This document shows, piece after piece, positions 1-36,449 of a stretch of DNA of 36,449 nt (position 1 is its first letter; the number at the start of each line of letters is the position of its first letter). The position numbers were made by a program, and so were the translations under genes. This stretch comes from a virus. Lineage: Duplodnaviria > Caudoviricetes. The stretch covers positions 1 through 36,449 of the IMG/VR virus record IMGVR_UViG_3300036796_000273; one strand, 5' to 3'. A model generated the notes under the pieces. That model did not search any database, had not been told where the DNA came from, and saw only the letters and a program-made list of their open reading frames with translations.

Positions 1-1434
1 ATGTTCAAGAACGCATTTGCAAACCTGCAAAAAGTAGGTAAGTCGCTAATGCTGCCGGTATCCGTATTGCCTATCGCAGGTATCCTGCTGGGCGTCGGTT
101 CCGCCAACTTTAGCTGGCTACCGGCGGTAGTCTCACACGTGATGGCGGAAGCCGGCGGTTCCGTTTTCGCCAACATGCCGCTGATTTTTGCCATCGGTGT
201 TGCCCTGGGCTTCACCAATAACGACGGTGTCTCCGCGTTAGCTGCAGTAGTGGCTTACGGCATCATGGTGAAAACCATGGCGGTGGTTGCACCGCTGGTG
301 CTGCACCTGCCGGCTGAAGAAATTGCGGCCAAACACCTGGCGGATACCGGTGTGCTCGGGGGGATTATCTCCGGCTCCATCGCTGCCTATATGTTTAACC
401 GATTCTTCCGCATTCAGTTGCCGGAATATCTGGGCTTCTTTGCCGGTAAGCGCTTTGTGCCGATTATCTCCGGCCTGGCGGCAATCGTTCTGGGCGTAGT
501 GCTTTCCTTTATCTGGCCTCCAATCGGTACGGCTATCCAGACCTTCTCCCAGTGGGCGGCTTATCAGAACCCGGTAGTGGCGTTTGGTATCTACGGCGTG
601 GTTGAACGTGCGCTGGTGCCGTTCGGTCTGCACCATATCTGGAACGTGCCGTTCCAAATGCAGATTGGTGAATACACCAACGCAGCGGGTCAGGTGTTCC
701 ACGGCGATATTCCACGTTATATGGCGGGTGACCCAACTGCGGGTAAACTGTCCGGTGGCTTCCTGTTCAAAATGTACGGTCTGCCTGCTGCGGCGATTGC
801 CATCTGGCACTCAGCCAAGCCGGAAAACCGCGCTAAAGTCGGCGGTATCATGATCTCCGCTGCGCTGACCTCGTTCCTGACCGGTATCACCGAGCCGATC
901 GAGTTCTCCTTCATGTTCGTTGCGCCGATCCTGTACGCAATCCATGCCATCCTGGCTGGCCTGGCGTTCCCGATCTGTATCCTGTTGGGGATGCGTGACG
1001 GCACCAGCTTCTCACACGGTCTGATCGACTTTATCGTCCTGAGCGGCAACAGCAGCAAAATCTGGCTGTTCCCAATCGTCGGTATCATCTACGGTCTGGT
1101 GTACTACACCATCTTCCGCGTGCTGATTGCCAAGCTGGATCTGAAAACCCCAGGTCGTGAAGACACGGTTTCTGAGCAGGTTGCACAGGGCGGTTCTGAA
1201 ATGTCTGCGGCGCTGGTTCAGGCCTTTGGCGGTAAAGACAACATCACCAACCTGGATGCCTGCATCACCCGTCTGCGCGTTAGCGTGGCGGACGTGAGCA
1301 AGGTTGACCAGGCTGGCCTGAAAAAACTGGGTGCTGCCGGCGTCGTTGTCGCAGGCTCGGGCGTTCAGGCTATCTTTGGTACCAAATCTGACAACCTGAA
1401 AACGGATATGGACGAATACATCCGTAATCATTAA
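1..1434 (+). CDS. ptsG: PTS glucose-specific EIICB component (host gene)
   Basis: 477 aa starting [20 protein letters not shown]; GITEP motif in EIIC; DACITRLR phosphorylation-site motif in EIIB. Confidence 0.98.
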
Positions 1435-1453
1435 TTCAGGCAGGGGAGTTTTG

Positions 1454-1478
1454 AGGGAGGCGAAAGCCTCCCTTTTTT
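1454..1478 (+). terminator. Intrinsic terminator of ptsG
   Basis: AGGGAGGC-GAAA-GCCTCCCT hairpin followed by a T run. Confidence 0.9.
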
Positions 1479-1519
1479 ATTTGTTTTTTCATTGATTTAT
1501 AAGAGTTTTTTATTTTTAT

Positions 1520-1527
1520 TGTCCACA
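1520..1527 (-). promoter_or_regulatory. Candidate integrase arm-binding site
   Basis: TGTGGACA on the minus strand matches the P2 Int arm consensus as recalled; lies in the AT-rich gap between the host terminator and ogr. Confidence 0.45.
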
Positions 1528-1582
1528 TTAAGACCCAAGGTGAACGATAAAGCACAACTGCCCACATCTGCGGGCAGCCTGA

Positions 1583-1804
1583 TTAGCCAAAGATCAATGA
1601 GGTTTGTCCGCTGCTTTTGGGGTGAGGCTGGACGGGATCCACGGTTTGCGGTTGGGAAATCATTCGGGTAAAGGTTTCATGACTCACAAATGTGCCCCCA
1701 CAATTGATATTGGTGCACTGGTTGTAACGTTCTTTGGTGGTTGAGGTGATATAGCTCGATGATCGGGTGTGCGCGGCCTGGCCGCAAAGTGGACAATGCA
1801 TCAT
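1583..1804 (-). CDS. ogr: Ogr/Delta-family late gene activator
   Basis: MMHCPLCGQAAHTRSS...YNQCTNINCG C4 zinc finger; start moved to the MMHC ATG at 1804. Confidence 0.95.
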   Translation of the reverse strand: MMHCPLCGQAAHTRSSSYITSTTKERYNQCTNINCGGTFVSHETFTRMISQPQTVDPVQPHPKSSGQTSLIFG

Positions 1805-1877
1805 GGCGGGATCCTCCGAGATGCCCTGACTATGGTCAGTGTTGCTAATAATTATCCACAATTATTGCTGTTTTGCA

Positions 1878-2969
1878 TTACTCCATTTCCAAATCGTCAA
1901 TCTTGACCTCCAAATCGAGGGCGGTGGTAAAACCGCTGTTGCTCAATGAATGCGTCACTTTAACCAATGTCCAGTTGGCCTCATCAATCTCCTTTTTGAA
2001 ACCTGAAACTGTGACCGGCGCTTCCGGGTAAATGTCTGCGCGCCCGTGCGCAAGCTGAATAGAGAAGGTGGCAACGCCACGCTGAATACGTTCCCAGTTC
2101 GCTTTTGCCGCTCGCTGCGCATTAAATTTCGATGCGTAGGTGTGACGCAGTACCAACACATTTTCATCAGTGCCGATCAGGTATTCCCCCTGTTTTTTAT
2201 CGGCAACGGCAGGTTTCTTAACCCGACGGCGTTTAACCTTCACCTGTTCGCTTTTTGCCGTGCGGGTATTGAGCCAGTTGGCCACCATGCCGGTATAGGC
2301 TCCCCGGTCGGTTAGCGTGAATTGATGACTATCACCTGACTGACGGTTAATAACGATTGCCGGGATCGGTTTTCCTCCGGCGGTCATATTTTGGCCCTGT
2401 TTGAAAAACAGCAGATTGCCATTTTTTATGGCTGCCACCGCGCCATTCTCTTTCGCCAGGCGGGTGATAAAACTGCCGTCCGACTCGGTGGTTTGGTCGA
2501 TATGTCCGATCTGAATGTCTGCCACATTCTTGTTGATGACTGCGGCCAACTTATTACGGCTGGCAATGGTTCTGACAATAACCCCAATGGTTTTTTTATG
2601 GTAAGAGGCATCACGCTGTACGTTCAAGGTTTGCCGAAAATCGGCACTGCGGGCGGTTATGGTCAAAACGTCAGGCGCACCGGCATGCCCAATTTCATCA
2701 ACGACAAACGTCCCTTTATCGATCACCCCGGTATCTTTCCAGCCAAGTGCAACAGCCAGGCTGACGCCACGGCGGGGCAGCTTTAAATTGCCTTCGCTAT
2801 CGTCCAGTTCAATATTGATCTGGTCAGCCTCGAAACCCCGGTTATCAGTAAGCGTCAGGCTGATTAATTTCTCTCTTACCTTTCCGGTGATATCGACCCC
2901 CTCAATTGTAAGCGAGTAAGCCGGGGTATTATCGCCGCCGAGTTTGTCCAACGTATCGATCAGGCTCAT
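1878..2969 (-). CDS. D: Baseplate hub / late control protein gpD
   Basis: LTLTDNRGFEADQ and HIDQTTESD motifs; position next to ogr. Confidence 0.93.
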   Translation of the reverse strand: MSLIDTLDKLGGDNTPAYSLTIEGVDITGKVREKLISLTLTDNRGFEADQINIELDDSEGNLKLPRRGVSLAVALGWKDTGVIDKGTFVVDEIGHAGAPDVLTITARSADFRQTLNVQRDASYHKKTIGVIVRTIASRNKLAAVINKNVADIQIGHIDQTTESDGSFITRLAKENGAVAAIKNGNLLFFKQGQNMTAGGKPIPAIVINRQSGDSHQFTLTDRGAYTGMVANWLNTRTAKSEQVKVKRRRVKKPAVADKKQGEYLIGTDENVLVLRHTYASKFNAQRAAKANWERIQRGVATFSIQLAHGRADIYPEAPVTVSGFKKEIDEANWTLVKVTHSLSNSGFTTALDLEVKIDDLEME

Positions 2970-3430
2970 GACAGGAACCCGCCGACGGTATCGGAAACTT
3001 GCCCGGCCAGGTCTTCAAACTGCTGAGACAAATCGCCGAACATGTCTTTTAACCCTTCATCCGTGCGCTTAAGCGTGATGGTGAATTCAATGCGGCGGGC
3101 GGAGCCATCAGCAAAGAATAGGGTTTTGGTGCGGCTCAGGCTCTCAATCACAAACATGCCATGTATTGCGCCGCTCCCCTCAATCAATGACCAGGCTTTG
3201 CCGGTCTCGGCCATTAATTGGATAGCCATCAGGGAAACCCGGCCCCCGGTTAATGCCGGCAGCAAAACGCCGCTCAGCGTGATGGTTTCATCATCCGGCC
3301 CCAGGAACTGGCTTTGTGGGCGAAGCCCGACGCGGCTATTGGTCGGATGACGCCACGCCATCTGGTGTTGAAACTCCTGGTATGGAACGGTTTGCAACAT
3401 GAATACAAACATGCCTAGTGCCATCATCAT
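2966..3430 (-). CDS. U: Tail protein gpU
   Basis: MMMALGMFVFMLQTVPYQ...QFLGPDDETITLSG; start refined to 3430. Confidence 0.93.
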   Translation of the reverse strand: MMMALGMFVFMLQTVPYQEFQHQMAWRHPTNSRVGLRPQSQFLGPDDETITLSGVLLPALTGGRVSLMAIQLMAETGKAWSLIEGSGAIHGMFVIESLSRTKTLFFADGSARRIEFTITLKRTDEGLKDMFGDLSQQFEDLAGQVSDTVGGFLS

Positions 3431-3441
3431 AATGATCGTCC

Positions 3442-6363
3442 TCACTCGATATCGTTAAAACTGCTGTTCGCTCTGGATCTTGCCTGCCGTTCCCGTGCAT
3501 CCAGTTGCCGCGCGACTTCCCGCGCAATGTCCTGTGGGGTGTGGTGGGCCTGAGCGATAATCTGAATAGGGGCGTGAATGTCGATGTAAGTAGCACTGCC
3601 CTGGTGATGTGATGTCGTGGCCCCTCGCGGGTACTGGCTCCCCGGCAGGCTGTAGGGATGCAAGGGGGCGTTGGTAGCGGTAGCGGGGCCACCCATAAAT
3701 AACGCGGCCACTGCCGCCATGGCGGCGGTATTCTTGCGACTGGTGACATTAGCCGGCCCGTTGACAATTTCCGGGCCATATTCGCCCACCACGCCAAATT
3801 TCCCCAGCGGGATCCTGCCACCGCCGTCGTGTTCACCGGTGTAGCGGTGGCGTATTGCCGCTACTGAGTTGCCTTGTGGGCCGGGCGTCAATACCACACC
3901 AGCTCGGCGGGCCGCATCGGCAACGGCGGGGTTCGTCTGCGCTAAGATGCGCGTTTTTTCTGACTTGGTTTTAACTTCATCCAGTTTGCCCAGCACCCAT
4001 TTAATTGATTCTATGAGTAGTTTCAGCGGGGTAAGGGCTAATTCAATGCCGGCCGCCAGAAACTCACCGAACTTTTTCCCCGCTGATGCCGCGCTATCCA
4101 AATCTTTTTTGGTCGACTTTACCGGCGTTAGAAGATCGGTAAACCAACCCCACAAGGCTTTAACTTTGTCACCAATCCAGGTGAATACCGGCATTAGTGG
4201 TGCGAAAGCGTCTTTAATGGGGGCTGCCGCAGTTTTAAACCCATCAACCACGCCGCCCAGGAAAGCTTTGATGGGTTTCCAATATTTGTAAATCAGCAGG
4301 CCCGCGCCGACGACAGCGGCAGTGATCAGCCCAAGCGGGCTAACCAAAATGCCGAACATGCTCCCCAGTCCGCCCAGGGCAAAACGAAGGAAGCGCAGTG
4401 GGGATTTTGCCAGCCAGGCAAACACGCGGCCAATCCCCTTAATCCCTTTGGTTGCCGTCTGTAGCGGCGAAGATGCAAAAGACACGACAGCGCGGCCAGC
4501 ACCGCCAAGAAGCTGTTTGGAAAAGGTCAGTGCATTTTTACCCGCATCCAGAAGTTTTTTGCTAAAGCCAACAACCTGTTTTTTAGTGATCGGGGTGGTG
4601 CTGGCGAATTTCAGCATGCTGAGTGACAGGTTGGGCAGCAGTCGGATCCCGAGCTTGCGCGTACTGAATCGGAGCAGAGCGAACGGCCCCAGCAAGCCGA
4701 CAACGGCAATGGCCAGCGTACCGACAACGGTGGTTAAAATGGCAGCGGCTGCGCCAATTTTGACGATGGCGGCGCTGACTTTCGGATGCTCTTTCAGGAA
4801 TTCCGCGACACCGTGTAAAAAGTTGCTGATACCTTCTGCTGTTTTACGCAGCCAGCCGTCATTTTTCTCAAATAATTCAACACTGATATTTTCCAGAGCG
4901 GCAAGTAACAGCGTCATGTCACCCTTCAAGTTATCCAGCATGGTACTGGAAACCCGCCGGGCCTCCCCGTCATACTCACCCGGCGCGCCACGCATCTGTT
5001 GCAGCTTGCCGTCCGACGCTGCCCGCATCAGTTCACCAAATCCGGTGACCGCATACATGCCGGCAATGTCTTTAAAAATCTTGCCGCGATCGACGTTGCC
5101 CATTTTTGACGTTTTTTTGTCGATATCCTGGAGAATATCGACCAAATCACGCATGTTGCCGTCTTTATCTTTAGTTGTTACGCCCAGCTTTTTCACCGTG
5201 GCGCTGTTACCGATACGGCTCAGAATGGCTCGCATCGCTGTACCCGCCTGGCTCCCCTGAATACCGGCATTACCCATAATGGCCGTGGCGGCGGATACGG
5301 TTTCCAGGCTTTGCCCGTACTCACGCCCGACACCGGCGGAATATTTCAGTGATTCACCGAGCATGGGGATATCCACGTTATTCCGGGTAAACAGGGCGGT
5401 TAGCACGTCGGCTACCCTGTCCATTTTATCCGCAGGGATCCCCATGGCCGTTTGGATGTTTGACGCAATATCTGCCGTGGTACCAAGGTCGATGTCACCG
5501 GCAGCGGCCAGATTCAACATCCCCGGCATCGCTTTGATAACTTGCTGGGGTGAATAGCCGGTTCTGCCAAGGAAATATTGCCCCTCGGCCACCTGGAGGT
5601 CGGTGAATTTTGACGATAGCGGCAAGGTTCGCGCCTGGTGCCGCAAAGACTGCATTTGCGGATCGGCTTTGGTTGGGATGCGGGTCACTGCCTGGGTTTT
5701 ACTCATCATCGCATCGAAGTCATAGCCCACATGCAGGGCGTCAACCAGCCCACGGCCCATGGCGCGCCCGGTGGCCATTGACGTATAACCCACCCCGGCG
5801 GCCATCACTTTGCGCTGATTGCTTTCATCAAACTGATGGCGCGCGGCATTAAGCCGCTTTTGTTGCCGGGCCTGTTGGTCTAATCGTTTCTGTTGCGCGG
5901 ACAATGCGCCCGTTACCCCGGTGATGTTAGACCGCAGTGAACGCTGAGCCTCACCCAATCGATTTGTCGCTACGCCGCTGTTTTGCAGGGCGGTGCGCTG
6001 GTTTTGCAGTGAAAGACGCAGATCTGCGAATTTCTGTTGAAGTTTGGCCGCTTCTTCCCTGGCTTTCTGAAATTGGCGGGCCTGCTTGGCGGTCGGGCCG
6101 TCCGTGGATTTCAATGCTACAGCCAGAGCGCGCGCTTTTTCACGGGCCGTGCTTAGTGCTTGTGCGGCGGCAGCAACCTGGGTCTTTGTCTTGCGGAAGC
6201 CGTCAATTTTTCCGGCCTGAGTATCAAGCTGTTTTAACTGGTCTTTTGTGGCTTTAACCGACGCGGCCAGCGCTTTATTGCTGGCCTGCATGGATTTGAA
6301 CGGGCGGGTGATCTTATCGACCGCACTCAGTAAAACCTGCAACCGGAGGTTTTTGTCACTCAT
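3442..6363 (-). CDS. T: Tail tape measure protein gpT
   Basis: About 973 aa, Ala/Gly-rich, starts MSDKNLRLQVLLSAVDK; C-terminal GVVGEYGPEIVNGP. Confidence 0.93.
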   Translation of the reverse strand: MSDKNLRLQVLLSAVDKITRPFKSMQASNKALAASVKATKDQLKQLDTQAGKIDGFRKTKTQVAAAAQALSTAREKARALAVALKSTDGPTAKQARQFQKAREEAAKLQQKFADLRLSLQNQRTALQNSGVATNRLGEAQRSLRSNITGVTGALSAQQKRLDQQARQQKRLNAARHQFDESNQRKVMAAGVGYTSMATGRAMGRGLVDALHVGYDFDAMMSKTQAVTRIPTKADPQMQSLRHQARTLPLSSKFTDLQVAEGQYFLGRTGYSPQQVIKAMPGMLNLAAAGDIDLGTTADIASNIQTAMGIPADKMDRVADVLTALFTRNNVDIPMLGESLKYSAGVGREYGQSLETVSAATAIMGNAGIQGSQAGTAMRAILSRIGNSATVKKLGVTTKDKDGNMRDLVDILQDIDKKTSKMGNVDRGKIFKDIAGMYAVTGFGELMRAASDGKLQQMRGAPGEYDGEARRVSSTMLDNLKGDMTLLLAALENISVELFEKNDGWLRKTAEGISNFLHGVAEFLKEHPKVSAAIVKIGAAAAILTTVVGTLAIAVVGLLGPFALLRFSTRKLGIRLLPNLSLSMLKFASTTPITKKQVVGFSKKLLDAGKNALTFSKQLLGGAGRAVVSFASSPLQTATKGIKGIGRVFAWLAKSPLRFLRFALGGLGSMFGILVSPLGLITAAVVGAGLLIYKYWKPIKAFLGGVVDGFKTAAAPIKDAFAPLMPVFTWIGDKVKALWGWFTDLLTPVKSTKKDLDSAASAGKKFGEFLAAGIELALTPLKLLIESIKWVLGKLDEVKTKSEKTRILAQTNPAVADAARRAGVVLTPGPQGNSVAAIRHRYTGEHDGGGRIPLGKFGVVGEYGPEIVNGPANVTSRKNTAAMAAVAALFMGGPATATNAPLHPYSLPGSQYPRGATTSHHQGSATYIDIHAPIQIIAQAHHTPQDIAREVARQLDARERQARSRANSSFNDIE

Positions 6364-6843
6364 CACTTGCCCCGCTGCGGATAATGGCTTTGTGCCGCCA
6401 TTCCAACAGCTCGGCCAGCGGCATCAGGTCGGTAACGGTTGGCGGCCAGTGGAAGACGGCGGCGATGTCCGCCGTCAGGTCTTCAACGGTTAGCTGTTCA
6501 GGAAATCGGATCTGACCGAACTCGGTAAGAAAAAAAGTGCCAGCGCTTGAGACAACTGATACAGGTCTGCCGGATCCAGACTGGCCACTTCGTTAGCCGT
6601 CAGGGTCGGGGAAGTGATACGCGGCAACACGGTGATCAGTGAATTGACGTCAGTTTCAATCAGCTCCTGCAAACGGGTACCACGCAGCGCGCCGGCGTTT
6701 GGCTTGTTGACGGTCACTTCGGTGATTTTTGTGGTGCCGCGCAGGACAGGAACGTCCAGGATCACCGGTTTGTTCAGCAATTCGGTAACGGTATTGCTCT
6801 GACCATCATCAATTTCAGTGCTTACCGTTTTATCGTTTTTCAT
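6356..6843 (-). CDS. E: Tail assembly chaperone gpE (6490-6843) and its -1 frameshift extension E+E' (to 6356)
   Basis: gpE ORF with a T7 slippery run at 6530-6536; the -1 frame reads ...ADIAAVFHWPP...ELLEWRHKAIIRSGASDE, the P2 E' signature. Confidence 0.9.
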
Positions 6844-6919
6844 TGTTTAACCTTCATTTTATTTGGTTTACCGACCCCAGAGCGGGGCCATGGAACATCA
6901 ATGCATGAAAGCAGGGCGG

Positions 6920-7435
6920 TTACAGACCGATAGCGCGGCGGTGTTCCGCCAGGCGGTCAACGCCATCAACGATTTCGATCATGTTCACCACGTCGATTTC
7001 AAGCAGGACAGCGCCGTCCATTGTCAGTTTGTAATAGGTGTTTTTGGCGCTGAGTTTGGTTTGCGTGTTGTCGCCCTGTTTGTAGTTACCGAAGTCAAAC
7101 TCGGAAAAACGACCACGCATGACCACTTCCACGGCGACAATTTCGCCGGTGTCATCGCGCTGGAAAGAGCCAACAAAACGCAGCAGTACCCCATCAACCT
7201 TGGCGATCCCCCACTGCTTATAAAGCTGGGCCTCAATACCGCCCAGGGTGATTTCTGCGTCCAGCGCACTATCATCGATCCCCAGATCAACGCCGGCGCT
7301 GCCGTTCATGCCGCCGCCGCGATACTGCTCAAGCTTTCGCGTCAGCTTCGGCAGGGTGATTTCTTCAACGACGCCCTGATAGTTGTTGGCGTCGTTGAAC
7401 AAGTTCAGGAATTTCAGTTTGCGTGGTAAGGCCAT
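6920..7435 (-). CDS. FII: Major tail tube protein
   Basis: MALPRKLKFLNLFNDA...YRGGGM. Confidence 0.96.
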   Translation of the reverse strand: MALPRKLKFLNLFNDANNYQGVVEEITLPKLTRKLEQYRGGGMNGSAGVDLGIDDSALDAEITLGGIEAQLYKQWGIAKVDGVLLRFVGSFQRDDTGEIVAVEVVMRGRFSEFDFGNYKQGDNTQTKLSAKNTYYKLTMDGAVLLEIDVVNMIEIVDGVDRLAEHRRAIGL

Positions 7436-7445
7436 CGCGTCCCCC

Positions 7446-8618
7446 TTAGCTGTTCACGTTCTGAGTAAAATTCATCAGATATTGGTCGGTGATACGCTGG
7501 CGCAGCAGCAGATTTTCAAGCGGCGGCACGGGCGTGTAGTTGTAGTCCAGCACCAACTTGCCCGCCTTAAGCGTGTCCTTATCGTTGGCCGCATCATCCA
7601 TCCAGCAATCGCCGTCGATAATGTAACCACCGGTTTTCAGTTCGCGGAATTTGGCCTTGATGCCTTCGATAATGTCTTTGGCAAGGGAAGGGTACATTGG
7701 CTGATCAACTGCCCACATTTGCGCCTCGGCCATGGTGTCGGCCAGCACCTGCGCGGTGCGGGTGTAGTTCTCAAACTGGAACAGCGGATCGTCCGAGCAG
7801 GTGCGGGAACCCCAGAAACGGAATCCGTCTTTGCGGATCAGCGTGGTGACGTCGTTTTGGTTCAGCAGATTGGCGTCGGTGGCCGTATCCTGCAAATCCC
7901 AATACACGTCGGCGCTAATCCCGGTCACGCCATTGACGCCGACGTTTGACAGGGTTTTGTGCCAGCCGGTTTGCTCATCAATCTTGGCACGTAAGCCCAG
8001 CGCGCGGGCCGTAGCGTAGGCGGTTGCTGATGCGTTGGTCACGCTATCCCAGCTCAGGAAGTCTGGCCAAATCAGCATGGCCTCACGCTGACTGAAATTT
8101 TTACGGTAGTCGATGGCTTCCGCCACGGTTTTGCAGCCGTGGGCGGACAGGTAAGCGAAGCCGCGCAGGCTCTGCGCGATAGCCAGCAATTCTGAGGCCA
8201 CGGCCTCATTATCATGACCGGGTACGCCCAGAATGCGGGGTTTTACACCAAGCTGGCTTTGCGCGGCCAGCAGGGCTTTCATGCCGGTTTTTTTGCCTTC
8301 GGTGGTTACGCCGCCGATGATGTTGGTGGTGGTTTCCGCCTCGGTGTCTCCCTGAGCAACACGAACAACCACGGTAATGGGCTTTGTCTGGTCGCCGATG
8401 GCGTCCAGCGAGCGGGCCAGGGTGCCGGATTCGCCGGCTTTACCGCTGGCGGTCAATACGTCGGTGAGCAATACGGGCGTGTTTAACGGGAATGTTTTCG
8501 CGTCGGCGTCATCACCGGTACAGACCAGCCCAACAATGGCCGTGCTGACGGTGGTAATGGTGCGGGTGCCTTCATTGATTTCCTGCACGCGCACGCCGTG
8601 GTGATAGTCTTGAGCCAT
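7446..8618 (-). CDS. FI: Tail sheath protein
   Basis: [19 protein letters not shown]...[16 protein letters not shown]; start refined to 8618. Confidence 0.96.
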
Positions 8619-8688
8619 TAGGTGGATCTCCTGTAACGGTGTTCCCCTATGGTGTCTGCGGCGGGCGGTTAACGCATGTGATGGGCTT

Positions 8689-8706
8689 TGTGTGAGGGAT
8701 GGCACA
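8689..8706 (-). promoter_or_regulatory. Ogr-binding site of the late F operon promoter
   Basis: TGT-N12-ACA (TGTGTGAGGGATGGCACA) upstream of FI. Confidence 0.8.
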
Positions 8707-8878
8707 AGGCGCGCGTGATCAATAAGGCGGTGAGGGAAACATAGGAGAGCAGCACGATCGTTTTAGCCGATCAATCCAGGCGCATTGATCTACACAACCA
8801 ATTGGACGGATTTTAATCAGATGGGTTACTGTCACTGGACAAGACGCGGCAACATCAGGGAAAGAACGCGCGACAGAG

Positions 8879-8912
8879 AACAGCCCGCAACCTATGTTAC
8901 GGGCTGTTTTTT
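8879..8912. terminator. Terminator hairpin after the tail fibre operon, possibly bidirectional
   Basis: Minus strand AACAGCCCGTAAC-ATAG-GTTGCGGGCTGTT; T run follows on the plus strand. Confidence 0.7.
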
Positions 8913-9339
8913 ATGCTTCGGGTACTGCGGGCCACGTAATATCCGGTGCGGCCGAAACGTCAATACGCGACAACAGCACACGGTATTTGCGCCATTCTGC
9001 ATACCGTTTCACCTCTTCATCGGTAGCTATCTCCAACTCTGCCGCATCTTGCAACGGGGCAATAATCACCGTCGCTTCCGCCAATAAATTTTGCCGTTGG
9101 CTTTCTGCCTCTGCAATGACTGCCTCTTTTGTCACTGGTGGAATGTTGCCCCATGCGGGGTGGCCATCAGCCCCGGCTTCGCGATATTTTCCCACTGGAG
9201 GCGGATTGATAAAGTATTCCATAAACACGGCATCCGTGATTTCAACCAAATCCTCCGGCAACGTTCCGGCAGTCTTATAGGCAGGCATGAGCGTTTGCGG
9301 ATAGGCAACATTTTGTGATGGTGAATAGTAGGTAGTCAT
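8911..9339 (-). CDS. Tail fibre assembly chaperone (gpG/Tfa)
   Basis: C-terminal IAPLQDAAELEIATDEE...WRKYRVLLSRID...ITWP motif. Confidence 0.9.
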   Translation of the reverse strand: MTTYYSPSQNVAYPQTLMPAYKTAGTLPEDLVEITDAVFMEYFINPPPVGKYREAGADGHPAWGNIPPVTKEAVIAEAESQRQNLLAEATVIIAPLQDAAELEIATDEEVKRYAEWRKYRVLLSRIDVSAAPDITWPAVPEA

Positions 9340-9340
9340 A

Positions 9341-10453
9341 TTAGTTCCCTATAGCATACCAGTGAATTGTCGGTGTATAGCCCAATACGCGAGATGTTAC
9401 AGACACACAGGCCTGAGTTCTGGAGCCTGCTATCCCATCGGGGCCGGCACTCATATTGGGACGAACAAACGTATTAAACTCACTTGTTTGGCTTTCAAAA
9501 GTCGAACCGGCCAGATTAATAAAATTGATGAGCGCGACGTTAGGAAAAGCAATGTGATAAAACGGCTTTGAGAAATGCGTATACCACGTAGTTCCGCCTA
9601 CAGATTCCGCGTTATGATTCCCTACTGGCGGCAGCGTCCACATCCCCCATTGAATGACGATCCCGGACGGTAGATATTGAATACCGTTCCCCTCTTTCAA
9701 GCCCTGAAAAAATGACATATCGGGCAGTTGAGCATCACCATTTCCCACGCCGCGCTTTGCTGCCGACTTCAGTCCCAGATTATTAAAAAACTCATCGATA
9801 TCGAGAATGTCAGCGCCATTTTGGTCTTTTGCCAAGCCGCCTTTTGCAAGGTCATAAGCCGCCTTTACGGCTTTCGGTGTTGCTGCCAGCGTCTCGTTGT
9901 TACTGTCGGTGGCACTGCTCAATTGCACGAAGCCTTTTTCTTTCAGCGTGCCGTTCGGGTGATTGCGCGATTTTGCATGCTGGCCGATTTGTTCATCAAC
10001 ATACTGCCGCGTTGCCAACACCACGGCCGGGTCAATCTTAAGCGTCACTGCCTCGGTGCTGGAGACAATCAGCACCATGCGAATGGTTTGCGTGCGGCCG
10101 CTGCCCTCTTGTAATTGCGGCTTGTAGGTCTCCGGGCAATTGGCGACCGCAATCAGCGTGCCATCAGTAGAAAACAGACCAATCTCTCGAATCCACCAAC
10201 CGCCCTCATTTTCCGGGATGATTTGCTCGGCGATAATCTGGCTGTCATTACCGGGGTCAATGGTCAACAGATTGATGGCCGCGCGACGCTTTTCCCCCTT
10301 AAGTGCCGTTTGCGCCGCGTCAGGCGTCGGCAGGACGCCACCGCCGTCCCCGACGGCGATATGCGTCAGGTCAACGCGGGTGCCGAGTGCGGTCGCATTT
10401 GCCAGGGCTGCCGCACCCTGATTGGTCAGAATGGCAAAGAATTTTGCTGTCAT
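9341..10453 (-). CDS. H: Tail fibre protein (gpH-like, short)
   Basis: P2 gpH N-terminus (EQIIPENEGGWWIREIGL; KGFVQLSSATDS repeat) with a variable C-terminal domain. Confidence 0.9.
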   Translation of the reverse strand: MTAKFFAILTNQGAAALANATALGTRVDLTHIAVGDGGGVLPTPDAAQTALKGEKRRAAINLLTIDPGNDSQIIAEQIIPENEGGWWIREIGLFSTDGTLIAVANCPETYKPQLQEGSGRTQTIRMVLIVSSTEAVTLKIDPAVVLATRQYVDEQIGQHAKSRNHPNGTLKEKGFVQLSSATDSNNETLAATPKAVKAAYDLAKGGLAKDQNGADILDIDEFFNNLGLKSAAKRGVGNGDAQLPDMSFFQGLKEGNGIQYLPSGIVIQWGMWTLPPVGNHNAESVGGTTWYTHFSKPFYHIAFPNVALINFINLAGSTFESQTSEFNTFVRPNMSAGPDGIAGSRTQACVSVTSRVLGYTPTIHWYAIGN

Positions 10454-11061
10454 GCGCTTACTCTCAGGTTATCGATAAGATGAATTGCCGCACCGCAATA
10501 GCCGGTGCCGCCGACAGAAATGGTTTCGGGTAAATAGGGGTAAACGGTCAGGGCATCACCGCTGTAACTGGCTGCCCCCACATAGTCGGCACCAACACTT
10601 GAGAGGCTAATTGCAAGGCCGACAAGGTGCCGACTGGCGGGTTTGGCGTCAGCTATCATGCGCTCCAGCTCCCGATACATCTCATCGGTGATGCCGGTTT
10701 CCAGTACGCCGACAACCAGCCGAAACGTGCCTGGAGTTTCATTAAGTTGCCACCACTCGCGCACCTCAATCAGATAACCCAGCGGCTCAACGACGCGACG
10801 CAGTGCGCTGATGGTGCCTTTATGCCGGTGAACAAAATGCGCACTTTCGACAACGCTGCGTTTTGTTGCCTCCGGCCAGCGTTCATCCCATCGGTCGACA
10901 GAAAACGCCCACGCCAGATACGGCAACAGATTGAGCGGGCAGGTTTGCGGGTTCCAGAGCTGGCGCAGCGGTACCGGCACCCGTGCAAATTCAGCGCAGG
11001 CCGTGGCCGCCGCCACTTCTAACGGTGACGACCCGACCGGCAGCAGGCGGCCATCACTCAT
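10450..11061 (-). CDS. I: Baseplate/tail protein gpI
   Basis: LLPYLAWAFSVDRWD...HRHKGT. Confidence 0.95.
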   Translation of the reverse strand: MSDGRLLPVGSSPLEVAAATACAEFARVPVPLRQLWNPQTCPLNLLPYLAWAFSVDRWDERWPEATKRSVVESAHFVHRHKGTISALRRVVEPLGYLIEVREWWQLNETPGTFRLVVGVLETGITDEMYRELERMIADAKPASRHLVGLAISLSSVGADYVGAASYSGDALTVYPYLPETISVGGTGYCGAAIHLIDNLRVSA

Positions 11062-11962
11062 CGGATCCCCCTACAGTCAGTTGGTAGCGTGAACAACTTG
11101 ACGCCTGCGTCTCGTCTAAAACGATGTCGGCAACCGGGCTTTTCAGTTCCACCCGCTGCACGCCTTCCACATGCAGCGCGGCATAGATGGCCGACAGACG
11201 GATATCCCGGCCAAGGCGATGCTGCGTGCTGATATAGGCTTTTAGCCTTTGCTCAGAGGCCTGCCGAACAGGCTCAGCCTCCGGCCCCGGAAACAGGTAG
11301 AGCACGGCCTCAATCACATAGGGAACGATTGCCGCCGACTGTACTGTCACCCTGTCAGCCACCGGCCGCACATCCTCGGCATTGAGTGCCGCCGCGACAA
11401 GCGCAATCAGCTCCGGGCTGGCCGTGCCGTCACCCTCGCGAGACAACACAGACACGGTGACGCTTGCCGGTGTTGGGCTGGTGACAGACACGTCGGCGAC
11501 ACGGCCGTCAGCACTGCGACCATGGAACTGATACGCGCCGACCGACCCGGCCACACTCAGCCCTTCAAAGGCCTGCTGGATACGCACGCGGAAATCGCTG
11601 TCACTTTCCATAACGGCGGCCACGGGGGGCAATGTGCTGTCATCGGCCGGGGTAATCACCAGCCGGGCAACGTTATAATTGCCGCCGAGCTGGTCGAGAT
11701 CACTGCCTGCGGCATACCCCAGCATGACCGCCTGCGCCGCCTCATTAACCCGCTGGCGTAGTAGCACCTCACGGTACGCGTTCTCTTGCAGCAGTTTGAC
11801 GATGGGTTCCGACTCAAATTGCAGCGTTCGCCGGATGCTCTCTTGCTTATCTTCGGGGAACAGGGAGATAAACCAGGCTTTTCGCTCAGAAAATATCGAC
11901 TCGAAATCAAGCGGTTCAATAACGCTTGGTGCCGGTAGTTGGCTCAAATCAATGGTGGCCAT
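11054..11962 (-). CDS. J: Baseplate assembly protein gpJ
   Basis: MATIDLSQLPAP...FEGLSVAG. Confidence 0.95.
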   Translation of the reverse strand: MATIDLSQLPAPSVIEPLDFESIFSERKAWFISLFPEDKQESIRRTLQFESEPIVKLLQENAYREVLLRQRVNEAAQAVMLGYAAGSDLDQLGGNYNVARLVITPADDSTLPPVAAVMESDSDFRVRIQQAFEGLSVAGSVGAYQFHGRSADGRVADVSVTSPTPASVTVSVLSREGDGTASPELIALVAAALNAEDVRPVADRVTVQSAAIVPYVIEAVLYLFPGPEAEPVRQASEQRLKAYISTQHRLGRDIRLSAIYAALHVEGVQRVELKSPVADIVLDETQASSCSRYQLTVGGSDE

Positions 11963-12309
11963 TATTGCCCCCTGACAGGTAAGGAAAACTGGATACGTCC
12001 GGCGGTGTCCGTCCGGTTGCCGACCAAATCAACCACCATTTCCCCGTCAACGCTGGAAGCGAGATTGATCGCAGTGAGGGAAATGCGGTTTTCCCAGCGC
12101 AGAACCGCGCCATAAATGGCGGCCATCATCTGGAGTTTCAGCGCGGGGTTTTGTGGCTGGTCAATCAGGGTCGATAGTTGCGAACCGTAGTCACGGCGCA
12201 TGACACGACTGCCGACGGGGGTGATCAAAATATCGCTGACCGACTGGCGGATGTGTTCGATCTCGCTGATAGCCTGGCCATCGTTACGGTTCATGCCGAG
12301 ATACATCAT
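11962..12309 (-). CDS. W: Baseplate wedge gpW (gp25-like)
   Basis: HIRQSVSDILITPVGSRVMRRDYGS. Confidence 0.95.
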   Translation of the reverse strand: MMYLGMNRNDGQAISEIEHIRQSVSDILITPVGSRVMRRDYGSQLSTLIDQPQNPALKLQMMAAIYGAVLRWENRISLTAINLASSVDGEMVVDLVGNRTDTAGRIQFSLPVRGQ

Positions 12310-12944
12310 GATGCTGGCCCCCCGGTGTTACCGCCGCCGTTTTGCACGTTGCCGTGATAATGGATGTGGATGATCACGCCGTTGGAATTAAAGCTGCCGC
12401 CGGTGTGGGTGATATTTCCGTACATTTCGCCGCCGTATTTGAGCAGCAGTGAACCGGCAATCAATTTATTGGTGCATTCCACCACGGGCGCATCCAAAGT
12501 GATCATCTGGCTGGCTGTCACCACCACGACGTTGGCGGTGGCGCTAATTTTTTCAGATGCCTGAATATCGGCCTGTTTCATGCCCTTTGCCGTCAGCGTG
12601 CCGTTTTCAGGCTCGTACTCAATGACCGCGCCATCGGGAAAATCCAGACGAACAGCATCGGGTGATGATGAGGCGGCAGGGTACTGATCCGAAAAGACTC
12701 CCGGCAGAACAAAGCCCGTGGTCAGTTCACCGAAGATGCTCAGTACGACCACCTGTTCGCCAACCGACGGGGCAGACCAAAAGCGCACGCGCCCGGCGCG
12801 TAGCGTCAACCAGTTCAGCCAGTCGGTTTCATTTTTCCCGATCTTCACGCGGCACAGGCCTTTGGCCGTATCCACTTCGGAGACGGTGCCAATGCGCACA
12901 ATGTTGGCCAGGAGGCGTTTTAGTTCGGCGATAGATGCTTTCAT
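12306..12944 (-). CDS. V: Baseplate spike gpV
   Basis: WSAPSVGEQV and C-terminal HxH iron-binding tip (HIHYH); start refined to MKASIAEL. Confidence 0.93.
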   Translation of the reverse strand: MKASIAELKRLLANIVRIGTVSEVDTAKGLCRVKIGKNETDWLNWLTLRAGRVRFWSAPSVGEQVVVLSIFGELTTGFVLPGVFSDQYPAASSSPDAVRLDFPDGAVIEYEPENGTLTAKGMKQADIQASEKISATANVVVVTASQMITLDAPVVECTNKLIAGSLLLKYGGEMYGNITHTGGSFNSNGVIIHIHYHGNVQNGGGNTGGPAS

Positions 12945-12986
12945 GCTGCCAGTGTGCCGCGTGCGGGCGCGGGGGGCATTTTGTGT

Positions 12987-13012
12987 GCCTTGTGCCAGCG
13001 ATGGCACAAGGC
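12987..13012 (-). promoter_or_regulatory. Ogr-binding site of the late V operon promoter
   Basis: Palindrome GCCTTGTGCCA-GCGA-TGGCACAAGGC containing TGT-N12-ACA. Confidence 0.85.
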
Positions 13013-13039
13013 GGTGGCGTGGTCAGTAAGGCGGGGTGA

Positions 13040-13495
13040 TTATTTGGCGATGTGCGTCAACGCCAGATCCTTAATCCATTCAATATCGGCATCGGTGAAG
13101 CCCAATAACTGCCGGCGCGCATAGCGCACGGTGGGGCCGTCTGGGCTGACCTTATCCCGCAAGCCGTAATGGTGGACTGCGGATAAATGGGTCACACCGG
13201 CGGCAAACGTCACGGCGGCTTCATCGGTGTTGGATTCGGTTTTCATAAAGCGTGCTGTGCGCAGTCGGGTAAACATCTTGCGGCGGATGCGCCCGTGCTT
13301 ATCTTGCCGCTTGTTTTTGCGCGGTATGTACGGTGAACCGTCCGGGTTCTTCTGTTCCTGGATGTGTTTTTGCTGGTGCTGGCGCAGCTCTTTGGCCACC
13401 TGGCGGGTAAATACCTGGCGCGATTGCGGGGAAAGCTGCTGGAGCAATACGGACAGCGTTTCGTCCAGTGCCTGAAAGTCGTTTAAGCTGCCCAT
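13040..13495 (-). CDS. S: Tail completion / virion morphogenesis protein gpS
   Basis: QKNPDGSPYIPRK...VHHYGL...RQLLGF. Confidence 0.92.
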   Translation of the reverse strand: MGSLNDFQALDETLSVLLQQLSPQSRQVFTRQVAKELRQHQQKHIQEQKNPDGSPYIPRKNKRQDKHGRIRRKMFTRLRTARFMKTESNTDEAAVTFAAGVTHLSAVHHYGLRDKVSPDGPTVRYARRQLLGFTDADIEWIKDLALTHIAK

Positions 13496-13950
13496 TCTGC
13501 CACCTTGTGGCCTTCCATCCAGACCTCATAACTACTGAGATCGCTCGGCGGCGGTGGTGGTTCATCCACATGCCTGACGTTCAGCTTGCCGTTGTCCTCG
13601 CTGACGATCACGCGTTCGGTCAATTTCAGATCAATGCTGATATCCCGCGCGGCATTATTCAGGAAATCGGCTTCAAAGGTGAAGCCATCGCCGCGTTTAT
13701 CCGGGTTGGCCATGATGTCGGGCTGATGGGTACGCAACCAATGCAGGATAGGCACGATCAACAGATTGGCGTCATCGGCATAGCTGGTCACGATAAGGTT
13801 AAGCGTGTACTGATATTCGAAAGACAGCGACGGGGCCAGGGTGGAGTAAATCACCCCTTTATCAATGAAAATGTGCAGGCAATCGGGGTTTTGCTTCACA
13901 TACTTTACGGAACCGCTCAGGGCCGCGCGAAGTGAGTCCGGTTTTAACAT
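13483..13950 (-). CDS. R: Tail completion protein gpR
   Basis: MLKPDSLR...SLSFEYQYTL...LTERV. Confidence 0.92.
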   Translation of the reverse strand: MLKPDSLRAALSGSVKYVKQNPDCLHIFIDKGVIYSTLAPSLSFEYQYTLNLIVTSYADDANLLIVPILHWLRTHQPDIMANPDKRGDGFTFEADFLNNAARDISIDLKLTERVIVSEDNGKLNVRHVDEPPPPPSDLSSYEVWMEGHKVAEWAA

Positions 13951-13958
13951 GTTCGCTC

Positions 13959-14396
13959 CTACGGTTGCGTCAGGCAGACGCTGCGGATGTAATCTTGCAG
14001 TCCGGCTATTTGGCTGCTGGCGGTTTCGATTCGCTTTCTGAGGGTGAAATAATCCCGTTGAGCGGCGTCAGTAAGTCGGGGGCCGTCTGCATCAGCCAGG
14101 CTGGCGGCGGTGGCGGTTGAACACGTGGCGCTGAGCCGCAGCCGGCGACGGCCATCGGCAACATCACGCTGCAAATCATCAATTTTACTTTTTGCATCGG
14201 TTAATTCCCGGCTTCGGTTTTCGTCTATGGCAGCAACAGCGCGCTGCGTTTTATTCTGCCAATCAATCTGGCGGGTCAGCTTACCGTTGGCGTCCTGCAA
14301 TGTGTCGCGCACCTGGCGCAGTCCCTGATTGCTGTAGAACAGGAAACCCAGCAGGCAGAGCAAGATCAGGACGATGACGGCAATCAGGCGGGCCAT
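13959..14396 (-). CDS. Rz-like inner-membrane spanin
   Basis: N-terminal TM helix, coiled coil, lambda Rz-like GPRLTDAAQRDYFTLR...LQDYIR. Confidence 0.88.
   Translation of the reverse strand: MARLIAVIVLILLCLLGFLFYSNQGLRQVRDTLQDANGKLTRQIDWQNKTQRAVAAIDENRSRELTDAKSKIDDLQRDVADGRRRLRLSATCSTATAASLADADGPRLTDAAQRDYFTLRKRIETASSQIAGLQDYIRSVCLTQP
14006..14197 (-). CDS. Rz1-like outer-membrane lipoprotein spanin embedded in Rz
   Basis: Signal peptide with lipobox VAG-C, then Pro-rich PPPPPAWLM; alternate frame fully inside Rz. Confidence 0.85.
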   Translation of the reverse strand: MQKVKLMICSVMLPMAVAGCGSAPRVQPPPPPAWLMQTAPDLLTPLNGIISPSESESKPPAAK

Positions 14397-14878
14397 TTTT
14401 GCCCCCAGGTGCAGACCTCATGCTCTATATCGCGGCGGTTCATCAGGCCTTTCCACGGCTTTCCACCGGCATAAATCCACTGGCGGAGGCCCGCGCAAGC
14501 CCCGGCCACATCACCCGCGTTCAACTTGCGCAGCAGGGAGGAATGCTCGAAAGCGTAAACGCCCACGTTGTAGCTGAAACTGATCAGCGCGGCTTTTTGG
14601 TACTCCGTCGCCGGAACCTTTACCGAACGCTCAACCGAGAGGGAGAAGGGGATCAAGTCTTTGTCCAACATCGCTTTGCATTGCGCCAGGCTGTAGCGTT
14701 TACCGGGGATAATGTCGGCCCCGGTGTGGCCGTAGCAGACCGTCAACACGCCAGCGACGTCGCGGTAAGGTTCAAGCCTGACGCCTTCCAGTTCGGGGAT
14801 CATTAATGTGGCTATGGCCACTGCACCGGTACCGGCGGCGCCAAGCAAACTTTTGCGTAAGGTGGATGACATCGCCAT
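14384..14878 (-). CDS. SAR endolysin (GH24 lysozyme, R21-like)
   Basis: Gly/Ala-rich N-terminal SAR segment; E-x8-D-x5-T triad (EGVRLEPYRDVAGVLT). Confidence 0.92.
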   Translation of the reverse strand: MAMSSTLRKSLLGAAGTGAVAIATLMIPELEGVRLEPYRDVAGVLTVCYGHTGADIIPGKRYSLAQCKAMLDKDLIPFSLSVERSVKVPATEYQKAALISFSYNVGVYAFEHSSLLRKLNAGDVAGACAGLRQWIYAGGKPWKGLMNRRDIEHEVCTWGQKWPA

Positions 14879-15144
14879 TATTCGGCCTCCTTACGGAACA
14901 GGCGGCGCTTTGCCGGCGGTTCGGTGATGATCCCGGCGCTCACCCCTTTCTCATAGGCTTTGGTGCGCCGCCAGTCGAAATAGGTCTGCGTGAGATAAGT
15001 GATCAGGCCCAAAATAAAACCGCCGATCACTGCAACCTGATTCCAGTCCACATGGCGGAACCAGTCGACCAGACCGCCGGTGCAAAGTCCGCCTGCTATG
15101 CAGTAGTTAAGACCGGCGGCAAGTTTTTCCGTCATGATTTTCAT
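14878..15144 (-). CDS. Class II holin (phage 21 S-like pinholin) with dual start MKIM
   Basis: Two hydrophobic segments, LITYLTQTYF motif, basic tail; directly upstream of the SAR endolysin. Confidence 0.8.
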   Translation of the reverse strand: MKIMTEKLAAGLNYCIAGGLCTGGLVDWFRHVDWNQVAVIGGFILGLITYLTQTYFDWRRTKAYEKGVSAGIITEPPAKRRLFRKEAE

Positions 15145-15168
15145 TCTCCACCTCCCGCCCGCAGGGGG

Positions 15169-15372
15169 TTAATCCCATAATTGAAGGGTTTGCACCGATG
15201 CGGCCTGAATGATATCCGGCATGTCTACCGGGCAGCCGTGGGGCAGAATTGGCCCCCGATCTGCCAGGCCCGGATTGCTCAGCAATACCTGCTCGGTGAC
15301 GCCCTGTGTTTTGCCGTAATAGCGCTGGCACAATGCATCAACGGTGTCACCCTGGTGCGCATAGACCTTCAT
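15169..15372 (-). CDS. X: Tail protein X (LysM-like)
   Basis: QGDTVDALCQRYYG...NPGLA...LQLWD. Confidence 0.95.
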   Translation of the reverse strand: MKVYAHQGDTVDALCQRYYGKTQGVTEQVLLSNPGLADRGPILPHGCPVDMPDIIQAASVQTLQLWD

Positions 15373-15893
15373 CAGATCAACTCAACCGTCATGCGCGGCA
15401 GCGACTGGCAATCATTAATGGCCCAATCCGCATCGCGGCGCAGATCGTCAACGGTAGGCTCCAAAGATTCGGCCCGTTTGTTGCCTGAATGGGTGGCGTC
15501 AAAGCTGCGAAAGCGCTCGGTAAGGCTGGCCTGCGTCAGACAAAACACCGCACGGCGGTAAAGCTGTATGCGAGTGCTCTCATCATCCAGGCGATCGGCA
15601 GGAACCTGATCCAGCGCGCTATAGCCCGCGCTTTGCTGCTGCCTCCGCCAGTTGGCCAGGCGATCGTTAACTTCATTGATGGCATTACGCGCGGCTTCCA
15701 GCAGGCGTGGCTGTGTGATCGTCCCGTCTTGGCGCATATCTTCCCGGTATTGTTTCAGGTCGATATCCGGCCAAAAATCCGTATTTTTGATCACCGTGCT
15801 GACCGGTGGTTTGGGGCTGGGGGTCACATCAATTTCCAAATTGTTGTCGGGTTGCCGGGCGCCCGGCGCGGGTTCAATCGCTATGCTGACCAT
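15372..15893 (-). CDS. L: Head completion protein gpL
   Basis: NTDFWPDIDL...YRRAV...MTVELI. Confidence 0.92.
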   Translation of the reverse strand: MVSIAIEPAPGARQPDNNLEIDVTPSPKPPVSTVIKNTDFWPDIDLKQYREDMRQDGTITQPRLLEAARNAINEVNDRLANWRRQQQSAGYSALDQVPADRLDDESTRIQLYRRAVFCLTQASLTERFRSFDATHSGNKRAESLEPTVDDLRRDADWAINDCQSLPRMTVELI

Positions 15894-15986
15894 GGTTTTT
15901 TCTCTGTGAGTCGGGCGGTGGACGGGAGCGTTGATGCGGTTAAAACCTGTCGCGGCTCCCGTGCCGCCCTCGCCGGGGGCGATTCG

Positions 15987-16643
15987 TTAACTAACTGCTT
16001 TGATCTGTTTTTCCAGTTGCTTAATGTCAGATTTCACACCGGAATTTTCATCTTTCAGCAGGGCTTTTTTCAGCGTGTCCAGGGCAAGTACGTTGTCACC
16101 GTCTTGACGCAGGGCATACCCGGCAAATTTATACAGCCGGGCTTTGACCTTGTCCGGCATATCCTGCCCTGTGAGCAACTGCTGAGCGCGGAGTAACTGC
16201 GCGGTATCCAGCGGCTTATTGGCTGTCATGCTGCGCTGTGCGGCGGCGGCCAGCTCTTCGGCAATCAGGCAACCGGTAGAACGCTCGAAACCGTCCGGGG
16301 CGACCAAATCATGCTTGATGGCGTATTCGCCAATATTCAATGCGGTTTCCATGTCGCCCACATCCAGCAACCAGACCAGCACGCGCATTAGAATGGCGTC
16401 CTGCCTGCCGGCATCGCTTTGCAGCACACCGGCAACCCACGGCATATAGGTGGGGATCATGCGGCGTTTCAGTTCTGCCTTGGTGTCGTGGGACTCAACA
16501 CCGCTCAGCCTGGCCAAGTCCTGCTGCATCTTGAACAGCAGCAGGTCATAGTTGCCCAGGTGGCTCAGGCTGGCCGCCTCACTCAGCGAGGTGGACTGCT
16601 GCGCAGCGATATATTGCTTATGCCTGCGTGCCGGGCTGGTCAT
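15987..16643 (-). CDS. M: Terminase endonuclease subunit gpM
   Basis: MTSPARRH...YMPWVAGVL...GVKSDIKQLE. Confidence 0.93.
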   Translation of the reverse strand: MTSPARRHKQYIAAQQSTSLSEAASLSHLGNYDLLLFKMQQDLARLSGVESHDTKAELKRRMIPTYMPWVAGVLQSDAGRQDAILMRVLVWLLDVGDMETALNIGEYAIKHDLVAPDGFERSTGCLIAEELAAAAQRSMTANKPLDTAQLLRAQQLLTGQDMPDKVKARLYKFAGYALRQDGDNVLALDTLKKALLKDENSGVKSDIKQLEKQIKAVS

Positions 16644-16646
16644 GGA

Positions 16647-17705
16647 TTAATCCTCCTTGGGAGCCGGTGCGGCTGGTTTCAGGATTTCGATGTTTTCGAT
16701 CAGTGCGGCGCATTGGTAATCTTCCACCACGTACGCCTCGTTGACCGATTCGTAGTTTTCAATGCGATCGCGCTTAGGATTGTCGATGATATGGCGGCGG
16801 CGGGTGCCGTCTTGCCAGTAGATCGACAGGTTATCCAGCCGGGTGATCAGAATGGTGTGATCCGGGAAAGAAGGGACGCGCACCGCCGGCAACCCGCCAA
16901 TGCGTTTTTGCGAGATGATGACGTCAGCCGCCAGCATTTCACTGTTTTCCTGCTCTTTGTTGACGATCGGGAAGTATTTATCTGCCAGCAGGGAGCGCCC
17001 GACGATGGCGACCAACTCGGTATCGTCCTGGAACCAGGCGGCGATCAGCTCGTTAACGGCATCCATCACGAGGGCGTCGAGGTTGTGATAGTCCCCGGCT
17101 TTGCCGATGCGGATCTTGTCTGAAACGACAGCGCCGGCTTCATCCAGAATTTTTGACATCACCTGATCCGGTGCGCCTTTGCGGATTTTTTCCAGCCAGC
17201 CAATGTTCACGTCCTGCAACAGCTTGTTGACGGTGAAATCTGACGTTTTCGCACGCTTTACACCGTTCCAACCGATCATGATGCGATCCAGTGCCTGGCG
17301 TTTCACAATCTGGTTGCGGATTTTGACCTGGAAATCCTTGAACTTGGCCCATGAGTCCAGTTTTGAATACTTCAATGCGGTATCAAAGTTGGTTTGGGTA
17401 CACATGTAGCCCTGTTCATCCAGGCTGGTCGGATCGATGGGTTCACGTTCTTTTTCATCGGTGTTGGTGGTGCTGGCAACCGGACGATCGATCCCAAGGC
17501 CGATTTTGTCACCGCTTTGTTCATCAACCGGGACGATATTGATTGTTTTCAGGAAACCGCTGCTTTCCTGAATCTTTTCTTCCAGTGTCTGGCTGACGGA
17601 TGGCTCAACGGTGAACTTTCCCGCCACATCCAGGGCATCAATGCCGTTGATGGCCGCAATCTGGTTCACATACTTCTTGTACTGCTCACGGGTTACCTTT
17701 CTCAT
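16647..17705 (-). CDS. N: Major capsid protein gpN
   Basis: ALDRIMIGWNG, LLQDVNIGWL and NLSIYWQ motifs. Confidence 0.96.
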   Translation of the reverse strand: MRKVTREQYKKYVNQIAAINGIDALDVAGKFTVEPSVSQTLEEKIQESSGFLKTINIVPVDEQSGDKIGLGIDRPVASTTNTDEKEREPIDPTSLDEQGYMCTQTNFDTALKYSKLDSWAKFKDFQVKIRNQIVKRQALDRIMIGWNGVKRAKTSDFTVNKLLQDVNIGWLEKIRKGAPDQVMSKILDEAGAVVSDKIRIGKAGDYHNLDALVMDAVNELIAAWFQDDTELVAIVGRSLLADKYFPIVNKEQENSEMLAADVIISQKRIGGLPAVRVPSFPDHTILITRLDNLSIYWQDGTRRRHIIDNPKRDRIENYESVNEAYVVEDYQCAALIENIEILKPAAPAPKED

Positions 17706-17761
17706 GCTTCTTATCCTATAAATCGGCTAAAACGGTGCTGTCACCGTCTGTAATTGTTTGC

Positions 17762-18559
17762 TTAACAGTCGGTTAGCTCGGCGCTTTCGCCACCCGTTGA
17801 CAGTTCGCGACGCTTGTCACTGCGGTCGGTGGTGCTGAGTTTGGTTTTCAGAGCAGAAAATGCCGTCTCGTTGGTGCTTAGCCGATCTGTCAGTTTTTGG
17901 ACGGCGTCTTTCATGTCATCCAGACCGGCAAGTTTTTCCTCGGCCAGCTGCTGCCTTTCGGCAACCAACTCCACAGCCTGGTGAACATCGATAAAGCGAG
18001 CATCATCAGAGGCCTGCCGTTTGCTGAACAAGGCTTTAATGCTGGTAAGCAGGTTCGGTTTTTCGGTTTCCGGCGTTTCGAATTCGAGAGTGGTTTCTTC
18101 GGCGGCAGAGAAAAACAGGCCTTTCTGTGCCAGGTGGTTTGAGCTGAATTTCATCGCCTCACTGCCGAGTGACGCAGGGTTGTCCGTGAACGCGAGGCCG
18201 GTCAGATAGGCTTTGTTGGTATCAGCGAATTTTTCGTAATATTCAATGCTGGTGAAAATCTTCTGGCGCTTGTTGTTCAACTGCACCAGGCCATCCGTCG
18301 CATCAACCTGGGCATAGAGCGCCAATTTGCCTTTCAGCGGGCCATCGTTGACTTCATCGGCACTCAGTGACAGCACATCACCATAAGCACAGAAGGTACT
18401 GTCAGGAAAAATGCTCAGGTAATGCTCAAGGTTGACGCGCGCCGCTTTGAACTGCTGGTTATAGGTTTCGGCCATCTCTTTGATGTGCTGGCGCTGGATC
18501 TGACGGCCATCGCTGGTTGCCCCCTCGACGGCGACACGGAAAGATTTTGAAATTGGCAT
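17762..18559 (-). CDS. O: Capsid scaffolding protein / protease gpO
   Basis: VEGATSDGR...NLEH...FTSIE...LAFTDNPASLG with Asp/His/Ser present; start refined to MPISKSF. Confidence 0.95.
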   Translation of the reverse strand: MPISKSFRVAVEGATSDGRQIQRQHIKEMAETYNQQFKAARVNLEHYLSIFPDSTFCAYGDVLSLSADEVNDGPLKGKLALYAQVDATDGLVQLNNKRQKIFTSIEYYEKFADTNKAYLTGLAFTDNPASLGSEAMKFSSNHLAQKGLFFSAAEETTLEFETPETEKPNLLTSIKALFSKRQASDDARFIDVHQAVELVAERQQLAEEKLAGLDDMKDAVQKLTDRLSTNETAFSALKTKLSTTDRSDKRRELSTGGESAELTDC

Positions 18560-18654
18560 TGGATAAGCCCCGATCATGTAAGCGAGTTTGGCCGGTGTTG
18601 GCCATGTTTGGCTTATGGTGGCGGGGCGCTGGAGTGGGGACAACGCAGCGGCCT

Positions 18655-18672
18655 TGTGTGGTGAATGGCACA
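18655..18672. promoter_or_regulatory. Ogr-binding site between divergent O and P operons
   Basis: TGT-N12-ACA (TGTGTGGTGAATGGCACA) flanked by CCT/AGG. Confidence 0.8.
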
Positions 18673-18749
18673 AGGTGCATTAAGGGTGTTGGTGATGGCG
18701 GGTAGGTAGCCTTTCGGCATTGAAACGTTGAATTTCAGGCTGATTGCAC

Positions 18750-20519
18750 ATGAACGCTATTACTATCAGTGCCGATTTGGATCCCCGTCGTCAAGCGATG
18801 TATCTCTATTGGCAGGGGCTGCGAGTGGCCCGTATCGCCGAGATGATCGGGGAGAAGCCCGTCACGGTACACAGTTGGAAACGTCGCGACAAGTGGGACG
18901 ATTACGGCCCGCTCGACCAGATGCAAATCACGACTGCCGCCCGCTACTGCCAGTTAATCCTTAAGCCGGAGAAGGAAGGGCGCGACCTTAAAGAAATTGA
19001 CCTGTTGGCCCGCCAGGCTGAGCGGCACGCCCGCATAGGGAAATACAACGGCGGCGGGAATGAGGCCGATCTCAACCCCAATATTGCAGCGCGCAACGCT
19101 GGCCCGCGTAAACGTACGCAGAAAAATGCCTTTACGGATGAGCAACACGCCCGGTTGAAAGAAATCTTTTTAGAACAGATGTTTGAATATCAACGCAGTT
19201 GGTATCAGGCCGGGCTGTCGAAAGAATTCCGTATCCGCAACATTCTGAAAAGTCGCCAGATCGGCGCAACCTACTATTTTGCCCGTGAAGCCCTTATCGA
19301 CGCGCTGGACACGGGACGCAATCAGATGTTTGTTTCTGCCTCAAAGGCGCAGGCGCACCAGTTTAAAAACTACATCATGGCCTTTGCGCAGGAGGTTGAT
19401 GTTGAGCTGCGCGGTGAAACAATCATCCTGCCGAACGCGGCGGAAATGCACTTTTTGGGCACCAACTCCAACACCGCCCAGGGGAGACCTGGCAACCTGT
19501 ATCTGGATGAGTATTTCTGGATCCCTGGCTTTAAGAAGCTGCGCCGGGCCGCATCGGGTATGGCATCCCAAACGCGTTATCGCTCAACGTACTTTTCCAC
19601 CCCGTCCAGCATGACTCATGAAGCCTATTCATTCTGGAATGGCACGCTGTTTAACAAGGGTAAGTCGAAGGACAGACGCCGGGAAATTGACGTTAGCTAT
19701 AAACGCCTGGCCAGCGGCCTGCTCTGTGAGGACAAGCAATTTCGCCAGATTGTCACTATTGAGGATGCGTTACGCGGGGGCTGTGACCTGTTTGACCTCG
19801 ATGAGCTGCGCGAGGAAAACAGCGATGAAGACTTTGAAAACCTGTTCATGTGCAACTTCATTGACGATACCGCGTCGGTGTTCCCGATGGGGGAAATGCA
19901 GCGCTGCATGGTCGACAGTTGGGAGCATTGGACAGACGTTAAACCCTTTGCATTGCGCCCGGTGGCGGCGCGGGAAGTCTGGATCGGTTATGACCCGGCC
20001 AGTTCTGAAAACGGCGACAGTGCCGGCTGTGCGATTATCCTGCCGCCGCTGATTGCTGGCGGCAAATTCCGCGTGCTTGAGCGCCACCAATGGCGCGGCA
20101 TGGATTTTTCCGCCCAGGCCAAAAATATCAAAGCGCTGACCGAGCGCTATAACGTGACCTATATCGGCATCGATAACACCGGCCTTGGCCGTGCTGTGTC
20201 GCAACTGGTGCGCCAATTCTTCCCGGCGGTTAACGCCATCAACTACAGCCTGGAAATGAAAACCGACCTGGTGCTGAAAGCCCGCGACGTGATCCGCTCT
20301 GGCCGCCTGGAGTTCGACGCCGGCGCGCTGGATATCGCCCAGGCGTTTATGTCTATCCGCAAACAGATGACCGCAACGGGCCGGCGGGCGACCTATGTCA
20401 CCAGTCGCGCCGAAGGCGTCAGCCACGGAGATGTTGCCTGGGCTGTCATGCACGCCTTATTCAATGAACCGCTCGAAGGGGCAACCGTTAGCAATACAGG
20501 TTTTATGGAGATTTTTTAG
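18750..20519 (+). CDS. P: Terminase ATPase subunit gpP
   Basis: KSRQIGAT Walker A, LYLDEYFW Walker B, IGYDP and HGD nuclease motifs. Confidence 0.96.
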   Translation: MNAITISADLDPRRQAMYLYWQGLRVARIAEMIGEKPVTVHSWKRRDKWDDYGPLDQMQITTAARYCQLILKPEKEGRDLKEIDLLARQAERHARIGKYNGGGNEADLNPNIAARNAGPRKRTQKNAFTDEQHARLKEIFLEQMFEYQRSWYQAGLSKEFRIRNILKSRQIGATYYFAREALIDALDTGRNQMFVSASKAQAHQFKNYIMAFAQEVDVELRGETIILPNAAEMHFLGTNSNTAQGRPGNLYLDEYFWIPGFKKLRRAASGMASQTRYRSTYFSTPSSMTHEAYSFWNGTLFNKGKSKDRRREIDVSYKRLASGLLCEDKQFRQIVTIEDALRGGCDLFDLDELREENSDEDFENLFMCNFIDDTASVFPMGEMQRCMVDSWEHWTDVKPFALRPVAAREVWIGYDPASSENGDSAGCAIILPPLIAGGKFRVLERHQWRGMDFSAQAKNIKALTERYNVTYIGIDNTGLGRAVSQLVRQFFPAVNAINYSLEMKTDLVLKARDVIRSGRLEFDAGALDIAQAFMSIRKQMTATGRRATYVTSRAEGVSHGDVAWAVMHALFNEPLEGATVSNTGFMEIF

Positions 20520-21557
20520 ATGAGCAAACGCAACCGGGGCCACAAAAACACCCAGCCGATCACACAGAAACAAAGCGGGGCGCAGCATGTGGAGGCGTTC
20601 ACCTTCGGCGACCCGATCCCGATGCTGGATCGGCGTGAAATCCTGGACTACCTGGAATGCAGTATCGTTGACCGTTGGTACGAGCCGCCGATTTCATTCA
20701 GTGGCCTGGCTAAGACGTTCCGCGCGGCGGTGCATCACAGTTCGCCGATCACCATGAAACGCAATATTTTAGTGAGCATGTTCAAGCCCCACCGGCTACT
20801 GTCAAAGCAGGATTTTAGCCGCTACGCGCAGGATTTTATGGTGTTCGGCAACAGCTTTATTGAGGGGCGCTATAATCAGTTGGGCGGCCTGATGAAGCTG
20901 GCCCCCAGCCTGGCGAAATACACACGCCGTGGGATAGAAACAGACTCTTACTGGTTCGTGCAATCGTGGATGGAGCCGCATCAGTTTGCGGAGGGTTCTA
21001 TTTTTCACCTGATGGATCCTGACATTAACCAGGAGATTTACGGCGTTCCCGAATACCTTTCCTCACTTAACTCCATCTGGCTGAACGAGGCGGCGACGCT
21101 GTTCCGCCGGAAATACTACCTTAACGGCAGTCATGCCGGGTTTATCCTGTACATGAACGATGCGGCGCACAAGCAGGAGGATATCGATAACCTGCGCAAA
21201 GCGCTGAAAGAGTCGAAAGGACCGGGTAACTTTCGCAATCTGTTTATGTATGCGCCTGGCGGTAAACCGGACGGGCTACAACTGATCCCGCTGGCCGAAG
21301 TCGCGGCGAAAGATGAGTTTTTGAACATCAAGAACGTGACCCGCGATGATCAGCTTGCAGCCCAGCGCACACCACCGCAACTGATGGGGATTTTGCCAAA
21401 CAATACCGGTGGTTTTGGGGATGTTGAGAAGGCTGCGCGGGTGTTTGCCATTAACGAGCTGGCTCCGCTGCAAGAACGGCTGTGCGAGCTAAACGAGTGG
21501 GCAGGGGAAGAGGTGATCAGCTTCAAACCCTATGAACTGCTGAAACAAGATTTATGA
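20520..21557 (+). CDS. Q: Portal protein gpQ
   Basis: WYEPP...NQEIYGVPEY...SKGPGNFRNLF. Confidence 0.96.
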   Translation: MSKRNRGHKNTQPITQKQSGAQHVEAFTFGDPIPMLDRREILDYLECSIVDRWYEPPISFSGLAKTFRAAVHHSSPITMKRNILVSMFKPHRLLSKQDFSRYAQDFMVFGNSFIEGRYNQLGGLMKLAPSLAKYTRRGIETDSYWFVQSWMEPHQFAEGSIFHLMDPDINQEIYGVPEYLSSLNSIWLNEAATLFRRKYYLNGSHAGFILYMNDAAHKQEDIDNLRKALKESKGPGNFRNLFMYAPGGKPDGLQLIPLAEVAAKDEFLNIKNVTRDDQLAAQRTPPQLMGILPNNTGGFGDVEKAARVFAINELAPLQERLCELNEWAGEEVISFKPYELLKQDL

Positions 21558-21687
21558 GTTATTGGTTTATGAAATTTTCTAGTCCATACTTGATCTGATA
21601 CTTTTAATTTTCTGAGCTAAAGGCGGTTTAAGCTATATTTTCTGATCCAAACCGCTTTGTCAGGGATGTTTTTAATCTCGACGGTTA

Positions 21688-23445
21688 TCACTTAGGATAG
21701 TATATATCCATAAAATGTTTTTCGATTTCACCTATGGAGTCAAGAATTGGTTTGAATAAAGAAAAGTCAATGTCCTTCCTGTTTTTCCTAACGATAGAGT
21801 TGGCAAATTTGTCCTTGCCAAATGTAACTTTTGGATCGTAATTGTTACTTTTGTCAAATGTTTTTTCATCATGTTTCATGTTCAAGACTTTTTTTCTGAA
21901 AAAATCCTCCATACATGAATGATTATTTCCCTTTAATAGAGGGGTTAATACCACATAAAGATTATTTTCTAAATGAAGAAACTTGCTTTTTCTTACACCA
22001 TCTTGGTTTCTAGGTATGTGGGAGTATTCTTTTATAATATTATTAATAAAGTCAGATGGGCCAGTGTCATTGTCCAAAATAATTATAACTGGCTTCTTGG
22101 GGCGTTGTTTTATAAATTTCTTGCATTGTTCTTTGTGCCTCATGAAAAACCTTACATAGTCCGCAGCGCCACCCGAAAGGTCTAAGAAATATTTCTTTTT
22201 TGAATTTGCTTTGAACAGTGAAATCTTTAAAACTCTATTTTTTGATTCTTTGTCCACCTTAACTAGATTAGGATAGTTTAAATATAAAGAATCAATTGCA
22301 CATTTCAAGTAAATTGGATCTGTTTTACCTTCGGTCAAAATTGTTGTTTTTTCATTTCCATAAAAATATTTAAAATGTAAAAAATTACTGAATGCCTTTT
22401 CTCTTGAGCTCAGTCTCTGAGTGAAATCTATCCCAGCCTTCTTTAATACGTATTTTTCTGGATGCGAATTTTTTTTAACTTGAATTCTATTGTATTTATC
22501 AAGCATGTCGATATGAGTAAATCGACCTTCAAGCTCGTTTAAAAATCCTTTTCTCAGCTTTCCATTAATATCTTGAAGTGTGAATTCTCCATCTTTATAA
22601 AGCGCATGGGCCATAGCTCTAGTGGTTTTTATATAGTCCTTGTTAACATTTATTTTTTTGTTTACAGTTAACCCTGTTACTTGTTGTCTCGACGTATTTC
22701 TTAATACTCGTGTTTTATTCTGGTTGATTTTGAATCCTGCTCTAACTATCTCATTTATAAGCAGAAAGCCTAATTCATTAGAATTCTCATCGGTAACTAT
22801 TGTTTCAGGAAATTTTTTTTTGTTGGTTGAAAATGTTATATCATCTGCATACCGGCTGTAGCTGCATCCGAAAGTAGCTGCTAACTTTGATAATCGAATA
22901 TCTAAAATATTGCATATAAGGTTAGTTATCACCGGAGAGCAAGGGCTTCCTTGCGGTAACTTCTCATTAAAACAAGCTATTTGCGCAATGATTGTTGCAA
23001 TTGAAGGGTGTAATTTGAAATATTGATTCGCGATAAAATAACCACGAACCCTTCCAAAGTTGAATGTATTAAAAAAATCTTCCAAATCTATGTTCAGAAT
23101 GTTAGTTTTATTTCTATGCCTTTCAGCATTTGTTATTATTGTTCTGTTCTTTTCAAACCCATGGGATAGTTTTTGACTAATGTTGTTTTTTTTACAGATT
23201 TCATTTTGACACTCATACAATAAATTTGACAATCGCTTTTGTATGTCTTTTAATTTATCATTAGGGGCGGAAATTTCCCGGTCACCTCCAGATTTCTTTT
23301 TTATAATGAATTTTTTATACTGGTTTTCGGGTCTAATTCTATATAAAACATTTGTAAGGAATGAAACTTTAATCTGAAGTAGATCTGCTAGCTCAAATTT
23401 ATTCGTGCATGATTGGAGCCGTTCTAAATATGGGATGGTGAACAT
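21688..23445 (-). CDS. Retron Ec67-family reverse transcriptase fused to a TOPRIM nuclease domain
   Basis: 585 aa; LPQGSPCSP, YADD and retron region-Y VTG; C-terminal TEGKTD...LDND TOPRIM motifs; AT-rich. Confidence 0.93.
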   Translation of the reverse strand: MFTIPYLERLQSCTNKFELADLLQIKVSFLTNVLYRIRPENQYKKFIIKKKSGGDREISAPNDKLKDIQKRLSNLLYECQNEICKKNNISQKLSHGFEKNRTIITNAERHRNKTNILNIDLEDFFNTFNFGRVRGYFIANQYFKLHPSIATIIAQIACFNEKLPQGSPCSPVITNLICNILDIRLSKLAATFGCSYSRYADDITFSTNKKKFPETIVTDENSNELGFLLINEIVRAGFKINQNKTRVLRNTSRQQVTGLTVNKKINVNKDYIKTTRAMAHALYKDGEFTLQDINGKLRKGFLNELEGRFTHIDMLDKYNRIQVKKNSHPEKYVLKKAGIDFTQRLSSREKAFSNFLHFKYFYGNEKTTILTEGKTDPIYLKCAIDSLYLNYPNLVKVDKESKNRVLKISLFKANSKKKYFLDLSGGAADYVRFFMRHKEQCKKFIKQRPKKPVIIILDNDTGPSDFINNIIKEYSHIPRNQDGVRKSKFLHLENNLYVVLTPLLKGNNHSCMEDFFRKKVLNMKHDEKTFDKSNNYDPKVTFGKDKFANSIVRKNRKDIDFSLFKPILDSIGEIEKHFMDIYYPK

Positions 23446-23476
23446 AATAGGAAATTCCGTTATTAATTATGTTAAT

Positions 23477-23605
23477 GCACATGCAGGCACTCTTACGCAT
23501 TTAATCGTGGCGCTAAGATGACTCAACGTTTCTCAGAGGGCGAATATCCCCTACATTTTTAACACTGGTTGCGATACCACAACCAAAAAATCTACCTGCA
23601 TGTGC
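23477..23605 (-). ncRNA. Retron msr-msd non-coding RNA
   Basis: Perfect 11-bp inverted repeats (23477-23487, 23595-23605); candidate branching G at 23592; msr hairpin UGGUUGUG-GUAU-CGCAACCA; directly upstream of the RT. Confidence 0.9.
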
Positions 23606-23611
23606 CTTGCC

Positions 23612-23639
23612 ACAATAACATAATTCAACATTAAAACAA
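23612..23639 (-). promoter_or_regulatory. Candidate sigma70 promoter of the retron
   Basis: TTGTTT-N16-TATTGT with an extended -10 TG; predicted start coincides with the first inverted-repeat arm. Confidence 0.5.
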
Positions 23640-23904
23640 GAGCTTTTGATAAAAATGACTTATTCTTGTTGGTCAAGACTACATGTTGTTAACAATGCCT
23701 TATATCTTGAAGATGGTTCGGTGCTCAAGTCTACTTTTGCTCTAAACCGACTGTTAGTTATAATGATTTTCGACCACGGAACAATGTCAAGTAAGCTCTG
23801 AATCAATACATATTAAGTTGCTTATTGGAAATCAATCCAACAGGTTGTGGATGGATTCATTTGCATGTTTATGAGTAATTATTCATATACTGATGTATCG
23901 CCAC

Positions 23905-23981
23905 GTGACATGTCACAGGCGATTTATTTTATGAAAATGACATGTCACACAACTGTTGAAAATAAAACTGTGACAAGGCAG
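23905..23981. repeat. Phased palindromic GTGACATGTCAC-like repeats
   Basis: Copies start at 23905, 23937 and (degenerate) 23970. Confidence 0.7.
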
Positions 23982-24168
23982 GATGGTTTCGGTCACTCGG
24001 CGTGTGCCACGATGGCATTCTTATCAAATACATATTTTTTATCGGATTCGATCTAGATTTAAAAATAAAAAACACTGCATACTCTAAGTGCAATAGTCCG
24101 CATACTCTCTTTCATACCTATTCATCCTTGTAAGCCGCAGTCAATAAGGCTTTGATCTGTTTTTATAC

Positions 24169-24221
24169 TGCATAAAAAGTGAACTCTCCAGTATGCAGCG
24201 CGGGGGCGGGGGGGACGGCAC
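24169..24221 (+). other. Candidate cos site
   Basis: GGGGCGGGGGGGACGGCAC (24203-24221) resembles P2 cos GGCGAGGCGGGGAAAGCAC and is preceded by TGCATAAAAA; lies between portal and A. Confidence 0.5.
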
Positions 24222-24322
24222 GGATTCGGGGATCGATAGGGATCGTTTCTCCTGTCTCACACCCCATAAGGACATCTCCGTTGCATGGTCAGGGTTCTGC
24301 GAGATGATCAGATAGTGGATGC

Positions 24323-24362
24323 AAATAAAAAAGCGCCTTGCTACGAGGTGTAGAGGCGCTTT
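24323..24362 (-). terminator. Intrinsic terminator downstream of the HTH-peptidase gene
   Basis: Minus strand AAAGCGCCT...AGGCGCTTT followed by TTTATTT. Confidence 0.7.
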
Positions 24363-24438
24363 GGCGATGGTGTGATTTGGAATGTTATTGCTGTGTCATA
24401 ATCTAATATTCATTATATTGTATATCTATGCGTTTTTA

Positions 24439-25554
24439 CTAAATAGCTTTTCGCCTATAATTGAAGAGAGGAACGACATTAGAAGAATCTTCTTCGATAA
24501 CACTACCGTTCAAAGTCGGGTCATTTGCTAACTCTAATAGCATTGGCACAGTAATGTTAAGTCGATGAGCTAAATTTGACGCATTAATGTCCATTTCATT
24601 TAACAAAACATTCATAGCCTTATGAAACAACTCTGGTTTTTCGTGTTCAATCAAATAGTCTTCTTTTTCCTCAATAGCTTCACCTTTCCGCTTCAAGCCA
24701 AAAAATGCAGTTTTATACTGAGCATCGCTCAACAACGACAATTGGTGAGCTCGGTATATGATTGCCGCCTTGCTAACCTTCCAGGTTAATTTGAACTCAC
24801 TTAATCCCTGCCAGTCAATCCTTCCACCGATTGGGTGAGGAAAATATTTTGCCATTGCGCTACGAGGTAATAAAAGGGCTGAAGCAAATCTGTTCGCCTC
24901 AGACTCCGTTATACGATCTCCTGTTGATACACCTCCATGTAGGATGAGGTGACCAACTTCATGAGCAATGTCAAACCGTTGTCTACAAGGTGATTTTTTT
25001 GCAGTATTTCTTACAATAAAAGGCCTTTCAAGCGGCACAGATAATGCGTCCACTTCATCACTGACGGAGTCAAATGAGGTCACAAAAGCCCCCATTTTTT
25101 CAGCTAAACGAGTCATATTATCAATTGGGCCATAACCTAGCCCCCAATCTAAACGGCACGTTTCTGCTACCCGCTCAATTTCATCTTGAGTGTGGGCCTC
25201 CATTTCTTTGAACTTTACAGGCGGCAAATTAAGATTTTCTTCAAATACTTCAATAAGTCGTCTATAAAGCTCTGCCTTGGCAAGTGTTGCTAATTTAGTT
25301 ACCACTCGGGTTGAACTGCGTTTTCTAAAATGGACAATTTCCTCATTGAGATGAGGTTGCATTCCATCTTCGAAAAACGCGGTTTCAACCTTCAAAACGG
25401 CAGCTAACTCAGTAGCGAGTTCATTTGTGGGTACAGCAATGCCGGTCTCCAGCCGCTGAATGTATTGGCGGGTCTTATCGACCCGCTCAGCCACTTGCTC
25501 GAGGGATAACTCGTTAAACAGACGAGCTAACCGCAAATTAGAACCGTTAAACAC
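24439..25554 (-). CDS. XRE HTH plus ImmA/IrrE (M78) zinc metallopeptidase
   Basis: N-terminal HTH (LRLAR...LSLEQVAERV...IQRLETG); RQRFDIAHEVGH (HExxH) and ESEANRFASALLLP; GTG start. Confidence 0.92.
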   Translation of the reverse strand: MFNGSNLRLARLFNELSLEQVAERVDKTRQYIQRLETGIAVPTNELATELAAVLKVETAFFEDGMQPHLNEEIVHFRKRSSTRVVTKLATLAKAELYRRLIEVFEENLNLPPVKFKEMEAHTQDEIERVAETCRLDWGLGYGPIDNMTRLAEKMGAFVTSFDSVSDEVDALSVPLERPFIVRNTAKKSPCRQRFDIAHEVGHLILHGGVSTGDRITESEANRFASALLLPRSAMAKYFPHPIGGRIDWQGLSEFKLTWKVSKAAIIYRAHQLSLLSDAQYKTAFFGLKRKGEAIEEKEDYLIEHEKPELFHKAMNVLLNEMDINASNLAHRLNITVPMLLELANDPTLNGSVIEEDSSNVVPLFNYRRKAI

Positions 25555-25567
25555 TTTTCACCTACTA

Positions 25568-26167
25568 TTACCCATTGTTAAGCTTTTTATCGGCTGATTT
25601 ATCAGGCACTGATGGGCTGATATCATCCAGTTCGATAGACACAGGTTTTGGCGGAGTGTCGTCTGTAGAGTGCAGAACAGTTGTCCGATCATTACCATAC
25701 GTCCAAAGTGAGAGAATTTCTTCTAACTGATTGTAACCAACAAAGTGGATCCGAGCACCTTCCCCCTCAAATTCTGGTTTCTCTACAACAAAACGCCATA
25801 CAGTAGGGGTTGTATCGACGGGGGCAAAAAGCTGGTCCACACTATTTCTTCGGAAGAAACCCGGTTTTTTAGGGTTTTCAGGATCATCAGCAAAGAATCG
25901 AATTGGGATACCTTCAATTTCGAATGTGACATCCATTCCAGGGTTTGTGAGTTTGAGCCAATTATAACCTCCCTCCATGCACAGTTCGATTACCCGGTTT
26001 TTCTGCCGTCCGAAGGTGCATGTACCTCGCGTGTAATTGTCATCAAGAGAAGTTGTCAGTAGTTCAAACGTCTGGTCTAGAACCTTTAAAAGCTCTTTGG
26101 AAACAATGGTAAGGCGATCTTCACTTAACTGCGGGGTGAATTCCCAGGGTAAACGATGATTTGGCAT
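25568..26167 (-). CDS. Hypothetical protein, probable toxin/effector partner of the HTH-peptidase
   Basis: 199 aa ORF 13 bp upstream of the peptidase gene on the same strand; no family recognised. Confidence 0.7.
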   Translation of the reverse strand: MPNHRLPWEFTPQLSEDRLTIVSKELLKVLDQTFELLTTSLDDNYTRGTCTFGRQKNRVIELCMEGGYNWLKLTNPGMDVTFEIEGIPIRFFADDPENPKKPGFFRRNSVDQLFAPVDTTPTVWRFVVEKPEFEGEGARIHFVGYNQLEEILSLWTYGNDRTTVLHSTDDTPPKPVSIELDDISPSVPDKSADKKLNNG

Positions 26168-26181
26168 TCTTATTTTCTCAA

Positions 26182-26244
26182 TTGGTGCAAATTGTCGGGT
26201 TTGTCAATCAAGATGTTGGTGCAAAATCTATAGTTTGTCAACCA
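26182..26244 (-). promoter_or_regulatory. Tandem operator-like repeats upstream of the two-gene cassette
   Basis: Two copies, 34 bp apart, of TTGACAAAC-N7-TTTGCACCAA on the minus strand. Confidence 0.7.
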
Positions 26245-26293
26245 CCATAATTTGAATTAGCGCTGAATGTCTCCGTTATGAGATAGGTGACTT

Positions 26294-26638
26294 CTACAAA
26301 GTAGTCAGCATCAGCTTCTTATAGCCTGATGTTTGCCAACACTGCGAATCCCCCTGCATGCAGCACCCGCTCGGATCGCCCGGCAACGTATCGCCACACT
26401 TCCGGCAACTGCTTTTACGCAGCTCGGCCATCTGCTTATGCAGCAATTTATTGTCTTGCCGGATGAGGCCGATCAGGTATTCCGTCAGCTCATAAGGTTC
26501 CCTGGCTATCCTGCGTTGCTGGCAACCTTCCAAAATCATCGCCATTTCTTGGCTGTCTACGCGCAGGGTGATCGTAGTGATGCCGTTCGCCTTGTCACGC
26601 TGGCGCTGGGCGCGTTTACGTTCTGTCGGTGTGGTCAT
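26294..26638 (-). CDS. Hypothetical phage protein with Cys-rich C-terminus
   Basis: Starts 1 bp after the A stop; basic N-terminus and CRKC...CC...C cluster. Confidence 0.75.
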   Translation of the reverse strand: MTTPTERKRAQRQRDKANGITTITLRVDSQEMAMILEGCQQRRIAREPYELTEYLIGLIRQDNKLLHKQMAELRKSSCRKCGDTLPGDPSGCCMQGDSQCWQTSGYKKLMLTTL

Positions 26639-26639
26639 G

Positions 26640-29162
26640 TTATTCCTCCGATTTCTGTTTCGCTGCTTCTTTTCTCAGGTGGTCACCAACCAGGCGTGTT
26701 TGTTCTGGTATCTGCTGATGCCATAGCGCAGTGAGTCGCGTCAGCGCGGTAGTAGCTGCCGGCATTGTTTGCTGATACAGACAACCGTCGGACCGTGCCC
26801 GGTAGCGCTGACCGTCGATAGTGACCGTTGCACCCCTGGCCACCGATTTCAGAATGCAGGGATCCAGACTGAAACCGATGGACTCGGCGAAGCTGCCGAT
26901 CTGGCGTTCCAGCTTGCTGAGTGGCCGCTTGATTGTGTTAATGCCAGCACTGGCCGTAGATGGCCGGTGATTTTCAGCTTCCTGCCCATCATCCAAACTG
27001 AAATAAGCCAAGGCGCGTTGCTCCTGTTCGTGGCGTATTTGTTCCCGCCAGCGCTTATTGCTGGCCAGGTCTGGCAGTACCGACCTTATTGGTGGCAGAT
27101 TTAGCCCCTCGTCTGGCAATGCGAAGCCCTCGGCGACGGCCATAAATGGATTTTTCACGGGTTCCGGCGGAGCGCTGCGTATTCGCCGGAGCAACAACCG
27201 CCGTTCCTTGTCGGTTATTCGCTCAAAATCGAGGTTTTCAGGCGGTGGAGGTGGCTCCTTAACCTGTTTGGTTTTTAGCCTTTCCGGCTGTACCGTACAG
27301 TTATTGACAGAACTCCGAGAGGGCGCAGGCGCGCCCTTAAGGTCAACGGCCAGGTCAACGGCACGGGCCGGAACGAACTTCCATTCCTTCGTGCGGGTGA
27401 TAATTGGGGTATCCATCCCGACCGGTGGTGAAAACACACCCCGTATCCGGATCACGTCTTCGCCATAGTCGTTAGTGGCTTCTGCCGGCTCGTAGTAGGA
27501 GCGAACGATCAGGTCGTCACGCCGGACAAAGGGACCGCCCTGGGCGTTGACGTATTCAGCCCAGTGGCCATAATCGGCGGCATCATGTACGGCGGCAAAC
27601 TCGACACTGAGGCCTAGTGCGGTTTCATGGTCAGCCATGCGGCGCAATTCGCGGTAAACCGTCACCGGTGCGCCGCCAATAAACTGAAACTGGCGGATGC
27701 GCCAGCGGGCGGCCCAGGCGGATACCGCCGGGGCAACCTCTTTCAGCTCTTTGCCGCTGTCGTCGTCCAGTTCACCATCAAGTGCGTAACCGTCGATATT
27801 CTTTGAGATGTATTTGGCGATGTACCCGGTGGCGCTGCCTTTTTCCGGATCTATGGCTTCGGCGTGGAAACGGGCTTTTCTTGAGCGTTCGCTGTAAAGC
27901 TCGTCAGTGTCTTCCGCGCAGGCATAAGCGCGCAGGATATCGCGCACCTGGCCAACTACCTCGGGCCGCATGAATAGCAGCATATGCCAGTGAGGTGTGC
28001 CGTCACCGTGCGGCTCAGCCACACGGATCCCGAAGATACGGAACCCTTTACGATGTAGCTTGGCGCGCGCGCGTTCCCACACATTGCGCAGATAGCGCTG
28101 CGTTTCGTCCGGGCTGGCCCCACACCATTTCCGATTGCGGTGGCCATGTCTGTTGGTGGCATGGAAGCGGGAAGGGGCTGTCAGGGTGTAAAACTCCCCC
28201 ACGAACCCCATTTCGTTGCAGATATCCTCAAAACCACGAATGCGGTTCATCAGCTCGCACCGGCGAATGGCGGGGTTTGCAACGCTGTGATCGTATTTGT
28301 CGATCACCGAAATGCGGTTGCCTTCGTCGTCTTCCAGCTCCATCGATTTTAAGAATTCACGGGTGCGGTGTTTCTGCTCCCGCCAATCGCTGACGGTTGG
28401 CCGGCTGGCATAGGGTGTCGCTTTTTTGCTGACGTGACCGATAGCTATATGCAGGTGTTCTTTCCAGCGGTCAGAATGGCGTCGTAAACGGCGCAGCCAC
28501 CAATCTTCTGACATCATGCGCATGACTGCCGGTGAGGTGTTCTCCACTGTCATTTTCCAGCGGGCCACCTGATAGGTTTTCCACAGTGGCGGCTTTTGCT
28601 TAAACCTGCGGGTGAGTGCGGCAGCCCCTTTATATAGCGCCATGACGTTCAATAATTCAGAAGACCGGCCAGTCTCTTCGTCTATTACGCTCAGTTCCTG
28701 CTTGATGACAGCGGCGATATCTTTCGCCAGCAGTTCTATATCAGCTCGCCCGGTGTCCGGCAGATGGTTAAAGCGGTGGCACAGGGCGGCATCGCTGTTG
28801 TTATCGGAAGCGCGGTATTTATCACTAACGAGATCAAGCCGTGGCAATACGCGCTCAACAAAGTTTTTCGTCAAGTACGCATTGCCCCGGCGGATGCCCT
28901 GGGATTCTTCCAGCTTGTTGATGTGGTAGCGCACATCGCGTTGGATCAACTGTGGTTGTTGTTCTAACAGATGATGTGCGCGCAGGGTGGCGGCGATCTG
29001 CTCCTCGGTCTGTTTATCGATCTCGGCCGGTCGGTTCAGCGACGGATCGATAACCGGGAGCGGGGCATTCCATGAGAATGCCCATTTAAAAGCAGGTGCG
29101 CCGCTGCCCGGAAACGGCGGTGGTGGTGTGGGAGCATGCCGGCCACCGGAGTTTCTAGCCAT
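26640..29162 (-). CDS. A: Rolling-circle replication initiator gpA
   Basis: HUH motif EPHGDGTPHWHML and tyrosine motif GYIAKYISKNIDG. Confidence 0.96.
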   Translation of the reverse strand: MARNSGGRHAPTPPPPFPGSGAPAFKWAFSWNAPLPVIDPSLNRPAEIDKQTEEQIAATLRAHHLLEQQPQLIQRDVRYHINKLEESQGIRRGNAYLTKNFVERVLPRLDLVSDKYRASDNNSDAALCHRFNHLPDTGRADIELLAKDIAAVIKQELSVIDEETGRSSELLNVMALYKGAAALTRRFKQKPPLWKTYQVARWKMTVENTSPAVMRMMSEDWWLRRLRRHSDRWKEHLHIAIGHVSKKATPYASRPTVSDWREQKHRTREFLKSMELEDDEGNRISVIDKYDHSVANPAIRRCELMNRIRGFEDICNEMGFVGEFYTLTAPSRFHATNRHGHRNRKWCGASPDETQRYLRNVWERARAKLHRKGFRIFGIRVAEPHGDGTPHWHMLLFMRPEVVGQVRDILRAYACAEDTDELYSERSRKARFHAEAIDPEKGSATGYIAKYISKNIDGYALDGELDDDSGKELKEVAPAVSAWAARWRIRQFQFIGGAPVTVYRELRRMADHETALGLSVEFAAVHDAADYGHWAEYVNAQGGPFVRRDDLIVRSYYEPAEATNDYGEDVIRIRGVFSPPVGMDTPIITRTKEWKFVPARAVDLAVDLKGAPAPSRSSVNNCTVQPERLKTKQVKEPPPPPENLDFERITDKERRLLLRRIRSAPPEPVKNPFMAVAEGFALPDEGLNLPPIRSVLPDLASNKRWREQIRHEQEQRALAYFSLDDGQEAENHRPSTASAGINTIKRPLSKLERQIGSFAESIGFSLDPCILKSVARGATVTIDGQRYRARSDGCLYQQTMPAATTALTRLTALWHQQIPEQTRLVGDHLRKEAAKQKSEE
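27297..27326 (-). other. Rolling-circle origin inside gene A
   Basis: GCGCCCTCTCGGAGTTCTGTCAATAACTGT resembles the P2 ori as recalled; nick predicted between 27316 and 27315. Confidence 0.8.
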
Positions 29163-29245
29163 GCATGGTGGCCTGATGCTTTATCAAAGTGGTAAAATTA
29201 TTCATAATCATCCCGTTACGTATGCATCTAAATGGGATGAACAGA

Positions 29246-29542
29246 ATGCTTAATGACGTTGAAAAGTTGAGTGGTGAAGAAGTCGATGCCAGATTGAAAT
29301 CTTTGGAGTTAACTCTTGCAGCGCAAGGCGTAATGATTACGGCCTTATTAAAAGAATTAACAACAAAATCACCATCATCAATGGAGGCAATAACAGACCT
29401 TGTACGAGCCGAAATCTCACGCGTTACTAAACCTGAAAGTGATGAGCGGGCGGTGATCCAGCAATCGGTCAAGCAGGTTTTTGATAGTGCATTTGAAACG
29501 TCGCAAACTCTTAATTTAATCAAAGCTTCTTCCTCACGCTGA
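29246..29542 (+). CDS. Hypothetical helical protein, antisense to the early operon
   Basis: 98 aa amphipathic ORF; GGGA RBS; extended -10 TGGTAAAAT at 29190-29198; start uncertain. Confidence 0.6.
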   Translation: MLNDVEKLSGEEVDARLKSLELTLAAQGVMITALLKELTTKSPSSMEAITDLVRAEISRVTKPESDERAVIQQSVKQVFDSAFETSQTLNLIKASSSR

Positions 29543-29750
29543 TTGTTTCAGCCGGGCCGATCATCTTTATAATCTCCACGAGGTTTTCAGCCCGGTACTG
29601 CTTTCCGTTTTGCATCATCACGAAATACTGCCCCTCATTGGTTGTTGAAGGGTGGAAGTAAGCGACGTCTTTTTGTTGAACAACAAAATCGCGAGAATTA
29701 CAGGTGAATGTAAAAACGCCAGTTGGCATGGCACAGGAGTGAGTTTTCAT
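29520..29750 (-). CDS. Hypothetical protein
   Basis: ORF tiling the early operon after the NinX-like gene; start uncertain (29750 or 29813). Confidence 0.5.
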   Translation of the reverse strand: MKTHSCAMPTGVFTFTCNSRDFVVQQKDVAYFHPSTTNEGQYFVMMQNGKQYRAENLVEIIKMIGPAETISVRKKL

Positions 29751-29757
29751 AAAGATG

Positions 29758-30165
29758 TTACTCGGCATTGCCTGGCTCGATTTTTTGAAACCAGCCAGCG
29801 TTAACATCTTCATTTCGTGCCAGAGGTTCCCGCAACATCAGGAAAACGATCATAGCCGCACGCAGTGGTCGATCTGCATTGCTGGTAAACTCATGCCCCG
29901 TGGGTGCCTGCGCTCGGCACCACTCTTTGGTGCCGTTGCTGTCGAATGTGATATCAATTTTGTGCTTAACGACTATCTCCCAAGAAAACGTTGGTTCTTT
30001 GCAATATTCCGGCAGGACTGATCGGTAACCGTCTTTGGTTTTGGCTATAAAGTTATAAATTCCATCCATACCATCAACCCAGCCAACGTCCTGGAAGGCA
30101 TAGCCAAGAATGCTTGCCACGCGTTTGTTTATTTCAAAGTCACTTAACTGGCTGTAATCGGTCAT
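29758..30165 (-). CDS. NinX/DUF2591-like phage protein
   Basis: MTDYSQLSDFEINKRVA start and PLRAAMIVFLM motif. Confidence 0.75.
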   Translation of the reverse strand: MTDYSQLSDFEINKRVASILGYAFQDVGWVDGMDGIYNFIAKTKDGYRSVLPEYCKEPTFSWEIVVKHKIDITFDSNGTKEWCRAQAPTGHEFTSNADRPLRAAMIVFLMLREPLARNEDVNAGWFQKIEPGNAE

Positions 30166-30211
30166 TGTTCAGCGCTCCTATATTTCGAGTTCGGTTTTCT
30201 CGGTTGCTTCT

Positions 30212-31132
30212 TCATGCCTGAGCCGCTAACGCGGTGATGATTTCGCACATGGCTTTGGGAGGCACGGCATTGCCAGCCATATGGACAGTTAACTTGTGGG
30301 ATGGCGGCTTGATGTAATCTGCCGGGAATGACATGGCCAACATGTTCTCTTCCTTTGTCAGAATGCGCATGCGAGCGCCGTCGACGACAGCCCACCGATC
30401 GCGGGTGGTGATCGTCCCGATAGGGCGGGCAAGGGATCGCCCGGTCTTGGTGTTGCCGTAGTAGCTAAAAAGGAACCGATCACCAAACTGTGCGCGACCA
30501 TTTTTAACCCTATCCAGCGTTGCATTAGCGCGGCCCGGTTTTTCAACCGGTTGCCAGTTTCCTGCGGAGAAATCGAGAAAGGTTTCTGCCGGCACATGCG
30601 GCATTTTTGGCAGTGTTAAATGCAGTGGTTTCTTGCTGCGTGTACAGATAATGAATAAGCGCTTCCGGTTCTGAGGGACGCCCAGATCGGCACAATCCAC
30701 AATATGCGGTGCGAGTGAATATCCCAGAGCCTGCATAGCGCCTTCCCATGCCGGATAGAGTGCCCATTGAAGGAACTCGACCACGTTCTCAACGATGATG
30801 CTCGGCATCCGATGATATTCAGCGGCGGAAATAACAGCCCAGGCAGTGGATCGGCTGGCGTCATGCTGGGGATTACCTGCTTTCTTCCCGCGTGCCTTGC
30901 TATGGCCCTGGCAACAAGGGGATGCCATCATCAGATCATGCTGCGGCACCCGCGACCAGTCAGCCTGGTGCAAGTCCTGGCAAACATGAATTGCGCCAGG
31001 GTGATTCTTTTCATGGGCATCAACGGCGGCAGGCCAATGATTGCCAGCCCAAACCACTTCGACACCGGCCATTTCCGCGCCCGTTGATGAACCGCCCAGG
31101 CCGGCAAATAAATCACTCGCTTTTAGTTGCAT
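30212..31132 (-). CDS. DNA cytosine-C5 methyltransferase
   Basis: DLFAGLGG, SPCCQGHS, ENV, PQNRKR and GNAVPP motifs. Confidence 0.93.
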   Translation of the reverse strand: MQLKASDLFAGLGGSSTGAEMAGVEVVWAGNHWPAAVDAHEKNHPGAIHVCQDLHQADWSRVPQHDLMMASPCCQGHSKARGKKAGNPQHDASRSTAWAVISAAEYHRMPSIIVENVVEFLQWALYPAWEGAMQALGYSLAPHIVDCADLGVPQNRKRLFIICTRSKKPLHLTLPKMPHVPAETFLDFSAGNWQPVEKPGRANATLDRVKNGRAQFGDRFLFSYYGNTKTGRSLARPIGTITTRDRWAVVDGARMRILTKEENMLAMSFPADYIKPPSHKLTVHMAGNAVPPKAMCEIITALAAQA

Positions 31133-31950
31133 GTTGATGCCCCCATAGTTGCGATGATTTCACCGGCGCGCATGCGGCCAGCGGCATTGGCACTAACCGA
31201 ACGGCGGGCGGTGGTAGTGGTGATGTTGAAATCGGAGTACAGATCCAGCGCGGCAACTGTTTCGCTGTTTGATGCCACAACGTGGCACCCACGGCGGGCA
31301 GCAATGCGCAGCATGCGTGCCAGCTTTCGCTGTTGGTCGCTGGTGAATCCGTCGGTGTGGTAGCTGGTGAAATTGGCGGTTGCTGATGCAGGGATATAGG
31401 GCGGGTCGCAATAAATCACGTCACCAGCTTGGGCCATCCGGATCGCTTCCTGGAAGCTGCAACACAGGAAAATGGCTTTCTTCGCCAGTGCCTTTTCTGA
31501 GAAGGCGTGGATCTCGTCTTCGGGGAAATAGGGCGCTTTTCGATGACCGAACGGCACATTGAAATCACCGCTCAGGTTATAGCGGCACACACCGTTAAAG
31601 CCGTGGCGGTTCAGGTAGAGGAATTGCGCTGCGCGATACAGGAAATTGCTGTCACAACGCAGGTTAAAATCAGCCCGTACTGCGTAATAGCCAACTTCAT
31701 CGGCCTGCTGTTTAAACAGATTACGGGCTTCTCGGATAAGTTGAACCGGCAGGTTTTTAGCGACGTTGTGGAAGTTGATAAGGTCGCTGTTGATGTCGCA
31801 CAGCAGATAGCTGTCGTAATCGGTATTGAGGAACACTGCGCCGGAACCAACGAATGGCTCAACCAGGCGCTTGCCCTCGGGCAGATGCTGGCGCAGGGTG
31901 TCGATGATGCTGGCTTTACTGCCAAGCCATTTAAGGGCGGGACGGTTCAT
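31123..31950 (-). CDS. dam: DNA adenine methyltransferase (Dam family)
   Basis: LKWLGSK, EPFVGSGAV and DPPY; start at 31950 overlaps the upstream stop (ATGA). Confidence 0.92.
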   Translation of the reverse strand: MNRPALKWLGSKASIIDTLRQHLPEGKRLVEPFVGSGAVFLNTDYDSYLLCDINSDLINFHNVAKNLPVQLIREARNLFKQQADEVGYYAVRADFNLRCDSNFLYRAAQFLYLNRHGFNGVCRYNLSGDFNVPFGHRKAPYFPEDEIHAFSEKALAKKAIFLCCSFQEAIRMAQAGDVIYCDPPYIPASATANFTSYHTDGFTSDQQRKLARMLRIAARRGCHVVASNSETVAALDLYSDFNITTTTARRSVSANAAGRMRAGEIIATMGASTCN

Positions 31951-32174
31951 AATGAACCTCCTTTCATGTGTCGTGATTTGGCTTCGCGATGTTCCTGGCA
32001 ATGCACACAGGTAGTGACGCCATGGATCAGACGTCGACGCGGCTCAGGAATTGGCGAGCCGCATTCTTCGCAGTGAAATGCGGAAGGCCCGCAAGGTCGC
32101 TGGCGGGCGTTTTTGATTTGGGCGTCAAGAATTAGCTGATGCCGCTCCTGCGCCATGTCGATTTGATCAGCCAT
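31947..32174 (-). CDS. TraR/DksA C4 zinc-finger protein
   Basis: MADQIDMAQE...CEECGSPIPEPRR...CVHCQ. Confidence 0.92.
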   Translation of the reverse strand: MADQIDMAQERHQLILDAQIKNARQRPCGPSAFHCEECGSPIPEPRRRLIHGVTTCVHCQEHREAKSRHMKGGSL

Positions 32175-32183
32175 TGGGCATCC

Positions 32184-32327
32184 TTAGTCGTAATTGCGTT
32201 CTTCGGGTGGCAGACACTGGCTGTCAGATCTCTGGAGAGATTTGCAAACATGATAAAAAAACAGGCCAATCAGACCAAAAGCGACAACGGCCCCGATAGC
32301 CGCAATGGCAAGGTATAGAACCGTCAT
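32184..32327 (-). CDS. Small membrane protein (47 aa, absent from the ORF track)
   Basis: MTVLYLAIAAIGAVVAFGLIGLFFYHVCKSLQRSDSQCLPPEERNYD; ATGA overlap with the upstream gene. Confidence 0.65.
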   Translation of the reverse strand: MTVLYLAIAAIGAVVAFGLIGLFFYHVCKSLQRSDSQCLPPEERNYD

Positions 32328-32551
32328 TTCCGGTACTCCACGTTGTACGTTTCATGGGTCATTAACCGCCAATCCTTGCCGTCGTTTTTACTCAGCAAAC
32401 GCCAGCGGTAGCCAATATCTATTTTCAAATAGCCATGCGGCTTGATACGACGAAATACACGGTTACCACGGCGAAACTGAGACAATAATATAATTGCCTT
32501 GCGGTATATTTCCGGAGTGGTAGCAGTACCGGCAAGAGTGATCACGGTCAT
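32324..32551 (-). CDS. Small basic protein, ParE/RelE-like
   Basis: YLKIDIGYRWRLLSKNDGKDWRLMTHETYN, a pattern recalled from phage ParE-like proteins. Confidence 0.6.
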   Translation of the reverse strand: MTVITLAGTATTPEIYRKAIILLSQFRRGNRVFRRIKPHGYLKIDIGYRWRLLSKNDGKDWRLMTHETYNVEYRK

Positions 32552-32742
32552 TTCCCCTTTACTTGTTCAGCACCAATATTCTGGCGTGCACTGATCCAGC
32601 TTTTCAGCATGGAAATAATTTGCTCTCTGGGAGCCTTGTCCGCTTCCAGGCGTTCAATCCGTGTGCTCAATAATTCCAGAAGTTGCAGCCGCGAGGCGCG
32701 GCGGGCTTCGGTTAGTAATTCCATTAACGCAACGTCATTCAT
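32548..32742 (-). CDS. Small helical early protein (DUF2732-like)
   Basis: ELLTEARR... helical ORF with a GGGG RBS at the usual P2 early position. Confidence 0.55.
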   Translation of the reverse strand: MNDVALMELLTEARRASRLQLLELLSTRIERLEADKAPREQIISMLKSWISARQNIGAEQVKGK

Positions 32743-33062
32743 AAAACCCCCTGAATTCAGGATGTGGGAAACCCGCCACCAGAAAGGCAGCATTTTTATT
32801 ACGAGTGATTCACATATTTCAGTAGGCACTTATTAGTACGTACTGGAATATGTGCCGGTTTTATCCATGCCGGCTCATGGTTAGGCCAATCTATCCGTTC
32901 TCTTGCAGCCCATTCATTTATTAGGGCGCGACCGGATGGGTGCGATTGTCCTTAATGCTCCGGGATTACGCGCCCGGCCGCGTTGTGGTATCTTCACCAT
33001 GCCCGCCACGTTCTGACAGGAACACGGGCATAGCAATCAACCACCCACAAGAAGGAACTGTG

Positions 33063-33533
33063 ATGGAAATCTCTCTTTCTAAATACTACGGCTTGTTCAC
33101 CAATACATACAAAAACGTACTTAAAACACTAAAGCTGGAAGCTGATGAAATAAGCTGGCGTTCGGACAAGCAAAATTACCTGAGCGAACGCACTCTTAAT
33201 ATCTTCAAGCTTGATCTTCTCCTGTTTGGATATAAACAAGAAAACGATCCCCATCGGCTTATCCTCAAAGGTAAAAATGCACTTGTTTCTTACCTGGTGA
33301 ACAACAAAAAACTACCATTCGGTGATGCAAAAAATATCACTCTTGCAGATGCTTTAATTCTGCTCTCTGGCGAATTGAGAGAGCTAAAGGTTTCTGATGA
33401 AATCATGAGTCAACTAAAACAAGGTGATTTCAACTTTAATGACTACCATTCATCGGAGTTTGTTTTCCAATATCCGGGATATCAGGATGATGAATGGGAT
33501 CCGGATCTGTGGGATAAACGCTTGCTGAAATAA
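33063..33533 (+). CDS. Hypothetical accessory protein antisense to the early operon (possibly ECs1072-like)
   Basis: 156 aa AT-rich ORF with an AAGGA RBS; family resemblance is tentative. Confidence 0.7.
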   Translation: MEISLSKYYGLFTNTYKNVLKTLKLEADEISWRSDKQNYLSERTLNIFKLDLLLFGYKQENDPHRLILKGKNALVSYLVNNKKLPFGDAKNITLADALILLSGELRELKVSDEIMSQLKQGDFNFNDYHSSEFVFQYPGYQDDEWDPDLWDKRLLK

Positions 33534-33762
33534 ATTCGTTTCTTTCAGCTTCCCTTGTCTTCATTCGTTCGATTTCTAAATTTAACTCCTCGACACAGTT
33601 TGTTGAGGAGTTTTTCAGCTCTAGAGCATATTCCACGCTCCGCAGCCATGCTCGCAATTCGACATCGTTTAGGTTCCCTCTGTAGATAAATGGGCGTTTG
33701 GTCTTTTCCTCCGCAATAAAAATAACTTTACCATTGGCTGAAATCATATTGTTGGCTCCCAT
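33436..33762 (-). CDS. Hypothetical early protein
   Basis: AAGGGG RBS before MGANN; 3' end overlaps the convergent gene by 98 bp. Confidence 0.5.
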   Translation of the reverse strand: MGANNMISANGKVIFIAEEKTKRPFIYRGNLNDVELRAWLRSVEYALELKNSSTNCVEELNLEIERMKTREAERNEFISASVYPTDPDPIHHPDIPDIGKQTPMNGSH

Positions 33763-33868
33763 GTTTTTCCCCTTCGTTGTACCTATCTGGGAGCACACCC
33801 CACGACGCCAATCGCCCACACGTTGATGGAAGGGATGCGCTCTCAGATAGGGCCGGGCAACCCGGCCA

Positions 33869-34141
33869 TCAGGCGAAACACTGCATATCACGTGGCACAG
33901 GGATATCACCGTTATTGCAACGCAACATCAAAGCATCGATCACCGCAGCGGCCACGCCGTCGCCTGCGGCTTCTGCCGTGCTCAGCAAGCCAGTAAGGCC
34001 AACGCTCAAACGGAATGCATGGTCATTTAGTGAAACAGCCCGCACTGCCGGAGCGATAGCGCTGGCTGCATTGATGTTTTGGGCCTTGGCGTGGTACTGC
34101 GTCAGCAGATCGTCAACCAAAATGGTGTATGCCTGTTTCAC
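33869..34141 (-). CDS. Hypothetical early protein
   Basis: 90 aa; GTGA overlap with the upstream gene. Confidence 0.65.
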   Translation of the reverse strand: MKQAYTILVDDLLTQYHAKAQNINAASAIAPAVRAVSLNDHAFRLSVGLTGLLSTAEAAGDGVAAAVIDALMLRCNNGDIPVPRDMQCFA

Positions 34142-34746
34142 TTTGCCGCCTCCTGCTCATCAAAAACCAACGGATCGGTATCCAGGATTGTGGGGTTGGA
34201 TGTGATCCCGATGCCATAGAGCTGACTGGCCTCATCCCGGATCGCCATTGCGATGGCTGGGTAAGCTGGTTTTTGGTCTTTTTGCACCGATTTATAAAAA
34301 TCTCTCAAAGATGGCGTCTCAACGATACGAGCCATAAGCGCCACTTTACCTCCTCTCTCTCCCAGAGCGACTTCGATAACTTCACTCAAGGTTTTTCTGT
34401 CGTCGAATTCTATGCATACACCGACGTTGAAAAGATCAGGGTTGAAATTTGTCGCCATCTGCTTGAGCTGTTCGGCGGTTATTGCACGCCCGTCAGTGGT
34501 CACGCCTTCGATGGCTACCAAAAACCATTTGCTTCTAGTGTTTCGCCGCTTCTCGGCATATAGCTGGTGAATATGCTTGACCGCCCCGGCCTTCGAGTCA
34601 TAAAGACCGAACGAGTGATCGCCGAGACTGACTTCATATCTGGCGATTTTGCTCACAGCCGTTTGCGGGCGGTAGGTGATCACAAAGCCCCGATAACGAG
34701 AGGTGTTGCGGCTGATTTTGGTAATGACATGGCGCATGGTCTGCAT
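34138..34746 (-). CDS. Fusion of a DUF4761-like N-terminal domain with a degenerate gpO protease-like domain
   Basis: Residues 72-202 align by eye with the N-terminal domain of this phage's gpO (VAIEGVTTDGR; GKVALMA; GIGITSNP). Confidence 0.8.
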   Translation of the reverse strand: MQTMRHVITKISRNTSRYRGFVITYRPQTAVSKIARYEVSLGDHSFGLYDSKAGAVKHIHQLYAEKRRNTRSKWFLVAIEGVTTDGRAITAEQLKQMATNFNPDLFNVGVCIEFDDRKTLSEVIEVALGERGGKVALMARIVETPSLRDFYKSVQKDQKPAYPAIAMAIRDEASQLYGIGITSNPTILDTDPLVFDEQEAAK

Positions 34747-34755
34747 ATTCCCGCC

Positions 34756-35022
34756 TCAACTCATCTGTTCAACAAATTTCTCAGCGTGGCGCTTGGCGTT
34801 CAGATAAATGGCGTAAAGATTGACGCGACGCTTTGCACCAGGGCGCACTTGCAAAATCGGCAGGGCACCGGTATCGGCCTGTGTACGAATGGTTTGTTTG
34901 TTCTTCCCGATGCGCAGGGCGTAGTCAGAGATCGACTCTTCCAACAGGTCACCAAATGGATAATCAGCCGGCAGTTGGTTTTCCCTTACCCCAATCACCT
35001 TTTTTTGTCGGTTTTTGTTCAT
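34756..35022 (-). CDS. cox: Cox-like excisionase / early regulator
   Basis: First gene of the early operon, divergent from the repressor; YALRIGK...GALPI...RRVNL pattern. Confidence 0.75.
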   Translation of the reverse strand: MNKNRQKKVIGVRENQLPADYPFGDLLEESISDYALRIGKNKQTIRTQADTGALPILQVRPGAKRRVNLYAIYLNAKRHAEKFVEQMS

Positions 35023-35115
35023 AGTGATACCCTTTAAGATCACGCGATTTAAGTTATTAAAGGTTCATTCCAATGAACCAATGTAACAATAGTTCATAGG
35101 AATGAACCATGTCAA
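35005..35115. promoter_or_regulatory. Lysis-lysogeny switch: face-to-face promoters and two palindromic operators
   Basis: Rightward TTGTCG-N17-TACCCT (with TG); leftward TTGACA-N18-TATTGT; operators GGTTCATT-CC-AATGAACC (35062-35079) and GTTCAT-AGGA-ATGAAC (35092-35107). Confidence 0.7.
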
Positions 35116-35408
35116 GCATTCTAAGCGAGAAAGTGAAGGCTATCCGGAAGAGTGAAGGAGTGAGTCAGAGCGAATTTTGCGACATAACCGGTATATCAAT
35201 CAGTACTGTGAAGAAGTACGAAACCGGACTGATAGAGCCTGGCGGGGCGACTCTAATGAAGATAACGAGCAACCCACGCTTTAAGAAATACACGATGTGG
35301 CTAATGACTGGTGATGTTGCACCGGAGGTAGGACAAATATCTCCGGTTCTCTCCCCTAATGGGTATCCCAGTTCATCCAGCGACCAAAAAGGCAAAAAGG
35401 TTGGCTGA
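35109..35408 (+). CDS. C: Immunity repressor (P2 C-like XRE HTH)
   Basis: 99 aa HTH with FKKYTMWLMTG...GQISP; upstream of int. Confidence 0.9.
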   Translation: MSSILSEKVKAIRKSEGVSQSEFCDITGISISTVKKYETGLIEPGGATLMKITSNPRFKKYTMWLMTGDVAPEVGQISPVLSPNGYPSSSSDQKGKKVG

Positions 35409-35471
35409 CCGCATGGAAAATAATGCAGCGCTGGAAGCGGGGCGGCATTTGTTTCGAAAGGAATCTTTGGG

Positions 35472-36449
35472 ATGAGTATTAAATCGCTGGGCACTGAAGG
35501 CTATATGGTGGATGTGCGCCCCCAGGGTCGGACGGGTAAGCGAGTCCGCAAAAAATTCAAAACCAAGTCAGAAGCGCAGCAGTTTGAGCGTTGGGTTATC
35601 GCGACACAAAACAATAAAGACTGGGTAGATAAACCAGCCGATCAGCGGCCCTTAACGGAATTGATAGACCTTTGGTTTAAGCATCACGGTCAGAACCTAA
35701 AAGATGGCGTGAAGATAGAGCATAAATTGCAGGTGATGGCGGCCAAAATGGGTAATCCCAAGGCTTGCCAGATCACTCGATCTTTCTTTTCTGATTATCG
35801 TGTACTCCGTCTCGCCGAAGGCAGAAAGGCAAAAACCGTCAATCTCGATCAGGAGAAGCTTGGCGGTGTGTATTCCGTTCTCATCGATTTGGGGCTTTAT
35901 CACGGTGAACATCCGCTCAAAGAGATGAAAAAAATAAAGCTGCCGGATCAGGAAATGGGTTTCTTAACTCATGACGAAATCTGGCAGTTGCTCGACCGAC
36001 TTGAAGGTGATCATCTGAAAGCGGTTAAGTTGTGCCTGGCAACAGGGGCCCGCTGGGGGGAGGTGGTCAAACTTCGGCGGGAAGAGGTGATCGGCAATAA
36101 GGTGACTTACCTCAATACCAAGAACAGCAAAAACCGAACAGTGCCGATCTCAGTGGAGTTGTGCGGTGAAATTACCAGTGGGATTAAGGCTGGCCCCTTG
36201 TTTTCGGAGTTGAATTATCCGTATGTGAGAACGTGCATCAAAGAGGTTGCCCCCGGATTGCCGGCAGGACAGGCCGTTCACGTTCTGCGCCATACCTTCG
36301 CTAGCCACTTCATGATGAACGGCGGCAACATTCTGGCGTTACAGCGGATTTTAGGACATTCAAGCATTTTGCAAACAATGTCTTATGCGCATTTTGCGCC
36401 TGATTATTTAAGTGACGCTGTAAAATATAACCCATTAATAAAATTTTAA
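35472..36449 (+). CDS. int: Tyrosine integrase
   Basis: TGARWGE, HVLRHTFASH and LGHSSILQTMSYAH catalytic motifs. Confidence 0.96.
   Translation: MSIKSLGTEGYMVDVRPQGRTGKRVRKKFKTKSEAQQFERWVIATQNNKDWVDKPADQRPLTELIDLWFKHHGQNLKDGVKIEHKLQVMAAKMGNPKACQITRSFFSDYRVLRLAEGRKAKTVNLDQEKLGGVYSVLIDLGLYHGEHPLKEMKKIKLPDQEMGFLTHDEIWQLLDRLEGDHLKAVKLCLATGARWGEVVKLRREEVIGNKVTYLNTKNSKNRTVPISVELCGEITSGIKAGPLFSELNYPYVRTCIKEVAPGLPAGQAVHVLRHTFASHFMMNGGNILALQRILGHSSILQTMSYAHFAPDYLSDAVKYNPLIKF

Follow-up and report, generated by a model that had tools for sequence, protein, structure and literature searches.

P2-like phages encode gpO, a head protein in which residues 1–141 form a protease and residues 195–284 a scaffold, and its C-terminal scaffold domain is needed by P2 for procapsid assembly (PMC7552001, in the portion available). 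The question raised by the locus described here is why such a phage would carry, among its early genes, a second copy of the protease half that has lost two of the three catalytic residues. The copy lies in the window, i.e., the whole stretch of 36,449 nucleotides that was analysed (IMG/VR record IMGVR_UViG_3300036796_000273), which is a complete P2-like provirus adjoining ptsG. The window comprises int, C, cox, the early genes, A, a cargo hotspot, and the late operons, and close homologues carry Serratia labels. An initial annotation, made from the DNA letters, had described the gene at 34138–34746 as an early, apparently catalytically dead copy of the capsid protease domain fused to another domain, and had suggested that it could be a decoy for host defences or an inhibitor of head assembly by rivals.

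A gpO-derived domain in the early operon

The fused gene (34138–34746, minus strand) encodes 202 aa that, by ORF calling, Pfam, and PHROG, consist of an early protein of about 70 aa followed by a gpO-derived pseudo-protease. The cox-like gene that leads the early operon (34756–35025, minus strand) ends 10 nt before its start, and beyond it lies the divergent C-type immunity repressor (35109–35408, plus strand), both identified by Pfam and PHROG. On the other side, a 90-aa gene of phrog_2549 (33869–34141, minus strand), for which the ESM Atlas gave no usable match, overlaps the stop of the fused gene by 4 nt and forms the right border of the cassette slot discussed below. The window genome has two Phage_GPO matches, the fused gene and the phage's own full-length gpO (17762–18559, minus strand; Pfam and alignment), in which Asp17, His46, and Ser104 are intact. 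In the window and in all four other loci compared, the paralogue directly follows cox rather than lying between P and N in the late head operon, and a canonical gpO is present as a separate copy in the window and in three of the four records, the fourth being 35% complete. In P2 the equivalent slot contains orf78 and replication gene B (NC_001895).

Regarding expression, a sigma-70-type promoter match (10 of 12 positions, by consensus; 35086–35115, minus strand) occupies the position of P2 Pe before cox; one such site was found against 3.8 expected in shuffled sequences, and its position is what counts. Two copies of an 8-base motif flank its −35 and −10 boxes and are likely operators of the C repressor. 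A motif of the Ogr-type late promoter precedes gpO (18655–18672) as well as two other late operons, its 12 matches in the window being within chance overall, and no such motif occurs within 33112–36449. The gene had been placed right after cox and called early-expressed, and it does lie on the same strand as the Pe-type match and downstream of it; from this position we infer that the paralogue is expressed early from the Pe-type promoter. Among five RNA runs from two studies, three runs of the same study contain short contigs of low depth that overlap the gene in part, with similar pieces covering late genes, and such assembled contigs give no level, strand, or timing. A tick-metagenome contig skips the pseudo-protease domain.

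The pseudo-protease domain itself spans residues 72–202 (34141–34533, minus strand) and corresponds, by Pfam, hhalign, and AlphaFold2, to about residues 4–141 of gpO plus a short tail. Its residues 72–200 match positions 1–140 of the 268 in the Pfam profile Phage_GPO (PF05929) with 59 bits (E 7e-16), against a curated cut-off of 33.6 bits, and the two other forms of the family, stand-alone and fused B, score 50.9 and 50.4 bits. BLASTP of the fused gene against the phage's own gpO gives 28% identity (E 2e-10), profile–profile comparison by hhalign gives a probability of 99.9%, and the domain also matches PHROG families of head maturation proteases and scaffolding proteins. The homology to the N-terminal domain of gpO that had been proposed for residues 72–202 is therefore sound, and the three motif pairs said to be shared with the phage's own gpO are all present. 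As had also been noticed, the scaffolding half is missing: the profile match of the paralogues stops at position 140–141 of 268. The proteins all end 1–7 residues past the position of Phe141, the last residue of the gpO protease domain, whose invariant equivalent by alignment is Phe195 (34162–34164, minus strand), and the third clade, fused B, ends one residue past it. A sequence search of the PDB with the paralogue gave 0 matches, PADLOC and NCBIfam gave none, and the ESM Atlas matches of the domain are unnamed viral clusters and prohead-protease families.

The N-terminal domain (residues 1–70; 34537–34746, minus strand) belongs to phrog_2492 (residues 3–68, E 2e-13), is predicted to contain five strands and one helix, and is a separate gene in most related phages. 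It had been called DUF4761-like; the fusion stands, and the label is only indirect, in that UniRef gives this name to relatives of the N-part and Pfam itself yields no DUF4761 match at E up to 1. A fold search with this domain found no clear match (best Z 5.7), and BFVD none at E up to 0.001, which does not show that the fold is new.

The AlphaFold2 model of the pseudo-protease domain has a pLDDT of 91, and was built on an alignment of 125 rows, 19 paralogues and 106 true gpO, the fold being partly inherited from the gpO rows. In structure comparison (VIA) the model matches the VZV protease (1vzv; Z 10.7, rmsd 3.1, 113 aligned), T4 gp21 (5jbl; Z 9.0, rmsd 3.6, 114 aligned), and the HCMV protease (Z 7.4). 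The best BFVD match is a Serratia phage scaffold/protease (E 7e-9, TM 0.79), followed by prohead proteases, and Foldseek on the PDB places herpes proteases at the top, the best at an E of only 0.014. The domain is thus predicted to have the β-barrel fold of the assemblins and prohead proteases (VZV, T4 gp21, HCMV), from which it differs in its smaller size and in the loss of the catalytic His and Ser. A complex prediction for the pseudo-protease with the protease domain of the phage's own gpO scored 0.00 in two runs in which the controls did not fold, and counts neither for nor against an interaction.

Catalytic residues and the remodelled cleft

P2 gpO (NC_001895) has Asp at residue 19, His at 48, Ser at 107, and Phe at 141. 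The Asp, His, and Ser do not vary among all 132 gpO sequences compared, namely 130 representatives of at least 230 aa from a profile search, P2, and the window's own copy. Catalytic roles of Asp19 and His48 were reportedly established by Chang in 2009. In the alignment with 35 paralogues, the equivalent of Asp19 (Asp85; 34492–34494, minus strand) is kept in all 35; the Asp-Gly-Arg motif is preserved. The His48 column reads Phe in 30 sequences and Ala in 5 (Phe114 in the window; 34405–34407, minus strand), and the column of the nucleophile Ser107 reads Ala in 34 and Thr in one (Ala164; 34255–34257, minus strand). The spacing from Asp85 to Phe114 is 29 residues, the same as from Asp17 to His46 in the phage's own gpO and from Asp19 to His48 in P2. 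As to the register of the Ser, hhalign sets YPAI opposite YTSM and MAFFT is two residues off because of a four-residue insertion, with no Ser either way. The retained Asp, the His lost at an ungapped spacing of 29 residues, and the YPAI in place of the Ser motif, all first noticed in this one gene, are confirmed there, and the loss is shared by the family, in which none of the 35 members keeps the His or the Ser.

The changes go further than these two residues. Ser121 (34384–34386, minus strand; alignment) replaces a Gly that is invariant in gpO (Gly62) and is the only Ser invariant in the family; in addition, Thr106 is changed to Pro, a Pro-Ala motif retains only its Pro, and the loop after the His position is 4–7 residues shorter than in gpO. 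Asp85, Arg87, Ser121, and Thr182 are invariant among the paralogues, and Ser121 and Pro192 (both 35 of 35), with Pro163 and Ala164 nearly so, are constant across the three clades yet unlike gpO. Most of the invariant positions look structural, and no surface motif indicating a new activity was found. If a catalytic set had been relocated onto the invariant Ser121 and Asp85, perhaps beside Arg87 and Thr182, the protein would still be a hydrolase, which we consider very improbable: neither a His nor a Cys is invariant among the 35 paralogues, which tells against an intact alternative triad, the single invariant Lys (134) lies at a strand start and is common in gpO too, and P2 gpO with S107A is protease-deficient (PMC7552001, in the portion available). 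Judged from its sequence, the paralogue would lack catalytic activity.

Family, selection, and an optional cassette

The paralogues form three clades, about 39–51% identical, two of them fused and one stand-alone, and all lie in P2-like prophages that are almost only Serratia-labelled. Fused A comprises 21 sequences of 199–202 aa in 5 clusters, from S. liquefaciens, S. plymuthica, S. proteamaculans, S. marcescens, and other sources; a single record bears the name Staphylococcus aureus, probably in error, since a gpO from the cluster of the window carries an adjacent accession. The stand-alone clade comprises 9 sequences of 141–142 aa, including those of loci L004 and L005, where the paralogue is a gene of its own, flanked by the two neighbours that also border the domain in the window; the fusion is thus not essential. 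Fused B (194 aa) includes locus L083; among the 15 members listed of its cluster of 29, 6 have the domain and 9 have the N-gene alone, and 5 of these 6 are in the set of 35 paralogues.

In a tree of 71 rows, 13 paralogues fall on one side of a branch (100/99, with a bootstrap not fully settled and a long-branch warning), and clade B scores 120 bits against the profile of the other two clades, compared with 40–47 bits for canonical gpO. Since the stand-alone clade nests inside fused A (96/88), the fusion is likely the older state. Branches between clades measure 1.0–1.7 changes per site, versus about 0.3 for the end branches of gpO, and those within clades are short, a pattern that fits episodic conflict. 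A topology in which the paralogues are the sister group to the lineage of the phage's own gpO is not rejected (p-AU 0.64). A recent DNA duplication of the own gpO was considered as the source and rejected, the DNA similarity of the two genes being no greater than chance.

The range of the family appears narrow. Two pattern scans of GTDB found no further member, metagenome scans gave none or canonical gpO only, and 47 further viral loci were all canonical gpO with full tails. Annotated phages (389, 334, and 454 records) held one matching place per record, and the rows listed were canonical gpO where annotated. A profile search of 1.84 billion representatives recovered the fused and stand-alone clades, the third being absent among the best 150 of 428 matches, and such a search may miss further clades.

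Synonymous sites are saturated between the clades (47–50% protein identity), and dN/dS was calculated for two within-clade DNA pairs. The domains of the window and L001 differ by 5 synonymous and 4 non-synonymous changes (dN/dS 0.23, with an interval for this pair alone of 0.03–1.15), and the paralogues of L004 and L005 by 15 and 19 (dN/dS 0.34, Fisher p 0.004). The pooled value is 0.32, with a bootstrap 95% CI of 0.18–0.60; the paralogue family is under purifying selection. All 35 paralogues reach the end of the domain without a stop, a count of gene-called proteins in which pseudogenes are under-represented. Neutral or pseudogene-like evolution, which would have told against a repurposed gene, is thus not what the data indicate. 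In the L004/L005 pair, neighbour genes have dN/dS values of 0.11–0.14 and the portal 0.02, the paralogue evolving at two to three times the ratio of its neighbours.

The gene is an optional element. Among 93 distinct IMG/VR contigs that encode the ~70-aa protein (the best 80 of 136, with 13 more from another search), 4 have the paralogue and 89 do not. Both neighbours are present in 47 contigs, where they abut in 30, are separated by other genes in 13, and flank the paralogue in 4. All 30 paralogue-free genomes examined have a single Phage_GPO match. Besides the two fusions, a third arrangement is found, in which the stand-alone paralogue is coupled to the ~70-aa gene by a 4-nt overlap; in DNA alignment it sits exactly at the stop–start overlap of its neighbours, with the junction motif duplicated at both ends, and its short C-terminal tail derives from that motif. 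A single clade for the N-parts of fused A and fused B is rejected (p-AU 0.001), and therefore the cassette has recombined behind different alleles of the upstream gene; its carriers also have different gpO types. The N-domain of the window clade forms its own branch, with changes at positions nearly invariant in stand-alone copies.

These data bear on the possibility that the gene is a nearly neutral passenger: a piece of gpO that inserted in frame into the early operon and is only weakly kept for folding and translational coupling. Its rarity and frequent absence (4 of 93), a dN/dS two to three times that of its neighbours, and the easy exit offered by the short junction-motif repeat around the stand-alone form are in keeping with such an origin. 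However, three clades have persisted to synonymous saturation despite the ease of precise deletion, the pooled dN/dS interval excludes 1, and the 35 gene-called proteins include no truncated copy, with the under-counting of pseudogenes mentioned above; a passenger thus appears improbable.

Other genes occur in the same region of relatives. In L049, a gene (3315–3695, plus strand) that presumably encodes an Rrf2/IscR-type regulator-like protein, judged by eye, fills the slot after the ~70-aa gene, another captured domain in the cassette position. Exonuclease-like and PAPS-reductase-like genes, likewise assigned by eye, lie in the early operons of L083 (4905–5480 and 7008–8105) and L005 (4067–4912), and the region is therefore a general accessory zone.

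Possible roles of the early copy

A protease domain that is folded, selected, and non-catalytic would most simply act by binding, and its natural targets would be the substrates of gpO or proteins of the host that react to head proteases. Of the single readings, the most plausible, put forward here as a tentative one, is that this optional early gene encodes a non-cutting decoy, which would shield CBASS and other defences that sense proteases ahead of the appearance of active gpO. Made early, the pseudo-protease would bind without cutting and occupy the host's sensor of head proteases, e.g., the cleavable loop of a CBASS cyclase, and the active gpO, made late, would then mature capsids without raising the alarm. 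In the available portion of PMC12991175, T4 gp21 cleaves a loop of the cyclase and thereby activates CBASS, an effect that requires the active site of gp21, and such cleavable loops are found in about 24% of CBASS operons; CBASS escape mutations also map to prohead protease genes (10.1101/2023.05.21.541620, available portion). Because activation by gp21 depends on the active site, a dead copy would leave such a sensor untriggered, and the presence of T4 gp21 among the best structural matches of the predicted model (Z 9.0) can be counted in favour of the decoy. So can the retention of a dead domain under purifying selection, the residues constrained in the paralogues but unlike gpO, the presence or absence of the gene as an accessory cassette, and the long branches between clades. 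The narrower version, in which the early dead copy would cap the loop that serves CBASS cyclases, or a similar protease sensor, as a cleavable tripwire and let gpO pass unnoticed, we regard as rather unlikely.

Several points weigh against a decoy. The domain has only 28% identity to the phage's own gpO, its cleft is altered well beyond a clean Ser-to-Ala trap, and its dN/dS lies above that of its neighbours, with an interval in the window clade that reaches 1.15. The CBASS triggers named in the portions available of published work are T4 and Drexlerviridae proteases, P2 gpO not being among them, and the term "prohead" is absent from the available portion of a survey of STAND sensors. Moreover, a sensor that binds the fold could be set off by the decoy rather than blocked, and the defence cargo of the carriers is inconsistent: a retron and RosmerTA in the window, CBASS in L004, an unclassified gene in L128, and none seen in L005.

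Two other forms of binding have to be weighed against the decoy. The protease barrel may have been co-opted to bind an unrelated host or phage target, in takeover, replication, or the lysis–lysogeny decision, perhaps with its ~70-aa partner, and we would call this doubtful but a serious contender. The heavily remodelled cleft, the fusion to the ~70-aa protein in two of three clades and the 4-nt-overlap coupling in the other, the separate branch of the window-clade N-domain with its changed near-invariant positions, and the orf78 and replication gene B in the slot of P2 all fit an unrelated target, whereas a partnership with the ~70-aa protein sits poorly with the 89 of 93 contigs where that gene does without the paralogue, and a new target with invariant positions that look mostly structural and with no surface motif for a new activity. 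Alternatively, the domain may bind head proteins (the N-terminus of gpN or of the portal, or gpO), and thereby block capsid maturation of P4-type satellites or distant P2-type phages, or restrain its own gpO. Pseudo-proteases often regulate active relatives, and P4 derepresses the early operon of its helper, both of which speak for such interference, as does the almost exact match of the paralogue to the 1–141 protease domain. Although P4 builds its capsids from gpN and Sid, they are viable only with gpO (PMC6893505, available portion), which points the same way. We nevertheless find it unlikely: the paralogue has no C-terminal scaffold domain, and the four carriers with gpO and their nearest paralogue-free phages are 97–100% identical in the gpO domain and, at best match, 94–100% in gpN, so that the paralogue is not required for assembly and could not spare its own phage while acting on close rivals. 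The dominant-negative inhibitor of the initial annotation is weakened for this reason, as a poison of close rivals would strike the carrier too. Superinfection exclusion is not expected either, because repression of early genes is to be expected in a lysogen. What stands of the initial proposal is a repurposed pseudo-protease, in its paralogy to gpO, its family-wide loss of His and Ser, its purifying selection, and its early-operon position, to which the decoy function would be added.

Compared with known systems, the paralogue is homologous to the N-domain of P2 gpO (PF05929) over its whole length, with the same end at Phe141 and the Asp-Gly-Arg kept, and differs from it in the loss of His48 and Ser107, the missing scaffold, the early operon, the fusion or coupling to the ~70-aa protein, and its optional presence. 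With T7 Ocr, Acb2, and Acb4 (PMC12409349, available portion) it would share the logic of a non-enzyme phage protein that occupies a defence component, a role that for the paralogue is a proposal; there is no link in sequence or fold, and those proteins mimic DNA or soak up nucleotide signals, whereas the paralogue would derive from the trigger protein. P4 Sid and the capsid and scaffold homologues of PICIs are likewise parts of head genes reused in conflicts between mobile elements (PMC6893505, available portion), but the paralogue is borne by a helper-type phage, derives from the protease half and not the scaffold, and lies among early genes.

The family is real, old, selected, narrow in range, and apparently undescribed: the full-text literature, with most subscription papers beyond reach, yielded no description of an early gpO paralogue, and in a survey of 5945 P2-like genomes, where gpO is a hallmark gene, the word "paralog" is absent from the text available, though its supplements may list the family (PMC13100340). 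In NCBI and UniRef the paralogues go by the name "GPO family capsid scaffolding protein". They depart from gpO in four of its defining features (His, Ser, scaffold, and operon) and should for this reason not be filed as scaffolding proteins, a name that hides their dead, scaffold-less state and their wrong operon. They clearly exemplify how an enzyme of virion assembly can be reused without an enzymatic role, and their function is easy to test, because natural plus and minus alleles exist in otherwise near-identical phages. If the copy blocks the triggering of CBASS, it would give a handle on how the sensor recognizes its trigger and on whether P2 gpO is one. Should the decoy prove true, it would represent an anti-defence protein class that intervenes in sensing, as well as a viral pseudo-protease with an assemblin fold, the phage's own immune trigger turned into a countermeasure, with a reach limited by a small, almost Serratia-only family.

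Finally, the carriers bear other cargo. In the window, the hotspot between A and Q holds a retron RT–Toprim fusion of type I-C (21688–23445, minus strand; NCBIfam retron_Ec67_fus, 704 bits) and a RosmerTA pair (24439–26167, minus strand; RmrT 25568–26167, RmrA 24439–25554), and the prophage also bears dam and dcm genes. The hotspot of L004 holds a two-gene CBASS, a 2TM effector with a cyclase (9965–11280, plus strand), and that of L128, the closest relative of the window, a 390-aa gene (12371–13543, plus strand) with an HNH-like Cys/His pattern near its N-terminus. The early operon of the window includes a gene with a ParE-like domain (32324–32551, minus strand; PF24732) and no evident antitoxin. 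Facing this operon is a gene of the ECs1072 family (33063–33533, plus strand; phrog_5286), whose spot is taken by a different gene in L001 and by a relative in L004; it is covered by long contigs in three RNA runs of one study, and is a probable lysogen-expressed moron.
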